Shown here: positions 1 to 64,000 of the stretch, in pieces
Layout of the letters: each line of letters begins with the position of its first letter
How positions within the stretch are numbered: position 1 is the stretch's first letter
Sequence record: PZ386967.1
DNA from: a phage
Length of the DNA stretch: 64,000 nucleotides
Strand: one strand, 5' to 3'
The notes under the pieces: model-generated
What the model saw: only the letters and a program-made list of their open reading frames with translations
Database searches by the model: none
Told to the model about the DNA's origin: nothing
Position numbers and translations under genes: made by a program

Positions 1-174
1 ATCACCGAAGTCCGTGCCCTGAACAAGACACTGTCTAAAGTGGTGTATGGTATCGTTGCTGGCCACGGCTGGTTCACCGACCTCGACCTGGAAGAGTCCA
101 CCATGGAAGTTGAAGTGGATGGCGTGAAGTACAAGGTCACTGCCGAACTGACAGAGAAAGAAATCAAAATCTAA
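1..174 (+). CDS. 3-prime fragment of a CDS running in from upstream (hypothetical protein)
   Basis: Open frame from position 1 to TAA at 172-174; followed by a GC hairpin plus T-run. Confidence 0.4.
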   Translation: MTEVRALNKTLSKVVYGIVAGHGWFTDLDLEESTMEVEVDGVKYKVTAELTEKEIKI

Positions 175-182
175 TCCAACGG

Positions 183-206
183 GCGGGGCAACCCGCCTTT
201 CTTTGG
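183..206 (+). terminator. Putative rho-independent terminator
   Basis: GGGCGGGG-caa-CCCGCC stem-loop followed by TTTCTTT immediately after the upstream stop; coordinates approximate. Confidence 0.4.
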
Positions 207-216
207 GAGAAGTAGC

Positions 217-540
217 ATGAGCAGTAAACCAACATATGTTGAAGTCATGCGTCATCTGGCTCAGTACGCCACTGACAATCTGAACTTGGATCTGTGGCGT
301 GACGATGACAAGCGCAAATTGCTGGACGACGTGGCATCTCAGAACGAGGACGCCCTAGACAAGCTGGCTGGCCTCCGCACCAAGAAAGACCTCGGCGGTG
401 ATGAACTGGACGCTATCGAAATTGTAATGGACCTCGAAGAAGAGTTTCAGGTCGAAATCGACGATGGTTGGCTGGGCAGTAAAGGTGATGACCCGACCAT
501 GGGTGAACTCGCTGAACTCGTGGTTGCCCTGCGCAAATAA
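217..540 (+). CDS. Acidic acyl-carrier-protein-like protein; carrier Ser position is Glu
   Basis: Segment DLGGDELDAIEIVMDLEEEFQVEI closely matches the ACP phosphopantetheine-site helix ([20 protein letters not shown]) but has DEL instead of DSL. Confidence 0.5.
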   Translation: MSSKPTYVEVMRHLAQYATDNLNLDLWRDDDKRKLLDDVASQNEDALDKLAGLRTKKDLGGDELDAIEIVMDLEEEFQVEIDDGWLGSKGDDPTMGELAELVVALRK

Positions 541-545
541 CAGAA

Positions 546-611
546 GTCCCCAACAAACGTTGGGGATTTTTACTTTTAGGGGTTTACTTCTATAATGTAA
601 ATGCGTATTAT
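546..611 (+). promoter_or_regulatory. Terminator hairpin fused to early-type promoter (TTTACT-N17-TATTAT), repeat copy 1
   Basis: CCCCAACAAACGTTGGGG hairpin plus T-run, then TTTACT, 17 nt spacer, TATTAT; about 45 bp near-identical to 903-948. Confidence 0.5.
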
Positions 612-660
612 TGAATTCATAGAGCGGGGCGTTCCTGTTCATTGAAAGAAGGTATACATT

Positions 661-885
661 ATGTCTGCTATATCATGTGTTGTTGATCTCACCCCATTTT
701 GCCTGAACAATATTGCTAACCCTAAATTGGTCTTGTTTAAGGATCCCTCTAATTTCTGCTGGCTGGCAAGTTGTGATACCAACAACGGGCGTCGTGCTGT
801 TTGGGAGTTTCCCGCAACTGATGAAGGCAGAATTTCTGCTATAAGAAAATTAGAACTAGAAAATTCAAGCCGAGAAATTAAATAG
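661..885 (+). CDS. Hypothetical small protein
   Basis: ORF downstream of promoter copy 1. Confidence 0.35.
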   Translation: MSAISCVVDLTPFCLNNIANPKLVLFKDPSNFCWLASCDTNNGRRAVWEFPATDEGRISAIRKLELENSSREIK

Positions 886-902
886 GCATAACTTTTATTA
901 AA

Positions 903-968
903 TCCCCAACAAACGTTGGGGATTTTTAACTTTTAGGGGTTTACTTCCTTTAAGGAATGTCCTATTAT
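903..968 (+). promoter_or_regulatory. Terminator hairpin fused to early-type promoter, repeat copy 2
   Basis: Same hairpin and TTTACT-N17-TATTAT as 546-611. Confidence 0.5.
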
Positions 969-1019
969 TCAATAACTGGCGAACGATGGGTTCACCGGGT
1001 TGAAAGGTAAGATTATATC

Positions 1020-1259
1020 ATGAAGAACAAAATGGTCGAAACTTCAGTAGAGATTGATCGCAATTGGGGATTGCTCCGCGCTAAAGGGTTCCGTCGTGTG
1101 TATGCGACCAAAGAAGTCTACGCACAGCGCCGTGACGTTATCATCAGCAAGAAAGGCAAAGAGTGGGTTGCTGAAGAAGTTGATGTCGAGACAGGCATCG
1201 TAGGAAAGGTAAAGGCCAAGGCCGTGATCCTCTTCGCTCTTCTGAAGCACATCAGTTAA
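1020..1259 (+). CDS. Hypothetical protein
   Basis: ORF with ATG preceded by purine-rich stretch; downstream of promoter copy 2. Confidence 0.4.
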   Translation: MKNKMVETSVEIDRNWGLLRAKGFRRVYATKEVYAQRRDVIISKKGKEWVAEEVDVETGIVGKVKAKAVILFALLKHIS

Positions 1260-1318
1260 TTCTATAACTTTGGGCGGGGTATGATTACCCCGTCTATTTG
1301 AAATGCAGGAACTATACC

Positions 1319-1825
1319 ATGACCGATCAACAAATTCAAGATTTATTTTACCTCGTCCATGATAAGTCCCACATCATGCGCCCCGGTACTGTTTCCCCTG
1401 CCGTCCGTGATCTGGTGCAAGAATTGCGCGAACCACAGACGACCACACTTTATCGCGGGTTGCCTAAAGAGGACGTTGCGCGTTTAGAGATGATGTTTGA
1501 ACGAGGCGACATGTTCCAGACATGGGATTCTTGCCTTAGCTTCAGTGAACTGAAGCATGTGGCCAAAAAATTTTCTAAATCGTACGGAACCCAAGCTGTT
1601 GCCCGCATTTGTTACAAACATCGAAACAGACTCCCGGAGGGGCTTAATGTCTATGGTTCTCTAGAAAAATTTGTGAACAAAGGCGATGAATCAGAAATGG
1701 ATATGCTGGACTTGGCGTCCATGGAGAAAGAATGGATATTCTGCCAGCCTCGCGTCATACCAGTTTCAAGAAAAATGGCAACAGACGGCACGATGGTTTT
1801 TACCGTATCACTTGTTACCCTATAA
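1319..1825 (+). CDS. Hypothetical protein; possible ADP-ribosyltransferase-like (R, S-x-S, E-x-E motif order)
   Basis: Start trimmed to Met after AGGAACTATACC leader; motifs LYRG, WDSCLSFS, EKEW in the order of R-S-E class ARTs such as T4 ModA/ModB; weak. Confidence 0.45.
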   Translation: MTDQQIQDLFYLVHDKSHIMRPGTVSPAVRDLVQELREPQTTTLYRGLPKEDVARLEMMFERGDMFQTWDSCLSFSELKHVAKKFSKSYGTQAVARICYKHRNRLPEGLNVYGSLEKFVNKGDESEMDMLDLASMEKEWIFCQPRVIPVSRKMATDGTMVFTVSLVTL

Positions 1826-1877
1826 ACCCACGGCGGGGTATGATTACCCCGTCTATTTGAAACCAAGAGACTATATC

Positions 1878-2255
1878 ATGAAAAAGTTAATCCTCGCTGT
1901 TGCCCTGCTGGGCGCTTCCTTTGCTGCTGTTTCCGCCCCTCCTGTCATCACCGGAGTGTCTACCAACGGTGTTTATGCTTTCAAGGCGTATGGCCAAGAC
2001 CTCGTTCTGTATAAGAACGGGAAGATGATTGAGCGCTGCGTATCAGACGACGTGAATCGTGGGATCGACAATCAGGGTAGCCCATACGTCCTGGACATCT
2101 ATTCCTGCTCCAACGGGACGAAGTCCTTTGGCGTCAAGACCTTTGGCAACGTCGCCGACGGTGGCTGGGGCTTCATGTTCGAAACCCGCAACCACCACCC
2201 GGTCAAGACCATGCAAGAAGAGTTCTTGATCTCTGTCGGGGGTGGAACATTATGA
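1878..2255 (+). CDS. Secreted protein with N-terminal signal peptide
   Basis: Start trimmed to MKKLILAVALLGASFAAVSA after AGAGACTATATC leader. Confidence 0.5.
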   Translation: MKKLILAVALLGASFAAVSAPPVITGVSTNGVYAFKAYGQDLVLYKNGKMIERCVSDDVNRGIDNQGSPYVLDIYSCSNGTKSFGVKTFGNVADGGWGFMFETRNHHPVKTMQEEFLISVGGGTL

Positions 2256-2539
2256 CGCCTGAACAACGCCGTTCCGTGAAAGTCATGGTGAAAGGTAAGA
2301 CTCAGCTGAGTTATGTCCAGTCTGCCAATGTTGTCCGCCTGATGGAAGTCAAGAACGACATCGACAACTCCCGATTCCAATCGGCACTCTACGGGCTTCT
2401 CGAGTTCGTTCTTCGCCAGGCTGATCTTGGTCCTGTCTATACTCTTGATGATCTGACCAAGCTGTTGAACACGGGCGGGGAAGGTTTCGACACTGCTCGT
2501 ATCCTGATTGACGGTGGACCTAAAGAAGACGAGGTATAA
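2252..2539 (+). CDS. Hypothetical protein
   Basis: ORF with stop/start overlap to upstream gene. Confidence 0.4.
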   Translation: MTPEQRRSVKVMVKGKTQLSYVQSANVVRLMEVKNDIDNSRFQSALYGLLEFVLRQADLGPVYTLDDLTKLLNTGGEGFDTARILIDGGPKEDEV

Positions 2540-2699
2540 TTTGGATAAAGAATTGGTTTGGGAAATTGTGAAGGGTGTCCTAGTAATAATCGCGGTGGTT
2601 TTCATCTTGGGTGGAAACTTCTTCTATTGGTTATTCCGATCCGACCAGAAACGTCGCGAACGCAAGGAGAAAGAGAGAAAGGATCGATGGATGCGCTAA
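2508..2699 (+). CDS. Small membrane protein, start uncertain
   Basis: Hydrophobic segment VKGVLVIIAVVFILGG followed by a basic tail. Confidence 0.3.
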   Translation: MTVDLKKTRYNLDKELVWEIVKGVLVIIAVVFILGGNFFYWLFRSDQKRRERKEKERKDRWMR

Positions 2700-2731
2700 C
2701 TAAGGGATAACCCTATATCCCGAGGTGTGTC

Positions 2732-3181
2732 ATGTTCCTTACATCCTTTATTGACTGGTTGAACATCATTAACGGCCTGAGGATCCCTGTTGGGAACCTC
2801 GGGCTTTCTCGTTCTTCTATGCCGCAAATCGATGCCGACAAACAAGAAGATTTTCACAAATATCTTGAAGACAACGGCGTGTCCATAGATGCTGTGCAAG
2901 TGCCCATCAAAATGCTTCGTCTCACCCAGAACGAAATCAACAAGATGAAGGTCTGGAAGATCATGAAGCAGATCAGAAATAAGAAACCTATGGGTCGAGT
3001 TTGGGTGTCTTCTGACAATTACGTTGTTGACGGTTCTCACCGATTTGTCGCTGCGTTGAACATGGACGGCAAACAGCGCATGAAGGTCTACAAAGTTGAT
3101 TTGCCAGCGATGGAATTTGTTAAACTCGCTAAACAGTTTCAGGGTGTGCGATACAGAACGGTCAGCGATACCCGTTTCTGA
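2732..3181 (+). CDS. ParB/Srx-like nuclease domain protein
   Basis: Motif VVDGSHRFVAA resembles the ParB N-terminal DGxHR signature. Confidence 0.4.
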   Translation: MFLTSFIDWLNIINGLRIPVGNLGLSRSSMPQIDADKQEDFHKYLEDNGVSIDAVQVPIKMLRLTQNEINKMKVWKIMKQIRNKKPMGRVWVSSDNYVVDGSHRFVAALNMDGKQRMKVYKVDLPAMEFVKLAKQFQGVRYRTVSDTRF

Positions 3182-3260
3182 ATACGATAGTTTATTGAAA
3201 CCCTTTACTCATCATGGTGAGCCGCCTATCATTTCATCCAATGAAATAAGGAGAATCACC

Positions 3261-3947
3261 ATGAAACGTTTAATCCTCGGGGTCGTGCTGTCTGGTCTGG
3301 CATTACCCGCCGCTGCTAAGCTGAACCCCACAGGTGATAAACTGTGGTCCGACCTTTCCTATTGTGCTGGGTTCTCCCAGGCGGTTGCCATCGACAAGTC
3401 TGGTTCCATAGAGAACTTCGCTGAACTCTGGAACACAGGCAACGTCTCCACTGCTGTCGTCAATGCCGGAATTGAGTTCAACCGTTACAAACAGGGAGCC
3501 TATAACCTCAAGGGCTACCTCAATGACGACGAATTTAACCGTGGAGGCATGGAGGCTGGCGATTTGATCATGACTGGGCGTATGGGCACCCAAGGCCGAA
3601 TGACCGTAAGACAGTGCCGTTCGCTCCCTTCTCCGGCATTACAGAAGGGTGTGCAGGTTGGTCGCCGCCACCTGAACCTCATCAACGATGGCAACCAGTG
3701 CGTCAAAGTATTCGAATACAGCGCTACGCAGACCTCTGATCGCGTCCTGAAGAAGGAATGGCGCACCCGCGCTCTTGGTCTCAGAGCCTGGCTGGTTGAG
3801 AACGATTATTACTTTGAAGACAGGGTTCAGAACGGTCTGAAAGACCTGGCCACGAATCTGAGCGTGAACCTTGATGATCCTCGCATGTCGCGCGAACTCC
3901 AGCAGACTCGTGTTGACTGCGACAATATGATGAAGGAGAACGAGTGA
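3261..3947 (+). CDS. Secreted protein with signal peptide
   Basis: Start trimmed to MKRLILGVVLSGLALPAAA after AGGAGAATCACC. Confidence 0.5.
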   Translation: MKRLILGVVLSGLALPAAAKLNPTGDKLWSDLSYCAGFSQAVAIDKSGSIENFAELWNTGNVSTAVVNAGIEFNRYKQGAYNLKGYLNDDEFNRGGMEAGDLIMTGRMGTQGRMTVRQCRSLPSPALQKGVQVGRRHLNLINDGNQCVKVFEYSATQTSDRVLKKEWRTRALGLRAWLVENDYYFEDRVQNGLKDLATNLSVNLDDPRMSRELQQTRVDCDNMMKENE

Positions 3948-4273
3948 TGAAATGTAAAATCTTGCTCTTGTTGGTACTGATAGCCGGATGTGTAAACGCC
4001 GCGCCACCGTCCAAACTGAACACATGTGTGGCATGGATGGAGACGTATCAGCAGTTCCACCCAGATGACAAAGACACATCTATCCTCCTGTCTGACTTTG
4101 AGGGAGAGCTGAAGCGCCTTGATCTGTTCAGTGTTGATCAGATAGAGAATGCGCTGGATCTTCCCATGATGCTGACTGCGGCTGATAACAGTCCACAAAC
4201 GAAGAAAGACCTGATGTATTGTCGGGGGATTGCCCAGGACTTTGTCGGATTTCAAAATAAAGTTTCGGGTTAA
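3944..4273 (+). CDS. Putative lipoprotein
   Basis: N-terminus MMKCKILLLLVLIAGC has a lipobox-like LIAGC. Confidence 0.5.
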   Translation: MMKCKILLLLVLIAGCVNAAPPSKLNTCVAWMETYQQFHPDDKDTSILLSDFEGELKRLDLFSVDQIENALDLPMMLTAADNSPQTKKDLMYCRGIAQDFVGFQNKVSG

Positions 4274-4309
4274 AATTTAGCCCTACATTGTGAACTGAAG
4301 GAATACACT

Positions 4310-5179
4310 GTGATGCTCCTGACCAAAACAATCGCTGCGGCGATTATCGAAAAGAATAAGGCTTTTGCCCCCAACGTAGCCAAAGTTATGTTGGTACACG
4401 AAGACGCTCGCGTGATCTTCGCCGAGAAGTTCGAGATGGGCGCGAAGTTCTGGTATGCCGACAACTTACGTGAGAGCAAACTTCAGGGTATCATCCACAA
4501 ACTGACTCTGGTCGCCAAGCGTAATGACCAGGGTGACTGGGTCGGCGTTTCTGACTTCAGTACGAAGATCACCCCAAAGGCTCCGCTTTCTCGTCAAGAG
4601 CGCATTCTGGAAGCCCAGGAAAAGCTGCGTGCGGCTCGGAGTACCACAAAGGCGAAGCCAGATGCAAGCCCTGTCATCAAGCCAGCGGTTGTTCCTAAGT
4701 CCAAATACCTCCCGCCCGTGAGTCAAAAGTCTGTGGAGCAATTGGTTGAGAAGCGCAAGGGTGACGTTGTGATGAAGTCTGACTCTTCAGTGGAGTCGTT
4801 CAAGCCGGATCCAGCAGAAGTACAGGCGCTGGCAGAAAAGGTAAAGAATTCACAATTCATTTCCCTGCGCGAACTTGAACCGCCTACTCGCCGTCGTATC
4901 GCCAACGAGCTGTTTGTGTCGTTCAGGTCGGATGGCAAGATCGTCCTGTGCAAAGCCCTGCGCGATGCAATCCCTTGGACAACTCTGAACATGATGGTCA
5001 CTCGCGACTTCAAGCGTTTTGGTATCATGCAAGGCAAGGACTACAACGTCAACCAGAGCGGGACTTATGTTAATCGCGCCATGTGTGACAAACTGACCTT
5101 CCCAGAAGACACCGGAACGATCCGTGTCGTTCTGAATTGGGATGACAAGCTGAACATGTATGTTGGCGATTTCCAATAA
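4310..5179 (+). CDS. Hypothetical protein
   Basis: 289 aa ORF. Confidence 0.5.
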   Translation: MMLLTKTIAAAIIEKNKAFAPNVAKVMLVHEDARVIFAEKFEMGAKFWYADNLRESKLQGIIHKLTLVAKRNDQGDWVGVSDFSTKITPKAPLSRQERILEAQEKLRAARSTTKAKPDASPVIKPAVVPKSKYLPPVSQKSVEQLVEKRKGDVVMKSDSSVESFKPDPAEVQALAEKVKNSQFISLRELEPPTRRRIANELFVSFRSDGKIVLCKALRDAIPWTTLNMMVTRDFKRFGIMQGKDYNVNQSGTYVNRAMCDKLTFPEDTGTIRVVLNWDDKLNMYVGDFQ

Positions 5180-5235
5180 TCAATAACCTCGGGCGGCTTA
5201 TCATAAAGCTGCCCTTTCATTTGAGAGACTATATC

Positions 5236-5898
5236 ATGGAAAAACTTTATTCTATTATCGTCGGTCCTGATCCTGACGGATTATTCTTCGCCTCGTTGTC
5301 TTATATTGCCCACGCCCGTATCGGTAGCTATTACGCATATTGCACACGTGGCCACGACGGTTCCAATATCCTCCATTATAGCCGCCTGAACGATTTCCTG
5401 GCACTTCAACCAGAAGATGTTGTGCTGGCGCGTCGCGTGTTCATCGACTTCAACGCGATGCACAACAACGAAATCGACGCTCGCTACCATGCCATGCGTT
5501 CTATGGACGGGGGAGATTGCATTTATCGTATCGACCATTTTAGTGAGTTTACCGAATGTATTGATTGGTTTATCTCTGATAAAGTGATGGGTGAAAGAAT
5601 CGTCACAACTCCGTGGGCACATGCGGAACAACTTCGTGTGTCTACCGATGCGTACAAAGAAGTCGACAATCTGTGCAACAAGTTCCGCATCTCGGTGACC
5701 TGTAATCAAGACCTGGGCGAAGAGATACAATGGACAGCTGAGTCTCCTCATTTCAGTGGCCTGGTGATGACGGCCGAAACCCGTTCCCGTGCTGTTGTCC
5801 AGTTAGTACTCTGGGCGTTCTACCAGCGCACCCCGTTCTCGTACATGGGGCAGAAAGAGATTGATGAACTCCTGAAGTCTCACGCGGTGGAGGTGTAA
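5236..5898 (+). CDS. Hypothetical protein
   Basis: Start trimmed to MEKLY after GAGAGACTATATC leader; hairpin terminator upstream. Confidence 0.5.
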   Translation: MEKLYSIIVGPDPDGLFFASLSYIAHARIGSYYAYCTRGHDGSNILHYSRLNDFLALQPEDVVLARRVFIDFNAMHNNEIDARYHAMRSMDGGDCIYRIDHFSEFTECIDWFISDKVMGERIVTTPWAHAEQLRVSTDAYKEVDNLCNKFRISVTCNQDLGEEIQWTAESPHFSGLVMTAETRSRAVVQLVLWAFYQRTPFSYMGQKEIDELLKSHAVEV

Positions 5899-5899
5899 T

Positions 5900-6178
5900 A
5901 TGGCTGGCGTATGGTGTGATGTCTTGCTGGTTCGTTACAGCGTAAATGGGTGTGTCCAAGTGCGTTCCGCCTTCTATCCAGTACCGTTCTCTTCCGGTGG
6001 CCTGACGGTTCAGCGAGTTCTCGATATTGAGGCAGAACTGAACAAAAAGTCTTTTGGTGTACAAGTCCTGGGGTACGATCTTCTGAATGAAATGATGGTT
6101 GAAGAAGACAAAGTTGAGACTGTCATTGGTCGTCAGGAGATGGAATCGTTAATCTCCAAATCGGAGGTCAAATCATGA
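5900..6178 (+). CDS. Hypothetical protein
   Basis: ORF tightly packed after upstream gene. Confidence 0.4.
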   Translation: MAGVWCDVLLVRYSVNGCVQVRSAFYPVPFSSGGLTVQRVLDIEAELNKKSFGVQVLGYDLLNEMMVEEDKVETVIGRQEMESLISKSEVKS

Positions 6179-6426
6179 GTCCCAACATGGCAATAATCTG
6201 GGTTGGTGAATCGTCAATGCGTTGTCCTCACAAGACGATCACCTTCTTGGACGATGAGCGCCTGGCCGAACAACGGGTTGAAGTCCGCGAAATGCAGGTT
6301 TCTTCAAAGGTGGTGAACGTTCCTGTGACTAATATTCAGACTTTTAAGCCTTGCGTCAGAGTGATTTGTGAACGCTGTGGATGTTATGGCACGATGACGA
6401 CTGAAGACGTGGCGAAAGGCTATTAA
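6175..6426 (+). CDS. Hypothetical Cys-containing small protein
   Basis: ORF with overlapping stop/start. Confidence 0.4.
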   Translation: MSPNMAIIWVGESSMRCPHKTITFLDDERLAEQRVEVREMQVSSKVVNVPVTNIQTFKPCVRVICERCGCYGTMTTEDVAKGY

Positions 6427-6516
6427 TTCCGCTTTATTCAATAAAATTTGTTAGTTAAACTGTAGTCCTCTTGTAGTGAACATGAAAGTAAACATTAACC
6501 CAACGGAGAAATCCAG

Positions 6517-6795
6517 ATGAATCGTACTGAATTTGTTGCCCACATTGCTTCGACCCAGAACATCACCAAAGGCGAAGCGGAGAAAGTAGTGGCATCCTTT
6601 ATCAACGGTGTTAAGACTGCAGTTGCTGCAGGCGCATCTGTACAGCTGGTCGGCTTCGGTGCGTTCGAAGTGAAACACCAAGAAGCGCGTGAAGGCCGCA
6701 ACCCTCTGGACGGCCAGACCATTCAGATCGCGGCGAAAAACGTTGTGAAATTCAAAGTGGGCGAAGGTCTGAAGAACGCTGCCAACGGCAAGTAA
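6517..6795 (+). CDS. HU/IHF-family histone-like DNA-binding protein
   Basis: 92 aa; MNRTEFVAHIA, GFGAFEV, REGRNP, KFKVGEGLK are typical HU signatures. Confidence 0.85.
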   Translation: MNRTEFVAHIASTQNITKGEAEKVVASFINGVKTAVAAGASVQLVGFGAFEVKHQEAREGRNPLDGQTIQIAAKNVVKFKVGEGLKNAANGK

Positions 6796-6842
6796 TTCTA
6801 TCTGACGCGCGGCCAGGCTCTGCAATACAGGGCATGGCAAAG

Positions 6843-6876
6843 AGAAAGCCGGAGCATTGTACTCCGGCTTTTTCGT
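6843..6876 (+). terminator. Rho-independent terminator after HU gene
   Basis: AAGCCGGAG-cattgtact-CCGGCTTTTT; coordinates approximate. Confidence 0.5.
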
Positions 6877-6923
6877 TCTTGGGGATCGGGTAAACTATAG
6901 GCGAATCCCATAGGAGGAAGAAA

Positions 6924-8642
6924 GTGACAGCATTCAACCAATATACCAAGGCGCTTGACGGCGTCGGACCAGTCAGCATAGACCGCATCAAGTCTCTTGC
7001 CACTGAGTTCTTCCCGTATGACACCGCCAACCCCGGCCAGATGGAATGCATCGTTGAAGCCATTGATGCCCTTGTGAATAAGAAATTCAAACACGTGATC
7101 ATCGAGGCTCCGACTGGTGTAGGTAAATCCCTCATCGGCACTACCATCCATAATGTGCTTCGCCATTTGGTTCTTGAGCACAACCCGTATGGTCAGTTCC
7201 GCACGTCTATCACGACGCCGACCAAAGGTTTACAGGATCAGTATGCAGCAGAGAAAGCCGTGGCGATAGACATCCTGAAGGGCAAGAAGAACTACCGTTG
7301 CCACATCAGTCCCGACCTATACTACAACGCCATTCAGTGCCGTATGGCATGCCGTGATGGCCACTGTAGTAAGAATCGTTGCCCATATGTTCAGGCGCGT
7401 CGACAGTGGACCGACGTCTCCTCCCTGCGCTGCACCAACGCCGCCATGATGGTGGAGATGTGTACGACGATTTGTATGAAGCCGGAAAACCGTGCCGATA
7501 TGCTGATCCTTGACGAGTGTCATAAGATGCCCTCTACGCTCCTAGAGCATACTATCATGGAATACAACATAAAGGCTGTGGAAGGGTTGCTTACGATCCC
7601 CGAGGGAGTGCCTATCGTGGAGACCATCAAGGATATCATCATCCGCACAGAGAACTATGAATTGGGCAAGCTGTATTCCCTGTCTGGTGAGATGCATGCG
7701 ATATTTGATGAACTACACGGCAAGGTTGAAGCCCTGTTGGAAACTCTTGAAGAACTGGTAGAGGATGAGCGCCTGACTGAAGCCCAGGTGATGAAGCTGT
7801 CTGATATTATTGATAATCTTCACAACCTCAGTGACTACTGCGGTATCATGGGGCAGACCAACGCCAGCACTTTCATCGTACAGGAGAAGGACAAGGGTAT
7901 GATTCAGTTCAAGCCTGTCATCGCCTCTGATGTATCCCAGTTCGGTCTGTTCCGCAAGGGTGACTACCACGTTCACATGTCGGCGACCATCTGCGGGATT
8001 GACTCGTACGCCCGGTCACTGGGTATCCGCGAGGGTGAGTACCACAAGATACAGATCGGCAACCCTATCCCGATTGAGAACCGGAAAGTCAACTACATGC
8101 CCATCATGAAGATGACAGCGAACATGGGTGACTACGAGATGAAGAAGCTGGCTGAATACGTGGATGAAATTATCGCGTTCCACCCTGGGCAGTCTGGCAT
8201 CATTCACACAGTCAGTTATGACCGCGCCCTGGCTCTACAAAAGTTCAGTAAGTACCGGAATATGATTCACGTTCCTCGTACTCGTAAGGCTCTGATGGAC
8301 ATCATGGAAAACGCGTTCAGGACGAAGACGCCTTGTGTCATCGCCAGTCCGGCCATGGAAGAGGGGTATGACTTCAAAGGCGATTATAGTCGATTTCAGA
8401 TCTTGATCAAGGTGCCATACGATTACCTTGGTGATCCTCTGGTGGCCCACGTCAACAGTGTGGACCCATCGGCGTACTTCAGGATGGCGGTACTGCGTAT
8501 CGTTCAGATGTGTGGGCGTTCGGTCAGGGGTGTGAATGACTGGGCTGCGACGTACATCCTTGATTCTTCTTTTGAATCACTGATGATGCGCAACCCAGAG
8601 TTCTTCCCCGCTTGGTTCACTGATGCCGTGTTTGAGGTTTAG
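6924..8642 (+). CDS. SF2 DNA helicase, XPD/DinG (Rad3)-like with Cys cluster between Walker A and DECH box
   Basis: GTG start after AGGAGG; APTGVGKS Walker A, Cys-rich CHISPD..CRMACRDGHC..CPY insert, LILDECH box. Confidence 0.65.
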   Translation: MTAFNQYTKALDGVGPVSIDRIKSLATEFFPYDTANPGQMECIVEAIDALVNKKFKHVIIEAPTGVGKSLIGTTIHNVLRHLVLEHNPYGQFRTSITTPTKGLQDQYAAEKAVAIDILKGKKNYRCHISPDLYYNAIQCRMACRDGHCSKNRCPYVQARRQWTDVSSLRCTNAAMMVEMCTTICMKPENRADMLILDECHKMPSTLLEHTIMEYNIKAVEGLLTIPEGVPIVETIKDIIIRTENYELGKLYSLSGEMHAIFDELHGKVEALLETLEELVEDERLTEAQVMKLSDIIDNLHNLSDYCGIMGQTNASTFIVQEKDKGMIQFKPVIASDVSQFGLFRKGDYHVHMSATICGIDSYARSLGIREGEYHKIQIGNPIPIENRKVNYMPIMKMTANMGDYEMKKLAEYVDEIIAFHPGQSGIIHTVSYDRALALQKFSKYRNMIHVPRTRKALMDIMENAFRTKTPCVIASPAMEEGYDFKGDYSRFQILIKVPYDYLGDPLVAHVNSVDPSAYFRMAVLRIVQMCGRSVRGVNDWAATYILDSSFESLMMRNPEFFPAWFTDAVFEV

Positions 8643-9406
8643 TAACCCGCAACGAAGGACAGATGGCACTTGACATTCGGTTCCAACGACGTCACAGAAA
8701 CCGTCATATTGTCCGTATCTTGGCTGAAGTCAATGGTGGCGAGAGGTTTGGTCTGAATATGGTTGTAAACACTGTAGATCAGATCCTCGCCACGATACCC
8801 TACCTTCCCGTCGGTGTCTTGCCAATGACCCAGTGTCTCATCGTAGACATGCACTCTGAACTCGATCATATGGAAGAGTGCCTTGGGGATGTCCTTGAGT
8901 ACGCTGGTGCCAACCACGGGAATCTCTATGCTGGAATCATTGGAGTTCCCTTCATATACCGAAGCCCATGCAAAGGTGGGATCTCCCCCAGCAACAGGGG
9001 TTCGCTTCCAGTATTGGAATTCTGGGTTGCCTGAAGCGTTCTTCTGAAGTAGAATGACCTCACCACCTTTGAAGTTCGAAGTATCGATGTCGCCTCGCTG
9101 AAGTTCATCTGCTGGAGATCCAATAAATTTCCAGCCTTCGCGATCCAGTAAAGACTTATAATAGTCGGTGAACACGTTGCTGTCTTCTGCATCGTTGATG
9201 GCATCTTTGAGACCTTGGCCTGTCACCATCTCGTTGAGCTTCAACCACATGTTCTTGACAGCAGACGCTGCTGCGACTTGTCCAGCAGTCCCACCTGCAG
9301 CATAATCATAGATGATATCTTCTGACTTGATAGCATCATAGATAGAGAGGAGCAATTGCTCAATCTGCGGGGCGGTGAGACTGAAACGATATGCGCGGGG
9401 TGTCAT
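8639..9406 (-). CDS. Hypothetical late protein, possibly virion-associated
   Basis: Start trimmed to MTPRAY with GGAG-type RBS; TATAAATA late-promoter octamer on the minus strand about 35 nt upstream. Confidence 0.5.
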   Translation of the reverse strand: MTPRAYRFSLTAPQIEQLLLSIYDAIKSEDIIYDYAAGGTAGQVAAASAVKNMWLKLNEMVTGQGLKDAINDAEDSNVFTDYYKSLLDREGWKFIGSPADELQRGDIDTSNFKGGEVILLQKNASGNPEFQYWKRTPVAGGDPTFAWASVYEGNSNDSSIEIPVVGTSVLKDIPKALFHMIEFRVHVYDETLGHWQDTDGKVGYRGEDLIYSVYNHIQTKPLATIDFSQDTDNMTVSVTSLEPNVKCHLSFVAGY

Positions 9407-9441
9407 AGTTTCATTCCTCTTTCTATAAAACCAGTTTGGGA

Positions 9442-9449
9442 TATTTATA
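9442..9449 (-). promoter_or_regulatory. T4-type late promoter TATAAATA
   Basis: Exact octamer on the minus strand in the 45 bp gap between divergent genes; coordinates approximate. Confidence 0.45.
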
Positions 9450-9451
9450 TC

Positions 9452-9979
9452 ATGATAGAAATTTATTCTGACGGGGGTTCTAACCCGAAGACCAACCAGG
9501 CCGCAGGCTGGGCATTTGTCATCAGGCCAATAACGGGTATGCAATGGAAGGTGTTCTTCGGCCATCTACCTCCCCCGTCCACTAACAATATCGCCGAGTT
9601 GTTGGGTGTGACCAACGCATTGAAGCTACTGTGGGCATTCTCAGGAAAGGGTGAGCGCAGAATACCAAAGGCAACAATTTGGTCTGACAGCCAATATGCC
9701 ATCAAGAGTGTCACCGAATGGCGAGCGAAGTGGGAGTATCAGGGTTTCCCAGAAAAGAACGTTGAACTCATCAAAGATCTGTTCAGAATCTATGATCTCG
9801 TTTGTTCAATTTGTGATGTTGAACTAAAATGGGTTAAGGGTCATGCGGGGCACGAAGGCAACGAACTTGCCGATGACTGGGCCACAGCAGCCAAAAACGA
9901 CAGCAACTTCCTGATTGAGAATGACAAGATCTCAGTGAAGAAGGTTGTTGGATCTTTTGATGAATTTATCGGTATCTGA
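9452..9979 (+). CDS. rnhA: Ribonuclease HI (bacterial type)
   Basis: IYSDGGS, TNNIAELLG, IWSDSQYAI, WVKGHAGHEGNELADDWA match RNase H1 catalytic motifs. Confidence 0.85.
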   Translation: MIEIYSDGGSNPKTNQAAGWAFVIRPITGMQWKVFFGHLPPPSTNNIAELLGVTNALKLLWAFSGKGERRIPKATIWSDSQYAIKSVTEWRAKWEYQGFPEKNVELIKDLFRIYDLVCSICDVELKWVKGHAGHEGNELADDWATAAKNDSNFLIENDKISVKKVVGSFDEFIGI

Positions 9980-9990
9980 GGGCTTTCATA

Positions 9991-10782
9991 ATGGGAATGA
10001 ACTTCGTGGACAGAGGGGAGAATGTCGTCAAATATTTCACGGACGAAGACAACGAGCGTGTCATTAGTATCCTTCGTGATTGGATCCCCGCCCGCAAGAA
10101 AGCACTTGCTGAGGGCACCAGGCTTCCAAAGATCCCCAACTATGTTGCTCTGCAGGTCCAGCGCATCATCACCAAGATGAGTACCCGCTACAACTATCGC
10201 GACTATCCCTTCCGTGAAGACATGGTCTCTGAAGCAATAGTCAACATCCTGCGCTACCTCCACACCTTTGACGTCGAACACATTGGAAAGAAAGGGAAGA
10301 TCAACTTCTTCTCTTGGGTGACCATGTGCGCTGATCGATCATTCGCTCGTAAACTGAATATCGAAGAAGAACACACGTACATCAAATTGCGCTCATTTGA
10401 AGAGGCGGGTGGGTTCGCAGGCCTGGCAGACGATCCCGACTTCCAACAAGAGATCTTTGTTGACGCGACAGGGATTGGTATGGACTTCCGTGAGCGTATC
10501 GGTAACTTTGAGAACAAAAAGGACGCTCAAAGGCAGAAGGAGCGAGAGAAGGTGGAGGCGGCTCGTCTCGCAGAATCGAATAAAAAGATTGCGAAAGGCA
10601 TACTTCAATACATGGCGCAGGCTAAGAATACGGTAACAGCGCAGGCCGAAGACAATTCAGATCAGGACTTTGGCAAAACCCAATTCAATCTGGAAGATGA
10701 TATCTGTGCGATGGAACCAGATTGGGAAGCCCTCAAACAAAGATTAGAAGAACGGGAGAAAAAGAATAATGGCGATTGCTAA
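9991..10782 (+). CDS. 55: Late-transcription sigma factor, gp55-like
   Basis: Central region resembles T4 gp55 from memory; lies immediately upstream of gp47/gp46. Confidence 0.5.
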   Translation: MGMNFVDRGENVVKYFTDEDNERVISILRDWIPARKKALAEGTRLPKIPNYVALQVQRIITKMSTRYNYRDYPFREDMVSEAIVNILRYLHTFDVEHIGKKGKINFFSWVTMCADRSFARKLNIEEEHTYIKLRSFEEAGGFAGLADDPDFQQEIFVDATGIGMDFRERIGNFENKKDAQRQKEREKVEAARLAESNKKIAKGILQYMAQAKNTVTAQAEDNSDQDFGKTQFNLEDDICAMEPDWEALKQRLEEREKKNNGDC

Positions 10783-11884
10783 AATCGGCGATCTGCATAT
10801 CGGGAGCCGTAATGGTTCCCGATACGTTCGCGACTTCATCAAGAACTACCTCATCAATTATTTCATCCCTGAACTTGTCGCCTCCGACATCCATGAGGTC
10901 TGGCAGTTTGGTGACACATTTGACGTCCGCAAATTCATGTACGGGCGTGACAAGGACTGGTTGAAAGATGAGCTGACTCCGGCGCTGAAAGCTGCTGGGA
11001 TCAAGTGGAATGGTATTGTTGGCAACCACGACATCACCCTGGAAGAGTCTAACCGCATCAACTGGCCATCCTACCTGAACGAACTCGACCCAGATGTATA
11101 CTGCTATTATAGCGAACCGACCGAAGTGATGATCGAGGGTGTCAAGACTCTGCTCCTACCGTGGATCAACAAGGAGAACTATGATGCGTCTATTAAGGCG
11201 TTACAAGATACAGACGCCGAGTACTGTTTTGCGCATCTGGAGTTGGCAGGGTTCAAAATGTACCAGTCCTCTACTTGTGATCACGGTCAGATCGACGTTG
11301 CGTTGCTTTCCAAGTTTACCAGGGTCGACACGGGGCATTTCCATACCCGTTCGATGGAAGGTAACATTCAGTATCTTGGGACTCCGTATCACCTGAACTG
11401 GGAAGACTACAAAGATGGCACCAACCGTGGCTTCTATGTGGACGACATGCGCGGCGGTGAGGTATTCATTCCCAACAGCGAGCACCAGACGTTGTTCCGC
11501 TATGTGGAATATGATTACACCAAGTTGTCCTCAGACGATGAGGGTAACTGGATCGACCCGGAATGGTTGAACACAGGCTTGGGTATTGAAGGGCAAATCG
11601 TTAAGGTTATTGTACAGAATCGCGACAATGCTAAGCATTATGAAAAGTTCTGTGATGCAATGAAGCGATGCAAGTGTATTGACTACAACTTCATCGACCG
11701 GACTATTACCGTAGCGGCTGAGAAGGTTGAGGTCACCGAAGAGATGGTGGCAACCGACGCAGTGGAAGTCCTAAAGAAGGATATCCGCGCCGGGAACAAC
11801 ATCCAGCGCCCTGAAAACGTCTGCAAGCTAGCAGAGCACTTCTACAACGCTGCCCAACAACGCCTGAATACACTGGATGCATAA
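10769..11884 (+). CDS. 47: Mre11/SbcD-like recombination nuclease subunit (gp47)
   Basis: N-terminal GDLHIG and GNHD metallophosphoesterase motifs; adjacent to Rad50-like gene. Confidence 0.85.
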   Translation: MAIAKIGDLHIGSRNGSRYVRDFIKNYLINYFIPELVASDIHEVWQFGDTFDVRKFMYGRDKDWLKDELTPALKAAGIKWNGIVGNHDITLEESNRINWPSYLNELDPDVYCYYSEPTEVMIEGVKTLLLPWINKENYDASIKALQDTDAEYCFAHLELAGFKMYQSSTCDHGQIDVALLSKFTRVDTGHFHTRSMEGNIQYLGTPYHLNWEDYKDGTNRGFYVDDMRGGEVFIPNSEHQTLFRYVEYDYTKLSSDDEGNWIDPEWLNTGLGIEGQIVKVIVQNRDNAKHYEKFCDAMKRCKCIDYNFIDRTITVAAEKVEVTEEMVATDAVEVLKKDIRAGNNIQRPENVCKLAEHFYNAAQQRLNTLDA

Positions 11885-14222
11885 CATGACTCAAAGTACA
11901 GATATCCTGGCCAAATTTGGCAATCTTTTGAAGGAAGCTGACACCCCGGTAGAGGTGGAAGTCCCATTTGAAGTGCGTGATAACGTTACGCACAAACTGA
12001 CTTTCCGCAAAGGTCGCGCCAAGAACTTCCGCTCCATCGGCAATCAGTTCATGGAGATTGATTATCAGCGCAACCCAGCCACCCTTGTCACGTCTGATGA
12101 CAACGGCGCGGGTAAATCCACGATGTTGGTATGGCTGCTGTTCTTCGTACTGTACAACACCACGTACAGTAAGAAGGAGAAGAAGGCAGGCCTGGTTAAC
12201 TCACAAAGCCGCAAGGAATGTGTGGGTGAGGTAGAGTTTGCCTGTCGTGGTAGTGAATGGAAAGTTCGCCGGGGTATCAAGCCCGACTTTGTTGAAGTCT
12301 ACCAGATGGTGGACGGTAAGTGGTTGCAGATCGATAACGAAGCAGCCAAGGCCGACATGAACAAGTACATCGTGAACCTCATCGGTGTAGACCAGAAGAT
12401 GTTTGAGAACTCTCTGGTGCTGGGTAAAGAGAAGTTCATTCCGTTTACGGAGATGTACACTGCCGACCGTCGCGCCATGGTGGAGACAATTTGGGACTTG
12501 GGCTTCTTCAGCCTGATGAACGAAGATGTCAAGGCCGCCATCAAAAAGGCAAATACAACTCTGGACTCCATATCTAACGAATGCGCACTGAAGGTTATTG
12601 ACCACACCAACAAGAAGACGCAGCTTCAGCAGATCGAGCAATCCAACGCTCTGATCCAACAGCAGTCGGCCGATATCCTTGTACAGCAACAGGAAGCCCT
12701 GAATTCCCTGGATGCTGACATCGCTTCCCAGAACGAAGAGCGCAGCCGCCTCACTGCGGTTGAGTTCGAAGCCACCCAGGAAATGAAGACGGTAGAAAAT
12801 CGCCTGAATGATGAATCCATGGTGGAGATCGAGGCTATCAAGAAAGACTTTGATGCCAAGATCCAGGCGGTGAAGGATGCCGCTCAGGAAAAGGCCGATG
12901 ATTATGAGCGCATCGAAGTGTCTACTGCGGAGCATGAACTTCAGGTCTTGCGTGACCGTGCCTTTACAGTGGCCGAAAGCAAGAACACCCTGCTCACCGA
13001 GCGCAACACAAACCTGGACGCCCTGAACGCTGCTATTCAGCGCCGCCAGCAGGGTGAGAACTTCCGCATCAAGTTCCAGACCGAAATGGACGGACATCAG
13101 TCGGCCATCAAGCGCTTCCACGACATGGGGACTTGCCCTACCTGTACCCAACTGGTGTCTGATGACACCAAGGCGCGGATTGAGAGTGAGTACAATCCTC
13201 AGATCCAGGAACTACAGTCGAAGTTAGATCAACTAGACAAAGTTACCGCCGATATCAATGTCCTGATCGATGATCACAAGGCTCAGGATGATAAGTTGGT
13301 TGCTGACATTGCTGTGTTGGACACTGAACTGGATGCAATGCGCAAGCAGGCTGACGAAATCGTTGACAACATCAAGCAGCTGCGCCGTGATATTCAAGGT
13401 TTTCATGATGCTGCCACGATTGAGTGTAATTCACTGAACCGTGAATGTCAACAGAAGATCCTTGACATCCGTAAGGCACTGAACGTTCGTTTTGAAGACA
13501 TCACTGCGTCACTACAACAAACTCGAGAGAATGCCGTCAGCGGGATTAAAGCCGTCGATGATAAGATCGCCGAGCTGAAAGCCCGTCGTGCTCCTCTCGT
13601 GGCGTCTATTGCCGATCTGGAGCGTAAACTGGCTGTACAGCCAACACCTACCACCGACCTGGAGAACTCTATCGCTGCGTTGGAAGGTGAACTGGAGTCT
13701 CTGTATGAACTCCGTGAAGATGCAGATGAGGAACTCCAGGACTTACAGCACCTGCTGTTCTTCTTGAAAGATGACCAGACCAAGGCGCGTATCATCGCCC
13801 TGTATCTGCCATTCCTCAATAGCAAGATCAACGAGTATCTTGAAGCCCTCAACATGTTCTTGGATATCGTTGTTGACGATACCTTTGAGATCACCATGAG
13901 CGCAGCAGGCCGCAAGGGGCAGAGTATCTTCTCCCTGTCTACTGGCCAACGCAGTCGTCTGAACCTGGCTGTGACATTAGCTCTGCGCGATGTGGCTAAC
14001 CTCAAGGCATCGGTGCAATGTAACCTGTTTGTCCTGGATGAAATCCTTGAGAACATGAGCGAGCGCGGGGTGCAGGAATCGGTTGAGATGTTGAAGCATA
14101 AGTTCGGCGGGAACAACCTGTTTGTTATTAGCCAGCGCGAACAGGAGTTCCAAGAATACTTCCAACACAACATTCGCTACGGCCTGCGAAACGGCCTGAC
14201 TGAAGTTATCAAGAAGGATTGA
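11877..14222 (+). CDS. 46: Rad50/SbcC-like recombination ATPase subunit (gp46)
   Basis: Walker A GAGKST, long coiled-coil, zinc hook CPTC, C-terminal ABC signature region. Confidence 0.85.
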   Translation: MHNMTQSTDILAKFGNLLKEADTPVEVEVPFEVRDNVTHKLTFRKGRAKNFRSIGNQFMEIDYQRNPATLVTSDDNGAGKSTMLVWLLFFVLYNTTYSKKEKKAGLVNSQSRKECVGEVEFACRGSEWKVRRGIKPDFVEVYQMVDGKWLQIDNEAAKADMNKYIVNLIGVDQKMFENSLVLGKEKFIPFTEMYTADRRAMVETIWDLGFFSLMNEDVKAAIKKANTTLDSISNECALKVIDHTNKKTQLQQIEQSNALIQQQSADILVQQQEALNSLDADIASQNEERSRLTAVEFEATQEMKTVENRLNDESMVEIEAIKKDFDAKIQAVKDAAQEKADDYERIEVSTAEHELQVLRDRAFTVAESKNTLLTERNTNLDALNAAIQRRQQGENFRIKFQTEMDGHQSAIKRFHDMGTCPTCTQLVSDDTKARIESEYNPQIQELQSKLDQLDKVTADINVLIDDHKAQDDKLVADIAVLDTELDAMRKQADEIVDNIKQLRRDIQGFHDAATIECNSLNRECQQKILDIRKALNVRFEDITASLQQTRENAVSGIKAVDDKIAELKARRAPLVASIADLERKLAVQPTPTTDLENSIAALEGELESLYELREDADEELQDLQHLLFFLKDDQTKARIIALYLPFLNSKINEYLEALNMFLDIVVDDTFEITMSAAGRKGQSIFSLSTGQRSRLNLAVTLALRDVANLKASVQCNLFVLDEILENMSERGVQESVEMLKHKFGGNNLFVISQREQEFQEYFQHNIRYGLRNGLTEVIKKD

Positions 14223-14225
14223 TCA

Positions 14226-14387
14226 TGAACTACGAACAAATTAAACTCGCAATACTGATCTTTGCATGCATCATTGACATCGTTGCGTTTTCTCGTGAAG
14301 TCGAAAGGAAAAACTACCTGAAATCACTGGGGTATCTCGGGTTCTCTGTCTGGTTCTGTTATCTACTTGCAGGTCAAATCCTGAAAT
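14226..14387 (+). CDS. Putative 53-aa membrane peptide
   Basis: Short ORF below the track cutoff with hydrophobic core; ATGA overlap with next gene; coordinates by hand. Confidence 0.25.
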
Positions 14388-14715
14388 GAAAGTCGTCCAC
14401 TTCAAGAAGGAGCCATATGACGTCTACATTGGTCGGCCTGGTAAATGGGGGAACCCGTTTGAGGTCAAAGACCATGGACGAGGCGTCTGTATCGAGCTGT
14501 TTGAGGACGACCTGTATGTGCGCCTGGTTGAAGGGGATATCACTGAGGATGAACTCCTTGAGCTTGACGGGAAGGTATTGGGGTGCTGGTGTAAGCCACG
14601 CCCCTGCCACGGGGATGTTTACGTCAAAGTCATTGGTCGTATTAAACTATTCCGCAAGCTGGGTAAATCCTTTACTGAACACCTGAGACAAACATATGTC
14701 AGAATCAAAAGATGA
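14386..14715 (+). CDS. DUF4326-like protein
   Basis: Motifs GNPF and CWCKPRPCHGDV. Confidence 0.45.
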   Translation: MKVVHFKKEPYDVYIGRPGKWGNPFEVKDHGRGVCIELFEDDLYVRLVEGDITEDELLELDGKVLGCWCKPRPCHGDVYVKVIGRIKLFRKLGKSFTEHLRQTYVRIKR

Positions 14716-14980
14716 AATCCAAGACTCCTGTGACATTGCAGTTGAAACCTGGAACCGTCGGAACCCGCATTACCAGGTGACTGTCACTCCGAATCGTTAT
14801 CTTGAGCAGGGCGGCCTGATTGTGGTTGATGCTGTACTCGCTTTCAACAAGTACCAAGATATGCAGATCCTGGACGGCAACTTTACCGTCGCGACCAAGA
14901 CGGCATGGGATGACCCTCTACAGTTCGTCTACGGCTGGCTGGAGTGTATCGAGGAATCCTACCACCTCATCTACGAATGA
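14696..14980 (+). CDS. Hypothetical protein
   Basis: ORF overlapping end of upstream gene. Confidence 0.4.
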   Translation: MSESKDEIQDSCDIAVETWNRRNPHYQVTVTPNRYLEQGGLIVVDAVLAFNKYQDMQILDGNFTVATKTAWDDPLQFVYGWLECIEESYHLIYE

Positions 14981-15077
14981 GGCTGAAGGGCACTAAATAT
15001 CACGTGCCCTTTATCTTTTAACCCCTGTCAGGAGGCTCAAGCGAGCTGCAAGTCGACAAAACATAAGGAACGCCATC

Positions 15078-15692
15078 ATGACGATGACAACGTTGAAGGC
15101 CATGGCCTTGTCCGTGACCTTTACCATTGCCAGCGGGAATGTGCACGCTTCCCAAAGTACCACCCAATGTGATTATAATTTCTCCGAGCAACAACTCAAT
15201 ACACTGGCAACTGCCTACCATGTAGGCAAGACACAAGACCTTGGTTACACCCTGGCTGCAATATCCTGGCGAGAGAGCCGCGCTGGTGAAGATGTAGTGT
15301 CAATGCGATACGGCCTCAAGGCGGCCAACATGGGAGCCTTTCAGAACAAGGTGAAGACAGTTGGTGATCGCGAAGGTTGTAAGAATCGCAAGTGCTATGC
15401 CAATGTCGCCATAAAGTTGCTGACCGACCAAGAATATGCCGCGCAAGCCGCCCTCGATGAGATGCAGTTCTGGCTGACCTATCACAATCAGAATATCCGC
15501 AAATCCCTCTCCTCTTACAATGCTGGCTTCGCCCGTAATCCTGCATCGAACGCTTATGCTGCCGACGTCGTGAAGAAAGCTAAATATCTTCAGAAATGTG
15601 TGTCTTTCGAAGGCCGGACCATCTCCGAGGTAGATCCTCGGGTGATCGCCATGAACAAGCACACAATAGAGAAACTGAAGAGGACAAGATAA
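15078..15692 (+). CDS. Secreted lytic-transglycosylase-like (SLT domain) protein
   Basis: Signal peptide; AISWRESRAG (E-S catalytic motif) and YNAG motif typical of family 1 lytic transglycosylases. Confidence 0.5.
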   Translation: MTMTTLKAMALSVTFTIASGNVHASQSTTQCDYNFSEQQLNTLATAYHVGKTQDLGYTLAAISWRESRAGEDVVSMRYGLKAANMGAFQNKVKTVGDREGCKNRKCYANVAIKLLTDQEYAAQAALDEMQFWLTYHNQNIRKSLSSYNAGFARNPASNAYAADVVKKAKYLQKCVSFEGRTISEVDPRVIAMNKHTIEKLKRTR

Positions 15693-16330
15693 TGAACATC
15701 ACTCCATCTCAGGCCGGATATGAACATATCTTGGTCTTCATTGCTCTACAGGGTGCGAAGGAAGGCATCATCGTATCCGAGTACTCAGGCACGGTTCGCC
15801 TTGCCGATTATGTCGCACCAGAGGCATTTATCAAGAAGTGTATTGACGCATGGTGTCTCTATGCCCTCAGCACATACCCTGCTCCTCCTGAGGGTGAGCT
15901 GTTGTTTACTGTACCGACTCCGGCTGTTGGGGATACGGATGCCATCTTTGCCGATATGCTGGCGAAGGGGTATCTGGTGTATGACATCACCCACGATGTC
16001 TACTCTTTTACTTCGCTGAACACCGTGTTTGGATTCACCATCACATCTGAAGCCAACATCCCTGACTGGGGTATCTTGGCATGGGGTGTTGACGGCCTGG
16101 GTGCAACCTACGCATCGTCTGACGTCGGTGCAGTTCTGATTGATGAGGGTGTCACCATGGAGCAGTACCTTGCCCAGTTCCCTCAGCACAATATCACAGG
16201 CAGCGACATCATTTTGGTCCAGCCTGGCGCTATCGCTCTCCCCCGTTTGGTGGATGGATGGAATCCTCGGCTGAAGGGCATCATCGCAGGTATTCGATCC
16301 CACATTCCGATTGTGAATCCGACGCCGTAA
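15692..16330 (+). CDS. Hypothetical protein
   Basis: Start trimmed to MNITPSQ; ATGA overlap with upstream gene. Confidence 0.5.
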   Translation: MNITPSQAGYEHILVFIALQGAKEGIIVSEYSGTVRLADYVAPEAFIKKCIDAWCLYALSTYPAPPEGELLFTVPTPAVGDTDAIFADMLAKGYLVYDITHDVYSFTSLNTVFGFTITSEANIPDWGILAWGVDGLGATYASSDVGAVLIDEGVTMEQYLAQFPQHNITGSDIILVQPGAIALPRLVDGWNPRLKGIIAGIRSHIPIVNPTP

Positions 16331-16343
16331 AATAATTCAATAA

Positions 16344-16388
16344 AAGGGGCTTTTGCCCCTTTACTTCTTCAATATCCTTCCCTATACT
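16344..16388 (+). promoter_or_regulatory. Terminator hairpin plus early-type promoter TTTACT-N17-TATACT
   Basis: AGGGGC-tttt-GCCCCT hairpin then TTTACT, 17 nt, TATACT; coordinates approximate. Confidence 0.45.
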
Positions 16389-16436
16389 TCATTCCATAAG
16401 CAACACAACACCAACTTGAAAAGCAGGAACTACACC

Positions 16437-16712
16437 ATGAAAATTATCCTCGACGCATATATCCGCCACGGTCAGAAATACCTGATGGCCAAGGTTTACG
16501 ACGGCGAAGAATTGATCCACGCCCAGACCGCCCCAGCTGCCCAGCTGCGAGAAATCATGTCACGCGACTTCCCTGGTGTTGAAATGGTAGAGCCTACCAA
16601 CCAGGCCGAAGTAGACAAAGAGTGGGAGCGCGAATGGAGTCCAGCGGCTATCGCTCGGGCTGAAAAGAATTGGTCTAACCGCGAAAACGCAAACCGCCCT
16701 TTCCGCCGTTAA
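16437..16712 (+). CDS. Hypothetical protein
   Basis: Start trimmed to MKIILD after CAGGAACTACACC leader. Confidence 0.5.
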   Translation: MKIILDAYIRHGQKYLMAKVYDGEELIHAQTAPAAQLREIMSRDFPGVEMVEPTNQAEVDKEWEREWSPAAIARAEKNWSNRENANRPFRR

Positions 16713-16734
16713 TTTGAACCGAAGGAACTATATC

Positions 16735-17070
16735 ATGACACAACTCAAGAACTTCACCGCCGATGACATGTTTGCCTTCCAGGGTGCTGAGCACTTTGCT
16801 GACGGCTCCGTACCTCGCATCTACTACTTCTCCGACGAAGAAATGGAAGATTTCTTCGCCCTGATGGAAAAGGACTACGAACCAGACGACTTCGTTTATA
16901 TCATCCATCACGCCGAAGGACTGACATTGGGCTGGACGGCCAACAATGAACCAGAAGAAGTAAACTTCCCTGAAGGTATCATGTCAGAGCGCGTCGAATA
17001 TCTACTGGAAGCCCTGGACCCCCACACCCTCCCGCTCTGGGCGATGTCTGTAGCCCAAGTTCAAAAATAA
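16735..17070 (+). CDS. Hypothetical acidic protein
   Basis: Start trimmed to MTQLK after AAGGAACTATATC leader. Confidence 0.5.
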   Translation: MTQLKNFTADDMFAFQGAEHFADGSVPRIYYFSDEEMEDFFALMEKDYEPDDFVYIIHHAEGLTLGWTANNEPEEVNFPEGIMSERVEYLLEALDPHTLPLWAMSVAQVQK

Positions 17071-17145
17071 GATAAGGGGGCTGACGCTCCCTTTTGGTTT
17101 CGCTAATTAGAAGAAACCGCCGTTAATTCAATCAGGAGATATAAA

Positions 17146-20130
17146 ATGTCAAAGCCAAGTTTCCTCCAGTTCATGCAGGAAAGAGATCAGTTGGACGAAG
17201 CGTTCAACTCCGCTCCGTATGAGCTGACCATGGGTAAGAAGAACGCAGGCGATGTGTTCTTCACCTTCGTCGACGAAGATGATAAGGAATACCGCATTCA
17301 GTTCTATACTCCTCAGGGACTGGGCAAGAGCGTTCGTCAGGTTTTCATCGGCCAGAAGCGCGGCTCCGTCTATCCTGACGCCATCGCTCGCTTCAAGAAC
17401 CCAATGCGCGTTATTGCTTCCATGATCGAAGCGACCAAACAATTCATGGCGACTCCTCTGGGCAAAACTATCGATGGCTATGCTGTCAACTTCTCGAAGA
17501 AAGCGCTGGATCGCGGTATGACCCTGATTCCTAAGATCATCCGCCAGTCCGGTCTGAAGCAGAAACTGAATGTCATGGACCTGACCTACGCGCCTGTCCC
17601 TGACCGTGGTTATGTGTGGCTAGTTCGTAAGGGCAAAGATCCGGCTCAGGTATTCGACGGTCCGAAGATGCAGGGTATCACCTGGGATGATCCAGACAAG
17701 GTCGGTGACGTTCCGGTTCAGAACAATACTCCGGATGTGGGTGTGTCATCTTCTGTTGATAATTCCAACGGATGGAAATTAACTTCAAACGGGGATCAGC
17801 CCATGTTGATATGGGCTGGTAAGGAGAGAGGCCGCACGAATACGGCAAATATCGCTCCCCACTACAATGAGCCGGGCGTGTATGTTGGCGCATACATGAA
17901 TGAGAAACCTGTGCGTGGGCAAAGTGCTGATTTCATTGCTCGTCAGTTGAAATTACCACAAGTCCCTATCAGTATCCTGAATGATTTCACCACGGCGTCC
18001 ACAAAATTTTGGAAAGGTTCTCAACAGAAATCTGCGCCTGTTGTGCCGGCAGGTTCGGACAGAAATAACCCAGCCAACATTATCGGTTCTGGAACTGCTG
18101 TTATTGATGCCAAACGGCTTGGTGCTCAGGAAGTAAACGTGGAACGATTCAAAAACGGCGTTCGCATGCGTTCTCGAAACGGTGACGTCGACATCAGTAT
18201 TTCTGACCCAGACTTTTCAAATGCAGCAAGTGCGGCTGATGCTGCCACAGCCTCTGTTGTGGTCAAGAACGGGCGTTACGAAGGTGCCATCAATTCAAAG
18301 CGCAAGATTGCCCGCACCTCGAACGAGCAGGGTACTGAATGGGATATCATCGGTGTCAACGGGGAAACCCTTGTCTCTATCAAGTTGAACAAAGTGTCTA
18401 AATCCACATCAGATTCGACCGAGGGTGCAACCAGTGTTGATCAATTACGTGACAGCGGTTTCATCGCTCGTGTTCTGGGTATCATTGATACCAACGTTGG
18501 GCTGGACACTTCTATTCTTCCTGGTGAAAACATCCGTCGCGTGGGCGCTGGTCGTTACACGACGGCAGGCGGGTTGGTTATCGTTGTCAACTTCACAAAC
18601 GTCCTCGCTGGTTTCGTTCAATACTCAGTTTTCAGCGAAATTGCTGAAGAGGAGAACGTGGCCAAAGGTAGCGCCCGTGACGTCGCCAAGGCGGTAATTG
18701 CGTCCATCTTTGAGGTTGCTAAGACCCAGTACACTGGCAAATGGGAAATTAGCGCAGTGCCAACAAGCGCTCCATATCCTATCAAAGCCATTCGCCGTTC
18801 TCGGGGCTGGGGTTATGTGGAAACCGCAAACTGGACTCTGACAGTGTCCGACGCTGTCCTGAATCGTGTGAAGCCAGGGAACACTGCTCTACTGGAACTC
18901 ATCAAAGAACCTCCGCGTGGCAAGCACCCGCTGGAAATCATCCCAGAGAAGGGCGACAAGACCCTGATGCTGAAAGATCGTATCACCGGGGCCATCTATG
19001 GTTCTATCGACCTGAATGCCCAAGGCGCTGATCTGGTCAACTCTGGAACCCTGAAGATACCAAGCAACGCCATGGTGTTTGGTGAGACTGTCAACGGTAT
19101 GTCCATTCGGTGGGATGTCAATTTCCCCGAAACGGGAAAATACGCCGGTACTTCTATGATAACCAACGTGACCTATTACTACGACAAAGGTAAAGTTGCA
19201 TTCACCCCAATTGTCTCTCAGAAAGGGCGTACCCTGAACAATCCGAAGACATATGAACTTCCTTTAAACAAAGATATGGTCCAGAGTGTGATTGATGAGA
19301 TTTCATCAAAAATGGTATATCTTTCCAGAAACCTCCAACAGTTGAAAAGTCAGTCATACAACCCAAACCAGGTGTTCTTGAACGATATAACCATCACGGA
19401 TAAAGGTGAAGTGATTTGGAATGATTACAACTTGTCTGACGGCAAAGTTACACAAATTATGCTGTCCATGATAAGCGCAGAAAATAAACGCCTGGAGAAA
19501 GTAGCAAACACGCCGGATATCAATATCACATTGCCCAAGAAACAAGCTGAAGTGGTAGAATTTATAAACCGGATGATCGATGTCGATCTCACCCCTTATG
19601 TGAGAACCCCCAAAAAACGTGATGTGGTATTATTTGACTCTTCTGAATTGTCGATAAACCAACTCAACAACATAGAACGCCTGGGAAGAGAAACAGGAAA
19701 ATGGTCTCTTCAGCCAAACGGTGGTATGGGTCATGCACTACTTCTGAAAAGCACGTCGCACAATCCGAAGGACGACCTTGCGGCATACGCCGACTCCATT
19801 CGCGACAACGCACCAAAAGGTCGCGACCTGGATTGGCAGATCTATGCAAGCCGTGATGGTCAGACTCTGAACGTGGACTGGGATATCACCTTCCGCCGCA
19901 ACACAACTGAAGGGGCATATCGCGAGTTCAAAGCTCAGATTGACCGCGCCAACCAGTACCTGCAGACACTGTACCGGGATGCGAAGTCCAAGGGTTACAA
20001 CCCGACTGAACCAAACCTGATGACTCTGGATAGCGCCCAGCAGTCTGACCAGTGGGCACGAGACTACGGGGAAGGCGCATACAGCGAGTACGAGCAGTCC
20101 CTGGGTGGCAACATGCAGATTAAGATCTGA
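17146..20130 (+). CDS. Large hypothetical protein (994 aa)
   Basis: Long uninterrupted ORF; no recognisable catalytic motif. Confidence 0.6.
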   Translation: MSKPSFLQFMQERDQLDEAFNSAPYELTMGKKNAGDVFFTFVDEDDKEYRIQFYTPQGLGKSVRQVFIGQKRGSVYPDAIARFKNPMRVIASMIEATKQFMATPLGKTIDGYAVNFSKKALDRGMTLIPKIIRQSGLKQKLNVMDLTYAPVPDRGYVWLVRKGKDPAQVFDGPKMQGITWDDPDKVGDVPVQNNTPDVGVSSSVDNSNGWKLTSNGDQPMLIWAGKERGRTNTANIAPHYNEPGVYVGAYMNEKPVRGQSADFIARQLKLPQVPISILNDFTTASTKFWKGSQQKSAPVVPAGSDRNNPANIIGSGTAVIDAKRLGAQEVNVERFKNGVRMRSRNGDVDISISDPDFSNAASAADAATASVVVKNGRYEGAINSKRKIARTSNEQGTEWDIIGVNGETLVSIKLNKVSKSTSDSTEGATSVDQLRDSGFIARVLGIIDTNVGLDTSILPGENIRRVGAGRYTTAGGLVIVVNFTNVLAGFVQYSVFSEIAEEENVAKGSARDVAKAVIASIFEVAKTQYTGKWEISAVPTSAPYPIKAIRRSRGWGYVETANWTLTVSDAVLNRVKPGNTALLELIKEPPRGKHPLEIIPEKGDKTLMLKDRITGAIYGSIDLNAQGADLVNSGTLKIPSNAMVFGETVNGMSIRWDVNFPETGKYAGTSMITNVTYYYDKGKVAFTPIVSQKGRTLNNPKTYELPLNKDMVQSVIDEISSKMVYLSRNLQQLKSQSYNPNQVFLNDITITDKGEVIWNDYNLSDGKVTQIMLSMISAENKRLEKVANTPDINITLPKKQAEVVEFINRMIDVDLTPYVRTPKKRDVVLFDSSELSINQLNNIERLGRETGKWSLQPNGGMGHALLLKSTSHNPKDDLAAYADSIRDNAPKGRDLDWQIYASRDGQTLNVDWDITFRRNTTEGAYREFKAQIDRANQYLQTLYRDAKSKGYNPTEPNLMTLDSAQQSDQWARDYGEGAYSEYEQSLGGNMQIKI

Positions 20131-20154
20131 TCATTGAAAGCCCCTTCGGGGGCT

Positions 20155-20162
20155 TATAAATA
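20155..20162 (+). promoter_or_regulatory. T4-type late promoter TATAAATA
   Basis: Exact octamer about 25 nt upstream of ATG at 20188, after a hairpin terminator; coordinates approximate. Confidence 0.45.
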
Positions 20163-20187
20163 ACTGAAATCCCCGAGGAGAGATCCA

Positions 20188-20493
20188 ATGAAACCTTTTA
20201 TCGAATATTTTAAAGAACAAGCCGCTCAACCCCAGACCCATGCTGGTGTCCAGGGTAAGACCGTATCCATCACCAAGCAAGCTGACGGCACCCAGTGGTG
20301 TTCCGGCGCTACCGTGACCCAGATTACCCCTGACAATCAGGCGGATGTATATAACCTGGAGTTAACCAACGGCAACACTATCAAGGTGAAGCTGACCCCA
20401 GACCAGACTCACGGTATCTCCCAAGGTCAGGAAGTCGTTGCTGTTCATGACGGCTTCGAATTCTTCTTTGGCAAGTCTATCGACAAAGACTAA
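20188..20493 (+). CDS. Hypothetical late protein
   Basis: ORF with GAGGAG RBS downstream of the TATAAATA element. Confidence 0.5.
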   Translation: MKPFIEYFKEQAAQPQTHAGVQGKTVSITKQADGTQWCSGATVTQITPDNQADVYNLELTNGNTIKVKLTPDQTHGISQGQEVVAVHDGFEFFFGKSIDKD

Positions 20494-20578
20494 GTGAAAC
20501 CATCAAGATGACTCTTGTCAAGCCATGATCATAATCCCCCTTAAATACAGGGGGATTTCTTTTTCTGAGGACAACATC

Positions 20579-20932
20579 ATGGTCAATGCGAGTATTTTCA
20601 TCAACCGTGGACTGCTTGCTATAGCCCACTCTCATGCCTTGCACTTCGTTACAACATCCTATGCCAAGCACAAGGCACTCGGGGAGTTCTACGGGGAATT
20701 GGAGGGCTTGCTGGACACGTTTACCGAAGCATACATCGGTGCGGGTGGTCAGTATGTTCCATCATTCGAGAATATCAAATTGTACAACCCAGACCCTATC
20801 TCCTATATTAACAGTGTGGTGATAGACGTCGATGGCATCTACAAGCAGTGTGACTCCCACCTTCAGAGCACTCTTGACGATATCAAGACACTGTGCTACC
20901 AGACGATCTACAAACTGAAGCAGCTGTCGTAA
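20579..20932 (+). CDS. Hypothetical protein
   Basis: Start trimmed to MVNASIF. Confidence 0.4.
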   Translation: MVNASIFINRGLLAIAHSHALHFVTTSYAKHKALGEFYGELEGLLDTFTEAYIGAGGQYVPSFENIKLYNPDPISYINSVVIDVDGIYKQCDSHLQSTLDDIKTLCYQTIYKLKQLS

Positions 20933-21175
20933 GTCAATACGAAATAAAGGCATATAATTTTGCTCATTATTCGCCAAAAGGAAAGGACAATGAGCAAAAT
21001 CTTTACCCCGACACATGCGCAGCTACATGAATCTCTTGGACGGCTTCGCCCACTTCGAGCGCAACACGGCTGATAAACAGAATATATTGTATGGGGCTTG
21101 ACGACAACTGTGTATAGCTCAAAGTCGTGATGTAGACTATACTGTGACCGAAGTGTTCCAGAGGCAGAAGATCTA

Positions 21176-22237
21176 ATGAAATTTCTTGATGAACAATTCA
21201 TAAATTACGTTGCTCCTAGACTCGATAAATTCAAGTGGGAACGTGTTGGGTCTGTCGCAAATTTTAGATGCCCAATTTGTGGAGATTCTCTCAAAAGTGC
21301 TAACAAGCGACGCGGTTATTTTTTCTTCGATCGAGATAATGATTGCTTTCGGTTTAAATGTCATAATTGCCATAACATGAGTGGCTGGGCGTTTGAGTTC
21401 TGGTTGAAGAAGTTTGATGAACGCTTGTCCACTGAGTACAACATGGAGAAGTTCCGTCTGCTGGGTGATTCATCTTCCAAGCCGCTCCCGGCGCTGAAGC
21501 CTTTGCCAAAGCTGACACAATCAGCCCGTATCGGTTCAATGGAGGCTAAACGCGACGAGAGCCTCCTCGGCAATATGCTCCGGCTTGATCTGCTACCGCC
21601 TGACCATAAGGCTCGGCAGTACGTACAGGGCAGGGGAATGCCGGAGAGCACGTTGCCCCTCCTGTATTACACCCAACACTTCCGCCAGGATCTACTCCAG
21701 TTCGAAACGAATCCCGAGAAGCAGCTGAAAATCCCCGATGACGAGCGGCTGGTGATTCCGTTCTGGACTCAGGATGGTCGCATGAAGATCGTCCAGGGAC
21801 GTGCATTTGAAGTGCGTGATGGGGTACTGCGTTACTCTACTGTCAAGCCGCGCGATGAAGACACTAAGGTCTATGGTGAAGACCGGGTGAACTTTCACAA
21901 GACCAAGCTGGTTGTGGAAGGTCCGATTGACAGCCTGTTCCTACCCAACTGTCTTGCATCAGCCGACGCCGATCTACTGAGTGTGAAGGGTGACATCTAT
22001 ATCCCCGACAACCAGTACCGAAACCCGCAGGTATGTGATGGCATTCAGAAGATGATAGATAAAGGTGTCAAGGTCGTCCTCTTCCCGCCGAACATTCCGT
22101 GGAAGGACATCAATGATATGGTCATGCCTTCGAAGGGTAACATGGCCATACGAGACCTCCTGAAGCTGATTGCACAGAACGTCTACCAGGGGATGGCCGC
22201 ATCACTGCAATTTGCTGAACTGAGGAAAGTGAGATGA
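21176..22237 (+). CDS. 61: DNA primase, gp61-like (zinc ribbon plus TOPRIM)
   Basis: CPICGD..CHNCHN zinc-binding motif near N-terminus; VVEGPIDSLFL TOPRIM-like motif. Confidence 0.75.
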   Translation: MKFLDEQFINYVAPRLDKFKWERVGSVANFRCPICGDSLKSANKRRGYFFFDRDNDCFRFKCHNCHNMSGWAFEFWLKKFDERLSTEYNMEKFRLLGDSSSKPLPALKPLPKLTQSARIGSMEAKRDESLLGNMLRLDLLPPDHKARQYVQGRGMPESTLPLLYYTQHFRQDLLQFETNPEKQLKIPDDERLVIPFWTQDGRMKIVQGRAFEVRDGVLRYSTVKPRDEDTKVYGEDRVNFHKTKLVVEGPIDSLFLPNCLASADADLLSVKGDIYIPDNQYRNPQVCDGIQKMIDKGVKVVLFPPNIPWKDINDMVMPSKGNMAIRDLLKLIAQNVYQGMAASLQFAELRKVR

Positions 22238-22440
22238 CATTAGAAGAACTGAACAAACTGGACGACGGAGAGATCTTGCGGGGGTACTTGAAATCTCGTG
22301 AGGGATATGTCCTATCTGGGGAAGAGTCTCCGAGTTTCATCCACGGCTGGAAGAATGGTCAGGTGGACTTCCATGGGGTTCCCATCAGTGCTGAGCAAGC
22401 CGAATTGGCTCGCGAGTTTGTAAGATTTCGCCCGAACTAA
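22234..22440 (+). CDS. Hypothetical small protein
   Basis: ATGA overlap with primase gene. Confidence 0.4.
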   Translation: MTLEELNKLDDGEILRGYLKSREGYVLSGEESPSFIHGWKNGQVDFHGVPISAEQAELAREFVRFRPN

Positions 22441-22467
22441 AACTTTTTACTTCACATTACTTCCATC

Positions 22468-22563
22468 CAGGCCTCATTCGACGAGGCCTTTTAAAATACT
22501 TCAAAAATAATTTTAAAAAATTATTGAAAAAGACTTTACTCTTCAATAATGATGCACTATTAT
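22468..22563 (+). promoter_or_regulatory. Terminator hairpin plus early-type promoter TTTACT-N17-TATTAT
   Basis: AGGCCTC-attcgac-GAGGCCT hairpin with T-run, AT-rich tract, then promoter; coordinates approximate. Confidence 0.45.
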
Positions 22564-22636
22564 AGTTCACATAGGGCGGTAACACACCGCCGAATGAAAA
22601 GTGAAATGAACCAACTACATTATGAGGAATTACATC

Positions 22637-23125
22637 ATGGCTACCACCAAAACTCTGATCACCAACGGCACCATCTCTTTCGAACTGAACACCGAAGTTG
22701 CTAAAGTTGAAATGTTCCGCATCGCTCAGGCAGCTGGCTTCACTGGTGGCAAAACTTCCTTCATGAACCTGCTGAACGGTAAAGTGAAAGCGACTAACGG
22801 CTTCACCCTGGTAGAGCAGGTTGTGGTTGATAAAGCTGTGGTTGCTAAGACTGCCGACAAAGTTGGTATGCTGAAAAACCTGGGTCACGACATCCACATT
22901 GTCGAAGCAAGCACCGAAACTTACGGCACCATCGTAGTCGGTAAAGGTCGCATCCAGCTGAACCCGCTGAACAACGGTTCCTTCTCTGTGATGGTCTTCC
23001 CTAAGAAGGGGTACGACAACACCGACATCGTGAAAGCTGTTGGCGGCGAAGCAAAAGCTCAGTACGTCAAAATGGGTAAACTGAGCGCCGACGCAGTTGA
23101 AGCTCTGGTGAACAAACTGGCTTAA
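22637..23125 (+). CDS. Hypothetical protein, likely highly expressed
   Basis: Start trimmed to MATTKT after GAGGAATTACATC leader; codon usage biased to CTG/AAA/GGT/GAA. Confidence 0.55.
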   Translation: MATTKTLITNGTISFELNTEVAKVEMFRIAQAAGFTGGKTSFMNLLNGKVKATNGFTLVEQVVVDKAVVAKTADKVGMLKNLGHDIHIVEASTETYGTIVVGKGRIQLNPLNNGSFSVMVFPKKGYDNTDIVKAVGGEAKAQYVKMGKLSADAVEALVNKLA

Positions 23126-23307
23126 TCCAGACGTGTAACATAGGGGAGGCAACTCCCCCTATCAGGTCTTTGGAGGAGATCGCAGTCATTCAATCCTCTT
23201 TGGTGCTCTCTGGGTTGCTGACACATCCAGAACAAAGTCTCCCCCAGCTCCTCGAGTAGTTCACTTTCACTTTAAATACCTCTGCATTCATTGTGGAGGT
23301 ATTTCTT

Positions 23308-24102
23308 ATGGCCATTCTAAAACTTGGCAACCGTGGCACTGAAGTGAAGGCACTTCAGAATAGCCTCAACAAAATCGGCTTCACCCTCGTCGCTGATGGT
23401 ATCTTTGGCAAGGCAACAGAGAACGCCGTCAAGACTGTTCAGGCGGGTGCGGGGCTTGTCATTGATGGTATCGTGGGTCCAAAGACCTCCTATGCTATTC
23501 GCAACGCCGGAGACGCCCATCAGGATCATCTAACTGAGTCAGACCTGATTGATGCTGCTAACGATCTGGGTGTTGACCTCGCCTCTGTCAAGGCGGTGAA
23601 TCAGGTTGAGTCGCGCGGCACGGGCTTCACCAAGTCAGGTAAGATCAAGACATTATTTGAGCGCCACATCATGTATAAGAAGCTGATGGCGAAGTTCGGA
23701 CAGGCTCGAGCGAATGCCATGGGACATATGTACCCGACGTTGGTCAGTCCTTCCGCAGGCGGGTACACGGGAGGCGACGCGGAGTTGGATCGACTTCATG
23801 CGGCCATCAACATCGATGAGGATTGTGCGTACGAGAGCGCCTCTTACGGTCTCTTCCAGATCATGGGATTCAACTGCCAGATCTGTGGATATGCCAACGC
23901 CAAGGAGATGTTCAACGACTTCCTGACAGGAGAACGTGCTCATTTGATGGCATTCGTGAAGTTCATCAAGGCTGACGCCAAGCTCTGGCAGGCTCTGAAG
24001 GACAAGAACTGGTCTGAATTTGCACGGCGCTATAATGGTCCGGCGTATGCCAAGAACCAGTACGACAAGAAGCTCGCAGCAGCATACAAGAGTTTCAGTT
24101 AA
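23308..24102 (+). CDS. Endolysin: peptidoglycan-binding domain plus muramidase-like domain
   Basis: N-terminal PG_binding_1-like LKLGNRGTEVKALQNSL..GIFGKATENAV; C-terminal NWSEFARRYNGPAYAKNQYDKKL typical of phage muramidase (DUF3380-type) endolysins. Confidence 0.75.
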   Translation: MAILKLGNRGTEVKALQNSLNKIGFTLVADGIFGKATENAVKTVQAGAGLVIDGIVGPKTSYAIRNAGDAHQDHLTESDLIDAANDLGVDLASVKAVNQVESRGTGFTKSGKIKTLFERHIMYKKLMAKFGQARANAMGHMYPTLVSPSAGGYTGGDAELDRLHAAINIDEDCAYESASYGLFQIMGFNCQICGYANAKEMFNDFLTGERAHLMAFVKFIKADAKLWQALKDKNWSEFARRYNGPAYAKNQYDKKLAAAYKSFS

Positions 24103-24204
24103 CTCAAAGGCCGGAAACGGCCTTTTCTTTATCCAATCCTCAGGTATGCTGGGGTTGTCACCTTAATTAGAGGTGATGACACCCTGAGATATAGGAAGGT
24201 TCCC

Positions 24205-25047
24205 ATGCAATCTGCCACCAAAGTTGTAAGTAAGAAGCCAGCGGGTAAGACCAAGTCAGCACGTAAGAAAGAGACAATTCAGAAAGAAGATGACTGGATG
24301 AAGTTCTCTAAAGGTGACTTCAGAATCGCTCCATTCAATGGCCTCTCAGAAAATCAGAACCTCGCGTATCAATCTGCTCTTGAAGAAAACCTCACCATCG
24401 CAATCGGTCCGGCAGGCACAGGTAAATCGTATTGTGGTGCCTCAGCCGCCGCCAAGCTCCTGATCGATAAAGTGGTCAGCAAGATCGTCATCACGCGCTC
24501 TCCGCTGCCAACAGGCCAGACTGCAGGCTTCCGCCCTGGCGACACATACGAAAAACTGATGCCATATCTGATGCCCCTGATTCAGACGCTGAAGAAGGTG
24601 CTGAAGACTGACACAGGTAGCGACGGTTTCTTCAACTATCTGTGGGAGAAGCGGATCATTGAGATCCAGGATCTGGAGACCATCAAGGGGATGACCTTCG
24701 ACGACACCTTCCTGATCATTGAAGAAGCGCAGGAATGTGATATGGAGCAGCTGAAGAACCTACTGACCCGCGCATCCGACTCGACTTATATCTTTGTCAA
24801 CGGTGACATCAAACAGTCCAACAAGCGCCTGCGCGACAGCGCCCTTGAAAAGTACGTCAGTTCCTTCCGCGACTTCAACGCCAAGCTGGAGGCCGGAACC
24901 CTGAAGATCGATGGTATTGACGTCGGTGATGAGTACCCTGAATGGGTTCAGCCGTTCAGTATCATCGAGTTCGACAAGTCTGACCGCAACGGGCGCGGCG
25001 ACTTCACCCGCCTGATGCTGGAAGTCAACGATCTGTACGACATTTAA
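24205..25047 (+). CDS. phoH: PhoH-like ATPase
   Basis: Walker A GPAGTGKS and overall PhoH-family layout. Confidence 0.8.
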   Translation: MQSATKVVSKKPAGKTKSARKKETIQKEDDWMKFSKGDFRIAPFNGLSENQNLAYQSALEENLTIAIGPAGTGKSYCGASAAAKLLIDKVVSKIVITRSPLPTGQTAGFRPGDTYEKLMPYLMPLIQTLKKVLKTDTGSDGFFNYLWEKRIIEIQDLETIKGMTFDDTFLIIEEAQECDMEQLKNLLTRASDSTYIFVNGDIKQSNKRLRDSALEKYVSSFRDFNAKLEAGTLKIDGIDVGDEYPEWVQPFSIIEFDKSDRNGRGDFTRLMLEVNDLYDI

Positions 25048-25130
25048 GTAACTCGCCAACCCTCCCCGCCGCCTTCAATCTACGAGGGCGGCGTATAATA
25101 AAACCTGCGTAAACAAACCCGAGGAACACC

Positions 25131-27413
25131 ATGATTAACGTTATAAAACGTGACGGATCTTCTGTCCCATTTGATATTGAGAAACTACACGCAGTCGTAG
25201 ACCGCGCATGTGATGGCCTGTCTGGTGTGTCAATGTCAGAGGTGATCGCTGCATCGAAGATTCAGTTCACCGACAACATGAGAACAGATCGCATTCAGGA
25301 TATCCTCATCCAGGCTGCGGCTTCACTGATCTCTGTAGAGAAACCCAACTACCAGTATGTGGCCGCTCGCCTGAAGTCATATGATCTGCGCAAGGCTGTC
25401 TATGGCCAGTACAAGCCGCCTCACCTGCTGGACATCTTCGTCAAGAACATCAAACAGCGCGTGTATGATCGTGAGTTCCTTGATCTCTACACGACCGAAG
25501 AGTTCAACGAGCTGAACGATGTTATTAACCACAAACGTGACAAGAACTTCACGTGGGCGGCCATGGGCCAGCTGACAGAGAAGTATCTGCTGCGCGACCG
25601 TTCCAAGAAAGACAGCAAGATCTTCTATGAAACTCCACAGGTCATGTACATGGGCATCGCCATGGCGTTGTTCTCCAACTGGGACAAAGCCAGCCGCCTG
25701 GAGATGGTGAAAAAGTTCTATGAATATGCCAGCACAGGCAAGTTCAGTCTTCCCACCCCGATTATGGCAGGTGTTCGTACTCCTACCCGTCAGTTCAGTT
25801 CCTGTGTGTTAATCAAGACGGATGACACCCTGAACTCTATCAACGCAACAGCCAAGACCATCGTTGACTATGTGTCCAAACGTGCGGGTATCGGCTTCGA
25901 TGTCGGGGCAATCCGTGGGATTGGTAGTCCTATTCGCGGCGGAGAGATGGTTCACACAGGCCTGATCCCGTTCATCAAGTATCTCACTGGGGCACTCAAA
26001 TCGTGCTCTCAGGGCGGCATTCGTGGTGGTGCAGCAACAGCGTACATCCCTCTGTGGCATTACCAGTTCGATGACGTCGTTGTTCTGAAGAACAACCGTG
26101 GTACTGAAGAAAACCGCGAACGCCGTATCGACTATGGCATTCAGATCAACCGCGTGATGTTTGAGCGCCTGGTTGCCAAGCAGCCTCTGTATCTGTTCGA
26201 CCCGAAAGACAACCGCGAAATGTATGAAGCATACTTCGCTGACGTTGACAAGTTCCGTACTCTGTATGAGAACATGATCAAGGCCGCTGATGCTGGTTTG
26301 GTTCGTGCTAAAAAGTTGCAGGCAGAAGAGGTGTTCCAGATGCTGTTAGACCAGCGTTCAGACACAGGCCGCATCTACATCGCATTTGTCGATCACATGA
26401 ATGAATACAGTCCATTCAACCTAGACACGATTTATTCTTCAAATCTTTGTTTAGAAATCGCCCTGCCGACCCGTGAGTTTGAGCAGTACAACGATGAAAA
26501 CGGGCGCGTGGCTCTGTGCACCCTGGCTTCCTTCAACCTGACAGCGTTCGAAGATCCTACGGAAATGGAAGACGTGGCGTTCGTGTTGGTGTCTGCGCTG
26601 GACATGCTGTTGGAATATCAGGACTATCCAGCGATTCAGGCTCGCAAGGCTGTTGAAGACTATCGTCCTCTGGGTGTTGGTATCGTGAACGTGGCTCACT
26701 TCCTGGCCAAGAACTTCACGGGCTATGGCTCACCAGCTGGTCTTGAAATGCTGGATGCGTGGATGGCACACCTGCACTTCTATCTGGTCAAGGCGTCCAA
26801 CCGTCTGGCCATGAAGTTCGGGGCGTGTAAACGCAGAACCATCCACAATAATGGGCAGGTCACCGCCGACCTTCAGCCGCTTCCACTTGATATCCTACCA
26901 AATGGCAAGAAGCCAGAAGGGATGGCATACGGGCTGGATTGGGATGAGTTGAAGGATAATCTGAAGACCTATGGTATCCGCAACGCCACTCTGCTGGCAG
27001 TAGCCCCTACCGAAAGCTCCTCACAGGTCCTCAACGCAACGAACGGCATTGAGCCACCGAAGGGCTTGGTGAGCATCAAGGGTAGCAAGGACGGCACTTA
27101 TAAGCAGGTCGTCCCGGACGTTGAGACCCTTGGACCGATGTATGACCTCAAGTGGGACCTGGACTGTATTGAGTACCTGAAGACCGCTGCTGTCATCCAG
27201 CGCTGGGTTGACCAGTCCATCAGTACCAACACGTGGTATGACCCAGAGAAGTACCCTGACAGCAAGATCCCTCGCGCCAAGATGATGCAGGATATCCTGT
27301 CGTTCTATATGTGGGGTGGCAAGACTCTGTATTACAACACAAACAAGGACGCCAAGGAAGACGAAGAGCTGAAGCAGGCTGAGGAAACTCAGTGCGATAG
27401 CTGTGTTGTATAA
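25131..27413 (+). CDS. nrdA: Ribonucleoside-diphosphate reductase alpha subunit (class Ia) with ATP-cone
   Basis: N-terminal VIKRDGS ATP-cone; 760 aa; C-terminal Cys pair CDSCVV. Confidence 0.9.
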   Translation: MINVIKRDGSSVPFDIEKLHAVVDRACDGLSGVSMSEVIAASKIQFTDNMRTDRIQDILIQAAASLISVEKPNYQYVAARLKSYDLRKAVYGQYKPPHLLDIFVKNIKQRVYDREFLDLYTTEEFNELNDVINHKRDKNFTWAAMGQLTEKYLLRDRSKKDSKIFYETPQVMYMGIAMALFSNWDKASRLEMVKKFYEYASTGKFSLPTPIMAGVRTPTRQFSSCVLIKTDDTLNSINATAKTIVDYVSKRAGIGFDVGAIRGIGSPIRGGEMVHTGLIPFIKYLTGALKSCSQGGIRGGAATAYIPLWHYQFDDVVVLKNNRGTEENRERRIDYGIQINRVMFERLVAKQPLYLFDPKDNREMYEAYFADVDKFRTLYENMIKAADAGLVRAKKLQAEEVFQMLLDQRSDTGRIYIAFVDHMNEYSPFNLDTIYSSNLCLEIALPTREFEQYNDENGRVALCTLASFNLTAFEDPTEMEDVAFVLVSALDMLLEYQDYPAIQARKAVEDYRPLGVGIVNVAHFLAKNFTGYGSPAGLEMLDAWMAHLHFYLVKASNRLAMKFGACKRRTIHNNGQVTADLQPLPLDILPNGKKPEGMAYGLDWDELKDNLKTYGIRNATLLAVAPTESSSQVLNATNGIEPPKGLVSIKGSKDGTYKQVVPDVETLGPMYDLKWDLDCIEYLKTAAVIQRWVDQSISTNTWYDPEKYPDSKIPRAKMMQDILSFYMWGGKTLYYNTNKDAKEDEELKQAEETQCDSCVV

Positions 27414-27482
27414 ATTGGTCTAAACCTACTACCGTTATATCATCAGGGGTGAGAGATCACCCCTATTCATCAGGAGTTCTAT

Positions 27483-27776
27483 ATGTTCCAAACGTTATTG
27501 TTAGTCCCTGGCCAACCAGGTATCTTGCTCGAACACAACAGCAAAATGGAAGCGGAGAATGTTCTGCGCAACGTGAAGGTGGCCACTGCTTGGCACAACG
27601 GCGGCGAAGTCACGGCTATCCCGTTGAACTACACGGATCCAATGGATACTGTGAACCGTACTCACATCCTTCTAGACCTCAGCAAATTACCTGCAGACAA
27701 ACGCCGGGATTTTGTTGTTAACATCAAGAATTACATTACCACCGAACAGATCAAACTCCACGAAGGCAAGGCATAA
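27483..27776 (+). CDS. Hypothetical small protein between nrdA and nrdB
   Basis: 97 aa ORF, partly overlapped by the nrdB N-terminal extension frame. Confidence 0.35.
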   Translation: MFQTLLLVPGQPGILLEHNSKMEAENVLRNVKVATAWHNGGEVTAIPLNYTDPMDTVNRTHILLDLSKLPADKRRDFVVNIKNYITTEQIKLHEGKA

Positions 27777-27777
27777 C

Positions 27778-28881
27778 ATGAGCGAACAGAAACAATTCTC
27801 CGTATTCGACCCAAGCTCCGATAACACTGGTCTGCCGTTCTTCGGTGACCCAGTGAGCATTCAGCGTTACGATGTCGTGGCCTGGCCATTCGTACAGAAG
27901 TGGTATGAGAAAGGTCTCAGTCAATTCTGGCGTCCTGAAGAGGTGGACATCACCAAGGACAAGGCAGACTTCGCTACTCTGAACGAAGCAGAGAAACATG
28001 TCTACTTCAGCAACCTGAAGCGCCAGACCATGCTGGACTCTATCCAGGGTGCGGCTCCGTTCGAGGCGTTTGGTCCATGGGCGTCTACCCCTGAAATGCA
28101 GTTTGCTGTCCTTGAATGGACGCGCCAGGAAGCCATTCACTCTTTATCTTACACCCACATTTTGCGCAATACTGTGAACGATCCAGGTATTGTGTTTGAC
28201 CACGTACTGGATGTTGTGGAGATCGTGGACTGTGCTCACCAGATCAGTGTGTACTACGATGACATGGTACAGTACAGTGGCATGCGTATGGCCGGACGCA
28301 TCTTCACCCGAGAAGATCTGATGAATGCCAAACGCGCATTCTGGCGTGCTCTGTTTGCTGCCAACACACTGGAAGGCATCCGCTTCTACGTGTCCTTTGC
28401 ATGCTCTTGGGCATTCACACAGTTCCAGAAGAAGATGGAAGGCAATGCCAAAATCATTCGACAGATCGCCCGTGATGAGCAGGATCACCTGATCCTGACC
28501 CAGACGCTGCTAAACCGCCTGCCTGGTATGGACCCTGACTTTGCAATCATCCGTGAGGAACTGCGTGGTGAGATGACCCAGATGTTCCTGGACGTGGTTC
28601 ATCAAGAGAAGGAGTGGGCGAACTACCTATTCAAAGACGGTTCCATCCTGGGGCTGAACGCCAAGATCCTTCATCAGATGGTAGACTGGCTGGCAACCCA
28701 CCGAATGGGCGCTATCGGGCATCCATATCCCGGTGAACCTCGCAAGGAGAACCCAGTCCCATGGATTAATGACTGGCTAGATAATAAGGCAATGCAGTAC
28801 GCGTTGCAGGAAGCGGAAGCTCCTGATTATCTGATGGGTGTACTGACTGGTTCGGTATCCGATGGCCTCAAATTCGCTTAA
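27778..28881 (+). CDS. nrdB: Ribonucleoside-diphosphate reductase beta subunit
   Basis: Start trimmed to MSEQKQFSVF; ferritin-like di-iron motifs (EAIHS, EGIRFY). Confidence 0.9.
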   Translation: MSEQKQFSVFDPSSDNTGLPFFGDPVSIQRYDVVAWPFVQKWYEKGLSQFWRPEEVDITKDKADFATLNEAEKHVYFSNLKRQTMLDSIQGAAPFEAFGPWASTPEMQFAVLEWTRQEAIHSLSYTHILRNTVNDPGIVFDHVLDVVEIVDCAHQISVYYDDMVQYSGMRMAGRIFTREDLMNAKRAFWRALFAANTLEGIRFYVSFACSWAFTQFQKKMEGNAKIIRQIARDEQDHLILTQTLLNRLPGMDPDFAIIREELRGEMTQMFLDVVHQEKEWANYLFKDGSILGLNAKILHQMVDWLATHRMGAIGHPYPGEPRKENPVPWINDWLDNKAMQYALQEAEAPDYLMGVLTGSVSDGLKFA

Positions 28882-28890
28882 AGGTGAGAA

Positions 28891-29115
28891 ATGATTACTA
28901 TCTATTCCAAACAAGGTTGCGCTCAGTGTGTAACAGCCGAAAATCTGTGCAAAATGAAAGGGCTGGAACACAAGATCCTCAAGCTGGACAAAGATTACCG
29001 GCTGGAAGAACTTCAGCAGTTGACGGGTAAGCCGCGCGTGTCGATGCCTGTAATCGTCCTCGCTGACCAGACCGTGACCGACGTTAATGGACTCGCCGCC
29101 AGCCTTAAACGCTGA
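28891..29115 (+). CDS. Glutaredoxin-like redoxin (NrdH/NrdC-type)
   Basis: 74 aa with CAQC active-site motif immediately after nrdB. Confidence 0.7.
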   Translation: MITIYSKQGCAQCVTAENLCKMKGLEHKILKLDKDYRLEELQQLTGKPRVSMPVIVLADQTVTDVNGLAASLKR

Positions 29116-29122
29116 CAAGCCA

Positions 29123-29170
29123 AAGCCCCTCAATGAGGGGCTTTACTTCTATAATCCCTGCGCTTATACT
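29123..29170 (+). promoter_or_regulatory. Terminator hairpin plus early-type promoter TTTACT-N17-TATACT
   Basis: AGCCCCTC-aat-GAGGGGCT hairpin then promoter; coordinates approximate. Confidence 0.45.
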
Positions 29171-29221
29171 TCCCAGTAATTCATTGGCATTCGCCACAAA
29201 TTGAACAGCAGGAACTATATC

Positions 29222-29461
29222 ATGACCGACTCTGAAGTCTACGACACCTCAATGAAATACCACGCCATGACAGCCAAACGCGGCTGTGCTGCTAACAAGG
29301 CATATTGGATAGGTGAACTCAGAACCCTCCGCGCCGTGGTCAACCACGAAATCATTATGAATCACGACAACAACGGTCAAGGTAAAGACCGAGAAGAATT
29401 GAAGGTTGCTCGTGAACGTCTTCGCTTTGGTCTGACCAAAGCCCTTGAATATGTGAAATAA
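29222..29461 (+). CDS. Hypothetical protein
   Basis: Start trimmed to MTDSEV after CAGGAACTATATC leader. Confidence 0.5.
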   Translation: MTDSEVYDTSMKYHAMTAKRGCAANKAYWIGELRTLRAVVNHEIIMNHDNNGQGKDREELKVARERLRFGLTKALEYVK

Positions 29462-29472
29462 GGAACTATATC

Positions 29473-29934
29473 ATGACAAACAAAGTACTCACCAACCCAC
29501 TGCACAACTTCGGTTACATTCAACTCCCTCTGGTGATCGACACCCTGTACGCCGACGACAAAGAAGAGATCTGCTGGTCACCCACCGCACTGATTGAACG
29601 CGAAATCTTCAAGTCTGTTGTTGATGTCATGTTCCGTATCGGTCGCAATGGACCTCTGGTCTACCTCGGCAAGGTGACTGAGTTGAAGACAAGCCACAAC
29701 GAACGCTTCCTTCGTATCGATACAACGGGGTGCTCTCATCAGGACTTCAACACATTGCGCAATTATGTTCTGGTCAACCGCCCGGTCAGTCAACACCGCC
29801 CGTATCTGACGTCAATGCACATCGACAATTTCATCACCGACGTACACCTCCGCGCCGAAACCCTCCATGAAGAGGAAACAGGCCGAGCTATCGACACAGT
29901 CTTAAATATGGTTGTGATCACCCTGGCGGAGTAG
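29473..29934 (+). CDS. Hypothetical protein
   Basis: ATG preceded by AAGGAACTATATC leader. Confidence 0.5.
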   Translation: MTNKVLTNPLHNFGYIQLPLVIDTLYADDKEEICWSPTALIEREIFKSVVDVMFRIGRNGPLVYLGKVTELKTSHNERFLRIDTTGCSHQDFNTLRNYVLVNRPVSQHRPYLTSMHIDNFITDVHLRAETLHEEETGRAIDTVLNMVVITLAE

Positions 29935-29939
29935 TCCTC

Positions 29940-30290
29940 ATGCAAGATTACAAAGAGTTGAGAATGCAGCTGGCAGTCCCCATACCAGACAAAGGTTTAT
30001 ACCAGAACCTGCATCATCTGATGTCTGAAGGGCATATGCTGCCCTTGCGGTCTGAGGATGGATCTCAGATCGGTTATGCCACCAGTTGCGTGGTCTACGA
30101 CAAACCAGGAGACGAAGAGCGCGGAAAGGTCAGTGTGGGTTCCAGATTTGTGTTGAACAAGAAGCTGGAGGGATCAGTGGTTGACGTCAGGCCGATGATT
30201 ATCCTCTACCAATTCAACGGCAAAGAAATGTTCAGGTTATTGAGCCACTTCATGTTAGTCGTGGCTCCGGCATTCAGGACGAAATTCTAA
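29940..30290 (+). CDS. Hypothetical protein
   Basis: ORF close-packed after upstream gene. Confidence 0.4.
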   Translation: MQDYKELRMQLAVPIPDKGLYQNLHHLMSEGHMLPLRSEDGSQIGYATSCVVYDKPGDEERGKVSVGSRFVLNKKLEGSVVDVRPMIILYQFNGKEMFRLLSHFMLVVAPAFRTKF

Positions 30291-30667
30291 TTCGTCCTTT
30301 TCAACCACACGGTGTCTGTTATTGGATCTGGATTGTTGACCACATAGAATGTGATGGTCACGCCCAGAGAGTGGTAATCCTCTGACAGACTCACCGTGAC
30401 TTCTTCTACCTCTGCTCTGGGTTCATACAGGGCGATGGCGTCCTCTACTTTGTTCTTCACATCTACCTGGATAGTCGGTGTCGTGTTTTCACCCAGCAGC
30501 CCATAAAGTCCCGCGCCGATCCCAGGATAAGTGGGCCAGTCCCCGACTGAAGACATGACGATATTCCGCACGGATTGTAAGACAGCATACACACCTGATT
30601 TCATGGTGACATCTTTGGTCACCGGATGCATGCCGAACTTCAGATCGACATCTTTATACTCTTTCAT
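30287..30667 (-). CDS. 25: Baseplate wedge protein gp25-like
   Basis: YEPRAEVEEV and VNNPDPI match T4 gp25 YEPRI and IDNPDDI regions from memory. Confidence 0.7.
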   Translation of the reverse strand: MKEYKDVDLKFGMHPVTKDVTMKSGVYAVLQSVRNIVMSSVGDWPTYPGIGAGLYGLLGENTTPTIQVDVKNKVEDAIALYEPRAEVEEVTVSLSEDYHSLGVTITFYVVNNPDPITDTVWLKRTN

Positions 30668-30740
30668 TTCGCGATCCTCTCAGGATGCCTATAAGGAGCA
30701 GAGAGACGTGCTGTCCCTCTGCCACTAAACTTATACCAAC

Positions 30741-32351
30741 TTACTCTTTGGTGCCGAAATTACCACCATTGTCTTTTAATTCTGCCTTGATGTCAATCTC
30801 ACCCGGACCCGTAGGGGATGCAGGGGTTGCACCTGACAGAGAAGAAGCGCGACCAGCACCTTCGGCATATATGATGTTACCATTGATCGTCTGAGCGACA
30901 GTCAGTTTGTCAGCGATTATCTCAGTCGTTAGAATCTTAGGAACCTTCAATGTCCCACCGACCTCCAGAGTCTCGCAGATAATGCGCAGAATATTCTGCG
31001 CTTGCATTTCCGCTAGGTCACTGAATTTCATCAGCGCTGTGCCCGCAACCACGTTGGAGTAATTGTTGGAATGCAAATGATAGACCTCACCTGTCTTGCG
31101 CTGAACTTCAGTTCCTTTGACCGTCAGGTTGTGGTCCCCGCCGACATAATAACGCTTGTTGAACATCGTCAGGTCATAGTGGTCTTTGACGGACTTGTTG
31201 ACCACATCACCATCCGGCAACATTTGCTTGTAAGACCCAGACTTATGCATCCAGTGAAGACGTTCACCACCAGGGGTGTCGTCCACTTCCATAATATGCC
31301 CAGCTCGGGACACCATGACGTTATTGTACGGGTATTTAGATCCACCCGCAGCCGGAACCATGGTTTCTCCAGTGTTGTCAATATCCTGTACTCGCCCAGT
31401 AGGAGCCGGAGTCGGTTGTTCCTTTGGGGTACGATCTGGGATAGGTTCTGACCATTTACCATTCTGCTGCGCAGGCGCGGCTGTGGCTGTGTTAGCAGGA
31501 CCAGGCCAACGATATCCCAAGACCGAAGAACGTCTGAAACGACTGACCTTCACTGAATCGGATTGGTTGCCACCAATACACCAGACATAGTTTGCATCGA
31601 ACTTCTGCACAAACGCTACGTGTCCAAATGTGGGGTTGTTACCACGCCGGAAGACTACGATAGCGCCATATTGTGGTGCTGACAGTGCAGTACCCCATGT
31701 AAGGTAAGATCGGGCAAGAGCGGAGCGTGTAGACGTGTATCCAGCCTGTATCATAACCCAACCCACGAACGCCGCACACCACGACACTTCATCTTCAGAA
31801 GCACCAAGGGAGGTTGTCTTGTGATATTCTATAATGCGCGGGTTGTTGTTGAACTTTCCGGCATACTCCTTGATACCTAATTCGCCACGAGCGATTGTCA
31901 TCCACTTCTCTGGATCATACCCACCAACAGGTGGTTGTGGATCTGGTTGTGGTTCGTCTTCTTGTTTCACAGGAACGTCAGTGACAGCGTTGTACGCCTG
32001 ACGTTCTACAGATTGAACGACCTGCCCGAGAGCCAGTGGGTTTGTGTCGGCGCCATCAGTAGGACTTGAACCAGTCCAAGTCCAGGTGATGCGTAAATTC
32101 TGGTATGCTTCGTCAAGGGCGAACCCCATAACCTCAGTACCAGGAATGATACCCGTTGGAGACCAACCTAAACCAGCAGAGGAGGCGTTAGAAGCAGGCA
32201 TCAGTACCTTCGCCCACGGGAGTTTGTCTGTAGGCAGGAGGACGGGATCGTCGGTGTGTACGCCATAGATGCGGACGGCGACGCGCCCGTTTTGGTCTGG
32301 ATCGTTGACATCTTCAACGGTGCCGTAAAACCATCTCATATTGTCTAACAT
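30741..32351 (-). CDS. 5: Baseplate central spike gp5-like with CHAP peptidase domain
   Basis: N-terminal OB-fold spike motif (VEDVNDPDQNGRVAVRIYG); central CHAP-like Cys/His pair (SWCAAFVGWV and GHVAFV). Confidence 0.7.
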   Translation of the reverse strand: MLDNMRWFYGTVEDVNDPDQNGRVAVRIYGVHTDDPVLLPTDKLPWAKVLMPASNASSAGLGWSPTGIIPGTEVMGFALDEAYQNLRITWTWTGSSPTDGADTNPLALGQVVQSVERQAYNAVTDVPVKQEDEPQPDPQPPVGGYDPEKWMTIARGELGIKEYAGKFNNNPRIIEYHKTTSLGASEDEVSWCAAFVGWVMIQAGYTSTRSALARSYLTWGTALSAPQYGAIVVFRRGNNPTFGHVAFVQKFDANYVWCIGGNQSDSVKVSRFRRSSVLGYRWPGPANTATAAPAQQNGKWSEPIPDRTPKEQPTPAPTGRVQDIDNTGETMVPAAGGSKYPYNNVMVSRAGHIMEVDDTPGGERLHWMHKSGSYKQMLPDGDVVNKSVKDHYDLTMFNKRYYVGGDHNLTVKGTEVQRKTGEVYHLHSNNYSNVVAGTALMKFSDLAEMQAQNILRIICETLEVGGTLKVPKILTTEIIADKLTVAQTINGNIIYAEGAGRASSLSGATPASPTGPGEIDIKAELKDNGGNFGTKE

Positions 32352-32685
32352 ATTGAGTTCCGGTTGTCAAACAAGGATTTGAAGGTATTTATGCGCAGCT
32401 GATTTTGCCTTATATACTATAGGAAGCTCTGCTTCCGTTCATTTTATTTGTTTTATTCGATCCTATTCGCTTCGCTCATCAAACCGCCCTATGCGGGCAG
32501 CACCATTCCAATGCCATGGAGGCATAAGGGCGAGGCAATAACTGTACACCCCAGAACACTCCTTGAAAAATGGTATTTTACTGACAATCTGATTCAAAAC
32601 AGACAAACACCAACAAATGACTCGGGAACAAGCCCATTATAGCAATTTCAGGTAAAAAGAGCGCGTGTTAACCGATTTTACAGTT

Positions 32686-32716
32686 AAGCCAATAAAAATC
32701 CCGCCGAAGCGGGATT
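32686..32716 (-). terminator. Rho-independent terminator for the minus-strand gene ending at 32864
   Basis: AATCCCGC-ttcg-GCGGGATT followed by TTTTTATT on the minus strand; coordinates approximate. Confidence 0.5.
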
Positions 32717-32863
32717 ACTGTTTCTTAGACAACCTGACCTTGAGGGCTTCGGTTAACAAGTCAAGATGCCATGGCATCGACTCGTTGATTTCAAATATGC
32801 TATAGCCGTGTAACTTCAATTCATCACACATCACGAAGTAGGATAATAAATCAGTTTCAAACA

Positions 32864-33670
32864 TTAAATGAAAATTTCATTAATACTATTGAATTCGATT
32901 TTGTGCTCCTTACCACATTTCGGACACTTGATCGAACTCTTGTAGTGGATGCGCGGTATTTTATGGAAGAAGTTCTTCGTAATGCTGTCAATAACATCTG
33001 ATTCGATGTTATCCTTCACCCACTCAACAAACGCTTCTTTCACACGGCGGCGCTCAGTAGCCTCTTCCGGAGTGATTCCGATTTCTTCAGGATTCTCAAC
33101 CTTCCACACCTGACCGTCATCATCGTACAGACAGTCGATAAAGGTGGCCAGCATCATCTCAACGCTTGCAGCATCAGACAGTGCCGTAGCGTCCGAGAAG
33201 GAAGGTTGGCGCATCTTGAGGTGATATCCACCTGGCAGGTCAAACGTCTCCCGGAAGCCGTCCTGAGCAATGCATTTGACGTTGTTCAACGGGATAGGTA
33301 GAGTCAGTTCCTGCTCACAGGGAACCATCTGGTGCTTTTCTTGACCATCTCCCAGATCGATCGTTTCTTCAATCTGATTATTGCACTTATAACGAATCTT
33401 CATCAATTCACCGATGGAGATCATGCGCATGCGGATGAACACTTCCTCAACAACGCCGATTGGCAGTTTACTGAAAGGTGCGCCTGCATTTACACACTCG
33501 CTAAAGAGACTCTCCATCATGGCCGCGCGTTCTTCAATCGGCGTTTGCGGATCTGACACCTGAAGTAATAAAGTTTGTTGCCCCGCAGTAAAGGCGCGAT
33601 ATTTGATCACAGTAGGCCAAAAGTCGCTTTTATATGTCTTTTCTGTTCTGGGCAATGATGGTAAATTCAT
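32864..33670 (-). CDS. Hypothetical protein with C-terminal CxxC motif; possible baseplate-associated by position
   Basis: Start trimmed to MNLPSLPRT with GGAG RBS; C-terminal KCPKCGKEHK. Confidence 0.5.
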   Translation of the reverse strand: MNLPSLPRTEKTYKSDFWPTVIKYRAFTAGQQTLLLQVSDPQTPIEERAAMMESLFSECVNAGAPFSKLPIGVVEEVFIRMRMISIGELMKIRYKCNNQIEETIDLGDGQEKHQMVPCEQELTLPIPLNNVKCIAQDGFRETFDLPGGYHLKMRQPSFSDATALSDAASVEMMLATFIDCLYDDDGQVWKVENPEEIGITPEEATERRRVKEAFVEWVKDNIESDVIDSITKNFFHKIPRIHYKSSIKCPKCGKEHKIEFNSINEIFI

Positions 33671-33713
33671 AATGTATCTCCACGGTATATTGTAAGAGTA
33701 ATTATAACGAGGA

Positions 33714-34244
33714 ATGAAAATGCGCGGATTTTGTTTTAGTGAAATAGGCAAAGAACTGTCTATACAATATCCCGATCCCAACACAGACTTCTTTATCTTC
33801 CTGACTGATTATGCCAAGAAAGAGAATATCCTCCATGTGGCAATGAAACACGAAGATTATAAGTTCTGTCGGCTGGGTGTCAAAGACCTGCTGCGTTATG
33901 GTCTACAAGTGGTCATTGTAGACCCATACTACAGCCCTATCGACGATGAAGAAGTTCTACCCGTATATGTTCACCGCAACATCAATACATTGGAAAAGCA
34001 TTATCCAGATTGTATTGTCATCGGCGAACTCATCTCGTATTATCATCGTGTGCGAAAGCTGGAACAGATTAAAAGTTATTTTCAAGAGGGTGTTGGTCAA
34101 TATAAGATGAATGCCCTTAGTAGTGGATGGATGGTGCTGTCTTCAGCAGGCAGTGCTGACTATATTAAGATGCGTGTCTACCAATACGTTGTGGAGCGCG
34201 ATTATGAACTGGAGAAAAGTAATGCAAAACGAAAAACCCGTTGA
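33714..34244 (+). CDS. Hypothetical protein
   Basis: Divergent from the minus-strand gene across a 43 bp gap. Confidence 0.45.
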   Translation: MKMRGFCFSEIGKELSIQYPDPNTDFFIFLTDYAKKENILHVAMKHEDYKFCRLGVKDLLRYGLQVVIVDPYYSPIDDEEVLPVYVHRNINTLEKHYPDCIVIGELISYYHRVRKLEQIKSYFQEGVGQYKMNALSSGWMVLSSAGSADYIKMRVYQYVVERDYELEKSNAKRKTR

Positions 34245-34713
34245 ACGTGCTCCGATTGAGGAAGTACAACAACACGTCCTGGACCTTATGAAACACACAG
34301 TTTCTGATGCCGAAGGTAAAGTGCCGGATGAGTTCATCGGTGCGTTCGATCAGGTGGCTTTCGATACAGAGGGAGTTCCTTTGATCCAGACGATCGCTGG
34401 TATGGTTTTGTTTGAACCAAAAGCAGTAGAAAATGGCGTAATCGTCTACTCAGCCAACATCGGTGTGGACGGTGAGTCCCTGTCTCTCGAAGTTAGCAAC
34501 ATTGCTAAGTACCTGATCAAGTGTGGTTATGATCTGCAGGTTGTGACAGCCCACTACATCGATCCTCAGGGACAGATCTCCTACGGTGATGAAGCGCGCA
34601 AAGTGAAACGCCACATCGACACTACCGTGATCCTGCAGAGTATCCAACAGATGCAGAAGAACCTGGACCACCCTGGTCTGATCCTACCTGATAGCAAAAT
34701 CATCACCCGTTAA
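34222..34713 (+). CDS. Hypothetical protein
   Basis: Start trimmed to MQNEKP with GGAGAAAAG RBS. Confidence 0.45.
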   Translation: MQNEKPVERAPIEEVQQHVLDLMKHTVSDAEGKVPDEFIGAFDQVAFDTEGVPLIQTIAGMVLFEPKAVENGVIVYSANIGVDGESLSLEVSNIAKYLIKCGYDLQVVTAHYIDPQGQISYGDEARKVKRHIDTTVILQSIQQMQKNLDHPGLILPDSKIITR

Positions 34714-34764
34714 CCCGGCGTAAATAGCCCATACACCAATGAAACTTCGTTATGGGCTATTTAC

Positions 34765-35355
34765 ATGAAATATTGCGGAATCGACTACTCCTATGGCTGT
34801 CCATCCCTGTGCTTCTGGGATGACAAAGACCCTCTTGATTTTGATCATCTGCGCTTCTACGCATATTATACTGTGGAGAAGTACTGCACTCAGATTCGTC
34901 AGAATATCCTTATCATGAAGCAACCGAAGTGGGAGACCCCAGAAGAACGCTTCTATAACATCTGTAAATGGGCTGAGGCTGTCCTGTTGACTGAGAAGCC
35001 GGATGTGATCACTCTTGAAGGGTATGCTATGGGCAACTCTAAGAACTCCAACAACATATGCCAGACCGCAGAGAATACCTCACTGTTGAAGCAAGCCCTG
35101 CGCCGTAACAATTTCGACTTCCAGATCGTGACGCCATCCCATGTGAAGAAGATGTTCACCGACAAGGGCAACGCGGATAAACACGCCATGATCGCTCACT
35201 TCGAGTCGCTGTTCAATGTTAATATGCGCGGTATAATGGATATGTTGGAAGTTAAGGATCCTAAGCCAATCGATGACCTCGTGGATTCGTTTGCGATAAT
35301 GGCTTGTGGCTCTTACTTCATTGAGAATAATCCAGACTTCAACAGAGGTATATGA
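34765..35355 (+). CDS. Putative RuvC-like Holliday junction resolvase
   Basis: N-terminal GIDYS, mid TLEGYAMG and C-terminal DSFAIMA follow the RuvC D/E/D acidic-residue layout. Confidence 0.4.
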   Translation: MKYCGIDYSYGCPSLCFWDDKDPLDFDHLRFYAYYTVEKYCTQIRQNILIMKQPKWETPEERFYNICKWAEAVLLTEKPDVITLEGYAMGNSKNSNNICQTAENTSLLKQALRRNNFDFQIVTPSHVKKMFTDKGNADKHAMIAHFESLFNVNMRGIMDMLEVKDPKPIDDLVDSFAIMACGSYFIENNPDFNRGI

Positions 35356-35666
35356 TGGTCGATTATTGGTTGTTGGCGAACTTCCTGACGTTCGCTTTGT
35401 TGTTAGTGGTTGTCTTGGTCTGGGTGAAGTCGTTCTTCACTCTGGTTCATGCGTATGTGTACCAGATCAACTTCTACACGCTGTCCCCACATCGTGACAC
35501 GAACGTTCGTGCCGATCAACAGGCCGAGGCTATCCTCTCATATCAGTTCATCCACATGCGCGATAAAATGATCAAGCGTGTAGTGTTTTCTACAGTGATG
35601 TTGCTGGTTATCATTATGGTGCGTTTCGTACTGACAACCGTGGGGGTGTTCCATGCCGCTGTATGA
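35352..35666 (+). CDS. Membrane protein (two predicted TM segments)
   Basis: Hydrophobic stretches LLANFLTFALLLVVVLVWV and VVFSTVMLLVIIMV. Confidence 0.45.
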   Translation: MMVDYWLLANFLTFALLLVVVLVWVKSFFTLVHAYVYQINFYTLSPHRDTNVRADQQAEAILSYQFIHMRDKMIKRVVFSTVMLLVIIMVRFVLTTVGVFHAAV

Positions 35667-35898
35667 TTATCAATGCAAGGGCTGTGGTAACGCGATGACA
35701 CTGCGTAAATCTATTGCAGATCGCCATGAGCCTGAATCCAACCCTTGCACTGAGTGCGGAGGGGAGATTAAAATGATCGTGGGTGCTCCCAAGATTGTCT
35801 CTGGGGTGAAGGGACCACAATCAGCTCCAGACGGCTTCAAGGACGTCTTGCGTACGATAAAGAAGGGTTCGGGTAAGGGGAACACAATCGATGTCTGA
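35653..35898 (+). CDS. FmdB-family zinc-ribbon protein
   Basis: MPLYDYQCKGCG ... CTECGG matches the FmdB regulatory zinc-ribbon signature. Confidence 0.5.
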   Translation: MPLYDYQCKGCGNAMTLRKSIADRHEPESNPCTECGGEIKMIVGAPKIVSGVKGPQSAPDGFKDVLRTIKKGSGKGNTIDV

Positions 35899-36136
35899 CG
35901 AAAAACAGCCAGCGCTTGTGATGACACCAGAATTATTTTCTGAAATCGTCCTACTACGCGCCGCCCAAACCAAGGATAGTATCCTTGAGACTCTGGCAGC
36001 TGTCTGTGAAGAGAACGACATAGACGAGACCAAAGTCAAAAAGATGATTACAGCACCATTGTTGTCACGACTGACAGCTGAGTGCTCCGATGCGCGCCTG
36101 ATCAAAGACGCGCTAAAGTCTAAGAAATTAGTGTAG
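35891..36136 (+). CDS. Hypothetical protein
   Basis: ORF overlapping upstream stop. Confidence 0.4.
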   Translation: MSDEKQPALVMTPELFSEIVLLRAAQTKDSILETLAAVCEENDIDETKVKKMITAPLLSRLTAECSDARLIKDALKSKKLV

Positions 36137-36143
36137 GTCTATT

Positions 36144-36383
36144 ATGAGCAAAGAATCAATTTACAGCGCAATGAAAGCCTCCGAATTCCTTCCTGGCTCT
36201 ATGCGCTGGCGTGTGGGTAGCCTGAACGAGCATGCCGACCAGACGGATCGTATTCGTTACGTTACCCCTGATGGTCGCTCATATGTCGTTGAGTATCACA
36301 CGCACGACGAAGGCAAGAAGACGTTTTCGGACGTGTTCGACATTATTGAAATTGACCCAGCAAATCAAGTGCTTAAAGGTTAA
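36144..36383 (+). CDS. Hypothetical protein
   Basis: 79 aa ORF. Confidence 0.4.
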   Translation: MSKESIYSAMKASEFLPGSMRWRVGSLNEHADQTDRIRYVTPDGRSYVVEYHTHDEGKKTFSDVFDIIEIDPANQVLKG

Positions 36384-36481
36384 TTCAATGTAAGATCGGG
36401 GTATAATTACCCCGCTTTGTAGCAAACTGAAATACATGTAACAGAATAGCCCTGAGGGGCGGAAACAGAGGAAATTAAGAA

Positions 36482-37492
36482 ATGGGTAATTTATTCGATC
36501 GTCTGAAAGCATCTCGTGGCCAGCAAACTGAAGCAATGCAGGCGCGTCTTGCACAGCAAGGCCAGAAGTCCGGTTTCCAGAAGGATCCTCGCATCTGGAA
36601 ATGGACTTGGAACAAAGATGGTATCTCCGAGAATATCATCCGCTTCCTGCCAGTCCCGCTGGTAGACCTCAAGGCACAGGAAGAAGGGACGATCGATAAA
36701 GATCAGATCCTCACCCCTTGTGCCATGATCATGAAGCATCAGTTCCAAGGACCTGGTGGTTGGTACATTGAGAACTCACCTCAGACGTTCGGCAACGACG
36801 ATCCGGTGCGCGACCATGACCGTCCGCTGTGGGCGCAGCAGAAAGAAACGAACGACGAAAAGCTGAAGGACATCCTGAAGAAACGTCTACCCAACACCGA
36901 TTACTACGCTAACATTCTGGTGATCAAAGATGTCAACGTACCGGAAAACAACGGCAAGGTCTTCCTGTTGAAATTTGGTAACGCCATCAAGAAAATCCTG
37001 GATCAGGCGCAGAATCCTAAGTTCCCAACCGACCCTAAATTCGATCCGTTCGATCTGTGGGAAGGTGCCAACCTGAACCTGAAGCTCTTTGGCGAGCAGA
37101 AGAAGTTTGGGAACTGGGAAGGTCTGGTGGCAAACTTCAGTAAGGTGGTGTGGGAGAACCCTGCCCCGCTGAGTGATGACGAAGCGTATATGGAAGACGT
37201 CTGGTCTCGTGAGCATAGCCTGTTTGAATTCTTCAATCCGGCTAACTTCAAAGACTACGACACCCTGGAAAAGCGCCTGCGCAAAGTTCTGGCAATTCCT
37301 GATGACCAGCCTCTGGTTGAAGGTGGTGCAGCCACGATGGCTCATGCTCCTAGCACCCAGACTACACATCAGCCAACTGCTCAAGACAGCCTGAAACAGC
37401 AACAGGCCGCGCCGTCGCAGGCTCAGACTCAACCGGATGCCAGAAACACGGCTACCATTGATGAATTCGAGCAGTATCTCAAGTCTAACTGA
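36482..37492 (+). CDS. 32: Single-stranded DNA-binding protein gp32
   Basis: IRFLP, YYANILVIKDVNVPENNGKVF and WEGANLNLK match T4 gp32 (IRFLP, [30 protein letters not shown]); acidic Q/A/P-rich C-terminal tail. Confidence 0.85.
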   Translation: MGNLFDRLKASRGQQTEAMQARLAQQGQKSGFQKDPRIWKWTWNKDGISENIIRFLPVPLVDLKAQEEGTIDKDQILTPCAMIMKHQFQGPGGWYIENSPQTFGNDDPVRDHDRPLWAQQKETNDEKLKDILKKRLPNTDYYANILVIKDVNVPENNGKVFLLKFGNAIKKILDQAQNPKFPTDPKFDPFDLWEGANLNLKLFGEQKKFGNWEGLVANFSKVVWENPAPLSDDEAYMEDVWSREHSLFEFFNPANFKDYDTLEKRLRKVLAIPDDQPLVEGGAATMAHAPSTQTTHQPTAQDSLKQQQAAPSQAQTQPDARNTATIDEFEQYLKSN

Positions 37493-37519
37493 TCAAACAA
37501 GCCATCTTCGGATGGCTTT

Positions 37520-38464
37520 TTATTTTCCCATCACGTCTTTCAATATCCCCAACAGGCTTGTCTTCTCCGCCGCCGTCAGGTTATCGTTGCCCATGATGTC
37601 ACGAGAGATACCTACCGAGATGCGCTCGAAGTCCTGTATGCTTATCCCAGCCAGGTTGTTTACAAGTTGGTCAAGCTGTTTGTAAGCCAGGAGAGCCTCT
37701 CCTGTGAAGTTCCCTTCTTTCACCTTGCGATAAAGCTGTCCGGCTTTTGAGGCCGCAGTTTCCCAGTCACCACTGGTAAGAGCGTCAGCAATACCGAGAG
37801 GAAGAAAATCGCTGGAAAGGCTGCGTGTTTCATATTCTGTCTCCGAAAGCACTTTGTTGTAAGAGAAAGAAATGTTGTACTGGTTGAACTGGTCTGTGGC
37901 ACCTTTATCCAGCTCAATAGAACTGAAATTTATTGGGTGAGCCTCGACGATGTAGACGCGGTGGACCACTTGATCTTCGGTGTCAAGCTGTTCAATGCAT
38001 ATGTCAGTCACGAAGTCTTCGTAATATCCCATTTTGGTGGTGTGTGGATCAAAGATCAGACTCTTCCACTTGTCCATCACAGACTTCTCATAATAGTCAT
38101 TGGCTAATAAGAATGACAAGTCGAGGTCGACGTTGGACTTGTTGTTCGGCATCTTGATGTGATTACCGTTGCTTGTCATTGGAGTGGTGTCGATACCAAC
38201 CCCTGGCAATGAGGCAACCATACACATCATCTGAAGGGAACGGGACGTCTGGTTTGTCCCTCCAAAGAAAGCGTTTACAATACGGGCTGACTGCTTAAAC
38301 AAGTCACCGAAAGATGAATTGGTTCTGTACGCCTTTCCGTCATTAGCCAGAGTGGCATTGGAGTCAAAGATCCCTGGTGGTAGAGGGATGGTCACTCTGA
38401 AGCGGTTCTTGCGCGACAAGCCCCGCTGTAATATCTGTGTGATAAAATTGCGATAGTCTTCCAC
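37520..38464 (-). CDS. Late structural protein, possibly baseplate/tail-tube associated (gp48/gp54-like); assignment uncertain
   Basis: TATAAATA octamer on the minus strand about 35 nt upstream. Confidence 0.45.
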   Translation of the reverse strand: MEDYRNFITQILQRGLSRKNRFRVTIPLPPGIFDSNATLANDGKAYRTNSSFGDLFKQSARIVNAFFGGTNQTSRSLQMMCMVASLPGVGIDTTPMTSNGNHIKMPNNKSNVDLDLSFLLANDYYEKSVMDKWKSLIFDPHTTKMGYYEDFVTDICIEQLDTEDQVVHRVYIVEAHPINFSSIELDKGATDQFNQYNISFSYNKVLSETEYETRSLSSDFLPLGIADALTSGDWETAASKAGQLYRKVKEGNFTGEALLAYKQLDQLVNNLAGISIQDFERISVGISRDIMGNDNLTAAEKTSLLGILKDVMGK

Positions 38465-38498
38465 GGTGAGGACTCCACTTAAATAAAATAACTGTTAT

Positions 38499-38506
38499 TA
38501 TTTATA
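38499..38506 (-). promoter_or_regulatory. T4-type late promoter TATAAATA
   Basis: Plus strand reads TATTTATA upstream of minus gene start at 38464; coordinates approximate. Confidence 0.45.
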
Positions 38507-38517
38507 GGAGTTGACAA

Positions 38518-39222
38518 ATGGCAAAGAATGCAGCTGGCGAAGAAGATCCGTTGCTGTTTCCGGCCGAGATGGACGCCCCCGAGCTGGTCAAGCGTTACAT
38601 CCGCAAGTACCGTCAACACTTCGGTCCAGAGGCGAAGCGTAACATCCGCCGTTCGCATGTGTGGTTCATGGAGCGTGTGTCTAAGGACGCCAACCTGAAT
38701 CCCAACCATATGAAACAGGCGTTTGCTGATCACAAACGTCCGGTACAAGGTGTGCGGTATATAGTCGGGCGTATGTTCTATTTCAAATATGATGCTCTGA
38801 CGAAGAATGAACTACCCTACTGGGATATGTACCCTCTGGTGTTCTTCTTCAACTTTGTCAAGGGTGATGGTATCACCTTTGGAGAGAAGGGTGTGACATA
38901 CCTCTGGGGACTCAACATGCACTACCTGCCACCGAAGCTCAGGCTGTTGGTGTTTGAGGATCTGATTAAGTTGCGTAACGAACGGGCATACCGCTCAAAG
39001 ACGCGTCTGAAGCTCACCTGGGAAGCCCTGAAGCGCTTCGCCAACCATCCGCTGTACAATCACTGTGTGAAGCTGTACCGCGCCGATCAGTTCCGTTCAC
39101 AGCTTTACGAGATTGAACCACAGTACTGGGAGATCGTTCTCTTCATGCGCACGGCTCGCTTCCAGAAACAGAGCCAGATGTCTGTGTGGAAAGATGCACG
39201 TCGTATGCATAAGAAGAAATAG
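38518..39222 (+). CDS. Hypothetical protein
   Basis: 234 aa ORF with GGAG RBS. Confidence 0.5.
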   Translation: MAKNAAGEEDPLLFPAEMDAPELVKRYIRKYRQHFGPEAKRNIRRSHVWFMERVSKDANLNPNHMKQAFADHKRPVQGVRYIVGRMFYFKYDALTKNELPYWDMYPLVFFFNFVKGDGITFGEKGVTYLWGLNMHYLPPKLRLLVFEDLIKLRNERAYRSKTRLKLTWEALKRFANHPLYNHCVKLYRADQFRSQLYEIEPQYWEIVLFMRTARFQKQSQMSVWKDARRMHKKK

Positions 39223-39285
39223 TTCTATAACCTGTTCCGAGGGATAATTCGTGAACGGGTAATCCTTCAACAATGAGGCTATAAC

Positions 39286-40035
39286 ATGTCACAAATGTAT
39301 CGTTTGTTCGGTCTGGAGTTTACGCCAGCCCGTCTTGAAATGAAACTCCCAAACTTTGAAAAGAGCGGGTTCGAAGTCGGTTGCGTCCTGGGGTTCGATC
39401 GCAATGGCAGATCTGTCCGTGAACACAATATCTTCGACGCGCTGGGTCTGAAAGAAGACAGCGAAACCGCAATTCAGTTCAGCGAAGACATTCGTTTTGG
39501 TCATGCCGACCTGTACGATTATGTCCGTGATGTGATCGCTGGATATGAACATGCCAAAGCGCATATGAAGATGGCGACAGAGGCTTGCCTGAAGCTGGCG
39601 CATTGTCTATACTTCTTTGGTCGCAAGCGTCAGAATCTCGATATGGTATTCCCATCGGAACTGCTTGAACGCTTCTCTGAAACCGAATTCCTGCTGAAGC
39701 AAGCTGACGGAGTTGCTGTCAAATCTAGTGAAGTATTCAAACACCCGATAAATCTGGTGTCTGGGCATCTGCTGGTAGGGCGTGATCAGGTCGACCTGGC
39801 GATTCATCCGGATATGGAGTATGATCAGAACTCCTGTCGTGCCATCCACAACTACGTAGGTGCCATTCTAGAAAACTTGTACTCAGCCATGGAAGAAGTG
39901 ATGGCAGCAGAACAACAGGAAGAAGTGATTCGTCGTATCCGCGAAGATATCGAAGGGAAGGTGAAACAGGATGTTCTGGTGGGATATCTACCAGAGCATT
40001 TCCCTGAAGTTCCAAACTTCTACCTGTCCAAATAA
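39286..40035 (+). CDS. Hypothetical protein
   Basis: 249 aa ORF. Confidence 0.5.
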   Translation: MSQMYRLFGLEFTPARLEMKLPNFEKSGFEVGCVLGFDRNGRSVREHNIFDALGLKEDSETAIQFSEDIRFGHADLYDYVRDVIAGYEHAKAHMKMATEACLKLAHCLYFFGRKRQNLDMVFPSELLERFSETEFLLKQADGVAVKSSEVFKHPINLVSGHLLVGRDQVDLAIHPDMEYDQNSCRAIHNYVGAILENLYSAMEEVMAAEQQEEVIRRIREDIEGKVKQDVLVGYLPEHFPEVPNFYLSK

Positions 40036-40049
40036 CTCCACTGTGAGAG

Positions 40050-40331
40050 GTGTGTATGAAACGTTATCTGAAGCTGACGACTGTCCTTGAGTCGATCATA
40101 GAGTATTTCATCATGCAACACCTCCGCGCCGACAACATGCATTTAGACGGTTGCCTGACGTATGACCACAAGATCATTGTCCATTCTGTTGAAGTGGTGG
40201 ATGATGATCTGATGATTGCAAATGTAGAACACTGTCTGTTTGATGAGTCGGTTGATGCGTACTGCCAACCACGGTTCGCAAAAGTCGAGCTAACAAATTG
40301 TTGGCCGCCGGAAATGGTTTTTCTATATTGA
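40050..40331 (+). CDS. Hypothetical protein
   Basis: 93 aa ORF. Confidence 0.4.
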   Translation: MCMKRYLKLTTVLESIIEYFIMQHLRADNMHLDGCLTYDHKIIVHSVEVVDDDLMIANVEHCLFDESVDAYCQPRFAKVELTNCWPPEMVFLY

Positions 40332-40423
40332 CGTAGAAAGTTAATATTCACGCAAGTTCGCGCTCCACTTGGTCGCGCACCTTATAACACTAAGGTGTTA
40401 ACTTTCTTTTCAATAAAAAGTAG

Positions 40424-40452
40424 TTTACATCTATGAAAATGCAGTATATTAT
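40424..40452 (+). promoter_or_regulatory. Early-type promoter TTTACA-N17-TATTAT
   Basis: Near-consensus sigma70-like hexamers with 17 nt spacing upstream of 40521; coordinates approximate. Confidence 0.5.
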
Positions 40453-40520
40453 GTTCTCACTACACAGTCAGAACAACAATATGCCGCGGATACGGTCTTA
40501 ATAACGAAAGGGTTTTTATT

Positions 40521-41360
40521 ATGTCATATATTCTTCATGTGGATTCTGGAACCAAAATTGAAATTGAAGGCAAAGACGTTGCTGCTATTCAGGCTGAAAT
40601 CAAAGAAGCAGGTCTGATCATCGGAAACGTTACCCTGCGCCGTATGGTTGAAGGTGTTCTTCAGGCTGCCAACGGCTTCGAACTGATTGAAGGTCTGAGC
40701 GCCGAAGAGAAGGAAGAAACTCAGCAGGCTCTGGCGCAAGCCCAAGAGCAAGCCCAAGCTGAAGTATCCCTGAAAGTCGCTGAAACCGTTGATGCTGAAG
40801 CACCGATCTCTGCCGATGCATGTGAAGCCCCAGTGTCCGACGCCCCGGTAGACGCGGTTGAAGATGCAGTCAACGCGGCGCTGGAAGAAGGCAATCAGCC
40901 GTCCGACGCGAAAATCGGTTCCTTAGCGTCTTCTATGCTGAAAGAAGCATCGAAGGGTAAGACCCTGACCCCGCAGGCAGCGCTGGTAGAGCGTAAACGC
41001 CGTCACACCAAACGTGAGGAAATGGTTGACTTGGCTCGCGCTTCTAATCACGGTCCGGTCTTGGCGGCGATTGAAGCTGGTGTTGTCCCCGGCGTGTTCC
41101 TGAGCTACGTGAACCCAGACATGCGTTGGTTCCAGTTCCCGGTCACCGAACTGGCTAACCCTGAAAACCTTCACGCCCGCACCAATACGTATGTCGACGT
41201 TGCGCCTATCGTTTCCGGTGGCTGGGGCTTCAGTCTGTACGTGAACGGCAAGTCCTTCACCAAACGTCAGAAGATCAAAGAGTCTGATGCTGAGTCTCTG
41301 GTTAAGGCGATCAATGAATGGCTTCCACAGGCTCTGGCTGAAGCGAAAGCTGCTGCGTAA
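40521..41360 (+). CDS. Hypothetical protein with acidic Q/A/E-rich linker
   Basis: 279 aa ORF after strong promoter. Confidence 0.5.
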   Translation: MSYILHVDSGTKIEIEGKDVAAIQAEIKEAGLIIGNVTLRRMVEGVLQAANGFELIEGLSAEEKEETQQALAQAQEQAQAEVSLKVAETVDAEAPISADACEAPVSDAPVDAVEDAVNAALEEGNQPSDAKIGSLASSMLKEASKGKTLTPQAALVERKRRHTKREEMVDLARASNHGPVLAAIEAGVVPGVFLSYVNPDMRWFQFPVTELANPENLHARTNTYVDVAPIVSGGWGFSLYVNGKSFTKRQKIKESDAESLVKAINEWLPQALAEAKAAA

Positions 41361-41434
41361 TTTAAGTTCAGAAACTGTTCAAAAGATGAAGGGGCTGCTA
41401 TAATAGCAGCTCCTTTTGTTTATTGGAGCAGTTT

Positions 41435-42094
41435 ATGTCCTACTCCCTGAAGGGGTTGATGAAGCGCCCCGTCCACACATTCTTTAAACCACCCGTCGTA
41501 AAGGGGATCTACCCAGCACGAGGGCAAATCTACTACGTCAAAGGCTCCAATGGTAGCGGTAAATCCACTGTGCCGTCTCAGCTGGCGGAGAGGGATCCTC
41601 AGGCGTATGTCGTGACCCATAATGGCAAGGTCATGCTGACTGTCTGTCCTTCGTTCAACGTGGTCTGTATCGGTAAATATGACAAGTCGAAGTCCAAGGG
41701 GGTTGATTCCCTGAAGGACACTGAGCAGATGTTGTTCGCGTTGTCTATTGCTGACCAACCAGAATACTTGAAATATGATGTGATTTTCGAAGGTATCATT
41801 CCATCCACATTATTGAGTTCTTGGATCCCCCGTCTGACACGCCCACCACGTGAATTGGTTGTGCTCTTTATGGACACTCCTCTTGAAACGTGTATCACCC
41901 GCGTTAAATCACGTAACGGCGGTGTGGACTTCAATGAAAGTCTGGTGGTCGAGAAGTGGGAGAGAGTTCATGACCATCGTCAACGACATAAAGACTTGTT
42001 CCCTACGGTAGCTGCGGGTATGATGAAGTCTCACGGCCTAACGGTAGACCAGGCTGTGATGGCATTCCTCTGTCGTGATTTTGGGAGTATCTGA
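41435..42094 (+). CDS. P-loop kinase of unknown substrate (candidate nucleotide or DNA-base kinase)
   Basis: Start trimmed to MSYSL; Walker A GSNGSGKST; first gene of a translationally coupled nucleotide-metabolism operon. Confidence 0.5.
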   Translation: MSYSLKGLMKRPVHTFFKPPVVKGIYPARGQIYYVKGSNGSGKSTVPSQLAERDPQAYVVTHNGKVMLTVCPSFNVVCIGKYDKSKSKGVDSLKDTEQMLFALSIADQPEYLKYDVIFEGIIPSTLLSSWIPRLTRPPRELVVLFMDTPLETCITRVKSRNGGVDFNESLVVEKWERVHDHRQRHKDLFPTVAAGMMKSHGLTVDQAVMAFLCRDFGSI

Positions 42095-43140
42095 TGGAAA
42101 TCAAAGCAATTAACAACAATGACATGCTGAAGCAGGCTGTCTTGGCTATCCGTGAATTCGGGATCGAATCTGATCCTGGTAATGCTGAAATCAATACTGA
42201 TAGCACCCGCTTCCTTGATGGTGTGACTATCACTGTTTCCGATATTCGTGACCGCTGGCTCTCCGTTGAAGGTCGCAACTCATCGGCTATCGCTGCCATC
42301 GGCGAGACCTTCTGGGTGTTGTCAGGTCGCAACGACATAAAGTTCCTGTCACGCGTATTGCCTCGCGCTGCTAACTTTTCGGATGATGGGGTAACATGGC
42401 GAGCTGCTTATGGTCCGCGTCTGTACGCCCATGGCCAGCTGGATAGCGTTATCAACCGCCTGCGCAAGAACCCAAACACTCGTCAGGCGTACCTCACCAT
42501 CTATGACCCGGCTCTAGATTCGGATGCTGGTCTGGCGAAGTTCAGCGAGAGCGGCGAAGCAAAGACTAAAGACATGGTGTGTAACCTGGCTCTGTTGTTC
42601 GCCATCGTTGAAGGTCGTCTGAACCTGACGGTCATCAATCGCTCACAGGATGTTCTGTGGGGGATGAGTTCAATCAACTTCATTGAGTTCTCTATTCTTC
42701 AGGAAGTGATTGCTCGGGTGTTAGATGTTGATGTCGGTCAGTACAAGCTCTTCTCCAACAATCTTCATTACTACAACAATGAAGTCAGCCAGAAGCAGCT
42801 GGGAAAGATCACGAAGGACACCAAAGTAGAAGCTGGGTTCATCAACACCATGATTCACTTCACGAACGTGACCAACCAGAACCATATCCGCAATCTGTTC
42901 ACTGGTGTGCTTCATCACTGTGATATCGGTAGCCCGTGGGAAACTGTGGTTGCTCACCTGAAGGAATACGATGCGGATCGCGGCCTGATTGTACAGATGG
43001 CGTACTGTCTGCACTGCAAACTGAACGAAAAGCTCATTAACCTGGACCTGATTCAGGATCATGGCTTGAACACCGCGCTCACCCATTCTCCGGTTGACCG
43101 CAAGATCGTTGATCCTAAGTTCCTGGAAGGTGTAGTATGA
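42094..43140 (+). CDS. Thymidylate-synthase-family pyrimidine hydroxymethylase-like enzyme (dUMP or dCMP hydroxymethylase candidate)
   Basis: Catalytic-Cys region DMVCNLALLF and NRSQDVLWG align to T4 gp42 (FMCTNT, MRSNDVVFG) and TS (PCH, QRSCDVFLG); lacks canonical TS WNP and PCH motifs; about 100 aa C-terminal extension. Confidence 0.6.
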   Translation: MEIKAINNNDMLKQAVLAIREFGIESDPGNAEINTDSTRFLDGVTITVSDIRDRWLSVEGRNSSAIAAIGETFWVLSGRNDIKFLSRVLPRAANFSDDGVTWRAAYGPRLYAHGQLDSVINRLRKNPNTRQAYLTIYDPALDSDAGLAKFSESGEAKTKDMVCNLALLFAIVEGRLNLTVINRSQDVLWGMSSINFIEFSILQEVIARVLDVDVGQYKLFSNNLHYYNNEVSQKQLGKITKDTKVEAGFINTMIHFTNVTNQNHIRNLFTGVLHHCDIGSPWETVVAHLKEYDADRGLIVQMAYCLHCKLNEKLINLDLIQDHGLNTALTHSPVDRKIVDPKFLEGVV

Positions 43141-43706
43141 TGTACCCAAATCTTGAATTCTTTACGGGGCGCAAACGCTCCGGTAAGGACTTCTGTTTGG
43201 AGTCCCTCATCAGCTATCACCAACTACAGGGTGATATGGACATCCAGCGCCTTTCGTTCTCAGATGAACTGCGCCGTGTGGCCAACTACATCTACCCATG
43301 GCTGCCAGCGGAGGTAGAGGATGCCGTGAAGGACGTTCCTTACGTGCACCCTGATAACCCCAAGGGCTTAACTCCACGGCAGATCTGGCTTCATCTGGGC
43401 AGCGATACGGGCTTGCGTTACGTACAGCCTGATCTGTTCCTGGCATTCTTCAAGCGCTTCCAGCTTCCTCTGGTAGAGCAGAACCCCCACGTCCATTATA
43501 TCGTGAGTGATCTGCGTACCCCTCAGGAATATGAATGGGCGCTGAGTACGAAATGTCCTATCACCCGTATTTCAAAGGCCGACCGTGCTGGTATCATAGA
43601 GGACGATATAGAGGCTTTCATTGACCAAATGAAAGTGGACTACGAATTCCTCAATCCATTTGATGGTTGGGAACCGTTCGTTAAATTCTACGGAGAACGT
43701 AAATGA
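43137..43706 (+). CDS. 1: Deoxynucleoside monophosphate kinase, gp1-like
   Basis: FTGRKRSGKDF matches T4 gp1 LSGVKRSGKDT; VSDLRTPQEYE resembles gp1 VPDTRQDHEMD. Confidence 0.65.
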   Translation: MMYPNLEFFTGRKRSGKDFCLESLISYHQLQGDMDIQRLSFSDELRRVANYIYPWLPAEVEDAVKDVPYVHPDNPKGLTPRQIWLHLGSDTGLRYVQPDLFLAFFKRFQLPLVEQNPHVHYIVSDLRTPQEYEWALSTKCPITRISKADRAGIIEDDIEAFIDQMKVDYEFLNPFDGWEPFVKFYGERK

Positions 43707-44257
43707 TCACAGCAGGACATATCAAAAGCCTGCTCGAACTCCAAAAGGCCACCAACGTGGCCTATTTTGGGGAAGAGTGGAAGAATGTATGGAGTCAGAA
43801 CGCAGTCATCAACTCTATCTATCGTGAGTGGGCAGAGTTCCTTGATGAAACCACCCGTGACTGGAAGGTCTATGGCAACGACATCAGGTTTGACCATACG
43901 AACGCAGTTTATGAACTGGTGGACGTGGTACACTTCATGTTGTGCTTCATCCTTGTGGACCGCACCAAAGGTGAGATCGAAGAAGAATTTGAAGTCCTTA
44001 GCAATCGCGAATTCACCCCATCTGCTTTGGGTGTTGTAGGGCATCGCAATGTTACGTACCGCCTTGGGCAATTCATGAACGATCCTTGCGTTGAGACTCT
44101 CATGTTCTTCCTGTCGTCTGCGTGTTCTTATATGGAGATCGACATTGAGACTTACATGCTGGCACACAAACGCAAGAACGATCGCAATCGTCTGCGTGCT
44201 TCTGGTGGTGTGGATTACGACAAGTCCGCAGAAACCCCTCTGACCCTGGAGTTCTAA
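43703..44257 (+). CDS. 56: All-alpha NTP pyrophosphatase, gp56 dCTPase/dUTPase-like
   Basis: YELVDVVHFMLCF matches T4 gp56 FELVDIFHFVLNMF. Confidence 0.6.
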   Translation: MITAGHIKSLLELQKATNVAYFGEEWKNVWSQNAVINSIYREWAEFLDETTRDWKVYGNDIRFDHTNAVYELVDVVHFMLCFILVDRTKGEIEEEFEVLSNREFTPSALGVVGHRNVTYRLGQFMNDPCVETLMFFLSSACSYMEIDIETYMLAHKRKNDRNRLRASGGVDYDKSAETPLTLEF

Positions 44258-44799
44258 TGTTTACAGTCGTCGTTTCATACCATGCGGAGAACGCTGCTCA
44301 GGCATCCTCCAAATTCGCCGAGCACATCATCGGCGGCGGCCATAATGTATTCCTTACCGAATACAACAGGCCTGTTAAACCGGGCGACGGTCTTTCGGCG
44401 ACTGTTACGCATAAGATCGCCAGCGAGCAACCAGAGTCTCTGTTCAGAATGATCGAAGAGTATGCCAGTGGTGGCATCAAGATACCAGATGAACTGGTAG
44501 ACGTCTATTTCGAAGGCTCGATCTATTACATCCACGCTATGCCAAAGGATATAACCATTGAACAGATGATGTATATCCTGAATATAGCACTGAACACTGC
44601 GTGCATCAACCGCACGAACTACAACAATCTGCGCAATATGTACCTAACCGACCGGCATAATGACGCATCGTCACTTGTTGAGACAATGTCCCTGAAGAGC
44701 ATCCAAGAGGCGGTTAACATTTTGTCCCAGAAGGTTATGGGTGTAGACTTACTAACGACGATTAACAACAAAGAGGAAGTGAAATGGCCAGTTCATTAA
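44257..44799 (+). CDS. Hypothetical protein within the nucleotide-metabolism operon
   Basis: 180 aa ORF, start overlaps upstream stop. Confidence 0.5.
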   Translation: MFTVVVSYHAENAAQASSKFAEHIIGGGHNVFLTEYNRPVKPGDGLSATVTHKIASEQPESLFRMIEEYASGGIKIPDELVDVYFEGSIYYIHAMPKDITIEQMMYILNIALNTACINRTNYNNLRNMYLTDRHNDASSLVETMSLKSIQEAVNILSQKVMGVDLLTTINNKEEVKWPVH

Positions 44800-45869
44800 T
44801 GGACCGCATGCTGAAGGTTGCTAAGAAACACGATGACCAGGCTTCAGTGCTGTCCCAATCAGACGCTCTGGAACCGTCTATCATCTGTTCTACTGGTATT
44901 CCCCTGATCGACATCGCATGGTCTGGGCGTATTGACGGCGGTCTGATCTCCGGTATCAAGATGATGGTGGGTGATTCCCGTACCTTCAAAACGATGTTCG
45001 GCCTGGTCGATGTCAAGGCGTACATGGACAAGTTCCCTGATGCTATCTGCGTCTTTGCGGACTCAGAAAAGGGTGCCAACGCAGATTACTGGACCTCTAT
45101 GGATATTGACATGGACCGCGTCCTGTACGTACCGATCGACAACGTTGAACAGACCAAGATCCGCTTGCTACAGATCCTACAGGAAGTCAAGAAAGGCGAC
45201 CATGTTATTGTCTTCATCGACTCTATCAGCCAACTTCCCTCCACCAAGGAAGTTGAAGATGCGATCAAAGGGAACGACACTCAAGACATGACCCGCGCCC
45301 GTGCCCTCAACAGCTTCTGGCGTGTCATGACTCCTGAAATCAACAGCAAAAATCTCGTGTGTGTTTGGATCAACTCCTATTACGATGAGATCGGCAACCA
45401 GTATGCCGAGCCCAACATCAAAGGCGGCAAGCAGGGCTTCTTATCCTCCAACTTGATCTGGTTTATCACCCGTTCTCAGGTGAAGGAAGACAAAGATCTG
45501 CTGGGCTGGAACTTCAACATAAGCATCATGAAAGGTCGCCATGTCAAAGAGAAAGCCAAGCTCCCTGTGACGGTACTGTACAACGGTGGTATTGATCGCT
45601 GGAGCGGCCTGCTTGAGATCGCTCGTGCTCTGGGTTATGTTGATATGCCGTCTTCCGGCTGGTATGTGCGTACAGCCAAGGGTGGTTTCGATCCTGAGAA
45701 GGAAAAGAAATATCAGAAGCGTCAGATGGGTGATGATTTCTGGTATCCGCTGCTGGAGAATGTCAACTTCGCCGATGACGTGAAGAAAATGTTCGGTGTT
45801 TCTAACGGTACTGTTATGCCTGCTAACATGCTGGAGCAAATGGACCATGTTATTAACACAAGCGAATAA
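44784..45869 (+). CDS. uvsX: UvsX RecA-like recombinase
   Basis: Extensive similarity to T4 UvsX from memory (DAVCLFYDSE versus DAICVFADSE; VVFIDSL; DMTRAK; GGIDPYSGLL). Confidence 0.85.
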   Translation: MASSLMDRMLKVAKKHDDQASVLSQSDALEPSIICSTGIPLIDIAWSGRIDGGLISGIKMMVGDSRTFKTMFGLVDVKAYMDKFPDAICVFADSEKGANADYWTSMDIDMDRVLYVPIDNVEQTKIRLLQILQEVKKGDHVIVFIDSISQLPSTKEVEDAIKGNDTQDMTRARALNSFWRVMTPEINSKNLVCVWINSYYDEIGNQYAEPNIKGGKQGFLSSNLIWFITRSQVKEDKDLLGWNFNISIMKGRHVKEKAKLPVTVLYNGGIDRWSGLLEIARALGYVDMPSSGWYVRTAKGGFDPEKEKKYQKRQMGDDFWYPLLENVNFADDVKKMFGVSNGTVMPANMLEQMDHVINTSE

Positions 45870-46176
45870 TAGTGGAGGGGGAGGAGACTCCCCCAATAAC
45901 TACACAATCATCGACCCTGGTGCTGATCAGCTGGCGATCATCAAGATCACTTCTGGCAAATTCCGTGGTGTTCAATTCCGGTTCGGCAAGGTGGCTATTA
46001 ACGAAGTGGACGGCGAACCCCGCCTGTCTTTCGTGACTGATATATTGAAGAAACCATTGCGTCTGATGTTTGTGAATTTGAAAGAAAATGACTTGTTCAC
46101 TGAGGTATCAGGGGATATCCTTGTAGACCTCATGCAGCGTAATGCTCAGGAATATAATAAATTTTTGGTGGGGTAG
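45847..46176 (+). CDS. Hypothetical protein between uvsX and gene 41
   Basis: Start trimmed to MLLTQ; overlaps end of uvsX. Confidence 0.4.
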   Translation: MLLTQANNSGGGGDSPNNYTIIDPGADQLAIIKITSGKFRGVQFRFGKVAINEVDGEPRLSFVTDILKKPLRLMFVNLKENDLFTEVSGDILVDLMQRNAQEYNKFLVG

Positions 46177-46182
46177 TGGCCA

Positions 46183-47607
46183 ATGTTACTCGAATCTGTC
46201 GTGCTTTCACAGTTGATTTACAATGAAGATTACCAAAGAAAGATCCTGCCGTACCTGAAAGCCGATTATTTTGACAACGAAGGCGAAAAGGTCATCTTTG
46301 GCCTGATTGACAGTTATACCTCAGAGTACAATGCCCGCCCGTCTGTCGAAGCACTATCTATCATTCTTGAACGGACAAAGTTGAACGAATATGTGTTTGA
46401 CCAGGCAGTGACTGCCCTGGAGAACATCAACGACAACACCTTCAATGAAGAGTGGCTGGCGAAGGAAACCGAGGCTTGGGCGCGGCAAAAAGCCGTACAC
46501 AACGCAATCAAGACCGCCGTCAACATCTACGGTGACGAGAAGCGCAAGGACGAGATGAACAACATCCCGACCATGTTGCAGGAAGCCCTGGCTATCCGGT
46601 TTGATTCATACCTCGGTCACATCTATTGGGAGATGGCGGCAGAGCAGTATGACCACATGAACTCCAACGAGGCCAAGATCCCGTTCGCAGTTGAGATCTT
46701 CAATAAGGCGACACGTGGTGGCGTTGGTAAGAAGACACTGAACATCGTAACAGGTGCGATCAACGCAGGTAAGACCACAACGCTGATTGACCTGACCGCA
46801 GGGTACTCGGAGCAGGGGCTGAACGTCTTTGTCTTCACCCTTGAAGTGGCCGAGAACGTCTGGCGACACCGTCTTGATGCCCGTATCATGCGTCGCGACT
46901 TTGAGTCTTTAGAGAAACTCACAAGGCACGAGTATATTGCAACGATAGAGAAGCTCCGCAGTCGCCAAGATGGTGCGCCCAAGGGTGATATCGTCATCAA
47001 GGAATATCCTTCTGGTACTGGACACACGGGTTTATTCCGCCGCGATATCCTTGAGTACATCCAGGCAACAGGTCGTGCTCCTGATGTTATCGTTATTGAC
47101 TATCTTGGCGAAGCTGCTTCCTCGCGCCTGCCTTCCCACCTGATGCAGAACACGAACGTCTATTACACGTCTGTGGCTCGTGAGTTTCGTGCGCTGGGAT
47201 TTGAGTTTGATGTCCCTGTATGGACTGGTATGCAGTTCAATCGTGAGAATCAGAATAGCACTGATGGTGGAATCAGTGATCTGGCAGATGCTATCGGTAT
47301 TCCGAAGGTGGCCGACTTCATCATGGCATTCTATGCTCCTGACGAACTGGCGGCGGTCAAGAAAGCCCGAGCCTCAATACTCAAGAACCGTTATGCCAAC
47401 AAGCAGAAGCTGAAGTCATTCCTGTTTGGTATGGACCAAGACAAACAGATCCTGTTTGACCTGGACTGGAACGAAGTTAAGAAGGATCTGACTGAGGCTG
47501 AGGCCAAATATGTCGAAAACGTACACATCAAACATGACCTCAACAAGTCCGGGGCTGCTGCCAGCGATGAGCAGAAAGCCCAAACAGTCAATAATTGGAA
47601 ATTCTAG
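46183..47607 (+). CDS. 41: Replicative DnaB-like helicase gp41
   Basis: Walker A GAINAGKTT; strong collinearity with T4 gp41 including C-terminal NWKF/ELKF ending. Confidence 0.85.
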   Translation: MLLESVVLSQLIYNEDYQRKILPYLKADYFDNEGEKVIFGLIDSYTSEYNARPSVEALSIILERTKLNEYVFDQAVTALENINDNTFNEEWLAKETEAWARQKAVHNAIKTAVNIYGDEKRKDEMNNIPTMLQEALAIRFDSYLGHIYWEMAAEQYDHMNSNEAKIPFAVEIFNKATRGGVGKKTLNIVTGAINAGKTTTLIDLTAGYSEQGLNVFVFTLEVAENVWRHRLDARIMRRDFESLEKLTRHEYIATIEKLRSRQDGAPKGDIVIKEYPSGTGHTGLFRRDILEYIQATGRAPDVIVIDYLGEAASSRLPSHLMQNTNVYYTSVAREFRALGFEFDVPVWTGMQFNRENQNSTDGGISDLADAIGIPKVADFIMAFYAPDELAAVKKARASILKNRYANKQKLKSFLFGMDQDKQILFDLDWNEVKKDLTEAEAKYVENVHIKHDLNKSGAAASDEQKAQTVNNWKF

Positions 47608-47671
47608 GCAATTCAATAAAGCGGGTCATAGGGTATAATTCTATGATCTGAATGTAAACCAGGAGCACATC

Positions 47672-48007
47672 ATGTCACACAATGATTTTATGGCTGGCCT
47701 GGTGCAGGCCGCCAAACAGGTGTGCCACACCAAACAAGCGATTGAGCTGAGTCCGGAGCAGACTCTGGAGTTCTTCAACAATCGTAAAATCTGGGAGGAA
47801 TATGGAATTGGTATGATATGCCAAGAGGGTGAACTCGTACAGCTGGATCTGCCGTCATTCCCCCTTCCAGTGCGCACTAACACAGTGGAATGGTATACGA
47901 CGGAAGATGGTGTAGAGATCATCCCGAAGTTCCAGTATCACTCCATCGTAAACTTCTTTTTACGCCGTTGCGGGACTAATCTGATCCCACAAGGTATGAG
48001 ATCCTAA
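47672..48007 (+). CDS. Hypothetical protein
   Basis: 111 aa ORF. Confidence 0.4.
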   Translation: MSHNDFMAGLVQAAKQVCHTKQAIELSPEQTLEFFNNRKIWEEYGIGMICQEGELVQLDLPSFPLPVRTNTVEWYTTEDGVEIIPKFQYHSIVNFFLRRCGTNLIPQGMRS

Positions 48008-48022
48008 CAAGAGGAACACCAA

Positions 48023-48337
48023 ATGTCTGTAGAACAAATCGGTTTTTATGTACTACCTTCTGATCCTGAATCCCGTCGCAAGCTGATAGGTGCGATTGAA
48101 AACTGTCGTGCCGCCCAGGTCCGCATCAAGTCGGAACAGACTTTCATTACTGAGACTCTGGCCGAGCTGGCGAAAGAGACGGGCATCAAGGCCAGCGACC
48201 TGCGCAAGGTTGTATCCGACCGCGCCAATGGAACTTACCATAAGACGATCGAAACGAGCGAGAAATATCAAGACTTGTACGAGTCTCTATTCCCGAACGC
48301 CAAGCCCGATCGAGATCCGAATGCCAGTGGCGAATAA
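48023..48337 (+). CDS. Hypothetical protein
   Basis: 104 aa ORF. Confidence 0.4.
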   Translation: MSVEQIGFYVLPSDPESRRKLIGAIENCRAAQVRIKSEQTFITETLAELAKETGIKASDLRKVVSDRANGTYHKTIETSEKYQDLYESLFPNAKPDRDPNASGE

Positions 48338-48344
48338 GTCAATA

Positions 48345-48420
48345 GAACACCAAGAAGCCCAGTCAAGTACTGGGCTTTTTAACTTCAATAACTTTACTTT
48401 CAAGAAATAATCGCCTAATA
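48345..48420 (+). promoter_or_regulatory. Terminator hairpin plus early-type promoter TTTACT-N17-TAATAT
   Basis: GCCCAGT-caagt-ACTGGGC hairpin with T-run then promoter; coordinates approximate. Confidence 0.45.
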
Positions 48421-48452
48421 TTTAATCTGTATTGAAGAGTTACAACTACATC

Positions 48453-49658
48453 ATGAGGCTGGAAATGAACGTCAAAACATTCAATATTCCGATCGACAAT
48501 GAAGGGTTGGTAGTTGAGCGACTGAAGAAGCTCGAGCGCACTGCCGAAAGGTTGGGTGTTCCGTTTCCGACTGTGACTTATGGTGAACCCTTCAAAACCC
48601 ACACCCGCGACTTCACTGGTGAGATCCTTACTCACTGGTGGAAACCTGTTACTCTCGAAGGCGAAGGCATTGACCGCCCCGTCTCTTATGGTGGCTGGAA
48701 GATCATCGGTCAGTTCAATCACGAATATCCAAAGGTTATTCTTAACCGCCTGTCCGACAACATCAATCCTGACTTCATCCGTCACTTCGAGACAGAGAAC
48801 GTCTCTTGGTGTCAGCATTGCAATCTAGTCATCCGTCGCAAGAACACGTATGTGATTGAAAATGAGGAAACGCATACCCAGATGCTGATTGGTAGCACCT
48901 GTATGCATCATTATGTGCCTCATCAGAAGTCCCTTGACGCGATTATGTCTTACTATCTGGAAATCCAAGAGTTCTTCATGCCAGACGAGGACGACCCAGA
49001 GGGTATATATCGCGTCCAAAATGAGCGCTTCGTCGACACCCACAGTTTCCTGCGCGCATGCTTCCAGGTGATGCTAGCAGGCGTGGATATCAAGTCTGAA
49101 CTGTTTGACAAAGTACTGGGCTATGTCCGGTCTCATCAGAAACCAAAAGCAGGTTCCGATGAAGAGTATTTCGTAAACAAGGCACACGAATACCGTGAAG
49201 ATGCCGAGTCGGAAATGTACCATATGAAGCTTTTCATCAGTGCGCTGTCCGAATCTAATGAGTTCAATGTTCGCCTGAAACGCATGTGTGAACCCGGCTA
49301 TCACCTCATCAAGGATAACAACACAGTCCGCTGGGGTGCCAAGAAGTATTACGATTACATCCATCGTCCTCGTACTGACCGCAAGGCGGAGAACAAATGG
49401 GTGGGTGAAGTCGGTGAAATGCTGGAAGTGCAAGTCAGGTTCGACAAGCGCACCTTCCTCTTCTCCAATGAATATGGTGATAGCTACCTGTTTACTTTCA
49501 AAACAGCAGAAGGCAATACAATTACCTGGAAGACCTCTTATATGGATACAGAGTTCTTGCAGGGTGATATGATCATCCGTGGTCGTGTTAAAGAACTGAC
49601 TGAGTACAACGGCGTTAAACAAACTCAGGTCACCAGAGCTAAATTGAGGAAGTTATGA
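48453..49658 (+). CDS. Hypothetical protein (402 aa) with Cys/His cluster
   Basis: Start trimmed to MRLEMNVK; CQHCN ... CMHH region suggests metal binding. Confidence 0.5.
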   Translation: MRLEMNVKTFNIPIDNEGLVVERLKKLERTAERLGVPFPTVTYGEPFKTHTRDFTGEILTHWWKPVTLEGEGIDRPVSYGGWKIIGQFNHEYPKVILNRLSDNINPDFIRHFETENVSWCQHCNLVIRRKNTYVIENEETHTQMLIGSTCMHHYVPHQKSLDAIMSYYLEIQEFFMPDEDDPEGIYRVQNERFVDTHSFLRACFQVMLAGVDIKSELFDKVLGYVRSHQKPKAGSDEEYFVNKAHEYREDAESEMYHMKLFISALSESNEFNVRLKRMCEPGYHLIKDNNTVRWGAKKYYDYIHRPRTDRKAENKWVGEVGEMLEVQVRFDKRTFLFSNEYGDSYLFTFKTAEGNTITWKTSYMDTEFLQGDMIIRGRVKELTEYNGVKQTQVTRAKLRKL

Positions 49659-49770
49659 ATTTGATTGAGTTTGTTCTGAAGTCGTTCGCCTTCGGTCTGA
49701 TAGCATGTGGGATGATTACAGCTATGCTTCTCATCATAGCCCTGGTCATCCCCTTTAAGAGGAAACGTTG

Positions 49771-49983
49771 ATGGAATGTTCATGCGGAGGGCAGGGCACA
49801 AGTGCTTACCTGCCATTCACCACTGTGAAGGAAGCCGAAGCCGCTGGATTTGCCGTGGACAAGGCTCCCTGTGTAATCGCCACGAAGGATTGCCCGTGCT
49901 GTAAGAGGCACTCTCAGGACGTCTTCTACGCTCCTGATGCGCGTCCGGCTACGGTCAACCTACTCTCATTGATGAGGAAGTGA
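49771..49983 (+). CDS. Cys-rich small protein
   Basis: MECSCGG ... CPCC, 8 Cys in 70 aa. Confidence 0.4.
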   Translation: MECSCGGQGTSAYLPFTTVKEAEAAGFAVDKAPCVIATKDCPCCKRHSQDVFYAPDARPATVNLLSLMRK

Positions 49984-50213
49984 CATGCGCAAGTATTTCA
50001 ACTGGCTGTTGGCAAGCCCCTGAGCACCGAAATCCGTTGTCTGATAGATGCGATCGATGTTGAAATGGAATGGCGAGCGCCGGATTAATCGCACAAAGGC
50101 TCAGGCCGAAATTAAAATCGTGAAGAAGTCCACAAGGCTCTGGGTTTCATAACAAATAATTCAATAAACTATTCACCCATATAATACATGGGAACTTACA
50201 GAAGGAACAGACC

Positions 50214-50555
50214 ATGACTACACTCGTAGAAACATTATTCCCAGGCTGCGTGCTTGGGCGCGGTGGATCCGAAGCCAACGGGCTACCGATTGACGTCGAA
50301 CCTCAGAACTGTGTTATTGTTGACAAGTTTCACGACAACCACTATGCCCTGAACAATCGTCGTGACCACTATCTTGTTTCCGTAGGAGATTCTTTGGTCA
50401 GTCTGCGCATCTGCAAGGCTATGCCAGGATCCGGCTATGGAGCATTCGCCTATATTCACAGCGTGTCAAATGACAAGCTGGGTAAAGAAGCCCTGGTTGA
50501 AAAATTCAAGAGTTGGAAGGATTCTTTCACCTCAATTGAACCCCCGAAGAAATAA
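50214..50555 (+). CDS. Hypothetical protein
   Basis: 113 aa ORF. Confidence 0.45.
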   Translation: MTTLVETLFPGCVLGRGGSEANGLPIDVEPQNCVIVDKFHDNHYALNNRRDHYLVSVGDSLVSLRICKAMPGSGYGAFAYIHSVSNDKLGKEALVEKFKSWKDSFTSIEPPKK

Positions 50556-50572
50556 CTGAGGACTACACACTG

Positions 50573-51181
50573 ATGTCACTGAAAAACTTACTGAAACGCA
50601 TCTTCACCACTGTTGAAGCTAACGTCACCGCAGGTCTGGATAAACTGACCGACACCGAAAAGCGCCTGAACCTGGCTGCTCGCAAGCTGTCTGACGAAAT
50701 CCGTCGCCTGGAGGAAGCCCGTGTCACCAACGTCCGCAACGGCGTCAAGCTGAAGAAGACCGCAGAACAGAACCTAAGTGAAGCCGCCAAGCGCGAAGAA
50801 GTTCTGAAGGACGCCATCGCTCGTGGTGTCACACCAACCCGCGCCGACGCCCTGATTATTCTGCATCGCCGCCGTATCGGTGAAGCCCTGTTGGCTCAGG
50901 TGAAGGACATCGAAGCAAGCAGCGACAAACTGAACGGTGCGATCATCCAGCTGGGTGACAAACTGGACGAAGTCAAGTCCAATCTCGAGCTGGTTCGTGT
51001 TCAGAAAGAGACGAACGACCTGGGTCTGGTGCTCCCTGAAGATATCGATTATGCCGCTGGTATGACCACCATCGATATCGATGCCATCCTGCGCGAAACC
51101 GAAATCGCTGATTCGAGCTACTCCGCCAACAGCCCGTCGTCTATCGAAGCCGACAACTACCTCGCCAGCCTGAGCAAATAA
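50573..51181 (+). CDS. PspA/IM30 (phage shock protein A)-like coiled-coil protein
   Basis: N-terminus LKRIFTTVEANVTAGLDKLTDTEK parallels PspA [24 protein letters not shown]; all-helical coiled-coil composition. Confidence 0.5.
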   Translation: MSLKNLLKRIFTTVEANVTAGLDKLTDTEKRLNLAARKLSDEIRRLEEARVTNVRNGVKLKKTAEQNLSEAAKREEVLKDAIARGVTPTRADALIILHRRRIGEALLAQVKDIEASSDKLNGAIIQLGDKLDEVKSNLELVRVQKETNDLGLVLPEDIDYAAGMTTIDIDAILRETEIADSSYSANSPSSIEADNYLASLSK

Positions 51182-51195
51182 CATCAGAGGGGCTT

Positions 51196-51756
51196 ATGCC
51201 CCTCTATCACTTCGGGGATCTTATGAACATTATTGATTCTTTCAACATACTCACTGGTGCTACTGCTTTCGTTCTTTTGTGTATTGGCAGTGCCTGGCTG
51301 AGAGGTCGACTGAAGAAACGGGAAGTCTTGAAGCGAGACCGTATTGACATCCACAAAATAATGCTGGATAGAACTTGCAAACATGGCCCCAGCGGTGACT
51401 TCCGTTTGTATTATTTGTCGGATGAAGTCACCCCTTCGGAATTCTTCAATTATGCGATGGCTGGGTTGCGATGGCCGGAGATAAACGGCGTTGTTCAGAA
51501 AACTGATTACGTGTACGTGAATATGGCTTCCCTGAACAAGCACGGGGAACGCGACGATCTGCGGATGTGGTTCTTTGGAGGAGAGGAACAAGAAGAGTTT
51601 GTAAAAGAACTTGCTCTCTTGCTTAACACGTACGAAAAGGCTGGTTGCCCACCACTCGAGGTGGAAGAATCAGTAGAATCTATCGTGGCTCGCGCTCGTG
51701 GTGAAACCGTGGATCTACTGAACAAATACGGCTTTGTCTGGGCGGAGGGTTCATGA
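51196..51756 (+). CDS. Membrane-anchored protein (N-terminal TM), holin-like topology
   Basis: Single N-terminal hydrophobic segment then soluble domain; hairpin terminator between it and the PspA-like gene. Confidence 0.45.
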   Translation: MPLYHFGDLMNIIDSFNILTGATAFVLLCIGSAWLRGRLKKREVLKRDRIDIHKIMLDRTCKHGPSGDFRLYYLSDEVTPSEFFNYAMAGLRWPEINGVVQKTDYVYVNMASLNKHGERDDLRMWFFGGEEQEEFVKELALLLNTYEKAGCPPLEVEESVESIVARARGETVDLLNKYGFVWAEGS

Positions 51757-51811
51757 TGGATACAGAAGTCATTATCAGCCAAGCAAGATCCCACACCCGC
51801 CAATAATCTAT

Positions 51812-51844
51812 TGAAGTCCCCAGGGTTATAATAGCAGCACATAT
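51812..51844 (+). promoter_or_regulatory. Perfect 11-bp inverted repeat containing TATAAT upstream of ligase gene
   Basis: CCAGGGTTATA-atagcagcaca-TATAACCCTGG; coordinates approximate. Confidence 0.4.
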
Positions 51845-51861
51845 AACCCTGGAGACACCGC

Positions 51862-53292
51862 ATGATCCCTATCCTTGAAACAGTCCGCCGACTTCGCGAA
51901 ACCAAAGGCAGCAATGCGAAGAAAGCCGTGCTGACCGAAGCATTCAAGAACAACCCAGACTTGGCAGACTTCCTGCAGTATGTCTATGACCCAATGACGT
52001 CGTTCTATCGGACTGAGTTGAAGCTCAGCGCGTACCCTCGCATGCTCGTCCGTGAGAAGACTGATGACATTAGCGAAGTCTATGGCGTCCTCGACCAGAT
52101 GGCGCAGCGCCTTGTCGGTGGCCAAAAGGCTGATGCCCTGTTGGCCTCTGTCGCCCTGAAGATGGATCCCCAATACCACGAACTCATTCAGATGATCCTA
52201 GACCGTGATATCAAGGCGGGTATCGCTGAGAAGGGCATCAATGCAGCGTTCAAAGCAGCGGGTGGCACAGGCCGACTGATCAACATCCTTCCGTATCATC
52301 GTTATGACAACATGACGATTGACCTGCTGAAGAAGATGGACTTCAAGCGTGGTGTCTACAGCCAGCTGAAGTCAGACGGTATGTTCGCCAACATCATATG
52401 TCGGTACAATAAAGAGCCTGAGATTCGCTCTCGATCCGGTTCCCTTATCGCAGGCGGTTCGGTTGACAACCTGTCACTGGTGTTCAAGGACATCATCTAC
52501 GATGCGGGGATTGGTGAGAGTGTGTTCCATGGTGAACTTCTCGTTGTTGACCTCAAGTCGAATACCATCCTGCCTCGTGCTGTCGGTAACGGTAAACTCA
52601 ACAGCGTGATTCAGACAGGAGAACCCCTAGAAGATCGTTATCGGGTGATCTACCGGGTGTGGGATGTTATCCCGTACGACAACTGGTTCAACGCCCAGCG
52701 CGTGGACACCCCGTATGAAACCCGCTTCGACATGATCATGCAAATGTTTTGTGAAGACGACGGTCTGGTTCAGGTTCAAGAAACCCGTGTTGTTCACTCA
52801 TTTGCCGAAGCCGTCGACCACTTCAAAGACGCGCTGGCTCGCAAAGAAGAAGGCACGATATGTAAGGCCGCAGACATGCCGTGGGAAGATGGTACTTCTT
52901 CTGAAGGTCTGAAGCTGAAGATGGAGGTTGAGTGTGACCTTGAAATCGTGGGCTTCAACGAGGCTGACAAGAAGGGTAAACACGCCAAGACTTTTGGCTC
53001 ACTGATTTGTAAAACTTCCGATGGCCTGCTTGTTGTTGGCGTATCAGGGATCTCAGATGAGCTGAGACGCCATATGTGGGAGAACCAGGGCGATTACATT
53101 GGCAAGATCGCCGCAGTGCTCTCCAATGGCGTACAGGACAAGACAGACGATGCGATGAAGTCTTTGTTCCTACCTCGCCTTGTAGAAGTCCGCATTGACA
53201 AGAAAGTGGCCAACACACTGGATGAAGTCTATGCGATACAGAAAGCGTACATCGAAAACATCGCATTCCTGTTGGAGAAGGGTAATGGGTGA
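51862..53292 (+). CDS. 30: ATP-dependent DNA ligase
   Basis: Adenylation motif KSDGM (KxDG); size and layout of phage ATP-dependent ligase. Confidence 0.75.
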   Translation: MIPILETVRRLRETKGSNAKKAVLTEAFKNNPDLADFLQYVYDPMTSFYRTELKLSAYPRMLVREKTDDISEVYGVLDQMAQRLVGGQKADALLASVALKMDPQYHELIQMILDRDIKAGIAEKGINAAFKAAGGTGRLINILPYHRYDNMTIDLLKKMDFKRGVYSQLKSDGMFANIICRYNKEPEIRSRSGSLIAGGSVDNLSLVFKDIIYDAGIGESVFHGELLVVDLKSNTILPRAVGNGKLNSVIQTGEPLEDRYRVIYRVWDVIPYDNWFNAQRVDTPYETRFDMIMQMFCEDDGLVQVQETRVVHSFAEAVDHFKDALARKEEGTICKAADMPWEDGTSSEGLKLKMEVECDLEIVGFNEADKKGKHAKTFGSLICKTSDGLLVVGVSGISDELRRHMWENQGDYIGKIAAVLSNGVQDKTDDAMKSLFLPRLVEVRIDKKVANTLDEVYAIQKAYIENIAFLLEKGNG

Positions 53293-53518
53293 GTATATGA
53301 GTTTCTGGTGGGCGAAGTTCTTGGTTGAACTTCAGATATCCGGCATCGTCTTCTTGATCGCCTTGATCCCAGTTGCCCGTTCGGCGTTCAAGCAATGGCG
53401 CTGCAAACACAGCACCTATCGTGAGAACCATGCTTGCCATGCTATCTGCACCCATTGTGGGAAGGATCTTGGGTTTGTGGGCACTGTCCGCAAGATGAAG
53501 AATCACAAAGAGGTGTGA
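53285..53518 (+). CDS. Small membrane protein with Cys/His cluster
   Basis: Start trimmed; TM segment then CKH..C..C..HC. Confidence 0.35.
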   Translation: MGEYMSFWWAKFLVELQISGIVFLIALIPVARSAFKQWRCKHSTYRENHACHAICTHCGKDLGFVGTVRKMKNHKEV

Positions 53519-53522
53519 TCTG

Positions 53523-53780
53523 ATGGACGAGCTATTCGCATTGGTGATTGCATTAACGTTCTTACTGTCCTTGATTATCAGCTCGCTTGTGTTGTTGCTG
53601 GTGTGGATAGCTATTCCCGAGATCAATAACCACAAGGCGCTCGTTGTCGTGATTATCCTAGGTCTGAGTGCTTCCCTTACTCTTCACTATTCCAAACAGG
53701 AGTATAATCCTAACAAATATTACAAGACATTAGCGGACAAGTATCATGAGTTTAAGAATGAAAGAGCTTCCGGTAAATGA
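53523..53780 (+). CDS. Small membrane protein (two TM segments)
   Basis: Two hydrophobic helices. Confidence 0.4.
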   Translation: MDELFALVIALTFLLSLIISSLVLLLVWIAIPEINNHKALVVVIILGLSASLTLHYSKQEYNPNKYYKTLADKYHEFKNERASGK

Positions 53781-54000
53781 CAAGAAGTACATGTACAAGG
53801 TTCTGCTGAGCCTCGGGGTGTCACAATCTGGGCTGGCTCGTTTATTGGATTGTTCTAATGTTGTGAACTACTGGGCGAAGGGATATCGTGTTGTCCCCCG
53901 CTCCTTCCGTCGCTTCATCCTGGTGTTACAGTTCATCAAGAAGAAAGGGCTGATGGAAGAGTTATTGCAATTTATTAAAGAAGAGGAACGCAAATGCTAA
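53746..54000 (+). CDS. Helix-turn-helix DNA-binding protein
   Basis: VLLSLGVSQSGLARLLDCSNVVNYW resembles an XRE-type HTH. Confidence 0.45.
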   Translation: MSLRMKELPVNDKKYMYKVLLSLGVSQSGLARLLDCSNVVNYWAKGYRVVPRSFRRFILVLQFIKKKGLMEELLQFIKEEERKC

Positions 54001-54653
54001 CAGAGTGGCAGAAGATGGAGTTCGAGCGGGCGTTCAACGTTTACTGTGTCTTCATGGCGATCAAGCTGCACTTCACCACTAAGGACTTCGATTACAGCTT
54101 GTATGGGCCGATGAATTACAAGTTCGAGACGTTCTTGGCGAAGGAGGCCGTGTGCAAACAGTTTGCTCGCCTTGCCCGTCGGTTCGAGTCATCACAGGGT
54201 GAAGTGGTAGAGAACTACATCATTGCCAACTTCATCAAATCACCCAAGACCTGGGTGACGACATTGCTTACACGCCAGGCTCAGGCCAATTATGATGAAT
54301 ACCGTAAGCTGTACGAGAACTTCACATATAACTTCCTTGAGGAGTTCGAGCGGGAGATGATCCCTGCCATAAGGGAGCGCAACTGCACCTTCATTGAGTA
54401 CATCAAGGGGACGGGTACAGGCCATCCACCGTTGCTGACAGACATCATCATCAAGAAGTTCCCGATTTGGTTCCTTGTCGGTCTGAACAAGATCGTTGGT
54501 TTCATTCATCTATACGATACGATTCTGCGTGATGACATCTATTGGAACTCGGAGGCGTTCTTGCTCAGGAAGACGAATGCTGTGGTTCCGGATGAGGATA
54601 CCACATATTCAAAACAGAGACTCCGTGAGCTAATACAAGCCCACGGAATTTGA
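53994..54653 (+). CDS. Hypothetical protein; weak resemblance to gp59 helicase loader
   Basis: 219 aa, size and basic/aromatic composition comparable to T4 gp59; similarity not firm. Confidence 0.35.
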   Translation: MLTEWQKMEFERAFNVYCVFMAIKLHFTTKDFDYSLYGPMNYKFETFLAKEAVCKQFARLARRFESSQGEVVENYIIANFIKSPKTWVTTLLTRQAQANYDEYRKLYENFTYNFLEEFEREMIPAIRERNCTFIEYIKGTGTGHPPLLTDIIIKKFPIWFLVGLNKIVGFIHLYDTILRDDIYWNSEAFLLRKTNAVVPDEDTTYSKQRLRELIQAHGI

Positions 54654-56600
54654 TTACCATTCCCACAGGATGCGGGAATTATCTGTTTTGTTCTCAGGCT
54701 CAAGATATGAGCTGTTGAAGTTATTGGTCGTGTTGATCCTCTTAGAAGCATCCACATTCTGCTGTACTGGCATCACGACGCTGGCTGGAGGCGGTGAATA
54801 GCCGCCTTGTACTTGCTCAATATTAGACAGCGCCCTCCCTTGTGTTGGCATGGCCCCGCCCAGAGTACCACCCCCGATAGAACCATACGCAGCTTTCAGC
54901 TGAGAGGTGCGGTCATTAGTCATATTCTTGTCATCCGAAGACGCACCAGAAGGTATTGGAGTCAGCGTTTGTGGATCGATGTTCGGTTGTGCTGGCTTCT
55001 GTGGCTGCTGGGTCTCTGTCACATTAGGAGACGGATTCTCATCAGTGTCAATCAGCATAGACTGGCGAGCCTCATCCATCTTCTGCTTCGCAGCCTGTCC
55101 ACCCAGAGCGTCAGGGATGATGCTGACGAACTTGTCAACGATATCGAACATCGCATTGGTGATTGTGTTCAGCATGTTGAAGAAAGGTTTCTTCACATTT
55201 TCGGCAAATCCCTTCTTGATATCGTCAATGACCTTGTTGGCCACACCCATGCCCTCGTCGATCACACTACTGATACCCCCTGTGATCCAGTCTACCAGCT
55301 TTATCAACTCGGACTGTAGGTTGTCTGCTAACTTGCCAGGGATATCCGTAAGAGACGTGTCTCTCCCGATCCCTGCAAACAAGTCGTTGCTAATCCAGTC
55401 GATAATACCATTCAGCCAACGAGCGGGAGCCTCAGTGATCATGAGGGTGTATTTGCGCAGGGTTTCACCCGCCTCGGTATCAAAGCCAAAGATCTTGGAC
55501 ACCCAGTCAAATAGATCACCAAATCCACCAACCAGTTCTGATATCCCCGCCCGTACTCGGTCAACTATCGTGACAGCACCTTTACCCAGGATCTCCTTCG
55601 CATCAATGAAGCCTTTACCGAAGTCCCAGATCATAGACAGGAGAGCCAGTGGGCCGACTTTCAGGAACTTAAACACCTTCCCAAATGGACCCAGAAGTTT
55701 GGTGATACCTTCTCCCAGCTTGGAGAACATGCCGAGGAAAGTCCCGACAACACCACCGATGATCTTGAACGGCTTGAGCAAGAAGCCCTTCAGTGCATTC
55801 AGGCCAAGCATGGCCGCCACCGCCGCCCCGATACCGGAGGAATCGTCTTTCTGGTCATCGTCTTTGGGTATAACAGAACCCGCCTGAGGATGACCACCCG
55901 TTTCTTTGTCGGTTTCCCCACGGCGCATCTCGTCCTTCTCACGCCACTTCTGGTCTTCATCAAAGATGCGTGTCAACACTCCAACGATATGACCACCCGT
56001 GCGCCCAATCTTGTTTTCAATGCTAGACAAGCGAGTAAGGGTGTCATCGGAGTTCTTTTTCAGTTCAGCAACATCGTCACGAACCTCGATCATCACTCCG
56101 TCGATCATGTTCAAGAATGATCCCACGCGGACCAGAGACACACTCTGCTCGTCCATGCGCTTGAGGGTGTCATCATTGGCAGACTTCAGCTGGTCTGAGA
56201 TCAGGTTAAGATACTCCAGGGACGTGTCATCTGTTGGCATGCGGGTGATCTCACCGAGGCGGTCAATCTTGCCTGCGATATTCTCCAGTTCCCGATTGCC
56301 TTCGTTACCCACATCGACAGTATCCTTCATCCATACGCTGAAGTCGCGGGTGAAGATCGGAGACATGCGAGCGAATCCCATGACGATCTCATTGACTGTC
56401 GGGATACGGATTTCAAATGGCTTGGACTCGGCCTTGGTGCCCTGTTTAGTGGCAGATTCCAGCTTGGCCAGATTCTTGTTCATCCGGTCAAGCTGTCTGT
56501 TGGTTTCATTCTGAGCGCGGAGTTGTTTGCGCTGCATCATCTCCGCCTTGATCTTGTCTAGAACTTTGACAACATCATTGTTCGTTGCTTCCTGTGCCAT
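54654..56600 (-). CDS. 29: Tail tape-measure / baseplate hub protein gp29-like
   Basis: 648 aa with central Gly-rich hydrophobic repeats and N-terminal coiled coil; downstream of hub gene on same strand. Confidence 0.6.
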   Translation of the reverse strand: MAQEATNNDVVKVLDKIKAEMMQRKQLRAQNETNRQLDRMNKNLAKLESATKQGTKAESKPFEIRIPTVNEIVMGFARMSPIFTRDFSVWMKDTVDVGNEGNRELENIAGKIDRLGEITRMPTDDTSLEYLNLISDQLKSANDDTLKRMDEQSVSLVRVGSFLNMIDGVMIEVRDDVAELKKNSDDTLTRLSSIENKIGRTGGHIVGVLTRIFDEDQKWREKDEMRRGETDKETGGHPQAGSVIPKDDDQKDDSSGIGAAVAAMLGLNALKGFLLKPFKIIGGVVGTFLGMFSKLGEGITKLLGPFGKVFKFLKVGPLALLSMIWDFGKGFIDAKEILGKGAVTIVDRVRAGISELVGGFGDLFDWVSKIFGFDTEAGETLRKYTLMITEAPARWLNGIIDWISNDLFAGIGRDTSLTDIPGKLADNLQSELIKLVDWITGGISSVIDEGMGVANKVIDDIKKGFAENVKKPFFNMLNTITNAMFDIVDKFVSIIPDALGGQAAKQKMDEARQSMLIDTDENPSPNVTETQQPQKPAQPNIDPQTLTPIPSGASSDDKNMTNDRTSQLKAAYGSIGGGTLGGAMPTQGRALSNIEQVQGGYSPPPASVVMPVQQNVDASKRINTTNNFNSSYLEPENKTDNSRILWEW

Positions 56601-56611
56601 GGGTCACCTCG

Positions 56612-58000
56612 TTAAACCTTCTGTGCTTGGCCTTTCTCAATCGCCTGAGGAGTAGTGGTGGAAGCAGTTGTCTGATTGGTCTGAGGTGGAAGCACCTGCT
56701 CCAGCAAACTGTCCTTGGCAATCTCAGCGATGCACTGATAATCTTTGGTCAGGCGGGAAATTTTGTGACGCACTTTGGTCACGATATAGTGGCCTGTCGA
56801 TAGCTTACTTAACTCTGCCAGGTTTTCGTTCTTCTTAGGACGGTTGGACTGGTCTTCGACGTAGAACACCTGACCGACGTTCAGGCGGTTATCACCAACG
56901 AGCAACACGCGCATCACAGTGCTGGCAAGACTGAAGTTGATAACACGACGAGCATAATCAATCTGCTCCGCTCCATCCGGCTGGGCTTCAATGTAACGGA
57001 CGTTCTGACGATTGAATTCATCTGAGAACATCGGGAACGGATCAAGGTGAGCCGTCTCTGCAAACCACTCAGTATAGATGCGCTGTGTTGGGGTGACTGT
57101 CTTGGTCTCAAAGTCGTAGACGCGCTCGTTCACCGCCAGGACATCGCGGTAGTTTGCCATAAATTGGTCACGCGTCAGCTTCTTCTCTGCCTTGATGATC
57201 GTGCGCATAAAGCGCTCAGAGTTGAAGTTGTTATCCTGCATGAGCGGTGCGTCCTGAGGATCACGGAATAACTTGTTCTGCTGAGCCAGTTCCTGCTTCT
57301 CTTCTGCCGTCAATGACTGGCTGCCCTGGTTGAACAACGTCGTCAGGCTCTTGAAGTGATAGCCATTGAAGTCTTCATAGAAAACGAATGGCATGAACAA
57401 TTCGTCATAAGAACGGCTCGCCATATAATCAATAGATCGCAGCACAGGCCAGAGCGGGGTGGCGAACCGCTCTTGAATTCCATACGACGGGTCGATGTCT
57501 TCGAACTTGGTGCGCGACTCCAACTGATTGAAGATTGCCTTCGCCATGTCAGAATACGAACCGTCGAGACCGAGGGAGCATCGGATCATGCTGTCCTTAT
57601 AGGCATCGGTGGTCACCATGTGCAACCAGAATGCTTTCTTGGACGAGCTGTTGGACTCATCAGCTACGCGCCCAACACGCGCTACGCGCAGGGAGAGAGT
57701 GGTGTATTCCGAGGCCGCCGGACTCTTGAATGACACCACAACTTCTTCACCACCCAAGATAGGCATTGTGTCAAGAATGTCCCACCCTTCTTTTATCAAG
57801 ACATTGGCTGTAAGTGATGGAGATGACTTCCCTTCAAGACCCAGATCCTGGAATACGTTGAACTCCTCAAACAACGCCGTCAGGTCATATGGCGTTGGTG
57901 ATCCGCCCTGGGGTGTATGAGGGAGTATCGCCATATACTTCAGGTCAAATGTTGTTGACGGTGTTACAATACCGTCTTGGGTCTCTCTGTTTTCGATCAT
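56612..58000 (-). CDS. 27: Baseplate hub subunit gp27-like
   Basis: Position immediately upstream of the tape-measure gene; assignment by context. Confidence 0.45.
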   Translation of the reverse strand: MIENRETQDGIVTPSTTFDLKYMAILPHTPQGGSPTPYDLTALFEEFNVFQDLGLEGKSSPSLTANVLIKEGWDILDTMPILGGEEVVVSFKSPAASEYTTLSLRVARVGRVADESNSSSKKAFWLHMVTTDAYKDSMIRCSLGLDGSYSDMAKAIFNQLESRTKFEDIDPSYGIQERFATPLWPVLRSIDYMASRSYDELFMPFVFYEDFNGYHFKSLTTLFNQGSQSLTAEEKQELAQQNKLFRDPQDAPLMQDNNFNSERFMRTIIKAEKKLTRDQFMANYRDVLAVNERVYDFETKTVTPTQRIYTEWFAETAHLDPFPMFSDEFNRQNVRYIEAQPDGAEQIDYARRVINFSLASTVMRVLLVGDNRLNVGQVFYVEDQSNRPKKNENLAELSKLSTGHYIVTKVRHKISRLTKDYQCIAEIAKDSLLEQVLPPQTNQTTASTTTPQAIEKGQAQKV

Positions 58001-58551
58001 TTCGCCAACTCCTGCTCCAGCTGATTGACAAACGAAGACACATAATCTGGGTCGAGTACTTGGATGTTCCGTTTGGCTTCATTCTTACTGATTGCATCAT
58101 CATGGTATGAAACTGCCGTCAGACCATAGTTAGCAATTATGGACGGCTCATCTAGGTCTAGGTTATATGCAAATTTGATAGCACGGGCGTCGGTCACATT
58201 GTTGAACTGGTCGACATAATAGGCTGTATCCCACATACCATCGATGCCGTAATCTGCAGTCAGTTCTTCAACAATACGGCGTTCCGGTTTCGGCCAGTCC
58301 TTATTGATGTCCATGATGCCGTTTATCAGACAAGGTATCCAAAACAACTCGAAGGATCCGTAAACGCGTTCTGCGAAAGACCTTGGGGTTTCCCCATCTT
58401 GGATCGTATACGGCAGGAGAAGTCCTTCGATGTCCTTAATTTTCTGTAAGATCATCACCCGGCGCGTTAAGTTCTGTAACAGCACCTGATCATTCTCTTG
58501 GACATCTTGCAATTGATGCCAAACAAGTGGAAACTTCTCAAAATATTTCAT
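57997..58551 (-). CDS. Baseplate hub-associated protein (gp51/gp28-like by position)
   Basis: Overlapping start/stop with flanking hub genes. Confidence 0.4.
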   Translation of the reverse strand: MKYFEKFPLVWHQLQDVQENDQVLLQNLTRRVMILQKIKDIEGLLLPYTIQDGETPRSFAERVYGSFELFWIPCLINGIMDINKDWPKPERRIVEELTADYGIDGMWDTAYYVDQFNNVTDARAIKFAYNLDLDEPSIIANYGLTAVSYHDDAISKNEAKRNIQVLDPDYVSSFVNQLEQELAK

Positions 58552-58562
58552 GGCATCCTCTC

Positions 58563-59531
58563 TTAGAAGCTATCGCCTTCGGTTTCAAAGCGCCCTTTGT
58601 GTAGAGGCTCCAGTTCGATGAAGGTCATGTCAACCTGCGTGGACACGATACCATCATCTTTGTGAACCGCGTATGAACTGTCCGGCGTCTCGTTGACGAA
58701 CATGTTGGAAAGTACACAAGTGGAGATGCGGTGCAGCCACTGGTTACGCTCCCCATTGACCATGAACGTAATGTCGAATGTTGAAGGATGCAAGTAAAAC
58801 GCGCTGGAATTCTTGTTGTACTTGTACTCTGGGTACATATGCATCTTGAACATGCGGATGATCTCACGGACCATCTTGGCTTCCTTCTGAGATCGCGGCG
58901 TGAATTTGAATGTAAATGGAATCTCACGGTTGCGAACACCCTGGAAGATCATCTCCACATATGGGTTGGTCATGGTGCCTGTGAACAACTCAAGGGTGTC
59001 ATGAGCGTTAATGCTCGGCAGGAATGGAATAGCCTCCGACGCAGATTGGATAGCCTTGGTGGCAGCGAATCGCCCCATCTCCTTCCCGACGTTGAGCGCA
59101 TCACCCAGTTTAAACTGAGTCATGTCTTGGGCGGCGCGGGAAAGGAACTGTGCCCCCATACCAGCCAGCCCCAGCTCGCTACCGTTCCAGCCAACACCAT
59201 AGTTGGTTGTAATGGACTCCGGCATACACAGAACAATAGATTCGTTCGAACGAACGTGACGCGCCCATGCATATTTGGTGATGGAACCAGACTTGGACCC
59301 ATAGACCACAGGAGTATTCCCCAGAGGGTTCTGTATTGGGTTCTCGATAGTCTGAGTAGCCGTGTTGCCATAAGATGAACCGGAGATGCGGTTGATGTTG
59401 AATAGGACATAGTGTCCCAAGGTCTTACCCCCAGTAACGTCTAGGGGATAAGACAATTGCTTCTGAGCCTGGGACAATCCCTTCGTGTTCAGAACCTTGA
59501 TCTTATCGATTGTCTTCTTGAAGTCGGCCAT
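58563..59531 (-). CDS. Late structural protein, baseplate/tail-tube junction candidate (gp48/gp54-like)
   Basis: First gene of the minus-strand late operon after divergent promoter region. Confidence 0.45.
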   Translation of the reverse strand: MADFKKTIDKIKVLNTKGLSQAQKQLSYPLDVTGGKTLGHYVLFNINRISGSSYGNTATQTIENPIQNPLGNTPVVYGSKSGSITKYAWARHVRSNESIVLCMPESITTNYGVGWNGSELGLAGMGAQFLSRAAQDMTQFKLGDALNVGKEMGRFAATKAIQSASEAIPFLPSINAHDTLELFTGTMTNPYVEMIFQGVRNREIPFTFKFTPRSQKEAKMVREIIRMFKMHMYPEYKYNKNSSAFYLHPSTFDITFMVNGERNQWLHRISTCVLSNMFVNETPDSSYAVHKDDGIVSTQVDMTFIELEPLHKGRFETEGDSF

Positions 59532-59581
59532 GGTCTCAGCCCTTAAATAGATAGAGTGTTATGGCTATTTAGGACTAGATT
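59532..59581. promoter_or_regulatory. Divergent late promoter region with TAAATAG inverted repeat
   Basis: 50 bp gap containing TAAATAG ... CTATTTA, close to the TATAAATA late-promoter octamer on each strand. Confidence 0.4.
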
Positions 59582-60196
59582 ATGAGCAACTATCTTCAGG
59601 GGAAGTACACCCCGGTTAATCCCAAGAAGTATCAGGGGAATGTGAATAACATCATCTTCCGCTCTTCGCTGGAGTTGGTGGCTTTCAAGTTCTGTGATAT
59701 GAACTCCGCGATAGTGAAGTGGTCTAGTGAGGAGACCGTAATCCCTTACATTTCCCCAGTCGACGGGCGCACCCATCGTTACTTCATGGACCTCAAGGTC
59801 TGGACGCGCCGTGAAGGGCAAGAGGAACTACAGGTCACCCTCATTGAGATCAAGCCCAAAGACCAGATCAAGCAGCCGAAGAAGACTCCGAACATGAAGG
59901 AGTCGACATTCAACAATGCGATGCGAACCTGGTTGGTCAATTCTGCCAAGTGGGAGGCCACCCGCGAACTGTGTGCCAAGAAGAACTGGAAGTTCATTAT
60001 CTGGACCGAAGAGCATCTTGTTCCAGGTGAAGATCCGGATGTTCGTAAACAGTTTGAGCTGAAGTCGAAAAAGAAACGGGATATGGAGATGCAAGATCGC
60101 CGACATGCCGAACGTGTCAGGGTGCTGAAGGAACAGATGCGGAAGGAGATTAAACCCGCCCCAACGGAGCGGGATGATGGACTTCTATTACCTTAA
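59582..60196 (+). CDS. Hypothetical late protein with PD-(D/E)XK-like motif; possible head-completion nuclease-like
   Basis: FMDLKVW ... LIEIKPK resembles D ... ExK nuclease core; basic C-terminal tail. Confidence 0.4.
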   Translation: MSNYLQGKYTPVNPKKYQGNVNNIIFRSSLELVAFKFCDMNSAIVKWSSEETVIPYISPVDGRTHRYFMDLKVWTRREGQEELQVTLIEIKPKDQIKQPKKTPNMKESTFNNAMRTWLVNSAKWEATRELCAKKNWKFIIWTEEHLVPGEDPDVRKQFELKSKKKRDMEMQDRRHAERVRVLKEQMRKEIKPAPTERDDGLLLP

Positions 60197-60201
60197 CTAC
60201 C

Positions 60202-60414
60202 TTAACTTCTTTTGTGGCCAGGGGCGTAGCAGGTATGCCTGTCGCGCCCGATTTGCCAGCCGTCTGCTCGCGCCTGTTTGACACAATCACCCCAAGTCTC
60301 ACCAGTGTATTGTTTGAACCCGCACTTGGGGTGATGCTCTTCCCAAGCCCAACTGCATGCCTTGCAATCTGAGCATTCACAATAAAGATCGATGGTGTAA
60401 CCTGAAATGATCAT
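60202..60414 (-). CDS. Cys-rich small protein
   Basis: 8 Cys in 70 aa. Confidence 0.4.
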   Translation of the reverse strand: MIISGYTIDLYCECSDCKACSWAWEEHHPKCGFKQYTGETWGDCVKQARADGWQIGRDRHTCYAPGHKRS

Positions 60415-60416
60415 AA

Positions 60417-60824
60417 TCAGTCTTCTAGGTGATCGTAGATCTTCTGACGGAACGCATTACCACCAGCACAACCCTTGGCCAGCAGGTGGGTGCCGCCCGT
60501 ACCGATCACGCTGATTGTTGAGAAGCCCAAGATACGGCCTGTGATGGACTGATCAACCTTCACTGTCTCCACCTTACCGATGCGCAACTCATCAGCATCA
60601 CGACGGATGAAACCACGTTTGACGATGACACGCTTATTAGTCACAGCGAATTCAGTTGTCAATACATTTAAAATTGTTGGTATCAGAAATAACAAGCTGA
60701 ATCCAAATGTTGGGATAAACGTTAAAATAACCAGAACGTAAATCCAAAAACCGCTCCACCAGGTCGGGCGGGTGAAGGCAATAACGTGCTCGTCTTTGCC
60801 GAGCATACGATCTACATAACGCAT
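60417..60824 (-). CDS. Bacterial PH-domain (YdbT/DUF304-like) membrane protein
   Basis: N-terminal TM hairpin followed by FAVTNKRVIVKRGFIRRD, characteristic of bPH_2 proteins. Confidence 0.5.
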   Translation of the reverse strand: MRYVDRMLGKDEHVIAFTRPTWWSGFWIYVLVILTFIPTFGFSLLFLIPTILNVLTTEFAVTNKRVIVKRGFIRRDADELRIGKVETVKVDQSITGRILGFSTISVIGTGGTHLLAKGCAGGNAFRQKIYDHLED

Positions 60825-60834
60825 GATAAATTCC

Positions 60835-61344
60835 TTATTTGTCAGGGTTCACTAAAACAGGGGTGGATACCAGTTCGCCGTTCTTCACAGAATGCTGGAC
60901 TACAACAAACTGATCGACCATGCGATATACTTCAATTCCAGCAGCCAGCATGTCAATAATGCCGTCTATGATACGATATGGTCGGTCATAGAACACTTTA
61001 GCGATCTTGCCACTGTCGATAATACGACGGGTGCACTCTGGGCATGGACTATGAGTGACAAACATCACTAGGCCACAACAGTCTTCAGTGTGCTGGGGGA
61101 GTTTGCTCAGAGCATTCTCCTCGGCGTGGATAACACCCACCGATACCAGTTGACCGTCTACTTCCTTCTCACAGACATTAGGAGCGCCAGGAGCAGTCCC
61201 GTTCCAACCGATAGACAGGGGCTGGTCAACACGCGGGTCAACGATAACACAGCCGACCTTCAGGCGCTGGGCATAGCTGGACAGGGCGTATGCATGAGCC
61301 GAGCGCATATGCGCAAATAACATACGGGGTTTGATAGCCATCAC
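60835..61344 (-). CDS. cd: dCMP deaminase
   Basis: Zinc-binding HAEENAL and SPCPEC motifs. Confidence 0.8.
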   Translation of the reverse strand: MMAIKPRMLFAHMRSAHAYALSSYAQRLKVGCVIVDPRVDQPLSIGWNGTAPGAPNVCEKEVDGQLVSVGVIHAEENALSKLPQHTEDCCGLVMFVTHSPCPECTRRIIDSGKIAKVFYDRPYRIIDGIIDMLAAGIEVYRMVDQFVVVQHSVKNGELVSTPVLVNPDK

Positions 61345-61655
61345 ATCACCAGTTTCTTTTCAAGGAGGAAGATCATGTCGTCTTGGTCTGCACGACCAAA
61401 GATCTGACCCATGGCGACCATCTGGTGGACTTCCCTGACAATGATTTCTTTACCAGGAGTAACTTCATCCAGGTCCATGATAGTGCTGACGCGGTCTACC
61501 ATGCGCGGCGGGTGATTAATGTAGCGCTGCAGGTACTTCTCGCGAGTGGCAATCAGGTTGTTCAGCTCGGAGATTTCAGACTCTTCTTCTGAGAAGCGCT
61601 TTTCCTTCGCCTGCAGTTCAGCCAGGCGCTCATACATTTCTTTTAATGGGGTCAT
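61341..61655 (-). CDS. Hypothetical protein
   Basis: Stop/start overlap with dCMP deaminase gene. Confidence 0.45.
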   Translation of the reverse strand: MTPLKEMYERLAELQAKEKRFSEEESEISELNNLIATREKYLQRYINHPPRMVDRVSTIMDLDEVTPGKEIIVREVHQMVAMGQIFGRADQDDMIFLLEKKLVM

Positions 61656-61724
61656 TTCCGGTTCCTCTTAATAAACGAAGGGAAGTATATACTCCCCCTT
61701 CTTCAATAACCGCTGAATCTTTAT

Positions 61725-62054
61725 TCAGAGATAAGATTTACCGAGTTCGGTCAGGCGATAGAACGTCACCTCAGTGTTCGGCCAGTTCACGTAAGAACCG
61801 TCATGAACCATTGAGCCAGCTGGTTCGATCAACCCCTTGGCGAGCAGGGAAGCCCCAGTGCGGGGGTTGCCTTTGACGGAGGTGAAACCACCAGCGTTCG
61901 GGCATACCTGGAACGTCCAGACGGTGTTGCCCTTGTCATTGGTCCAGGATTTGGGATGAAAGTACCATTCACCATAACGGTAATGACCTTTCTCAAAGTT
62001 CAACATTCCTAAAAGGACGCAGAGTTGATGTCCTGTGATGCGCGGCTTTTTCAT
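61725..62054 (-). CDS. Hypothetical protein
   Basis: Start trimmed to MKKPRITGH. Confidence 0.45.
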   Translation of the reverse strand: MKKPRITGHQLCVLLGMLNFEKGHYRYGEWYFHPKSWTNDKGNTVWTFQVCPNAGGFTSVKGNPRTGASLLAKGLIEPAGSMVHDGSYVNWPNTEVTFYRLTELGKSYL

Positions 62055-62368
62055 GACAATACTCCTTTCAGAGCTAAAACGGAAAGCACACCAATAATCA
62101 ACCATGTCGGGATAATTGGCTTGCAGTTCATGTGGGTTTCTCCACCTTCGATGTTCGGGCTTCCTTGTATAAGAACGTGTTCACAGGAAGCTCTGAACGT
62201 CATTACACAGCCCATCAACACAATTGGCCTGATATAATAACCCGTTTTAGTTTGCTTCACGATACATGGAGAGGAGAAGCGCAGATATGGATCCCCTTTC
62301 CGGTAGCCTGTGATTGTGACCTTCTGCACTTCAGAAGGCACTTTTTGGCCAGGAAAATAAATTTTCAT
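62051..62368 (-). CDS. Hypothetical protein with C-terminal TM anchor
   Basis: C-terminal hydrophobic tail [15 protein letters not shown]. Confidence 0.45.
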
Positions 62369-62925
62369 ATTTCAATCCCCAGATTGGTGTATAACAACTC
62401 AGACAGGGTTACAGGACGCTTGAATTGTTCCCAGCTGCAGTTCAGGTATTCGCGCTCTTCACGCATTTCACCGTGAAGATGGCCATGGATATTATACGCC
62501 CAGCGGTCTAATTGATAAGGAACGTGAGTGGTCAGCACACGACCAACCGGAGTATCACGCTCATACATCGCACCAAAGGAGCTAATCCATCCCTCTTGAT
62601 ACAGCTGCATCAACATCTTGAATTTGTCATGGTTGCCTTGCGCCACCCTGATGATAAAGTTCGGTCGCCAGTCATCAGGGACGGGGCGGCGCTTGAACTC
62701 ATCAATATTCCGCTTGGCACCCTCGCGCATCAGGCGAATGAACCCCTCAGCCCCGATGAAGCAGATGTCCCCAGCCAGTTCAAGGACGTCTCGGGACTTC
62801 AGCCCCTGAAAGATACTGTCGATAACTGCAGCATCATGTGCCTCTTGGGTATCGAACCCACGGGGCTTGAAGATCTTCTTGTGTCCGAGGTGAGTGTCGC
62901 CCAGATACTTTACAATTCCTGCCAT
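62365..62925 (-). CDS. Calcineurin-like metallophosphoesterase
   Basis: GDTHLGH, GNHD and HGHLH motifs; start trimmed to [10 protein letters not shown]. Confidence 0.7.
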
Positions 62926-63353
62926 TATGGTCTCCTCAACCATTCTAAAATCGGTACGTTCACAAACCCTTTATGCCAGCGATGGGGTTTATGGCCTCTG
63001 TTGTGTTCGAGCAAACACGTATCCGGTGGGACACTGAAGTGGATGCCTTCGATGTCGTAGTAATGCCCATCAATCAGAGTATACACATGACCTTCGGTCT
63101 GACTGTAATGGATCTCTGCTTGGGGATACACGTGCTTCAGAAGTAGAGCAACCTGGTAACACTTCCCGTTCTTCCCCACGTACTCGACATCCACCTGTTG
63201 TGGAAACACATCTTTGATAAGGTTTATCAATCTCGTGATGTCATTTACGACAACCGAACGTTTCATATCACCTCTCCCGAGGATTCGTTGGTGAACCAAT
63301 GATACTCTATCCCGGATATAGAAAAGCCCCTCACGGGGCTTGATCGTCTTCAT
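62925..63353 (-). CDS. Hypothetical protein
   Basis: 142 aa ORF; start uncertain. Confidence 0.4.
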
Positions 63354-63633
63354 CAGGGAATATACGCCATCGACCTATTCCATACCACTCACCGATAGAG
63401 TTCCATGTCCTTTCCCCAGGCCAGCCGCCGACCGAGTAGTAATGCGTCACCAGCCGCCAGTAAGGAAGAGAGGCCGTGTTCACGCCGCCGTCGGCCTTTA
63501 GGCAGGCCAAGTACCAATTCGTGAGACTGAACGCCTGAAATAACGGATGAAGGAACATGAAGTACAGGTAGCCCAATATGGCTGTGAATACCCCAGCTGT
63601 TACGATCACACCGATGACAGTGAATACAATCAT
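63331..63633 (-). CDS. Membrane protein
   Basis: N-terminal hydrophobic segments. Confidence 0.4.
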   Translation of the reverse strand: MIVFTVIGVIVTAGVFTAILGYLYFMFLHPLFQAFSLTNWYLACLKADGGVNTASLPYWRLVTHYYSVGGWPGERTWNSIGEWYGIGRWRIFPDEDDQAP

Positions 63634-63962
63634 CCCACAACCTCCAGACCCATCAGATCTTCCATGGTCTTCTGAATACGCAGCCAGTCAAGCGCAGCGT
63701 CATAACGAGGGTCATGATAGACCATACCTTCCAGTTCCCACGCCTTGATACCAGCATACCGATCCTGCTGTCCAACACCCTTCAGCCAACTCACGATGTC
63801 GAAGGTGTGGTGGTAGTCCCAAGGCTCGTTGGAGTCCTGCTTACATGTCACCTCAATGATGTGCTGAGCCTTGCGCAGATCAAACAGGTTGCGATCACAC
63901 CAGTCGACCGAGCGCGGGTCTACCCCAAGACGATGACAACCCTTGCGGATTTCATCGGCCAA
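63630..63962 (-). CDS. Hypothetical protein
   Basis: 110 aa ORF with overlapping stop/start to downstream gene. Confidence 0.4.
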   Translation of the reverse strand: MADEIRKGCHRLGVDPRSVDWCDRNLFDLRKAQHIIEVTCKQDSNEPWDYHHTFDIVSWLKGVGQQDRYAGIKAWELEGMVYHDPRYDAALDWLRIQKTMEDLMGLEVVG

Positions 63963-64000
63963 TTGGAAGATAGAGATGTCATCTTCCTTGGGGTACAGAC

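Follow-up and report, generated by a model that had tools for sequence, protein, structure and literature searches.

The gene 32 translational operator of bacteriophage T4 consists of a pseudoknot in the 5' leader, followed by an unstructured A/U-rich tract that extends to the ribosome-binding site and is bound cooperatively by gp32. The nut sites (boxA/boxB) of lambda and the put sites of HK022, two per genome, are cis-acting RNA hairpins that change the behaviour of RNA polymerase at terminators. A further structural precedent is the stem II domain of the hammerhead and the (5'-CGAG-3')2 motif, in which tandem sheared G·A pairs give the order GA, short Watson-Crick stem with loop, GA. On the T4 map, oriE and repEA are found close to gene 5. 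The T4 origins share no motif and, when active, tend toward points of divergent transcription; oriF and oriG combine a promoter with a sigma-70-type -10 box and an A+T-rich unwinding element within ~100 bp, forming an R-loop, whereas oriE carries iterons and an early promoter near repEA (PMC3016281). The nick that serves as the T4 late 'enhancer' must lie on the non-transcribed strand (PMC2988020). Finally, T4-type phages carry promoter-stem-loop cassettes, termed PeSL and PmSL (PMC2839356, PMC4122927). PeSLs are numerous, occur in hyperplastic regions next to ORFans and comprise a terminator stem-loop, a -35/-10 promoter, a Shine-Dalgarno sequence and a start codon (PMC4122927).

The phage analysed here belongs to the Ackermannviridae (Aglimvirinae), the family of Vi1/Kuttervirus, CBA120, LIMEstone and the Klebsiella Taipeiviruses, which is widely used in therapy and biocontrol and whose transcription programme is essentially unmapped. 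The literature on Ackermannviridae and Kuttervirus transcriptomes, Viunalikevirus promoters and Dickeya cappable-seq yielded neither a transcript map nor an earlier description of the element reported below. This element lies upstream of the gp5-like gene in the 64,000-nt stretch of DNA that was analysed (record PZ386967.1, hereafter the window). It is one of three copies per genome of an undescribed, family-wide structured nucleic-acid module, which probably acts as a regulatory RNA.

The locus is read on the minus strand, where its upstream neighbour is a gp26-like baseplate hub gene (32864-33670, minus; Pfam PF12322 T4_baseplate, E=1e-46, gp26 in relatives' annotation) and its downstream neighbour is the gp5-like baseplate hub/tail lysozyme gene (30741-32351, minus; from the ORF list and relatives' annotation). 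An earlier note on this DNA had described some 510 bp between them as a non-coding island. There is indeed a long gap upstream of the gp5-like gene, but not one of 510 bp: positions 32715-32864 (minus) are occupied by a conserved 49-aa gene, which leaves 363 bp (32352-32714) without a gene. The note had also named an intact protein in relatives as the finding that would speak against its reading, and such a protein exists for the upper 150 bp only, as an ordinary small gene. Elsewhere, according to relatives' annotation, neighbouring genes overlap or stand no more than ~75 bp apart. The gap is kept in length and sequence across ~270 Ackermannviridae records and is unannotated in the records inspected. 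Within 32352-32714 no PHROG match was obtained and no reading frame persists from genus to genus, where indels break the frames, or from one paralogous copy to another; the decayed gene that had been suggested as one content of the region is thus not supported, and a 47-aa minus-strand ORF was rejected. The 64-aa plus-strand ORF (32448-32642, plus), rightly considered unconvincing before, does not represent a gene: PHROG gave no match for it, a 1-nt indel breaks its frame in Taipeivirus, and the Kuttervirus peptide diverges past 20 residues. At the nucleotide level, the core of the gap (32453-32534, minus) is better conserved than the flanking genes, the identity of the H1-H2 core between subfamilies being 78-82% against 63-75% in flanking coding DNA. 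GC/AT skew around the gap (32.4-32.7 kb) showed no anomaly beyond gene orientation, and the window contains no tRNA or tmRNA gene.

In minus-strand order, the composite region upstream of gp5 comprises a terminator, a conserved spacer, a TGcTATAAT box, ~200 nt of non-coding sequence and a late promoter. The terminator, placed by the earlier note at about 32686-32716, is an intrinsic terminator of the operon of gp26 and the 49-aa gene (32690-32716, minus; AATCCCGC-TTCG-GCGGGATT followed by TTTTATT), in which 32716-32709 pair with 32704-32697 around the TTCG loop and the T-run extends to 32691. Its 8-bp stem has 5 GC pairs and overlaps the stop codon of the 49-aa ORF, and the whole has the features of a rho-independent terminator. 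The stem covaries between genera (AACCCCAC..GTGGGGTT, AACCCCGC..GCGGGGTT), and the same terminator is annotated in LIMEstone1, Magnus and Mooltan. The conserved spacer (32645-32689, minus), as read from alignments, seems to contain a word of 6-7 nt three times in direct, inverted and direct orientation (CTTAAC, GGTTAAC, TTTACC); in Vi01 the words are CTTACCT, AGGTTAAG and TTAACCT. They may form either of two hairpins that exclude each other, or an operator-like site. The box itself (32636-32644, minus) is extended -10-like, matches TGnTATAAT perfectly and marks a candidate sigma-70 promoter, P1, for the non-coding transcript; four sites of this type occur in 64 kb, where 1.2 are expected. Its TATAAT position is kept in most relatives, the variants being TATAAA in relative L018 and TATAAC in Kuttervirus and LIMEstone1, the latter a loss of the critical last T of the -10 box. 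As no -35 box was found for it and the -10 sequence varies in relatives, the status of P1 as a promoter is uncertain, and the copy upstream of gp6 shows no obvious equivalent of the box.

Downstream of the box lies the 5' part of the candidate RNA (32526-32635, minus), which begins with a variable G/U-rich stretch (32635-32575) and continues with a conserved one (AAAAUACCAUUUUUCAAGG...CUCGCCCUU, 32574-32526). Identity to Kuttervirus and Taipeivirus rises from 38-52% in the former to 67-74% in the latter, and the motif AAAAACYAYUUUUC is also present in the gp6-upstream and Miltonvirus copies. Three elements follow, each paired in 15/15 sequences. Hairpin H1 (32525-32511, minus; AUGCC-UCCAU-GGCAU) has two compensated pairs, reading CAGCC/GGCUG in the gp6 copies. 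Its loop bases CCAU (32519-32516) pair with AUGG (32506-32503) to give a predicted H-type pseudoknot (32503-32525, minus), and this pairing of loop with downstream sequence is maintained by compensatory change: an A-U pair is replaced by C-G in all six Taipeivirus copies, which represents only one or two independent events. Hairpin H2 (32484-32500, minus; CUGCCC-GCAUA-GGGCGG) has two pairs changed on both sides and a conserved U·G that is possible on the minus strand only. Overall, 96-97% of the cells of these core helices are paired, against 23-45% in slid controls, and both sides have changed in six pairs, the pseudoknot pair included, although few independent events lie behind this covariation (~4 clades and the paralogs) and the copies have evidently undergone gene conversion. 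RNAalifold alone recovers H1, H2 and the hairpin H3 described below. In 24/24 cores and in 14/14 GA hairpins the sense strand gives the better fold of the two; the antisense strand would have C·A and C·T mismatches in place of the conserved U·G and G·A pairs. Taken as a whole, the 234 nt have only a modest folding advantage over shuffled sequence (z=-1.9). Two other pairings were discarded: a long-range interaction of the G/U-rich 5' part with the A-rich 3' part in the minimum free energy fold of the 234 nt, which relatives do not support, and an anti-Shine-Dalgarno pairing of the H1 loop (CCUCCAU) with the gp6 SD region (AUGGAG), for which the Taipeivirus changes are not compensatory and for which the pseudoknot offers a better explanation of the loop.

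The third hairpin, H3 (32455-32483, minus), is a 'GA hairpin' with the box GAGC-GAA-GCGA (32477-32467); this ~32-nt unit has a repeat upstream of gp45. Its architecture is a stem, tandem G·A, two Watson-Crick base pairs and a tri- or tetraloop; in some copies an insertion in the loop forms an extension of the stem. In an alignment of 16 instances from six genera, 8/8 pairs covary, the GA/GA positions are invariant and 89% of the cells are paired against 24-45% in slid controls, counts that are biased because the instances were partly picked by a scan requiring a stem. The source phage's own H3 has a weak flanking stem, poor in its outer part. With this hairpin included, all four helices (H1, the pseudoknot, H2 and H3) carry compensatory changes. 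A K-turn or box C/D-like motif was considered and rejected: the GA/GA positions are invariant, but the flanking stem runs on without the 3-nt bulge. Both G·T and sheared G·A pairs are tolerated in hairpins of single-stranded DNA as well; a pseudoknot is more typical of RNA.

In every copy H3 is followed by an A+T-rich stretch, which at gp5 is AUAAAACAAAUAAAAUGAAC (32437-32454, minus) and upstream of gp45 takes the form of 2.5 tandem repeats of 19 nt. Next to it, the small hairpin of the earlier note was found at 32436-32422 as GGAAGC-AGA-GCTTCC; this hairpin T (32412-32436, minus) is continued by UAUAGUAUAU, which is TATAAT-like, and in the compared relatives UAUARUAUUA always follows it. The stem covaries, reading GGAUGC..GCAUCC in Taipeivirus and GGCGGC..GCCGCC in Erwinia phage Bue1. 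Three roles are conceivable for hairpin T: weak termination in the sense direction, termination of antisense transcripts, given the T-rich tail on the plus strand, or association with a promoter. The near-late-promoter reported on the minus strand is likewise present, as CATAAATA at 32386-32393, and is annotated as a putative late promoter in LIMEstone1. It resembles TATAAATA, has the sequence features of a T4-type late promoter and is predicted to serve gp5, whose ATG begins 35 nt downstream, leaving a short 5' UTR (32352-32385, minus). Its ATAAATA is invariant across Aglimvirinae, Kuttervirus and Taipeivirus, and components of the late machinery are annotated in relatives (gp33 in Bue1; gp45 in RPN242 and LIMEstone1). 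In the enterobacterial phages this promoter lies downstream of the element, and late gp5 mRNA would therefore exclude it.

Searched with a covariance model of the element (R1), a 155-kb genome gives exactly three matches: one of 97 bits upstream of gp5, one of 76 bits upstream of gp6 and one of 25.5 bits, a partial copy, upstream of gp45. The copies are spread over that genome at ~45, 89 and 133 kb. All three share the orientation of the downstream gene, and each is upstream of a late-promoter-like box. BLAST and motif searches found no second copy within the window, the other two being outside it; repetition elsewhere in the genome did not figure in the earlier note. In Erwinia phage Bue1 three copies precede the same genes, in Serratia phage MAM1 two were found, and in Vibrio relatives the cassette occurs upstream of gp5 and in the gap upstream of gp6; GA hairpins recur at the same loci even in distant Vibrio phages. 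H2 is identical between the gp5 and gp6 copies of one genome and different between related genomes, an indication of gene conversion. A permissive Rfam 15 scan gave only sub-threshold, terminator-driven matches in the window (E>=0.2) and, over seven related loci, one chance-level match (E=0.13) below the gathering score. The core motif ATGCCTCCNTGGCATTGGAA matched 18 times in bacterial genome and metagenome collections, mostly within coding sequence (e.g. several Bacteroidota homologs of one gene) and without any similarity of flanks; as all of these are chance matches, the element has, at that stringency, neither a counterpart in hosts nor a broader distribution.

Compared with the described systems, the element resembles the T4 gene 32 operator in that a phage of the T4 superfamily carries a small H-type pseudoknot with an A/U-rich stretch downstream, ahead of a gene, and by analogy it is presumably a site of protein nucleation. 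It differs in having two further hairpins, three copies (gp5, gp6 and gp45) and no sequence similarity, and a hairpin and a late promoter separate the fold from the gp5 ribosome-binding site. With nut and put it shares the character of a hairpin module in few copies; those sites are downstream of promoters and upstream of long operons. It differs in lying upstream of T4-type late promoters, in lacking sequence or structural homology to them and in having no N-like protein linked to it. Like PeSLs, the copies are repeated intergenic modules with a stem-loop and a -10 box that are prone to recombination with one another; unlike them, they give three model matches in 155 kb, occupy fixed core structural and replication loci and have a multi-helix fold, which places them outside the PeSL class. 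The T4 origins are similar in the presence of several sites per genome and of a sigma-70-type -10 box with an A+T-rich stretch downstream; one copy has tandem repeats, two are at points of divergence and one is beside gene 5, as is oriE. In contrast to those origins, the copies share a fold of pseudoknot and hairpins. In the window the -10-like box and the A-rich stretch are both present, ~180 nt apart; oriF and oriG are defined by such parts within ~100 bp (PMC3016281).

Of the roles that had been proposed for the region, that of a regulatory RNA is favoured by conservation without an ORF, by covarying, strand-specific helices, by the pseudoknot and by the three paralogous copies. We infer that the element is transcribed, that it acts as RNA and not as single-stranded DNA, and that a protein binds it with a regulatory outcome. 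There is about an even chance that it is a new structured non-coding RNA module regulating the transcripts that enter late genes. The element would be made on non-late transcripts, whether these begin at the TGcTATAAT box or come from upstream past the terminator, and might serve as a compact protein-recognition domain that decides the fate of the transcript ahead of the late genes gp5, gp6 and gp45, that is, its termination or read-through, its processing or its stability.

An alternative that we regard as unlikely, yet worth weighing, is that the element operates as DNA, being either one of three replication origins or a clamp-loading 'enhancer' site. An origin would use a promoter-driven transcript and/or extruded hairpins of the non-template strand next to the A+T-rich unwinding stretch to start from an R-loop, as T4 oriF and oriG do; an enhancer would provide a single-strand/duplex junction at which the gp45 clamp loads and activates the adjacent late promoter. 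The number and spacing of the copies agree with this, as do the combination of -10-like box, hairpins and A+T-rich stretch in each copy, the iteron-like 19-nt repeat of the gp45 copy, the divergent transcription at the gp6 and gp45 copies, and the position of the structures on the non-transcribed strand upstream of late promoters, where the T4 late 'enhancer' nick must lie. Yet the copies have a defined shared fold, which T4 origins lack; a pseudoknot with a compensated pair is unusual for DNA; transcription does not switch strands at the gp5 copy, where skew shows no anomaly either; and the three sites have no initiator protein or nickase linked to them. Very improbable in its full form is the proposal that the three copies are sequence-specified late-transcription 'enhancers' and/or replication origins. 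If that were true, an R-loop or a single-strand/duplex junction, kept stable by the pseudoknot and GA-hairpin fold as nascent RNA or as hairpins of the non-transcribed strand, would be the place where the clamp loader deposits gp45, and the key late operons of gp5, gp6 and gp45 itself would be switched on from fixed sites, in contrast to T4, where random nicks or forks serve. Quite unlikely, too, is a stand-alone trans-acting sRNA of ~215 nt, which would start near 32629 (~7 nt past TGcTATAAT), end at hairpin T near 32415 and have paralogous sRNAs at the other loci, acting on host or phage targets or by protein sequestration. The conserved core is more conserved than the neighbouring genes and is bracketed by a promoter-like box and a GC hairpin with a U/A-rich tail, and Bue1 has a compact unit of ~135 nt consisting of TATAAT, a 5' hairpin, two GA hairpins and a strong GC hairpin. 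Against such a transcript, hairpin T lacks a proper sense U-tract (UAUAGUAUAU), its plus-strand tail being the better terminator, and is absent from most gp6-upstream copies; the -10 box is degenerate in Kuttervirus, and the fixed sense orientation beside particular genes suggests action in cis.

That the region holds ordinary signals only, a terminator, promoters and a spacer, repeated by recombination or gene conversion of cassettes in the manner of PeSLs and with no selected fold, is very unlikely: the terminator, -10-like boxes and late promoter are all there, gene conversion is visible between the gp5 and gp6 copies, and T4-type phages do carry repeated modules of stem-loop and promoter (PMC4122927), but there are just three copies, at the same core loci in phages of Escherichia, Erwinia, Serratia and Vibrio alike, their stems vary in sequence while keeping the pairing, the loop, linker and GA positions are invariant, and the core is better conserved than coding DNA. 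The chance that a micro-ORF is translated, or that a gene has decayed here, is smaller still. The candidates were MPPWHWNG... (20 aa, minus) and MALEW... in another frame. Read in the ATGCCTCC frame, the best-conserved 24 nt vary at three sites, all of them third positions of codons, and the frame stays open for 20-21 aa in three genera; however, there is no Shine-Dalgarno sequence ahead of the ATG, peptide conservation ends at residue 8, the ATG is missing in the gp6 paralog (CAGCCTCC) and that of the other frame is CTG in Taipeivirus. With frames and ATGs not kept between genera or paralogs, no PHROG match and compensated pairs that explain the same bases, both micro-ORFs were rejected. A hammerhead-like self-cleaving ribozyme, with H2 as stem I, UGAUGA-GC-GAA-GC-GAA as core plus stem II and the next bases as stem III, is almost certainly not what the element is. 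The likeness consists in the GA-stem-loop-GA order, in which tandem G·A pairs flank a short stem as in stem II, and in the bases themselves, the source phage reading UUGAUGA-GCGAAGC-GAAU and relative L025 CUGAUGA-GCGAAGC-GAAU. Comparative sequence effectively refutes it, as the catalytic core is not conserved in homologs (Kuttervirus UUACGAGC..GCGAGU, Taipeivirus UCACGAGC..GCGAGU, that is, ACGAGC...GCGAGU in both); in addition, where the hammerhead core (CUGANGA ... GAAA, with three stems) has its A15.1-U16.1 pair the source phage has a U, the helix runs past the G·A pairs in other copies, and neither a hammerhead nor any other ribozyme family appeared in the Rfam scan even at E<=10.

Placed ahead of two baseplate operons and of the gene for the sliding clamp, the element points to a level of regulation, based on RNA or DNA structure, that is absent from T4 in this form. 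Three loci with defined helices and with invariant bases in the loop and the G·A pairs offer a handle on the timing of late expression or the start of replication, and both engineering and annotation of these genomes should take the element into account.

A smaller observation concerns the 49-aa gene upstream of the gap. Its ATG overlaps the stop codon of gp26 (TAATG), it matches phrog_9633 (E=3e-39), and it is carried in the annotations of LIMEstone1, Ag3 and RPN242; in Erwinia, Serratia and Vibrio Ackermannviridae gp26 is likewise followed by a homologous ORF with the MPWHL motif. A weak match to phrog_634, 'baseplate hub assembly catalyst' (E=4e-4), suggests that the product is possibly a miniature gp51-like baseplate hub assembly factor.

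The region shares 99% identity with Escherichia phages YX22, A221 and RPN242, and 94-96% with Shigella phage Ag3 and Dickeya phage LIMEstone1, which identifies the window as an Ackermannviridae (Aglimvirinae) genome. On the minus strand, the gene of the gp26 baseplate hub (32864-33670, Pfam T4_baseplate) is followed by a 49-aa ORF (32715-32864), a non-coding gap, the gp5 hub/lysozyme gene (30741-32351, ATG at 32351) and gp25. Several features mark the 49-aa ORF as a real gene: its ATG overlaps the gp26 stop codon, it has a counterpart in the annotation of relatives, and it matches phrog_9633 (E=3e-39). In Erwinia, Serratia and Vibrio Ackermannviridae, too, gp26 is followed by a homologous ORF with an MPWHL motif. 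The gene order of T4 is 26-51, which fits a weak match of this ORF to a PHROG named "baseplate hub assembly catalyst" (gp51-like), and its product may be a miniature gp51. Since 32715-32864 is coding, the gap comprises 363 bp (32352-32714) and not about 510 bp, as proposed in an earlier note on this DNA; the non-coding island described there is real and conserved, but its upper part is the 49-aa gene. The 64-aa plus-strand ORF, which the same note had found unconvincing, indeed has no family match, and its reading frame is not kept.

Read along the minus strand, the gap opens with a terminator (32716-32690) and a conserved spacer (32689-32645) carrying three 6-7-nt words in direct, inverted and direct order (CTTAAC, GGTTAAC and TTTACC in the window; CTTACCT, AGGTTAAG and TTAACCT in Vi01). 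Judging by their sequence, these words, located between the terminator and a TGcTATAAT box (32644-32636), might serve as an operator or give rise to two hairpins, only one of which could form at a time. GGTTAACA is present upstream of the gp45 copy of the element too (LIMEstone1 locus L132, about 319-326). A variable G/U-rich stretch and then a conserved stretch (32635-32526) lead to the core, which consists of hairpin H1 (AUGCC-UCCAU-GGCAU, 32525-32511), the linker UGGAAUGGUG, hairpin H2 (CUGCCC-GCAUA-GGGCGG, 32500-32484) and H3 (box GAGC-GAA-GCGA, 32477-32467), a GA hairpin made of a stem, tandem G·A, two base pairs and a loop. After an A-rich stretch come hairpin T (GGAAGC-AGA-GCUUCC, 32436-32422), UAUAGUAUAU and the putative late promoter CATAAATA (32393-32386). 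The minus-strand terminator, the GGAAGC hairpin and the near-late-promoter box had all been placed correctly before.

Matches to 391 bases round the gap were found in 270 phage records, with identities to the window of 93-99% in Aglimvirinae, ~70-74% in Kuttervirus and ~67-71% in Taipeivirus. The features annotated under these matches are the flanking gp5 and small-ORF genes, hypothetical proteins or "none"; the gap is conserved across the family and annotated nowhere. The layout of gp26, small ORF, 185-340-bp gap and gp5 is retained in Erwinia phage Bue1, Serratia phages KNP4 and MAM1 and Vibrio phage K357. When the window is compared with Kuttervirus or Taipeivirus, identity peaks in a 44-nt core (78-82%), above that of the adjoining gp26 and gp5 coding DNA (63-75%), and goes down to 38-55% in the rest of the gap.

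In the alignment of cores, pairing holds in 96% of the cells of H1, H2 and H3, compared with 23-45% for slid partners, and five pairs are changed on both sides, representing few independent events (about four clades plus paralogs). These include AUGCC/GGCAU versus CAGCC/GGCUG in H1 and GCCC/GGGC, GCCU/AGGC and GUCU/AGAC in H2. The same three hairpins were recovered by unguided RNAalifold. The invariant CCAU of the H1 loop pairs with an invariant AUGG of the linker in 15/15 sequences, and throughout Taipeivirus an A-U pair of this stem is replaced by C-G, with both partners changed; this indicates an H-type pseudoknot. For GA hairpins, 16 sequences from six genera and all three loci, partly collected by a stem-requiring scan, had 89% of cells paired versus 24-45% in controls, with 8/8 pairs changing on both sides and the two GA dinucleotides invariant. 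In several gp6 copies, a GC-rich insertion replaces the loop and lengthens the stem. Two 5'-CGAG-3' segments facing each other are known to form tandem sheared G·A pairs, and such sites often bind proteins; by analogy, the GA hairpin may be a protein-binding site. In 24/24 cores and 14/14 GA hairpins the fold of the sense strand is the more stable of the two, and its conserved U·G and G·A pairs become mismatches if read on the opposite strand. The window's own H3 has a weak stem, and the whole 234-nt stretch reached z=-1.9 only.

By BLAST, close relatives and distant ones alike showed matches at two or three sites in each genome. The second site in RPN242, 32 nt long, is nearly a copy of the H3 box and lies within a 361-bp gap before the gp45 sliding-clamp gene, a gap likewise conserved (274 records). 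Pattern scans of IMG/VR and fetched loci revealed three copies of a longer element (about 150 nt) in Bue1 and at least two in MAM1, upstream of gp5, of gp6 (assigned by Pfam Gp6-like) and, in Bue1, of gp45. The gap before gp6 measures 345-366 bp in Aglimvirinae, Kuttervirus and Taipeivirus alike and holds an extra GA hairpin, H0, after which comes a paralog of the H1-linker-H2-H3 core. A covariance model built from 15 gp5- and gp6-upstream cores gave exactly three matches in the 155 kb searched (the window and the rest of the RPN242 genome), all in the sense orientation relative to the gene that follows: upstream of gp5 (97 bits), gp6 (76 bits) and gp45 (25.5 bits; partial, two GA hairpins only). 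Vibrio phages K357 and K362 carry an identical 40-nt cassette just before the gp5 ribosome-binding site and in the gp6-upstream gap, consisting of GTATAAT, a short spacer, the GA hairpin GGGGU-GA-GC-GAA-GC-GA-ACCCC and AUAAUCCCCUUUA. The gp6-upstream gap of K362 (~780 bp) also contains a ~85-nt direct repeat (L129, ~1143-1230 and ~1313-1400) and three annotated CDS of 33-42 aa, two of them over or adjoining the repeat copies; this region may be another non-coding element.

The copies exchange sequence. Within one genome, those before gp5 and gp6 have a near-identical stretch of 52 nt in common, in which only the surroundings of the H1 3' arm and the beginning of H3 differ. The H2 of the window (32484-32500, compared with L117 and with L130 5223-5320) matches that of L117 exactly, and RPN242 (L130) has one other base in the loop. 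H2 is the same in both copies of the window lineage, but in Ag3-like phages the two copies have different H2 sequences, which indicates gene conversion.

The covariance-model scan for structured RNAs proposed earlier matched no Rfam family; no tRNA was found, and no ORF is conserved between genera or between paralogs. The window reads UGAUGA-GC-GAA-GC-GAA, resembling a hammerhead; this identity was rejected, as the hammerhead core is lost in relatives and the helix runs past the G·A pairs. PeSL cassettes were also dismissed, being numerous, located in hyperplastic regions and of different composition. In the LIMEstone1 record, an antisense "putative middle promoter" (Mot-box-like GCTT plus -10 box) is annotated exactly over the GA-box complement of the gp45 copy (L132, 454-475); the covarying stems favour a hairpin instead. 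Scans of bacterial genomes and metagenomes turned up no homologous instance of the core motif, and the searchable literature contained neither a description of the element nor an Ackermannviridae transcript map. The gap belongs to a family-wide, three-copy structured element, which probably takes its place among phage cis-regulatory or non-coding RNA modules and is a solid, testable lead for specialists.

The fold is selected and sense-strand-specific, and its three copies keep to fixed loci, each a short way ahead of a late-promoter-like box. An RNA role is favoured: protein-binding RNA domains typically show such features as the pseudoknot, wobble pairs, and loop and G·A bases that never vary. 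To the cis-regulatory version of this role we give about an even chance; since the copies always lie in the sense direction beside the same few genes, the element would act in cis on transcripts reaching gp5, gp6 and gp45 from upstream, which might start at the TGcTATAAT box or come from terminator read-through; a stand-alone sRNA is quite unlikely. Weak points are that in enterobacterial phages the late promoter sits downstream of the fold, and that Kuttervirus has a degenerate -10 box (TATAAC).

The main rival reading, in which the element acts at the DNA level, either as a replication origin or as a clamp-loading site, is unlikely. In its favour, three spaced copies lie at about 45, 89 and 133 kb (45.0, 88.95 and 132.9 kb in RPN242, ~44 kb apart twice and 67 kb across the ends), and two copies lie at divergent-transcription points, the gp6 copy of RPN242 at the major switch from leftward structural genes to genes read rightward. 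All copies include an A+T-rich stretch, and the gp45 copy of RPN242 has an iteron-like 19-nt tandem repeat, CTTTATTAAAGATAATAAC (2.5 copies, L050 11301-11347), directly downstream of its GA hairpins; the structure also forms on the non-transcribed strand, the one that has to carry the T4 late enhancer nick. Against this reading, the origins of T4 have no motif in common, no skew signal is seen, and pseudoknots are unusual in DNA elements. Of the regulatory RNA, origin and decayed gene considered in the earlier note, regulatory RNA is the best supported, by the covarying sense-strand fold.

Elsewhere in the window, a plus-strand terminator hairpin (41385-41420), GGGGCTGCTATAATAGCAGCTCC followed by TTTTGTTT, stands between two plus-strand genes and carries a perfect TGCTATAAT in its loop. 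The DNA polymerase of RPN242 is annotated as two CDS with inserted ORFs between them (L130, 13840-18022), pointing to a split or interrupted polymerase gene.

Follow-up and report, generated by a model that had tools for sequence, protein, structure and literature searches.

Hairpins at the probable end of a late operon joined to an early promoter: a conserved gene boundary in Ackermannviridae phages

Promoter-early stem-loop (PeSL) cassettes are known from the T4-type phages RB49 and phi1 (Arbiol et al. 2010, PMC2839356). Terminator and promoter activity has been shown for them, they have been linked to insertions and deletions, and PeSL-mediated shuffling of open reading frames (ORFs) has been proposed in T4-type phages (PMC2839356). 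The early promoters of T4 carry an A/T-rich UP region at -40 to -60 (PMC2988021). Among the Ackermannviridae, the paper on phage CBA120 noted no obvious MotA, AsiA or other middle-mode transcription regulator, and its authors did not succeed in identifying early promoters by informatics. Here a gap between two genes of such a phage is compared with these systems, with intrinsic terminators and with the stabilising hairpins found at the 3′ ends of transcripts.

The stretch of DNA analysed (64,000 nt from record PZ386967.1, referred to as the window) represents an Agtrevirus-like phage of the family Ackermannviridae. The 2-kb neighbourhood of the gap shares 99% identity with Enterobacter phage fGh-Ecl02 and 96-98% with a cluster of Escherichia phages; the figure falls to about 91% for the Agtrevirus phages Ag3 and SKML-39 and to about 85% for the Limestonevirus group of Dickeya phages. 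All of these relatives are Ackermannviridae. The locus is syntenic with Ag3, LIMEstone1 and ECML-4, and the order of genes is that of LIMEstone1, in which a late promoter is annotated before gp2 and a putative early promoter at the homologous site. The genes and signals that surround the gap are these:

37520-38464, - strand, gp54
about 38479-38485, TTAAATA late-promoter motif, upstream of gp2
38518-39222, + strand, gp2 DNA end protector, with the TTAAATA motif ahead of it
39286-40035, + strand, 249-aa ORF (phrog_4253)
40050-40331, + strand, 93-aa small ORF (phrog_4562)
40521-41360, + strand, 279-aa ORF (phrog_3905)
41388-41416, canonical terminator that closes the 279-aa gene
downstream of the 279-aa ORF, a 5-hmdU DNA kinase (PF18748, E = 1.7e-108) and then a thymidylate-synthase homologue

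The 93-aa ORF is the last of the + strand run formed with gp2 and the 249-aa ORF, and the element considered here lies 4-80 nt past its TGA. The 279-aa product is an acidic protein of phrog_3905 that has no Pfam match and is probably an abundant early protein; its gene stands behind the best promoter match in this part of the window, has its own strong terminator, and immediately precedes the genes for the 5-hmdU DNA kinase and the thymidylate-synthase-like protein.

A preliminary description of the gap had reported nested inverted repeats ahead of a strong early promoter, and every feature that it named was recovered from the sequence where it had been placed. The outer repeat consists of AGAAAGTTAA (40335-40344) and TTAACTTTCT (40398-40407) on the + strand, complementary at 10 of 10 positions with 53 nt between the arms. 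Within it are a G+C-rich core, GCGCTCCACTTGGTCGCGC, that starts at 40360, and an inner hairpin in which CACCTTA (40378-40384) pairs with TAAGGTG (40391-40397) at 7 of 7 positions around the loop TAACAC. A T-rich run (40403-40410), an A-run (40415-40419) and a near-consensus promoter, TTTACA-17-TATTAT (40424-40452; 10 of 12 matches), follow. With G40377 and T40398 the inner hairpin reaches 8 bp (-8.9 kcal/mol) and is, in the window, the hairpin nearest to the T-run; closing the outer stem encloses a multibranch loop. Comparison with relatives, discussed below, divides the region as follows:

40319-40331, + strand, left conserved block, TTTTCTATATTGA (TTTTCAATATTGA in relatives), holding the last codons and the TGA of the 93-aa ORF
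40324-40348, + strand, hairpin A, TATATTGAC (40324-40332) pairing with GTTAATATT (40340-40348), 8-9 bp including G·U
40360-40380, + strand, hairpin B (the G+C-rich core), GCGCTCCAC-TTG-GTCGCGCAC, degraded in the window (-8.2 kcal/mol)
40385-40400, + strand, hairpin C, TAACAC-TAAG-GTGTTA, of the general form TAACAC-NNNN-GTGTTA directly before the T-run
40403-40423, + strand, T-rich run and A/T block: TTTCTTTT (40403-40410), CAAT, A-run (40415-40419), GTAG
40424-40452, + strand, early sigma-70-type promoter, -35 TTTACA (40424-40429), -10 TATTAT (40447-40452) or TATATT (40445-40450)
40452-40475, no strand assigned, inverted repeat TGTTCTCACT / AGTCAGAACA, 9 of 10 matches, TGTTCT-N12-AGAACA, spanning the -10 and the inferred start
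40459-40523, + strand, leader of the 279-aa ORF, inferred 5′ untranslated region, unstructured (z = +1.5)

The reading given in the preliminary description, of a gap more elaborate than a simple terminator, is partly supported: there is more than one hairpin, and structure is above chance in the window and in three other lineages. Folded as + strand RNA, the 96 nt from 40325 to 40420 give -26.4 kcal/mol, compared with -13.3 +/- 2.6 for shuffled sequences (z = -5.1), an energy reached by none of 200 shuffles; the - strand of the same interval gives z = -4.1. Perfect 10-bp inverted repeats with a gap of at most 60 nt account for 19 k-mer hits (about 9 loci) in the window, and about 3.9 k-mer hits are expected from Markov resamples. 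What exceeds chance is the structure across the entire region and not the outer repeat by itself. Further perfect inverted repeats, 10-14 bp long and with 17-38 nt between their arms, are located at 34720-34768, 20957-21002, 60286-60337 and 49618-49675, the first of them with 14 bp and lying between an ORF end at 34713 and an ORF start at 34765.

When the 201-nt gap was used as a BLAST query, 219 phage records were matched, at one place each and all with at least 80% query coverage. Ten of these are at least 99% identical, those of Agtrevirus and Limestonevirus are at about 90-95%, and 174 lie in the band from 60 to 80%, which among the matches listed means about 72-74% identity and nearly always Kuttervirus. 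Alignment A1 was built from 19 distinct versions of the element, 110-111 nt long, from GTTTTCAATA to the -35 hexamer, and this length is constant in two subfamilies (Cvivirinae and Aglimvirinae). The element is 86.7% identical to that of LIMEstone1 and 74.5% identical to that of ECML-4; the corresponding values are 82% and 53% for the 249-aa ORF, 74% and 66% for the 279-aa ORF, and 87.5% and 79% for the core gene gp2, and the small ORF is 64% identical to that of ECML-4. By this measure the non-coding element is about as conserved as a core gene. Excess foldability is seen in four lineages (z = -4.6 for the window, -4.2 for LIMEstone1, -3.6 for ECML-4 and -2.8 for P46FS4). The element is single-copy: within the 64 kb a covariance model of it matches its own locus alone, and its block motifs do not recur above chance elsewhere in the same 64 kb. 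It is absent from 185,579 bacterial and archaeal genomes, the pattern scans returning just syntenic Ackermannviridae sites, and a metagenome scan yielded 2 further loci only.

The region is kept across the two Ackermannviridae subfamilies, but conservation does not extend to the particular nested fold. A perfect 10-bp outer repeat is confined to the window's near-identical cluster (the window, two metagenomic copies and phage ZQ1), because an extra T at alignment column 86 and an A at column 17 are absent elsewhere. Most Aglimvirinae have a bulged 8-bp version of the outer stem, and Kuttervirus retains just GTTAA/TTAAC. When the nested structure is imposed on the alignment 77% of cells pair, and 6 of the 10 outer pairs fail in all Kuttervirus. 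The CACCTTA/TAAGGTG hairpin is limited to the window cluster and SKML-39, with a partial form in Ag3. A one-base insertion together with a substitution would have turned the GTTAA/TTAAC complementarity into a perfect 10-bp stem, and the nested repeat is best read from the alignment as a lineage-specific re-pairing of conserved blocks.

The fold that recurs among relatives is a series of tandem hairpins. In 14 of the 19 variants the lowest-energy + strand fold holds hairpin B followed by hairpin C, and in 12 of those 14 hairpin A is added to give three tandem hairpins; the tandem model pairs 88% of cells. The statistics of this model are no better than those of shuffles, because stems A and C never vary. 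The stem of hairpin C is invariant in 19 of 19 variants around a tetraloop of TAAG, GAAG, GATG or AGAA, and in most lineages hairpin C gains 2-4 extra pairs and is followed directly by TTCTTTTC. It competes with the inner hairpin and the outer stem. Both conformations are available in every lineage, namely the tandem hairpins or a long-range pairing of GTTAA..CAC with GTGTTAAC, and in LIMEstone1 the lowest-energy fold is the tandem form and the centroid is the long-range form.

Hairpin A is part of the lowest-energy fold in relatives, where AATATTGAC pairs with GTTAATATT, and in the window the outer stem takes its place. Hairpin A overlaps the end of the small upstream ORF, its stem sequence is invariant and so shows no covariation, and in L022 and ChubbyThor its pairing is disrupted. 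The stop codon of the small ORF is a TAA inside GTTAA in Kuttervirus, Ag3, SKML-39 and MK-13; in the window cluster an extra T shifts the frame, so that the 93-aa ORF stops at the TGA at 40329-40331, 13 nt before that TAA. The ORF is about 50 nt longer in Taipeivirus-like phages, which have TAT in place of the TAA, and its codons align there with the first ~35 nt of the element, so the sequence of hairpin A, like that of the outer stem's 5′ arm, is coding or formerly coding. The 93-aa ORF is missing in Limestonevirus, EspM4VN, pSal-SNUABM-02, CAU_YEP3 and ChubbyThor, yet the element is kept, and all ORF-less genomes retain everything from GTTTTCAATA onward. Most substitutions in the 5′ block occur in ORF-less genomes (L022, ChubbyThor, pSal-SNUABM-02 and CAU_YEP3), as does every substitution that breaks the pairing of hairpin A, and the case for hairpin A as a selected structure is weakened accordingly. 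A direct repeat, TTTTC(A/T)ATA, brackets the hairpins at 40319-40327 and 40407-40415 (the second copy being TTTTCAATA) with a spacing of 88 nt; this bracketing is found in all Kuttervirus and Aglimvirinae copies, and the pair could be an insertion relic or a deletion substrate.

Hairpin B carries the evidence for a constraint on pairing. It contains CCCC/GGGG and is perfect in LIMEstone1 and Kamild, the LIMEstone1 form being GCGCCCCGC-TTG-GCGGGGCGC with 9 bp and -20.9 kcal/mol. In Kuttervirus it has 6 bp (-7.2 kcal/mol), with U-A at pair 5, G-C at pair 6 and, at pair 1, G·U or in one genome A-U; its triloop differs among near-identical genomes (TAC, TTC or ATA). In many Agtrevirus pair 5 is U·G and pair 7 is mismatched. 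The states observed are thus G-C, G·U and A-U at pair 1, C-G, U·G and U-A at pair 5, and C-G and G-C at pair 6. Within the window cluster pair 8 runs from G-C through G·U to A-U in the window itself, and this last step is all that separates the window from its nearest relative. The loops are variable too (TTG, CAA, TAC, TTC and ATA). Compensatory or wobble-mediated change is accordingly seen at four pairs in a structure-guided alignment that comprises only 19 related sequences, and for a sample so small and so related these paths of substitution are suggestive of what selection for RNA pairing produces. Since the wobble intermediates can pair only on the + strand, a + strand RNA at the untranslated 3′ terminus of the gp2 operon is favoured; the same wobbles are mismatches in a cruciform and in a - strand RNA, which argues against both. 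As to the covariation that the preliminary description proposed as a check, hairpin B shows a compensatory pattern in that structure-guided alignment only, and for the structure as a whole the measures over 19 variants are not above those of shuffles and are uninformative, most stems being invariant. As a separate observation, the loop of Kamild (L048) at A1 columns 51-53 is CAA where that of LIMEstone1 (L001) is TTG, its exact reverse complement; such a change within a perfect 9-bp palindrome is the signature of hairpin inversion at the DNA level.

The promoter is the sole occurrence of TTTACA-N16-18-TATWAT in the 64 kb, against 0.06 expected, and it shares the family sequence GTTTAC(T/A)TCTAT with other promoters of the window. 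We infer a transcription start at about 40459, and AAAGGG (40507-40512) is likely the ribosome-binding site for the ATG at 40521. Counted from this start the A/T block lies at about -56 to -36. The T-run and A-run match the consensus of UP elements, and their position fits the UP region of T4 early promoters (PMC2988021). Columns 88-111 of A1 (T-run, CAAT, A-run, GT(A/G)G and TTTACA) are invariant in the 19 variants except for column 104 (A/G), and the block of T-run, A-run and -35 is recognisable in Taipeivirus-like phages too. It is proposed that the A/T block doubles as a terminator tail and a UP-like element. The so-called 'uber' UP-element early promoters of T4 (Hinton 2010, PMC2988021) share GTTTACA, TATTAT and the 17-nt spacer with this promoter, as well as T- and A-tracts at about -56 to -40, which here are invariant across genera; unlike the T4 promoters, the one described here has no TGn extended -10, and the hosts concerned span Escherichia, Salmonella, Dickeya and Enterobacter. 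The inverted repeat at 40452-40475 may be an operator and not an RNA hairpin, because its left arm would be mostly untranscribed. In Kuttervirus the sequence ATGTTC-N13-GAACAT stands at the matching place (ECML-4, L002, about 2629-2655).

The gap is most likely an ordinary kind of phage gene boundary, in which hairpins close a late operon upstream of a strong early promoter. In its specific form, in which the 3′ structure or weak terminator of a late operon is joined with the UP element and promoter that serve an early gene, this account is given a somewhat better than even chance of being correct. Transcripts would start at the late promoter before gp2, traverse gp2, the 249-aa ORF and the 93-aa ORF, and end in a structured 3′ untranslated region made up of hairpin B and then a weaker A/U-rich hairpin that abuts the U-rich tract. 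This second hairpin would be C in most lineages and CACCUUA/UAAGGUG in the window. Jointly the hairpins would most likely act as a weak intrinsic terminator or attenuator, and a further role may be to shield the upstream mRNA from 3′ exonucleases, while the T-run and A-run would form the UP-like block of the GTTTACA-17-TATTAT promoter that drives the 279-aa gene. We infer the late and early timing classes from these signals; no transcriptome of any Ackermannviridae phage was found in the literature searched.

Nearly all the lineages sampled have a hairpin immediately before the U-rich tract, although it is weak in Ag3. In the window it is GCACCUUA-UAACAC-UAAGGUGU (-8.9 kcal/mol), the other Aglimvirinae have hairpin C there, bulged at one base, and Kuttervirus has a hairpin C lengthened by GUUG/CAAC; in Taipeivirus-like phages hairpins B and C are missing, and an A/U-rich hairpin of unrelated sequence stands before TTTTT. 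The inner hairpin is followed by TTAACTTTCTTTTC and the outer stem by TTTCAAT, the T-run being invariant in the 19 variants, and the - strand lacks a T-run behind the structure. With 6-10 bp, 3 G-C pairs and about -6 to -9 kcal/mol the tail hairpin is weak, and a C interrupts the U-tract; the strongest hairpin (B) is without a U-tract of its own. A terminator scan flags 40377-40398, with 5 matches of such quality found in the region where 4.2 are expected, and among the 31 terminators annotated by the LIMEstone1 authors none is at the homologous site. Because the signal is weak, unannotated and matched at chance frequency, it is read as a weak terminator or attenuator, to which B may contribute, or as a protector of the 3′ end.

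As in intrinsic and tandem-hairpin terminators, a co-oriented hairpin and a U-rich tract lie past the last stop codon of the operon, and the position of the hairpin is kept while its sequence turns over between lineages. It differs from the usual intrinsic terminator in that the tail hairpin is weak and A/U-rich, the U-tract is C-interrupted, B is tailless and the window stem is multibranched. With REP-like and other 3′ stabilising hairpins it shares a G+C hairpin without a U-tract in a 3′ untranslated region, whose pairing is conserved and whose loop is free; the element is nevertheless single-copy and has no REP similarity.

The sequence invariance of stems A and C would fit recognition by a protein too, and the first alternative to the late-operon reading is that the blocks act as double-stranded DNA, either as protein sites that modulate the early promoter or in recombination of the sort proposed for PeSL stem-loops. 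The blocks concerned would be the direct repeats AATATTGACG/AATATTCACG, 19 bp apart, together with GTTAA/TTAAC and TAACAC/GTGTTA. This is unlikely, yet several observations are consistent with it: stems A and C are conserved by sequence and not by compensation, the blocks lie at about -60 to -135 from the inferred start, which may place them in the range of upstream activators, and the loop of the Kamild hairpin B is inverted (TTG to CAA). The neighbouring small ORF has been gained or lost with the left edge always kept from GTTTTCAATA, as would fit the link between PeSLs and indels (PMC2839356). However, the motifs do not recur above chance in the 64 kb, and an element present in single copy leaves no room for PeSL-type exchange within one genome. 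No convincing match by eye to the IHF, Fis, CRP, ArcA, LexA or DnaA consensus was seen. Hairpin B tolerates G·T, which is mismatched in a cruciform and on the other strand, and the protein-binding cruciform suggested in the preliminary description is disfavoured for this G+C hairpin, since its variants pass via G·U pairs that only the + strand has.

An RNA that is functional in itself, whether a stable fragment of ~60-90 nt from the 3′ end of the late operon or a cis-acting element that does more than terminate, is quite improbable. The + strand pairing signature in hairpin B points towards it, as do the invariant stems with variable loops, the two mutually exclusive conformations available in every lineage, and a constant length of 110-111 nt with 74-87% identity across two subfamilies, above that of the adjacent ORFs. 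Small RNAs derived from 3′ untranslated regions end in a hairpin plus U-tract, and the element ends likewise. On the other side, 40332-40520 has no Rfam match even at E = 10, no promoter of its own is conserved, statistically supported covariation is lacking outside hairpin B, the 5′ block is coding in most relatives with most of its substitutions in ORF-less genomes, and hairpins B and C are missing from Taipeivirus-like phages. The narrower proposal, that B, C and the upstream block make up a discrete RNA of ~60-90 nt or a switchable element of the 3′ untranslated region, changing between the tandem and the long-range form, with a regulatory role, is a slimmer prospect still; were it true, the RNA would be conserved in Cvivirinae and Aglimvirinae and would act between late structural genes and an early thymidine-hypermodification cluster. 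The small RNA gene standing alone that the preliminary description envisaged is left unsupported, with neither an Rfam match nor a conserved promoter.

Least probable of all is that nothing upstream of the UP element has a function, so that the hairpins would combine a relic of the 3′ end of the small ORF with chance repeats, conserved through recent recombination in co-infections; the codon alignment of the first ~35 nt with the longer Taipeivirus-like ORF (TAT vs TAA at the stop), the few 10-bp inverted repeats expected by chance per 64 kb, the overall covariation not above shuffles and an ORF-less allele common to Limestonevirus and some Agtrevirus, which suggests exchange, are all compatible with this, but it is opposed by the folding of four lineages at z = -2.8 to -4.6, by the compensatory change at four hairpin B pairs, by 74.5% identity at constant length between subfamilies where adjacent ORFs have 53-66%, and by the recurrence of a hairpin ahead of the T-run, also with unrelated sequence, in nearly all lineages sampled.

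Other candidates were rejected. There is no tRNA or tmRNA in the window, and no TAAATA late-promoter motif within the element. A sigma-70 promoter for the element itself, TTGGCC-17-TATATT (40301-40329, 9 of 12), has its -35 replaced by unrelated sequence in ORF-less relatives; a - strand terminator or RNA would have no T-run after the structure, and wobbles would become mismatches. A dispersed or miniature inverted-repeat mobile element is rejected although inverted repeats and a flanking direct repeat exist, since the element is single-copy and occurs only at the syntenic Ackermannviridae site. In a weak test for a replication origin, GC skew was unchanged around 40.4 kb.

Simpler arrangements of hairpin and promoter are encountered elsewhere in the window, where other promoter-like sites share GTTTACTTCTAT directly behind hairpins with G/C tracts. 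Two cassettes at 545-616 and 903-973 consist of TCCCCAAC-AAAC-GTTGGGGA, a T-run, AGGGGTTTACTTC and then TATTAT; they are 76% identical over 55 nt, lie 357 nt apart and flank a 74-aa ORF (661-885), which is the arrangement proposed for PeSL ORF shuffling. Junctions of a hairpin with GTTTACT also occur at ~16339-16390 and ~29122-29170.

PeSLs and the boundary at 40.4 kb have in common a sigma-70-like early promoter, an A/T block upstream of the -35, a stem-loop that often has C- and G-tracts, a position between a stop codon and the next start codon, and a neighbouring small ORF that is present or absent among relatives (here phrog_4562). The simpler cassettes of the window (545-616, 903-973, ~16339-16390 and ~29122-29170) extend this likeness, sharing with the element only the promoter part. 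The element differs from PeSLs in being single-copy and syntenic, whereas PeSLs form a dispersed repeat family; it has two or three hairpins over ~90 nt in place of one, and its G+C hairpin lies ~45 nt upstream of the -35, where that of a PeSL is adjacent or overlapping.

The locus is a further example of a known phage regulatory cassette, not a new kind of system. The regulation of early transcription in ViI-like phages (Ackermannviridae) is largely unmapped, and this locus presents a conserved early promoter with a UP-like block and, upstream of it, an RNA structure whose G+C hairpin appears to be constrained in its pairing. It offers a good case for the mapping of transcript ends in phages that are used therapeutically, and it would indicate that PeSL-like cassettes of hairpin plus promoter extend past the T4-type phages.

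Follow-up and report, generated by a model that had tools for sequence, protein, structure and literature searches.

Deoxyuridylate (dUMP) hydroxymethylases of the SPO1 gp29, phiW-14 and ViI type are a third, long-known class in the thymidylate synthase (TS) superfamily, and the enzyme has already been described for phages ViI, CBA120 and Ag3 (Kutter et al, 2011; Lee et al, 2018, 2021). The proteins of these three phages that carry the name 'TS' group with the dUMP hydroxymethylases, and CBA120 does not incorporate 3H-thymidine (Kutter et al, 2011; PMC3184105). In ViI-like phages, a 5-hydroxymethyl-dU DNA kinase (5-HMUDK) co-occurs with the dUMP hydroxymethyltransferase (Lee et al, 2018; PMC5889632). 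The ViI pathway downstream of 5-hydroxymethyl-dU (5-hmdU) has been reconstituted, and kinase activity of ViI gp67 on 5-hmdU DNA has been demonstrated (Lee et al, 2021; PMC8989533). Thymine hypermodification in ViI/Ag3-type phages starts with the hydroxymethylase, a role that was inferred in 2011 and set in its pathway in 2018–2021. The enzyme thereby helps these phages to evade restriction enzymes, and the hypermodification is relevant to phage therapy as well as to the sequencing and cloning of such phage DNA. Our literature search turned up no paper in which a dUMP hydroxymethylase from the Ackermannviridae was assayed directly. The gene is still called 'thymidylate synthase' in most database records, and its kinase neighbour is called 'terminase small subunit' in RefSeq-derived records (e.g. 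NC_013693, NC_015296).

Here, we analysed a 348-aa TS-family protein encoded in a stretch of phage DNA of 64,000 nucleotides (PZ386967.1; hereafter, the window). Our analysis covers family membership, diagnostic residues, fold, synteny and, in the closest relative, the downstream genes. We consider the protein very probably a dUMP hydroxymethylase of the TS superfamily, a predicted activity for which the assignment rests on homology, signatures, genomic context and the known chemistry of ViI DNA.

Results

Genomic context

The window comes from an Ackermannviridae phage (Ag3/ViI-like, Aglimvirinae) and shares 98% DNA identity with Escherichia phage vB_EcoM-ZQ1. A 2.9-kb query (41400-44300) gave 98.5% nucleotide identity to ZQ1, and the aligned blocks, which cover nearly all of the window, were 92–99% identical. 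The ORF of interest starts with ATG and belongs to a string of genes with overlapping stops and starts: 5-HMUDK, hydroxymethylase, dNMP kinase, dUTPase, ACT-domain protein and UvsX (Table 1). The order in ViI is identical, and that in phiW-14 is TS homologue, dNMP kinase, dUTPase and UvsX. The 5-HMUDK, which has a GGAG 6 nt upstream of its ATG and is 87.7% identical to ViI gp67, overlaps the hydroxymethylase start with its stop (TGATG), and the hydroxymethylase stop in turn overlaps the dNMP kinase start (ATGA). We infer that the dUTPase-family product acts as a dUTPase/dTTPase, feeding dUMP and depleting dTTP. With the 5-HMUDK, dNMP kinase, dUTPase and dCMP deaminase all in the window, the gene is associated with a 5-hmdU pathway. 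Searches with tblastn found no homologues of ViI gp226, gp243, gp247 or the polymerase within the window. In the ZQ1 genome, these genes lie outside the part equivalent to the window, and homologues of gp226, gp243 and gp247 are present there; for aGPT-Pplase2 and PLP decarboxylase, homologues were found only in this 98% identical phage.

Table 1. Coordinates of the features at the hydroxymethylase locus and of related genes in the window.
Feature	Position	Strand	Remarks
Terminator-like hairpin, 13 pairs then T-run	41388..41416	+	Directly precedes the kinase gene, at the head of the gene string
5-hydroxymethyl-dU DNA kinase (5-HMUDK)	41435..42094	+	ViI gp67 orthologue; Pfam PF18748 HMUDK_HMUD1, E=2e-108
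Predicted dUMP hydroxymethylase (deoxyuridylate hydroxymethyltransferase, TS superfamily)	42094..43140	+	348 aa; orthologue of ViI gp66 (thyA, Vi01_060c)
Active-site segment D160-M-V-C163	42571..42582	+	Catalytic Cys163 and Asp160 at Cys-3; translation DMVC
Loop G190-M-S-S-I194-N195	42661..42678	+	Asn195 as predicted base-specificity residue (E. coli Asn177)
C-terminal helical extension, residues ~250-348	42841..43137	+	Outside any Pfam domain; similar to the additional five-helix domain of MilA
dNMP kinase	43137..43706	+	phrog_139, E=1e-47; 90.5% identical to ViI dnk; inferred to phosphorylate 5-hmdUMP
Dimeric-type dUTPase / NTP pyrophosphohydrolase	43703..44257	+	Pfam PF08761 dUTPase_2, E=4e-9; phrog_173
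ACT_phage domain protein	44257..44799	+	Same overlapping gene string; Pfam PF24021, E=2e-79; 55% identical to ViI Vi01_057c
dCMP deaminase (dUMP supply)	60835..61344	-	Pfam PF00383, E=4e-16; annotated dCMP deaminase in ZQ1

Relationship to characterized enzymes

The protein matches Pfam PF00303 (E=1e-15; score 58 bits, cut-off 24.3) and phrog_3676 (E=5e-183). It is 76.8% identical to ViI gp66 (YP_004327431) and 36% identical to ORF14 of the M6-like phage Ab18. It is also 42% identical to phiW-14 gp230 and 34% identical to the SPO1 gp29-like protein of Goe2 (itself 99.7% identical to SPO1 gp29), two values that cover the core only, the C-terminal regions being left unaligned by BLAST. A 70% identical homologue (P0023) already carries the name deoxyuridylate hydroxymethyltransferase. 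Identity to ThyA/td is 22–24%, and T4 gp42 was reached by profile comparison only; the protein is closer to characterized dUMP hydroxymethylases than to TS or dCMP hydroxymethylase. All seven NCBIfam TS equivalog models scored below their cut-offs (108–427 bits), including the best-scoring one (57.9 bits, cut-off 327), so the protein does not qualify as a ThyA equivalog.

Catalytic centre and diagnostic residues

Cys163 and Asp160 are both invariant (67/67 homologues). Asp160 corresponds to E. coli L143 and T4 dCH Asp145; at this site every dUMP hydroxymethylase and gp42 have Asp, and ThyA/td have Leu. An acidic residue at Cys-3 is a signature of hydroxymethylases (PMC6400193, PMC13326640), and Asp160 conforms to it. 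The catalytic and binding residues expected of the superfamily are also present: E71, Y106, R183, D186, H225 and Y227, each as invariant among the 67 homologues as C163, align to TS Glu58, Tyr94, Arg166, Asp169, His207 and Tyr209. The pairing of Tyr106 with Tyr94 rests on MAFFT and the gp42 hhalign alignment, as that segment is displaced in the HMMER and hhalign alignments to E. coli TS. The MAFFT and hhalign alignments also differ over residues 88-103, the region of the Trp80/Trp83 equivalents.

Other residues separate the protein from the remaining members of the superfamily. Asn in place of Asp169 (D169N) is the signature of the 5-hydroxylase variant (PMC13326640); since Asp186 aligns with Asp169, this variant is excluded, and the Asn of 5-hydroxy-dCMP synthases of the RB69 gp48 / DLP3 gp80 type is missing. 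The MilA triad of Asp186, Ala176 and Lys133', of which the last two go with ribose preference (PMC5175136), is replaced by Asn195, Ser184 and Arg130. At the position of gp42 Asp179 the protein has Asn195 or, in other alignments, Ile194, neither of them Asp. The water-holding Ser-x-Tyr motif of gp42 (Ser94/Tyr96) is replaced by Ala104-Ala105-Tyr106, and 63/67 family members have Ala or Gly at position 104; the Ser belongs to the hydroxymethylase signature of dCH, and its replacement weighs against the assignment as a hydroxymethylase. ThyA has Leu143, a P-C-H motif and a folate-closing C-terminal tail where the query has Asp160, V-C-N and a C-terminal domain of helices, and 'IYDP' stands in place of 'AWNV/P'. 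The original prediction, made from the letters of the DNA, was therefore right that the WNP and PCH hallmarks are missing and right to set the protein apart from both canonical Td and canonical gp42; the residues of the protein point instead to the dUMP hydroxymethylase class.

Two substitutions, which likewise weigh against the assignment, set the Ackermannviridae clade apart within the family. Its members have Val or Ile before the catalytic Cys, where the dUMP hydroxymethylase family has Pro, and they have Gly and a five-residue insertion with a clade-conserved Arg39 in the N-terminal loop, where most family members have Arg. This N-terminal-loop Arg of dUMP hydroxymethylases is likely the equivalent of the phosphate-binding Arg21.

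Base-specificity loop

Codons 42661-42681 translate to GMSSINF, and a gapless count from Cys163 puts Ile194 at +31 and Asn195 at +32. The original prediction had read DMVC and both of these residues correctly, and its reference values are also right, as E. coli ThyA Asn177 is Cys146+31 and T4 gp42 Asp179 is Cys148+31; MilA Asp186 is likewise Cys155+31 (numbering worked out from the alignment and PMC5175136). It had concluded from the gapless count that the base-specificity residue is non-canonical and that dUMP and dCMP could not be told apart as substrates. However, the loop is G-x3-N/D in TS, gp42 and MilA and G-x4-N in dUMP hydroxymethylases, which have one residue more from the conserved Gly (E. 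coli G173) to the specificity Asn. We found this additional residue in the query, ViI gp66, phiW-14 gp230, Ab18 ORF14, SPO1 gp29 and 66 database homologues. With a loop of this length, a fixed offset from Cys misreads the specificity residue in these enzymes: the Cys+31 rule is right for ThyA, td, gp42 and MilA, but it is wrong for every dUMP hydroxymethylase checked and is therefore inapplicable to this family.

When the gap is allowed for, Asn195 falls opposite Asn177, with a one-residue gap, in three HMMER pairwise alignments to thymidylate synthases and in an hhalign profile alignment to the E. coli enzyme (probability 99.4%). Asn195 is invariant (67/67 sequences), the residue before it is hydrophobic (I, V or A) among the homologues, comparable to TS Phe176, and the published MilA alignment sets an Asn of SPO1 dUH at the specificity position (PMC5175136). 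By alignment, then, the residue at the E. coli Asn177 position is Asn and not Asp, which indicates uracil specificity with dUMP as the predicted substrate; neither the non-canonical residue nor the unreadable substrate survives the family-wide one-residue insertion.

The loop stayed ungapped, with gp42 Asp179 opposite Ile194, when gp42 was included in the MAFFT alignment or compared as a single sequence by hhalign. We judged this to be an alignment artefact, because TS, gp42 and MilA have one common loop length, because the TS alignments put the gap in and because the hydrophobic-Asn pair mirrors Phe176-Asn177 of TS.

Fold and C-terminal domain

The AF2 model has a pLDDT of 94 overall and of 94–99 across most of the C-terminal extension, in which DSSP assigns helices 262-277, 282-290, 298-310, 323-331 and 335-338. 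Foldseek returned MilA as the best PDB match, aligned over its full length (351 columns, TM 0.71/0.77, E=4e-19), and then TS, aligned over ~245–270 columns only; MilA and about 400 TS chains were matched at probability 1.00. Model, Foldseek matches and PF00303 agree on the TS fold and domain. MilA has an extra five-helix C-terminal domain (PMC5175136), and the five helices of the model and the full-length alignment indicate a domain of this type in the query. The query continues for 121 residues beyond the conserved His225-x-Tyr227, E. coli ThyA for 55 and T4 gp42 for 28, which bears out the predicted extension of roughly 100 aa; all 67 homologues have 93–194 residues after this motif. The extension and the absent WNP and PCH are traits of the dUMP hydroxymethylase family and not peculiar to this gene.

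It is conceivable, though we consider it unlikely, that the Ackermannviridae enzymes form a functionally distinct sub-type of dUMP hydroxymethylase, marked by Pro to Val/Ile and by Arg to Gly with the insertion, whose clade-specific C-terminal helical domain might form a docking site for the co-translated dNMP kinase, dUTPase or 5-HMUDK and so channel 5-hmdUMP. If true, this would refine a known enzyme and not add a new kind.

Alternative activities

Most GenBank records annotate the 348-aa protein as a thymidylate synthase, and an ordinary enzyme of this kind would convert dUMP to dTMP. The PF00303 match, the PHROG name and the Asn at the uracil-specificity position are what such an enzyme would show, and tblastn found one place per record in related phages, that is, no second TS-family gene. 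We nevertheless regard this activity as very improbable, given that every NCBIfam TS equivalog is far below its cut-off (≤58 bits), that the water-excluding Leu143 is Asp, that Asn replaces His147 and that helices take the place of the C-terminal tail that closes over folate. Identity to TS (22–24%) is also lower than the 34–42% to known dUMP hydroxymethylases, the related CBA120 incorporates no 3H-thymidine (PMC3184105), and the adjacent gene encodes a kinase acting on 5-hmdU in DNA (PMC8989533).

If, instead, the gapless Cys+31 position mattered and specificity were relaxed, the protein could be a cytosine-nucleotide hydroxymethylase, acting on dCMP like T4 gp42 or on CMP like MilA. MilA is the best PDB match by sequence (E=1.5e-17) as well as by fold, the Cys-3 Asp is common to gp42, MilA and the query, and gapless gp42 alignments do set Asp179 opposite Ile194. 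This has only the slightest chance of being correct: both candidate positions lack Asp, one being an invariant Asn and the other hydrophobic, and Arg130 and Ser184, in contrast to their MilA counterparts, are deoxyribose-type residues (PMC5175136). Moreover, C is not replaced by hydroxymethyl-C in CBA120 (PMC3184105), the neighbouring kinase of the operon has 5-hmdU as its substrate, and it is T that is modified in ViI DNA (PMC5889632, PMC8989533). An equally slight chance attaches to a different C5 product, either a 5-hydroxy-pyrimidine as made by RB69 gp48 / DLP3 gp80 or a new one. Phage TS homologues with unexpected products have been found recently (PMC13326640), and the clade-specific changes before Cys163 and in the N-terminal loop lie near the active site. 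Yet the D169N change of 5-hydroxylases is missing, the Asp186 in its place being invariant; ViI gp66 also has Ile for Pro, and ViI DNA holds a 5-hmdU-derived base (PMC5889632). Both clade-specific substitutions occur in Kuttervirus-type homologues that are 74–77% identical, and the adjacent kinase requires 5-hmdU (PMC8989533).

Proposed chemistry and pathway

For a dUMP hydroxymethylase, the chemistry can be proposed by analogy with TS, T4 dCH and SPO1 dUH. Cys163 would attack C6 of dUMP, whose O4/N3-H face would be read by Asn195, and the one-carbon unit of 5,10-methylene-tetrahydrofolate would pass to the activated C5. Tetrahydrofolate would then be eliminated, and the exocyclic methylene would be taken by water activated by Asp160, and not by hydride, to give 5-hydroxymethyl-dUMP and tetrahydrofolate. 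The dUMP would be supplied by the dUTPase-family enzyme and dCMP deaminase, and the neighbouring dNMP kinase and host NDP kinase would make 5-hmdUTP. The phage polymerase would put 5-hmdU into DNA, where the adjacent 5-HMUDK would phosphorylate it. Later enzymes would be encoded outside the window, in ZQ1 by the homologues of ViI gp247, a serine:DNA transferase, and gp226, a PLP decarboxylase. Enzymes of these types would turn a portion of the 5-hmdU into the ViI-type hypermodified thymine, 5-(2-aminoethoxy)methyl-dU, which would shield the DNA from host nucleases.

Comparison with known systems

ViI gp66 is, together with the 'TS' homologues of CBA120 and Ag3, the closest known counterpart; it has 346 aa to the 348 of the query and the same DM(V/I)CN and WGMSSIN motifs. 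The two differ by sequence divergence only, mainly in the C-terminal domain, and in phage lineage, as the window phage is not a Kuttervirus but one of the Aglimvirinae (Ag3-like). SPO1 gp29 and phiW-14 gp230, which are biochemically studied dUMP hydroxymethylases (EC 2.1.2.8), share with the query the G-x4-N loop, Asn at Cys+32 (also present in Ab18 ORF14 and ViI gp66), Asp at Cys-3, Asn at Cys+1, Asp at Cys+23 and a C-terminal extension of ~100–140 aa. However, they have Pro before the catalytic Cys, where the query has Val, and an N-terminal 'S-R-N' loop, where the query has 'P-G-N' and the five-residue insertion.

The more distant enzymes share less. MilA, the CMP 5-hydroxymethylase of Streptomyces rimofaciens (PDB 5b6d, 5jnh), is the best match among solved structures and has the same Asp at Cys-3, but it is only about 20% identical, its loop is one residue shorter with Asp186 (cytosine) at Cys+31, and it has Ala176 and Lys133' in place of Ser184 and Arg130. 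T4 gp42 (PDB 1B5E; ternary complex, PMC6400193) has the TS fold, the catalytic Cys and the Cys-3 Asp, which in gp42 activates water, and it too makes a hydroxymethyl pyrimidine nucleotide for DNA modification; it differs in having Asp179 (cytosine) at Cys+31, in its length of 246 aa without a C-terminal helical domain, and in Ser-x-Tyr where the query has Ala-x-Tyr. ThyA and T4-like td (EC 2.1.1.45) share with the query the fold, the catalytic Cys, the equivalents of Arg166, Asp169, Asn177, His207 and Tyr209, and dUMP as (predicted) substrate. They have Leu143 for Asp, His147 for Asn, a loop one residue shorter, and the WNP, PCH and C-terminal closing tail that the query lacks, and their product is methyl, whereas that of the query is predicted to be hydroxymethyl.

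Family assignment and phage of origin

The ORF called on the window encodes a 348-aa protein (query) with an ATG start. Its translation contains D160-M-V-C163 and G190-M-S-S-I194-N195-F, so that Ile falls at +31 and Asn at +32 in an ungapped count from the catalytic Cys. At Cys+31, E. coli ThyA and T4-like td have Asn and T4 dCMP hydroxymethylase (gp42, dCH) has Asp, as does MilA, the Streptomyces rimofaciens CMP 5-hydroxymethylase (Asp186 = Cys155+31 by alignment, numbering matched to PMC5175136). The thymidylate synthase (TS) motifs WNP and PCH are replaced by IYDP and VCN, and 121 residues follow the conserved His-x-Tyr, vs 55 in ThyA and 28 in gp42. Pfam detects TS as the sole domain (residues 67-235, E=1e-15), and no NCBIfam TS equivalog model comes near its cut-off (58 bits vs 327).

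The query shares 99% identity with database proteins of ZQ1/Ag3-like phages and 76.8% with its orthologue gp66 of Salmonella phage ViI (annotated thyA). The closest relatives beyond Ackermannviridae are gp230 of Delftia phage phiW-14 (42%), ORF14 of the M6-like Pseudomonas phage Ab18 (36%) and a protein of Bacillus phage Goe2 (34%), itself 99.7% identical to SPO1 gp29; identity to true thymidylate synthases is just 22-24%. The dUMP hydroxymethylases of SPO1 and phiW-14 are classic, biochemically studied enzymes (PMC8989533, PMC3184105, PMC5175136), and one homologue (P0023, 70% identity) carries the name deoxyuridylate hydroxymethyltransferase, given by its depositor. In the literature, Kutter et al. 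placed the TS homologue in one cluster with the phiW-14, SPO1 and YuA dUMP hydroxymethylases and reported no incorporation of 3H-thymidine by CBA120 (PMC3184105), and in Lee et al. (2018) the gene of ViI-like phages is labelled dUMP hydroxymethyltransferase, beside the 5-hmdU DNA kinase (5-HMUDK; PMC5889632). The enzyme is already known, although the literature searched yielded no direct assay with an enzyme from Ackermannviridae.

The 2.9-kb region 41400-44300 shows 98.5% DNA identity to Escherichia phage vB_EcoM-ZQ1 (Ackermannviridae, Aglimvirinae) and about 92% to Shigella phage Ag3. ZQ1 aligns with nearly the entire window in blocks of 92-99% identity; elsewhere 96-99%, identity falls to 92% or breaks at ~21000-23250, 27475-27775 and 29226-29462, suggesting that the two phages differ there by small indels or segment replacements. 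Large ORFs lacking a Pfam match at E<=0.001 are 17146-20130(+) (994 aa), 21176-22237(+) (353 aa), 48432-49658(+) (408 aa) and 62365-62943(-) (192 aa); those of 994 and 408 aa are 'hypothetical protein' genes in ZQ1.

Base-specificity loop

In MAFFT alignments, every dUMP hydroxymethylase has the loop G-x4-N after a conserved R-S-x-D-x3-G (GMSSIN in the query and ViI, GTGSIN in phiW-14, GALGAN in Ab18, GTFGAN in the SPO1 type), as against G-LPF-N in TS and G-FRN-D in gp42; the family therefore carries one extra loop residue, and its loop Asn lies at Cys+32 in every member. Asn195 does not vary across the query and 66 homologues, and it is always preceded by Ile, Val or Ala, a hydrophobic-Asn pair resembling TS Phe176-Asn177. 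A one-residue gap brings Asn195 opposite Asn177 in each of three HMMER alignments against thymidylate synthases of solved structure, and hhalign of the family's profile against ThyA/td (probability 99.4%) agrees. Where gp42 entered as a single sequence (MAFFT, hhalign), the loop stayed ungapped and gp42 Asp179 fell opposite Ile194, a placement that we took as a cheaper-gap artefact given the common loop length of TS, gp42 and MilA. In the MilA paper's alignment, the equivalent of the cytosine-specific Asp is Asn in SPO1 dUMP hydroxymethylase (PMC5175136).

The original prediction was right in all its sequence observations, and in holding the protein to be neither Td nor gp42; it belongs instead to the dUMP hydroxymethylase family. 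Its proposal of a non-canonical specificity residue gives way to a canonical Asn195, displaced, as judged by alignment, by a family-wide one-residue insertion. The substrate, described there as impossible to read off, is readable from the residues as dUMP.

Other diagnostic residues

An acidic residue at Cys-3 (T4 dCH Asp145; E. coli Leu143 position) activates water for hydroxymethylation (PMC6400193; PMC13326640), and D145N abolishes T4 dCH activity (PMC6400193). This position is Asp160 in the query, invariant in the family, and Leu in ThyA and td. Asp186, at the position of the D169N change that marks 5-hydroxy-dCMP synthases (PMC13326640), is retained and invariant. Arg130 and Ser184 are of the deoxyribose type, ribose-preferring MilA having Lys133' and Ala176 (alignment; PMC5175136). 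In combination, these residues are read as specifying uracil, deoxyribose and hydroxymethyl. The family differs from gp42 in the dCH Ser-x-Tyr motif, whose Ser is replaced by Ala or Gly (63 of 67 members).

An F-S-D-D-G motif at residues 95-99 (window 42376-42390), which has no TS counterpart, is fully or almost fully conserved in the 67 members (S96 and D97 in 67/67); speculatively, it might do the work of T4 dCH Ser94 and hold the catalytic water and Asp in place. Two substitutions are Ackermannviridae-specific, at residues 28-39 and 162 (window ~42175-42210 and 42577-42579). The N-terminal loop reads P-G-N-A-E-I-N-T-D-S/G-T-R vs S-R-N in the family, with loss of the Arg, a five-residue insertion and a new, conserved Arg39; immediately before the catalytic Cys, Val or Ile takes the place of the family's Pro.

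Fold and C-terminal extension

The AlphaFold2 model (67-sequence alignment; pLDDT 94, pTM 0.93) predicts a TS core followed by five helices within residues 262-338. The top Foldseek match in the PDB was a full-length one to MilA (351 columns, TM 0.71/0.77), with thymidylate synthases ranking after it over about 245-270 columns. In MilA, five additional C-terminal helices form a domain set apart from the active site, and truncation yields insoluble protein (PMC5175136); the modelled extension would be exactly such a domain. In all 67 members 93-194 residues lie beyond H-x-Y, and the total lengths of the phiW-14, Ab18 and SPO1 proteins are 357, 348 and 383 aa; the extension is thus a family trait. 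Many metagenomic G-x4-N members reach 470-590 aa and so have an additional fused domain. Database entries place members (P0058, P0063, P0068, P0077, P0102) on bacterial contigs of great length, 0.19-4.7 Mb, from Klebsiella pneumoniae, Rhizobium rhizogenes, Paenarthrobacter and Herbiconiux.

Gene neighbourhood and proposed pathway

Gene string around the query, in order
Feature	Coordinates	Strand	Remarks
Strong terminator-like hairpin	41388-41416	+	13 pairs + T-run; directly upstream of kinase gene
5-hmdU DNA kinase	41435-42094 (ORF from 41423)	+	PF18748 E=2e-108; 87.7% identity to ViI gp67
dUMP hydroxymethylase (query)	42094-43140	+	second in string
dNMP kinase			next after query gene
dUTPase_2-family pyrophosphohydrolase			next after dNMP kinase
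ACT_phage domain protein	44257-44799	+	PF24021 E=2e-79; 55% identity to ViI
UvsX			last named gene, after ACT_phage gene

The genes from 5-HMUDK to UvsX are joined by stop/start overlaps of 1-16 nt (TGATG, ATGA), which suggests translational coupling along the string. The kinase gene is named 'terminase small subunit' in RefSeq-derived records and PHROG (phrog_800), and its ZQ1 annotation has a later start (175 aa). Because the PF18748 match runs over residues 18-212 in the long ORF and ATG 41435 has a GGAG 6 nt upstream, the product is likely 219 aa. Activity on 5-hmdU DNA has been demonstrated for ViI gp67 (PMC8989533). The window also encodes dCMP deaminase and both ribonucleotide reductase subunits. 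Homologues of the enzymes for later steps in ViI, namely gp247 serine:DNA transferase, gp226 PLP decarboxylase and the second kinase, gp243, were not found by tblastn in the 64-kb window; ZQ1 carries them at 89%, 91% and 47% identity, respectively.

In the pathway that we propose, Cys163 would attack C6 of dUMP and C5 would receive the methylene of CH2-THF; on departure of THF, Asp160-activated water would add to the exocyclic methylene, giving 5-hmdUMP. Kinases would raise this to 5-hmdUTP for incorporation by the polymerase, and 5-hmdU in DNA would be phosphorylated by the adjacent kinase. By analogy with ViI, the transferase and decarboxylase may then turn part of it into 5-(2-aminoethoxy)methyl-dU (PMC5889632, PMC8989533). 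The gene order of ViI matches (5-HMUDK, TS homologue, dNMP kinase, dUTPase, ACT, UvsX), and that of phiW-14 runs TS homologue, dNMPK, dUTPase, UvsX; between dUTPase and UvsX, the window and ViI have the ACT_phage gene, whereas phiW-14 has just a small hypothetical gene.
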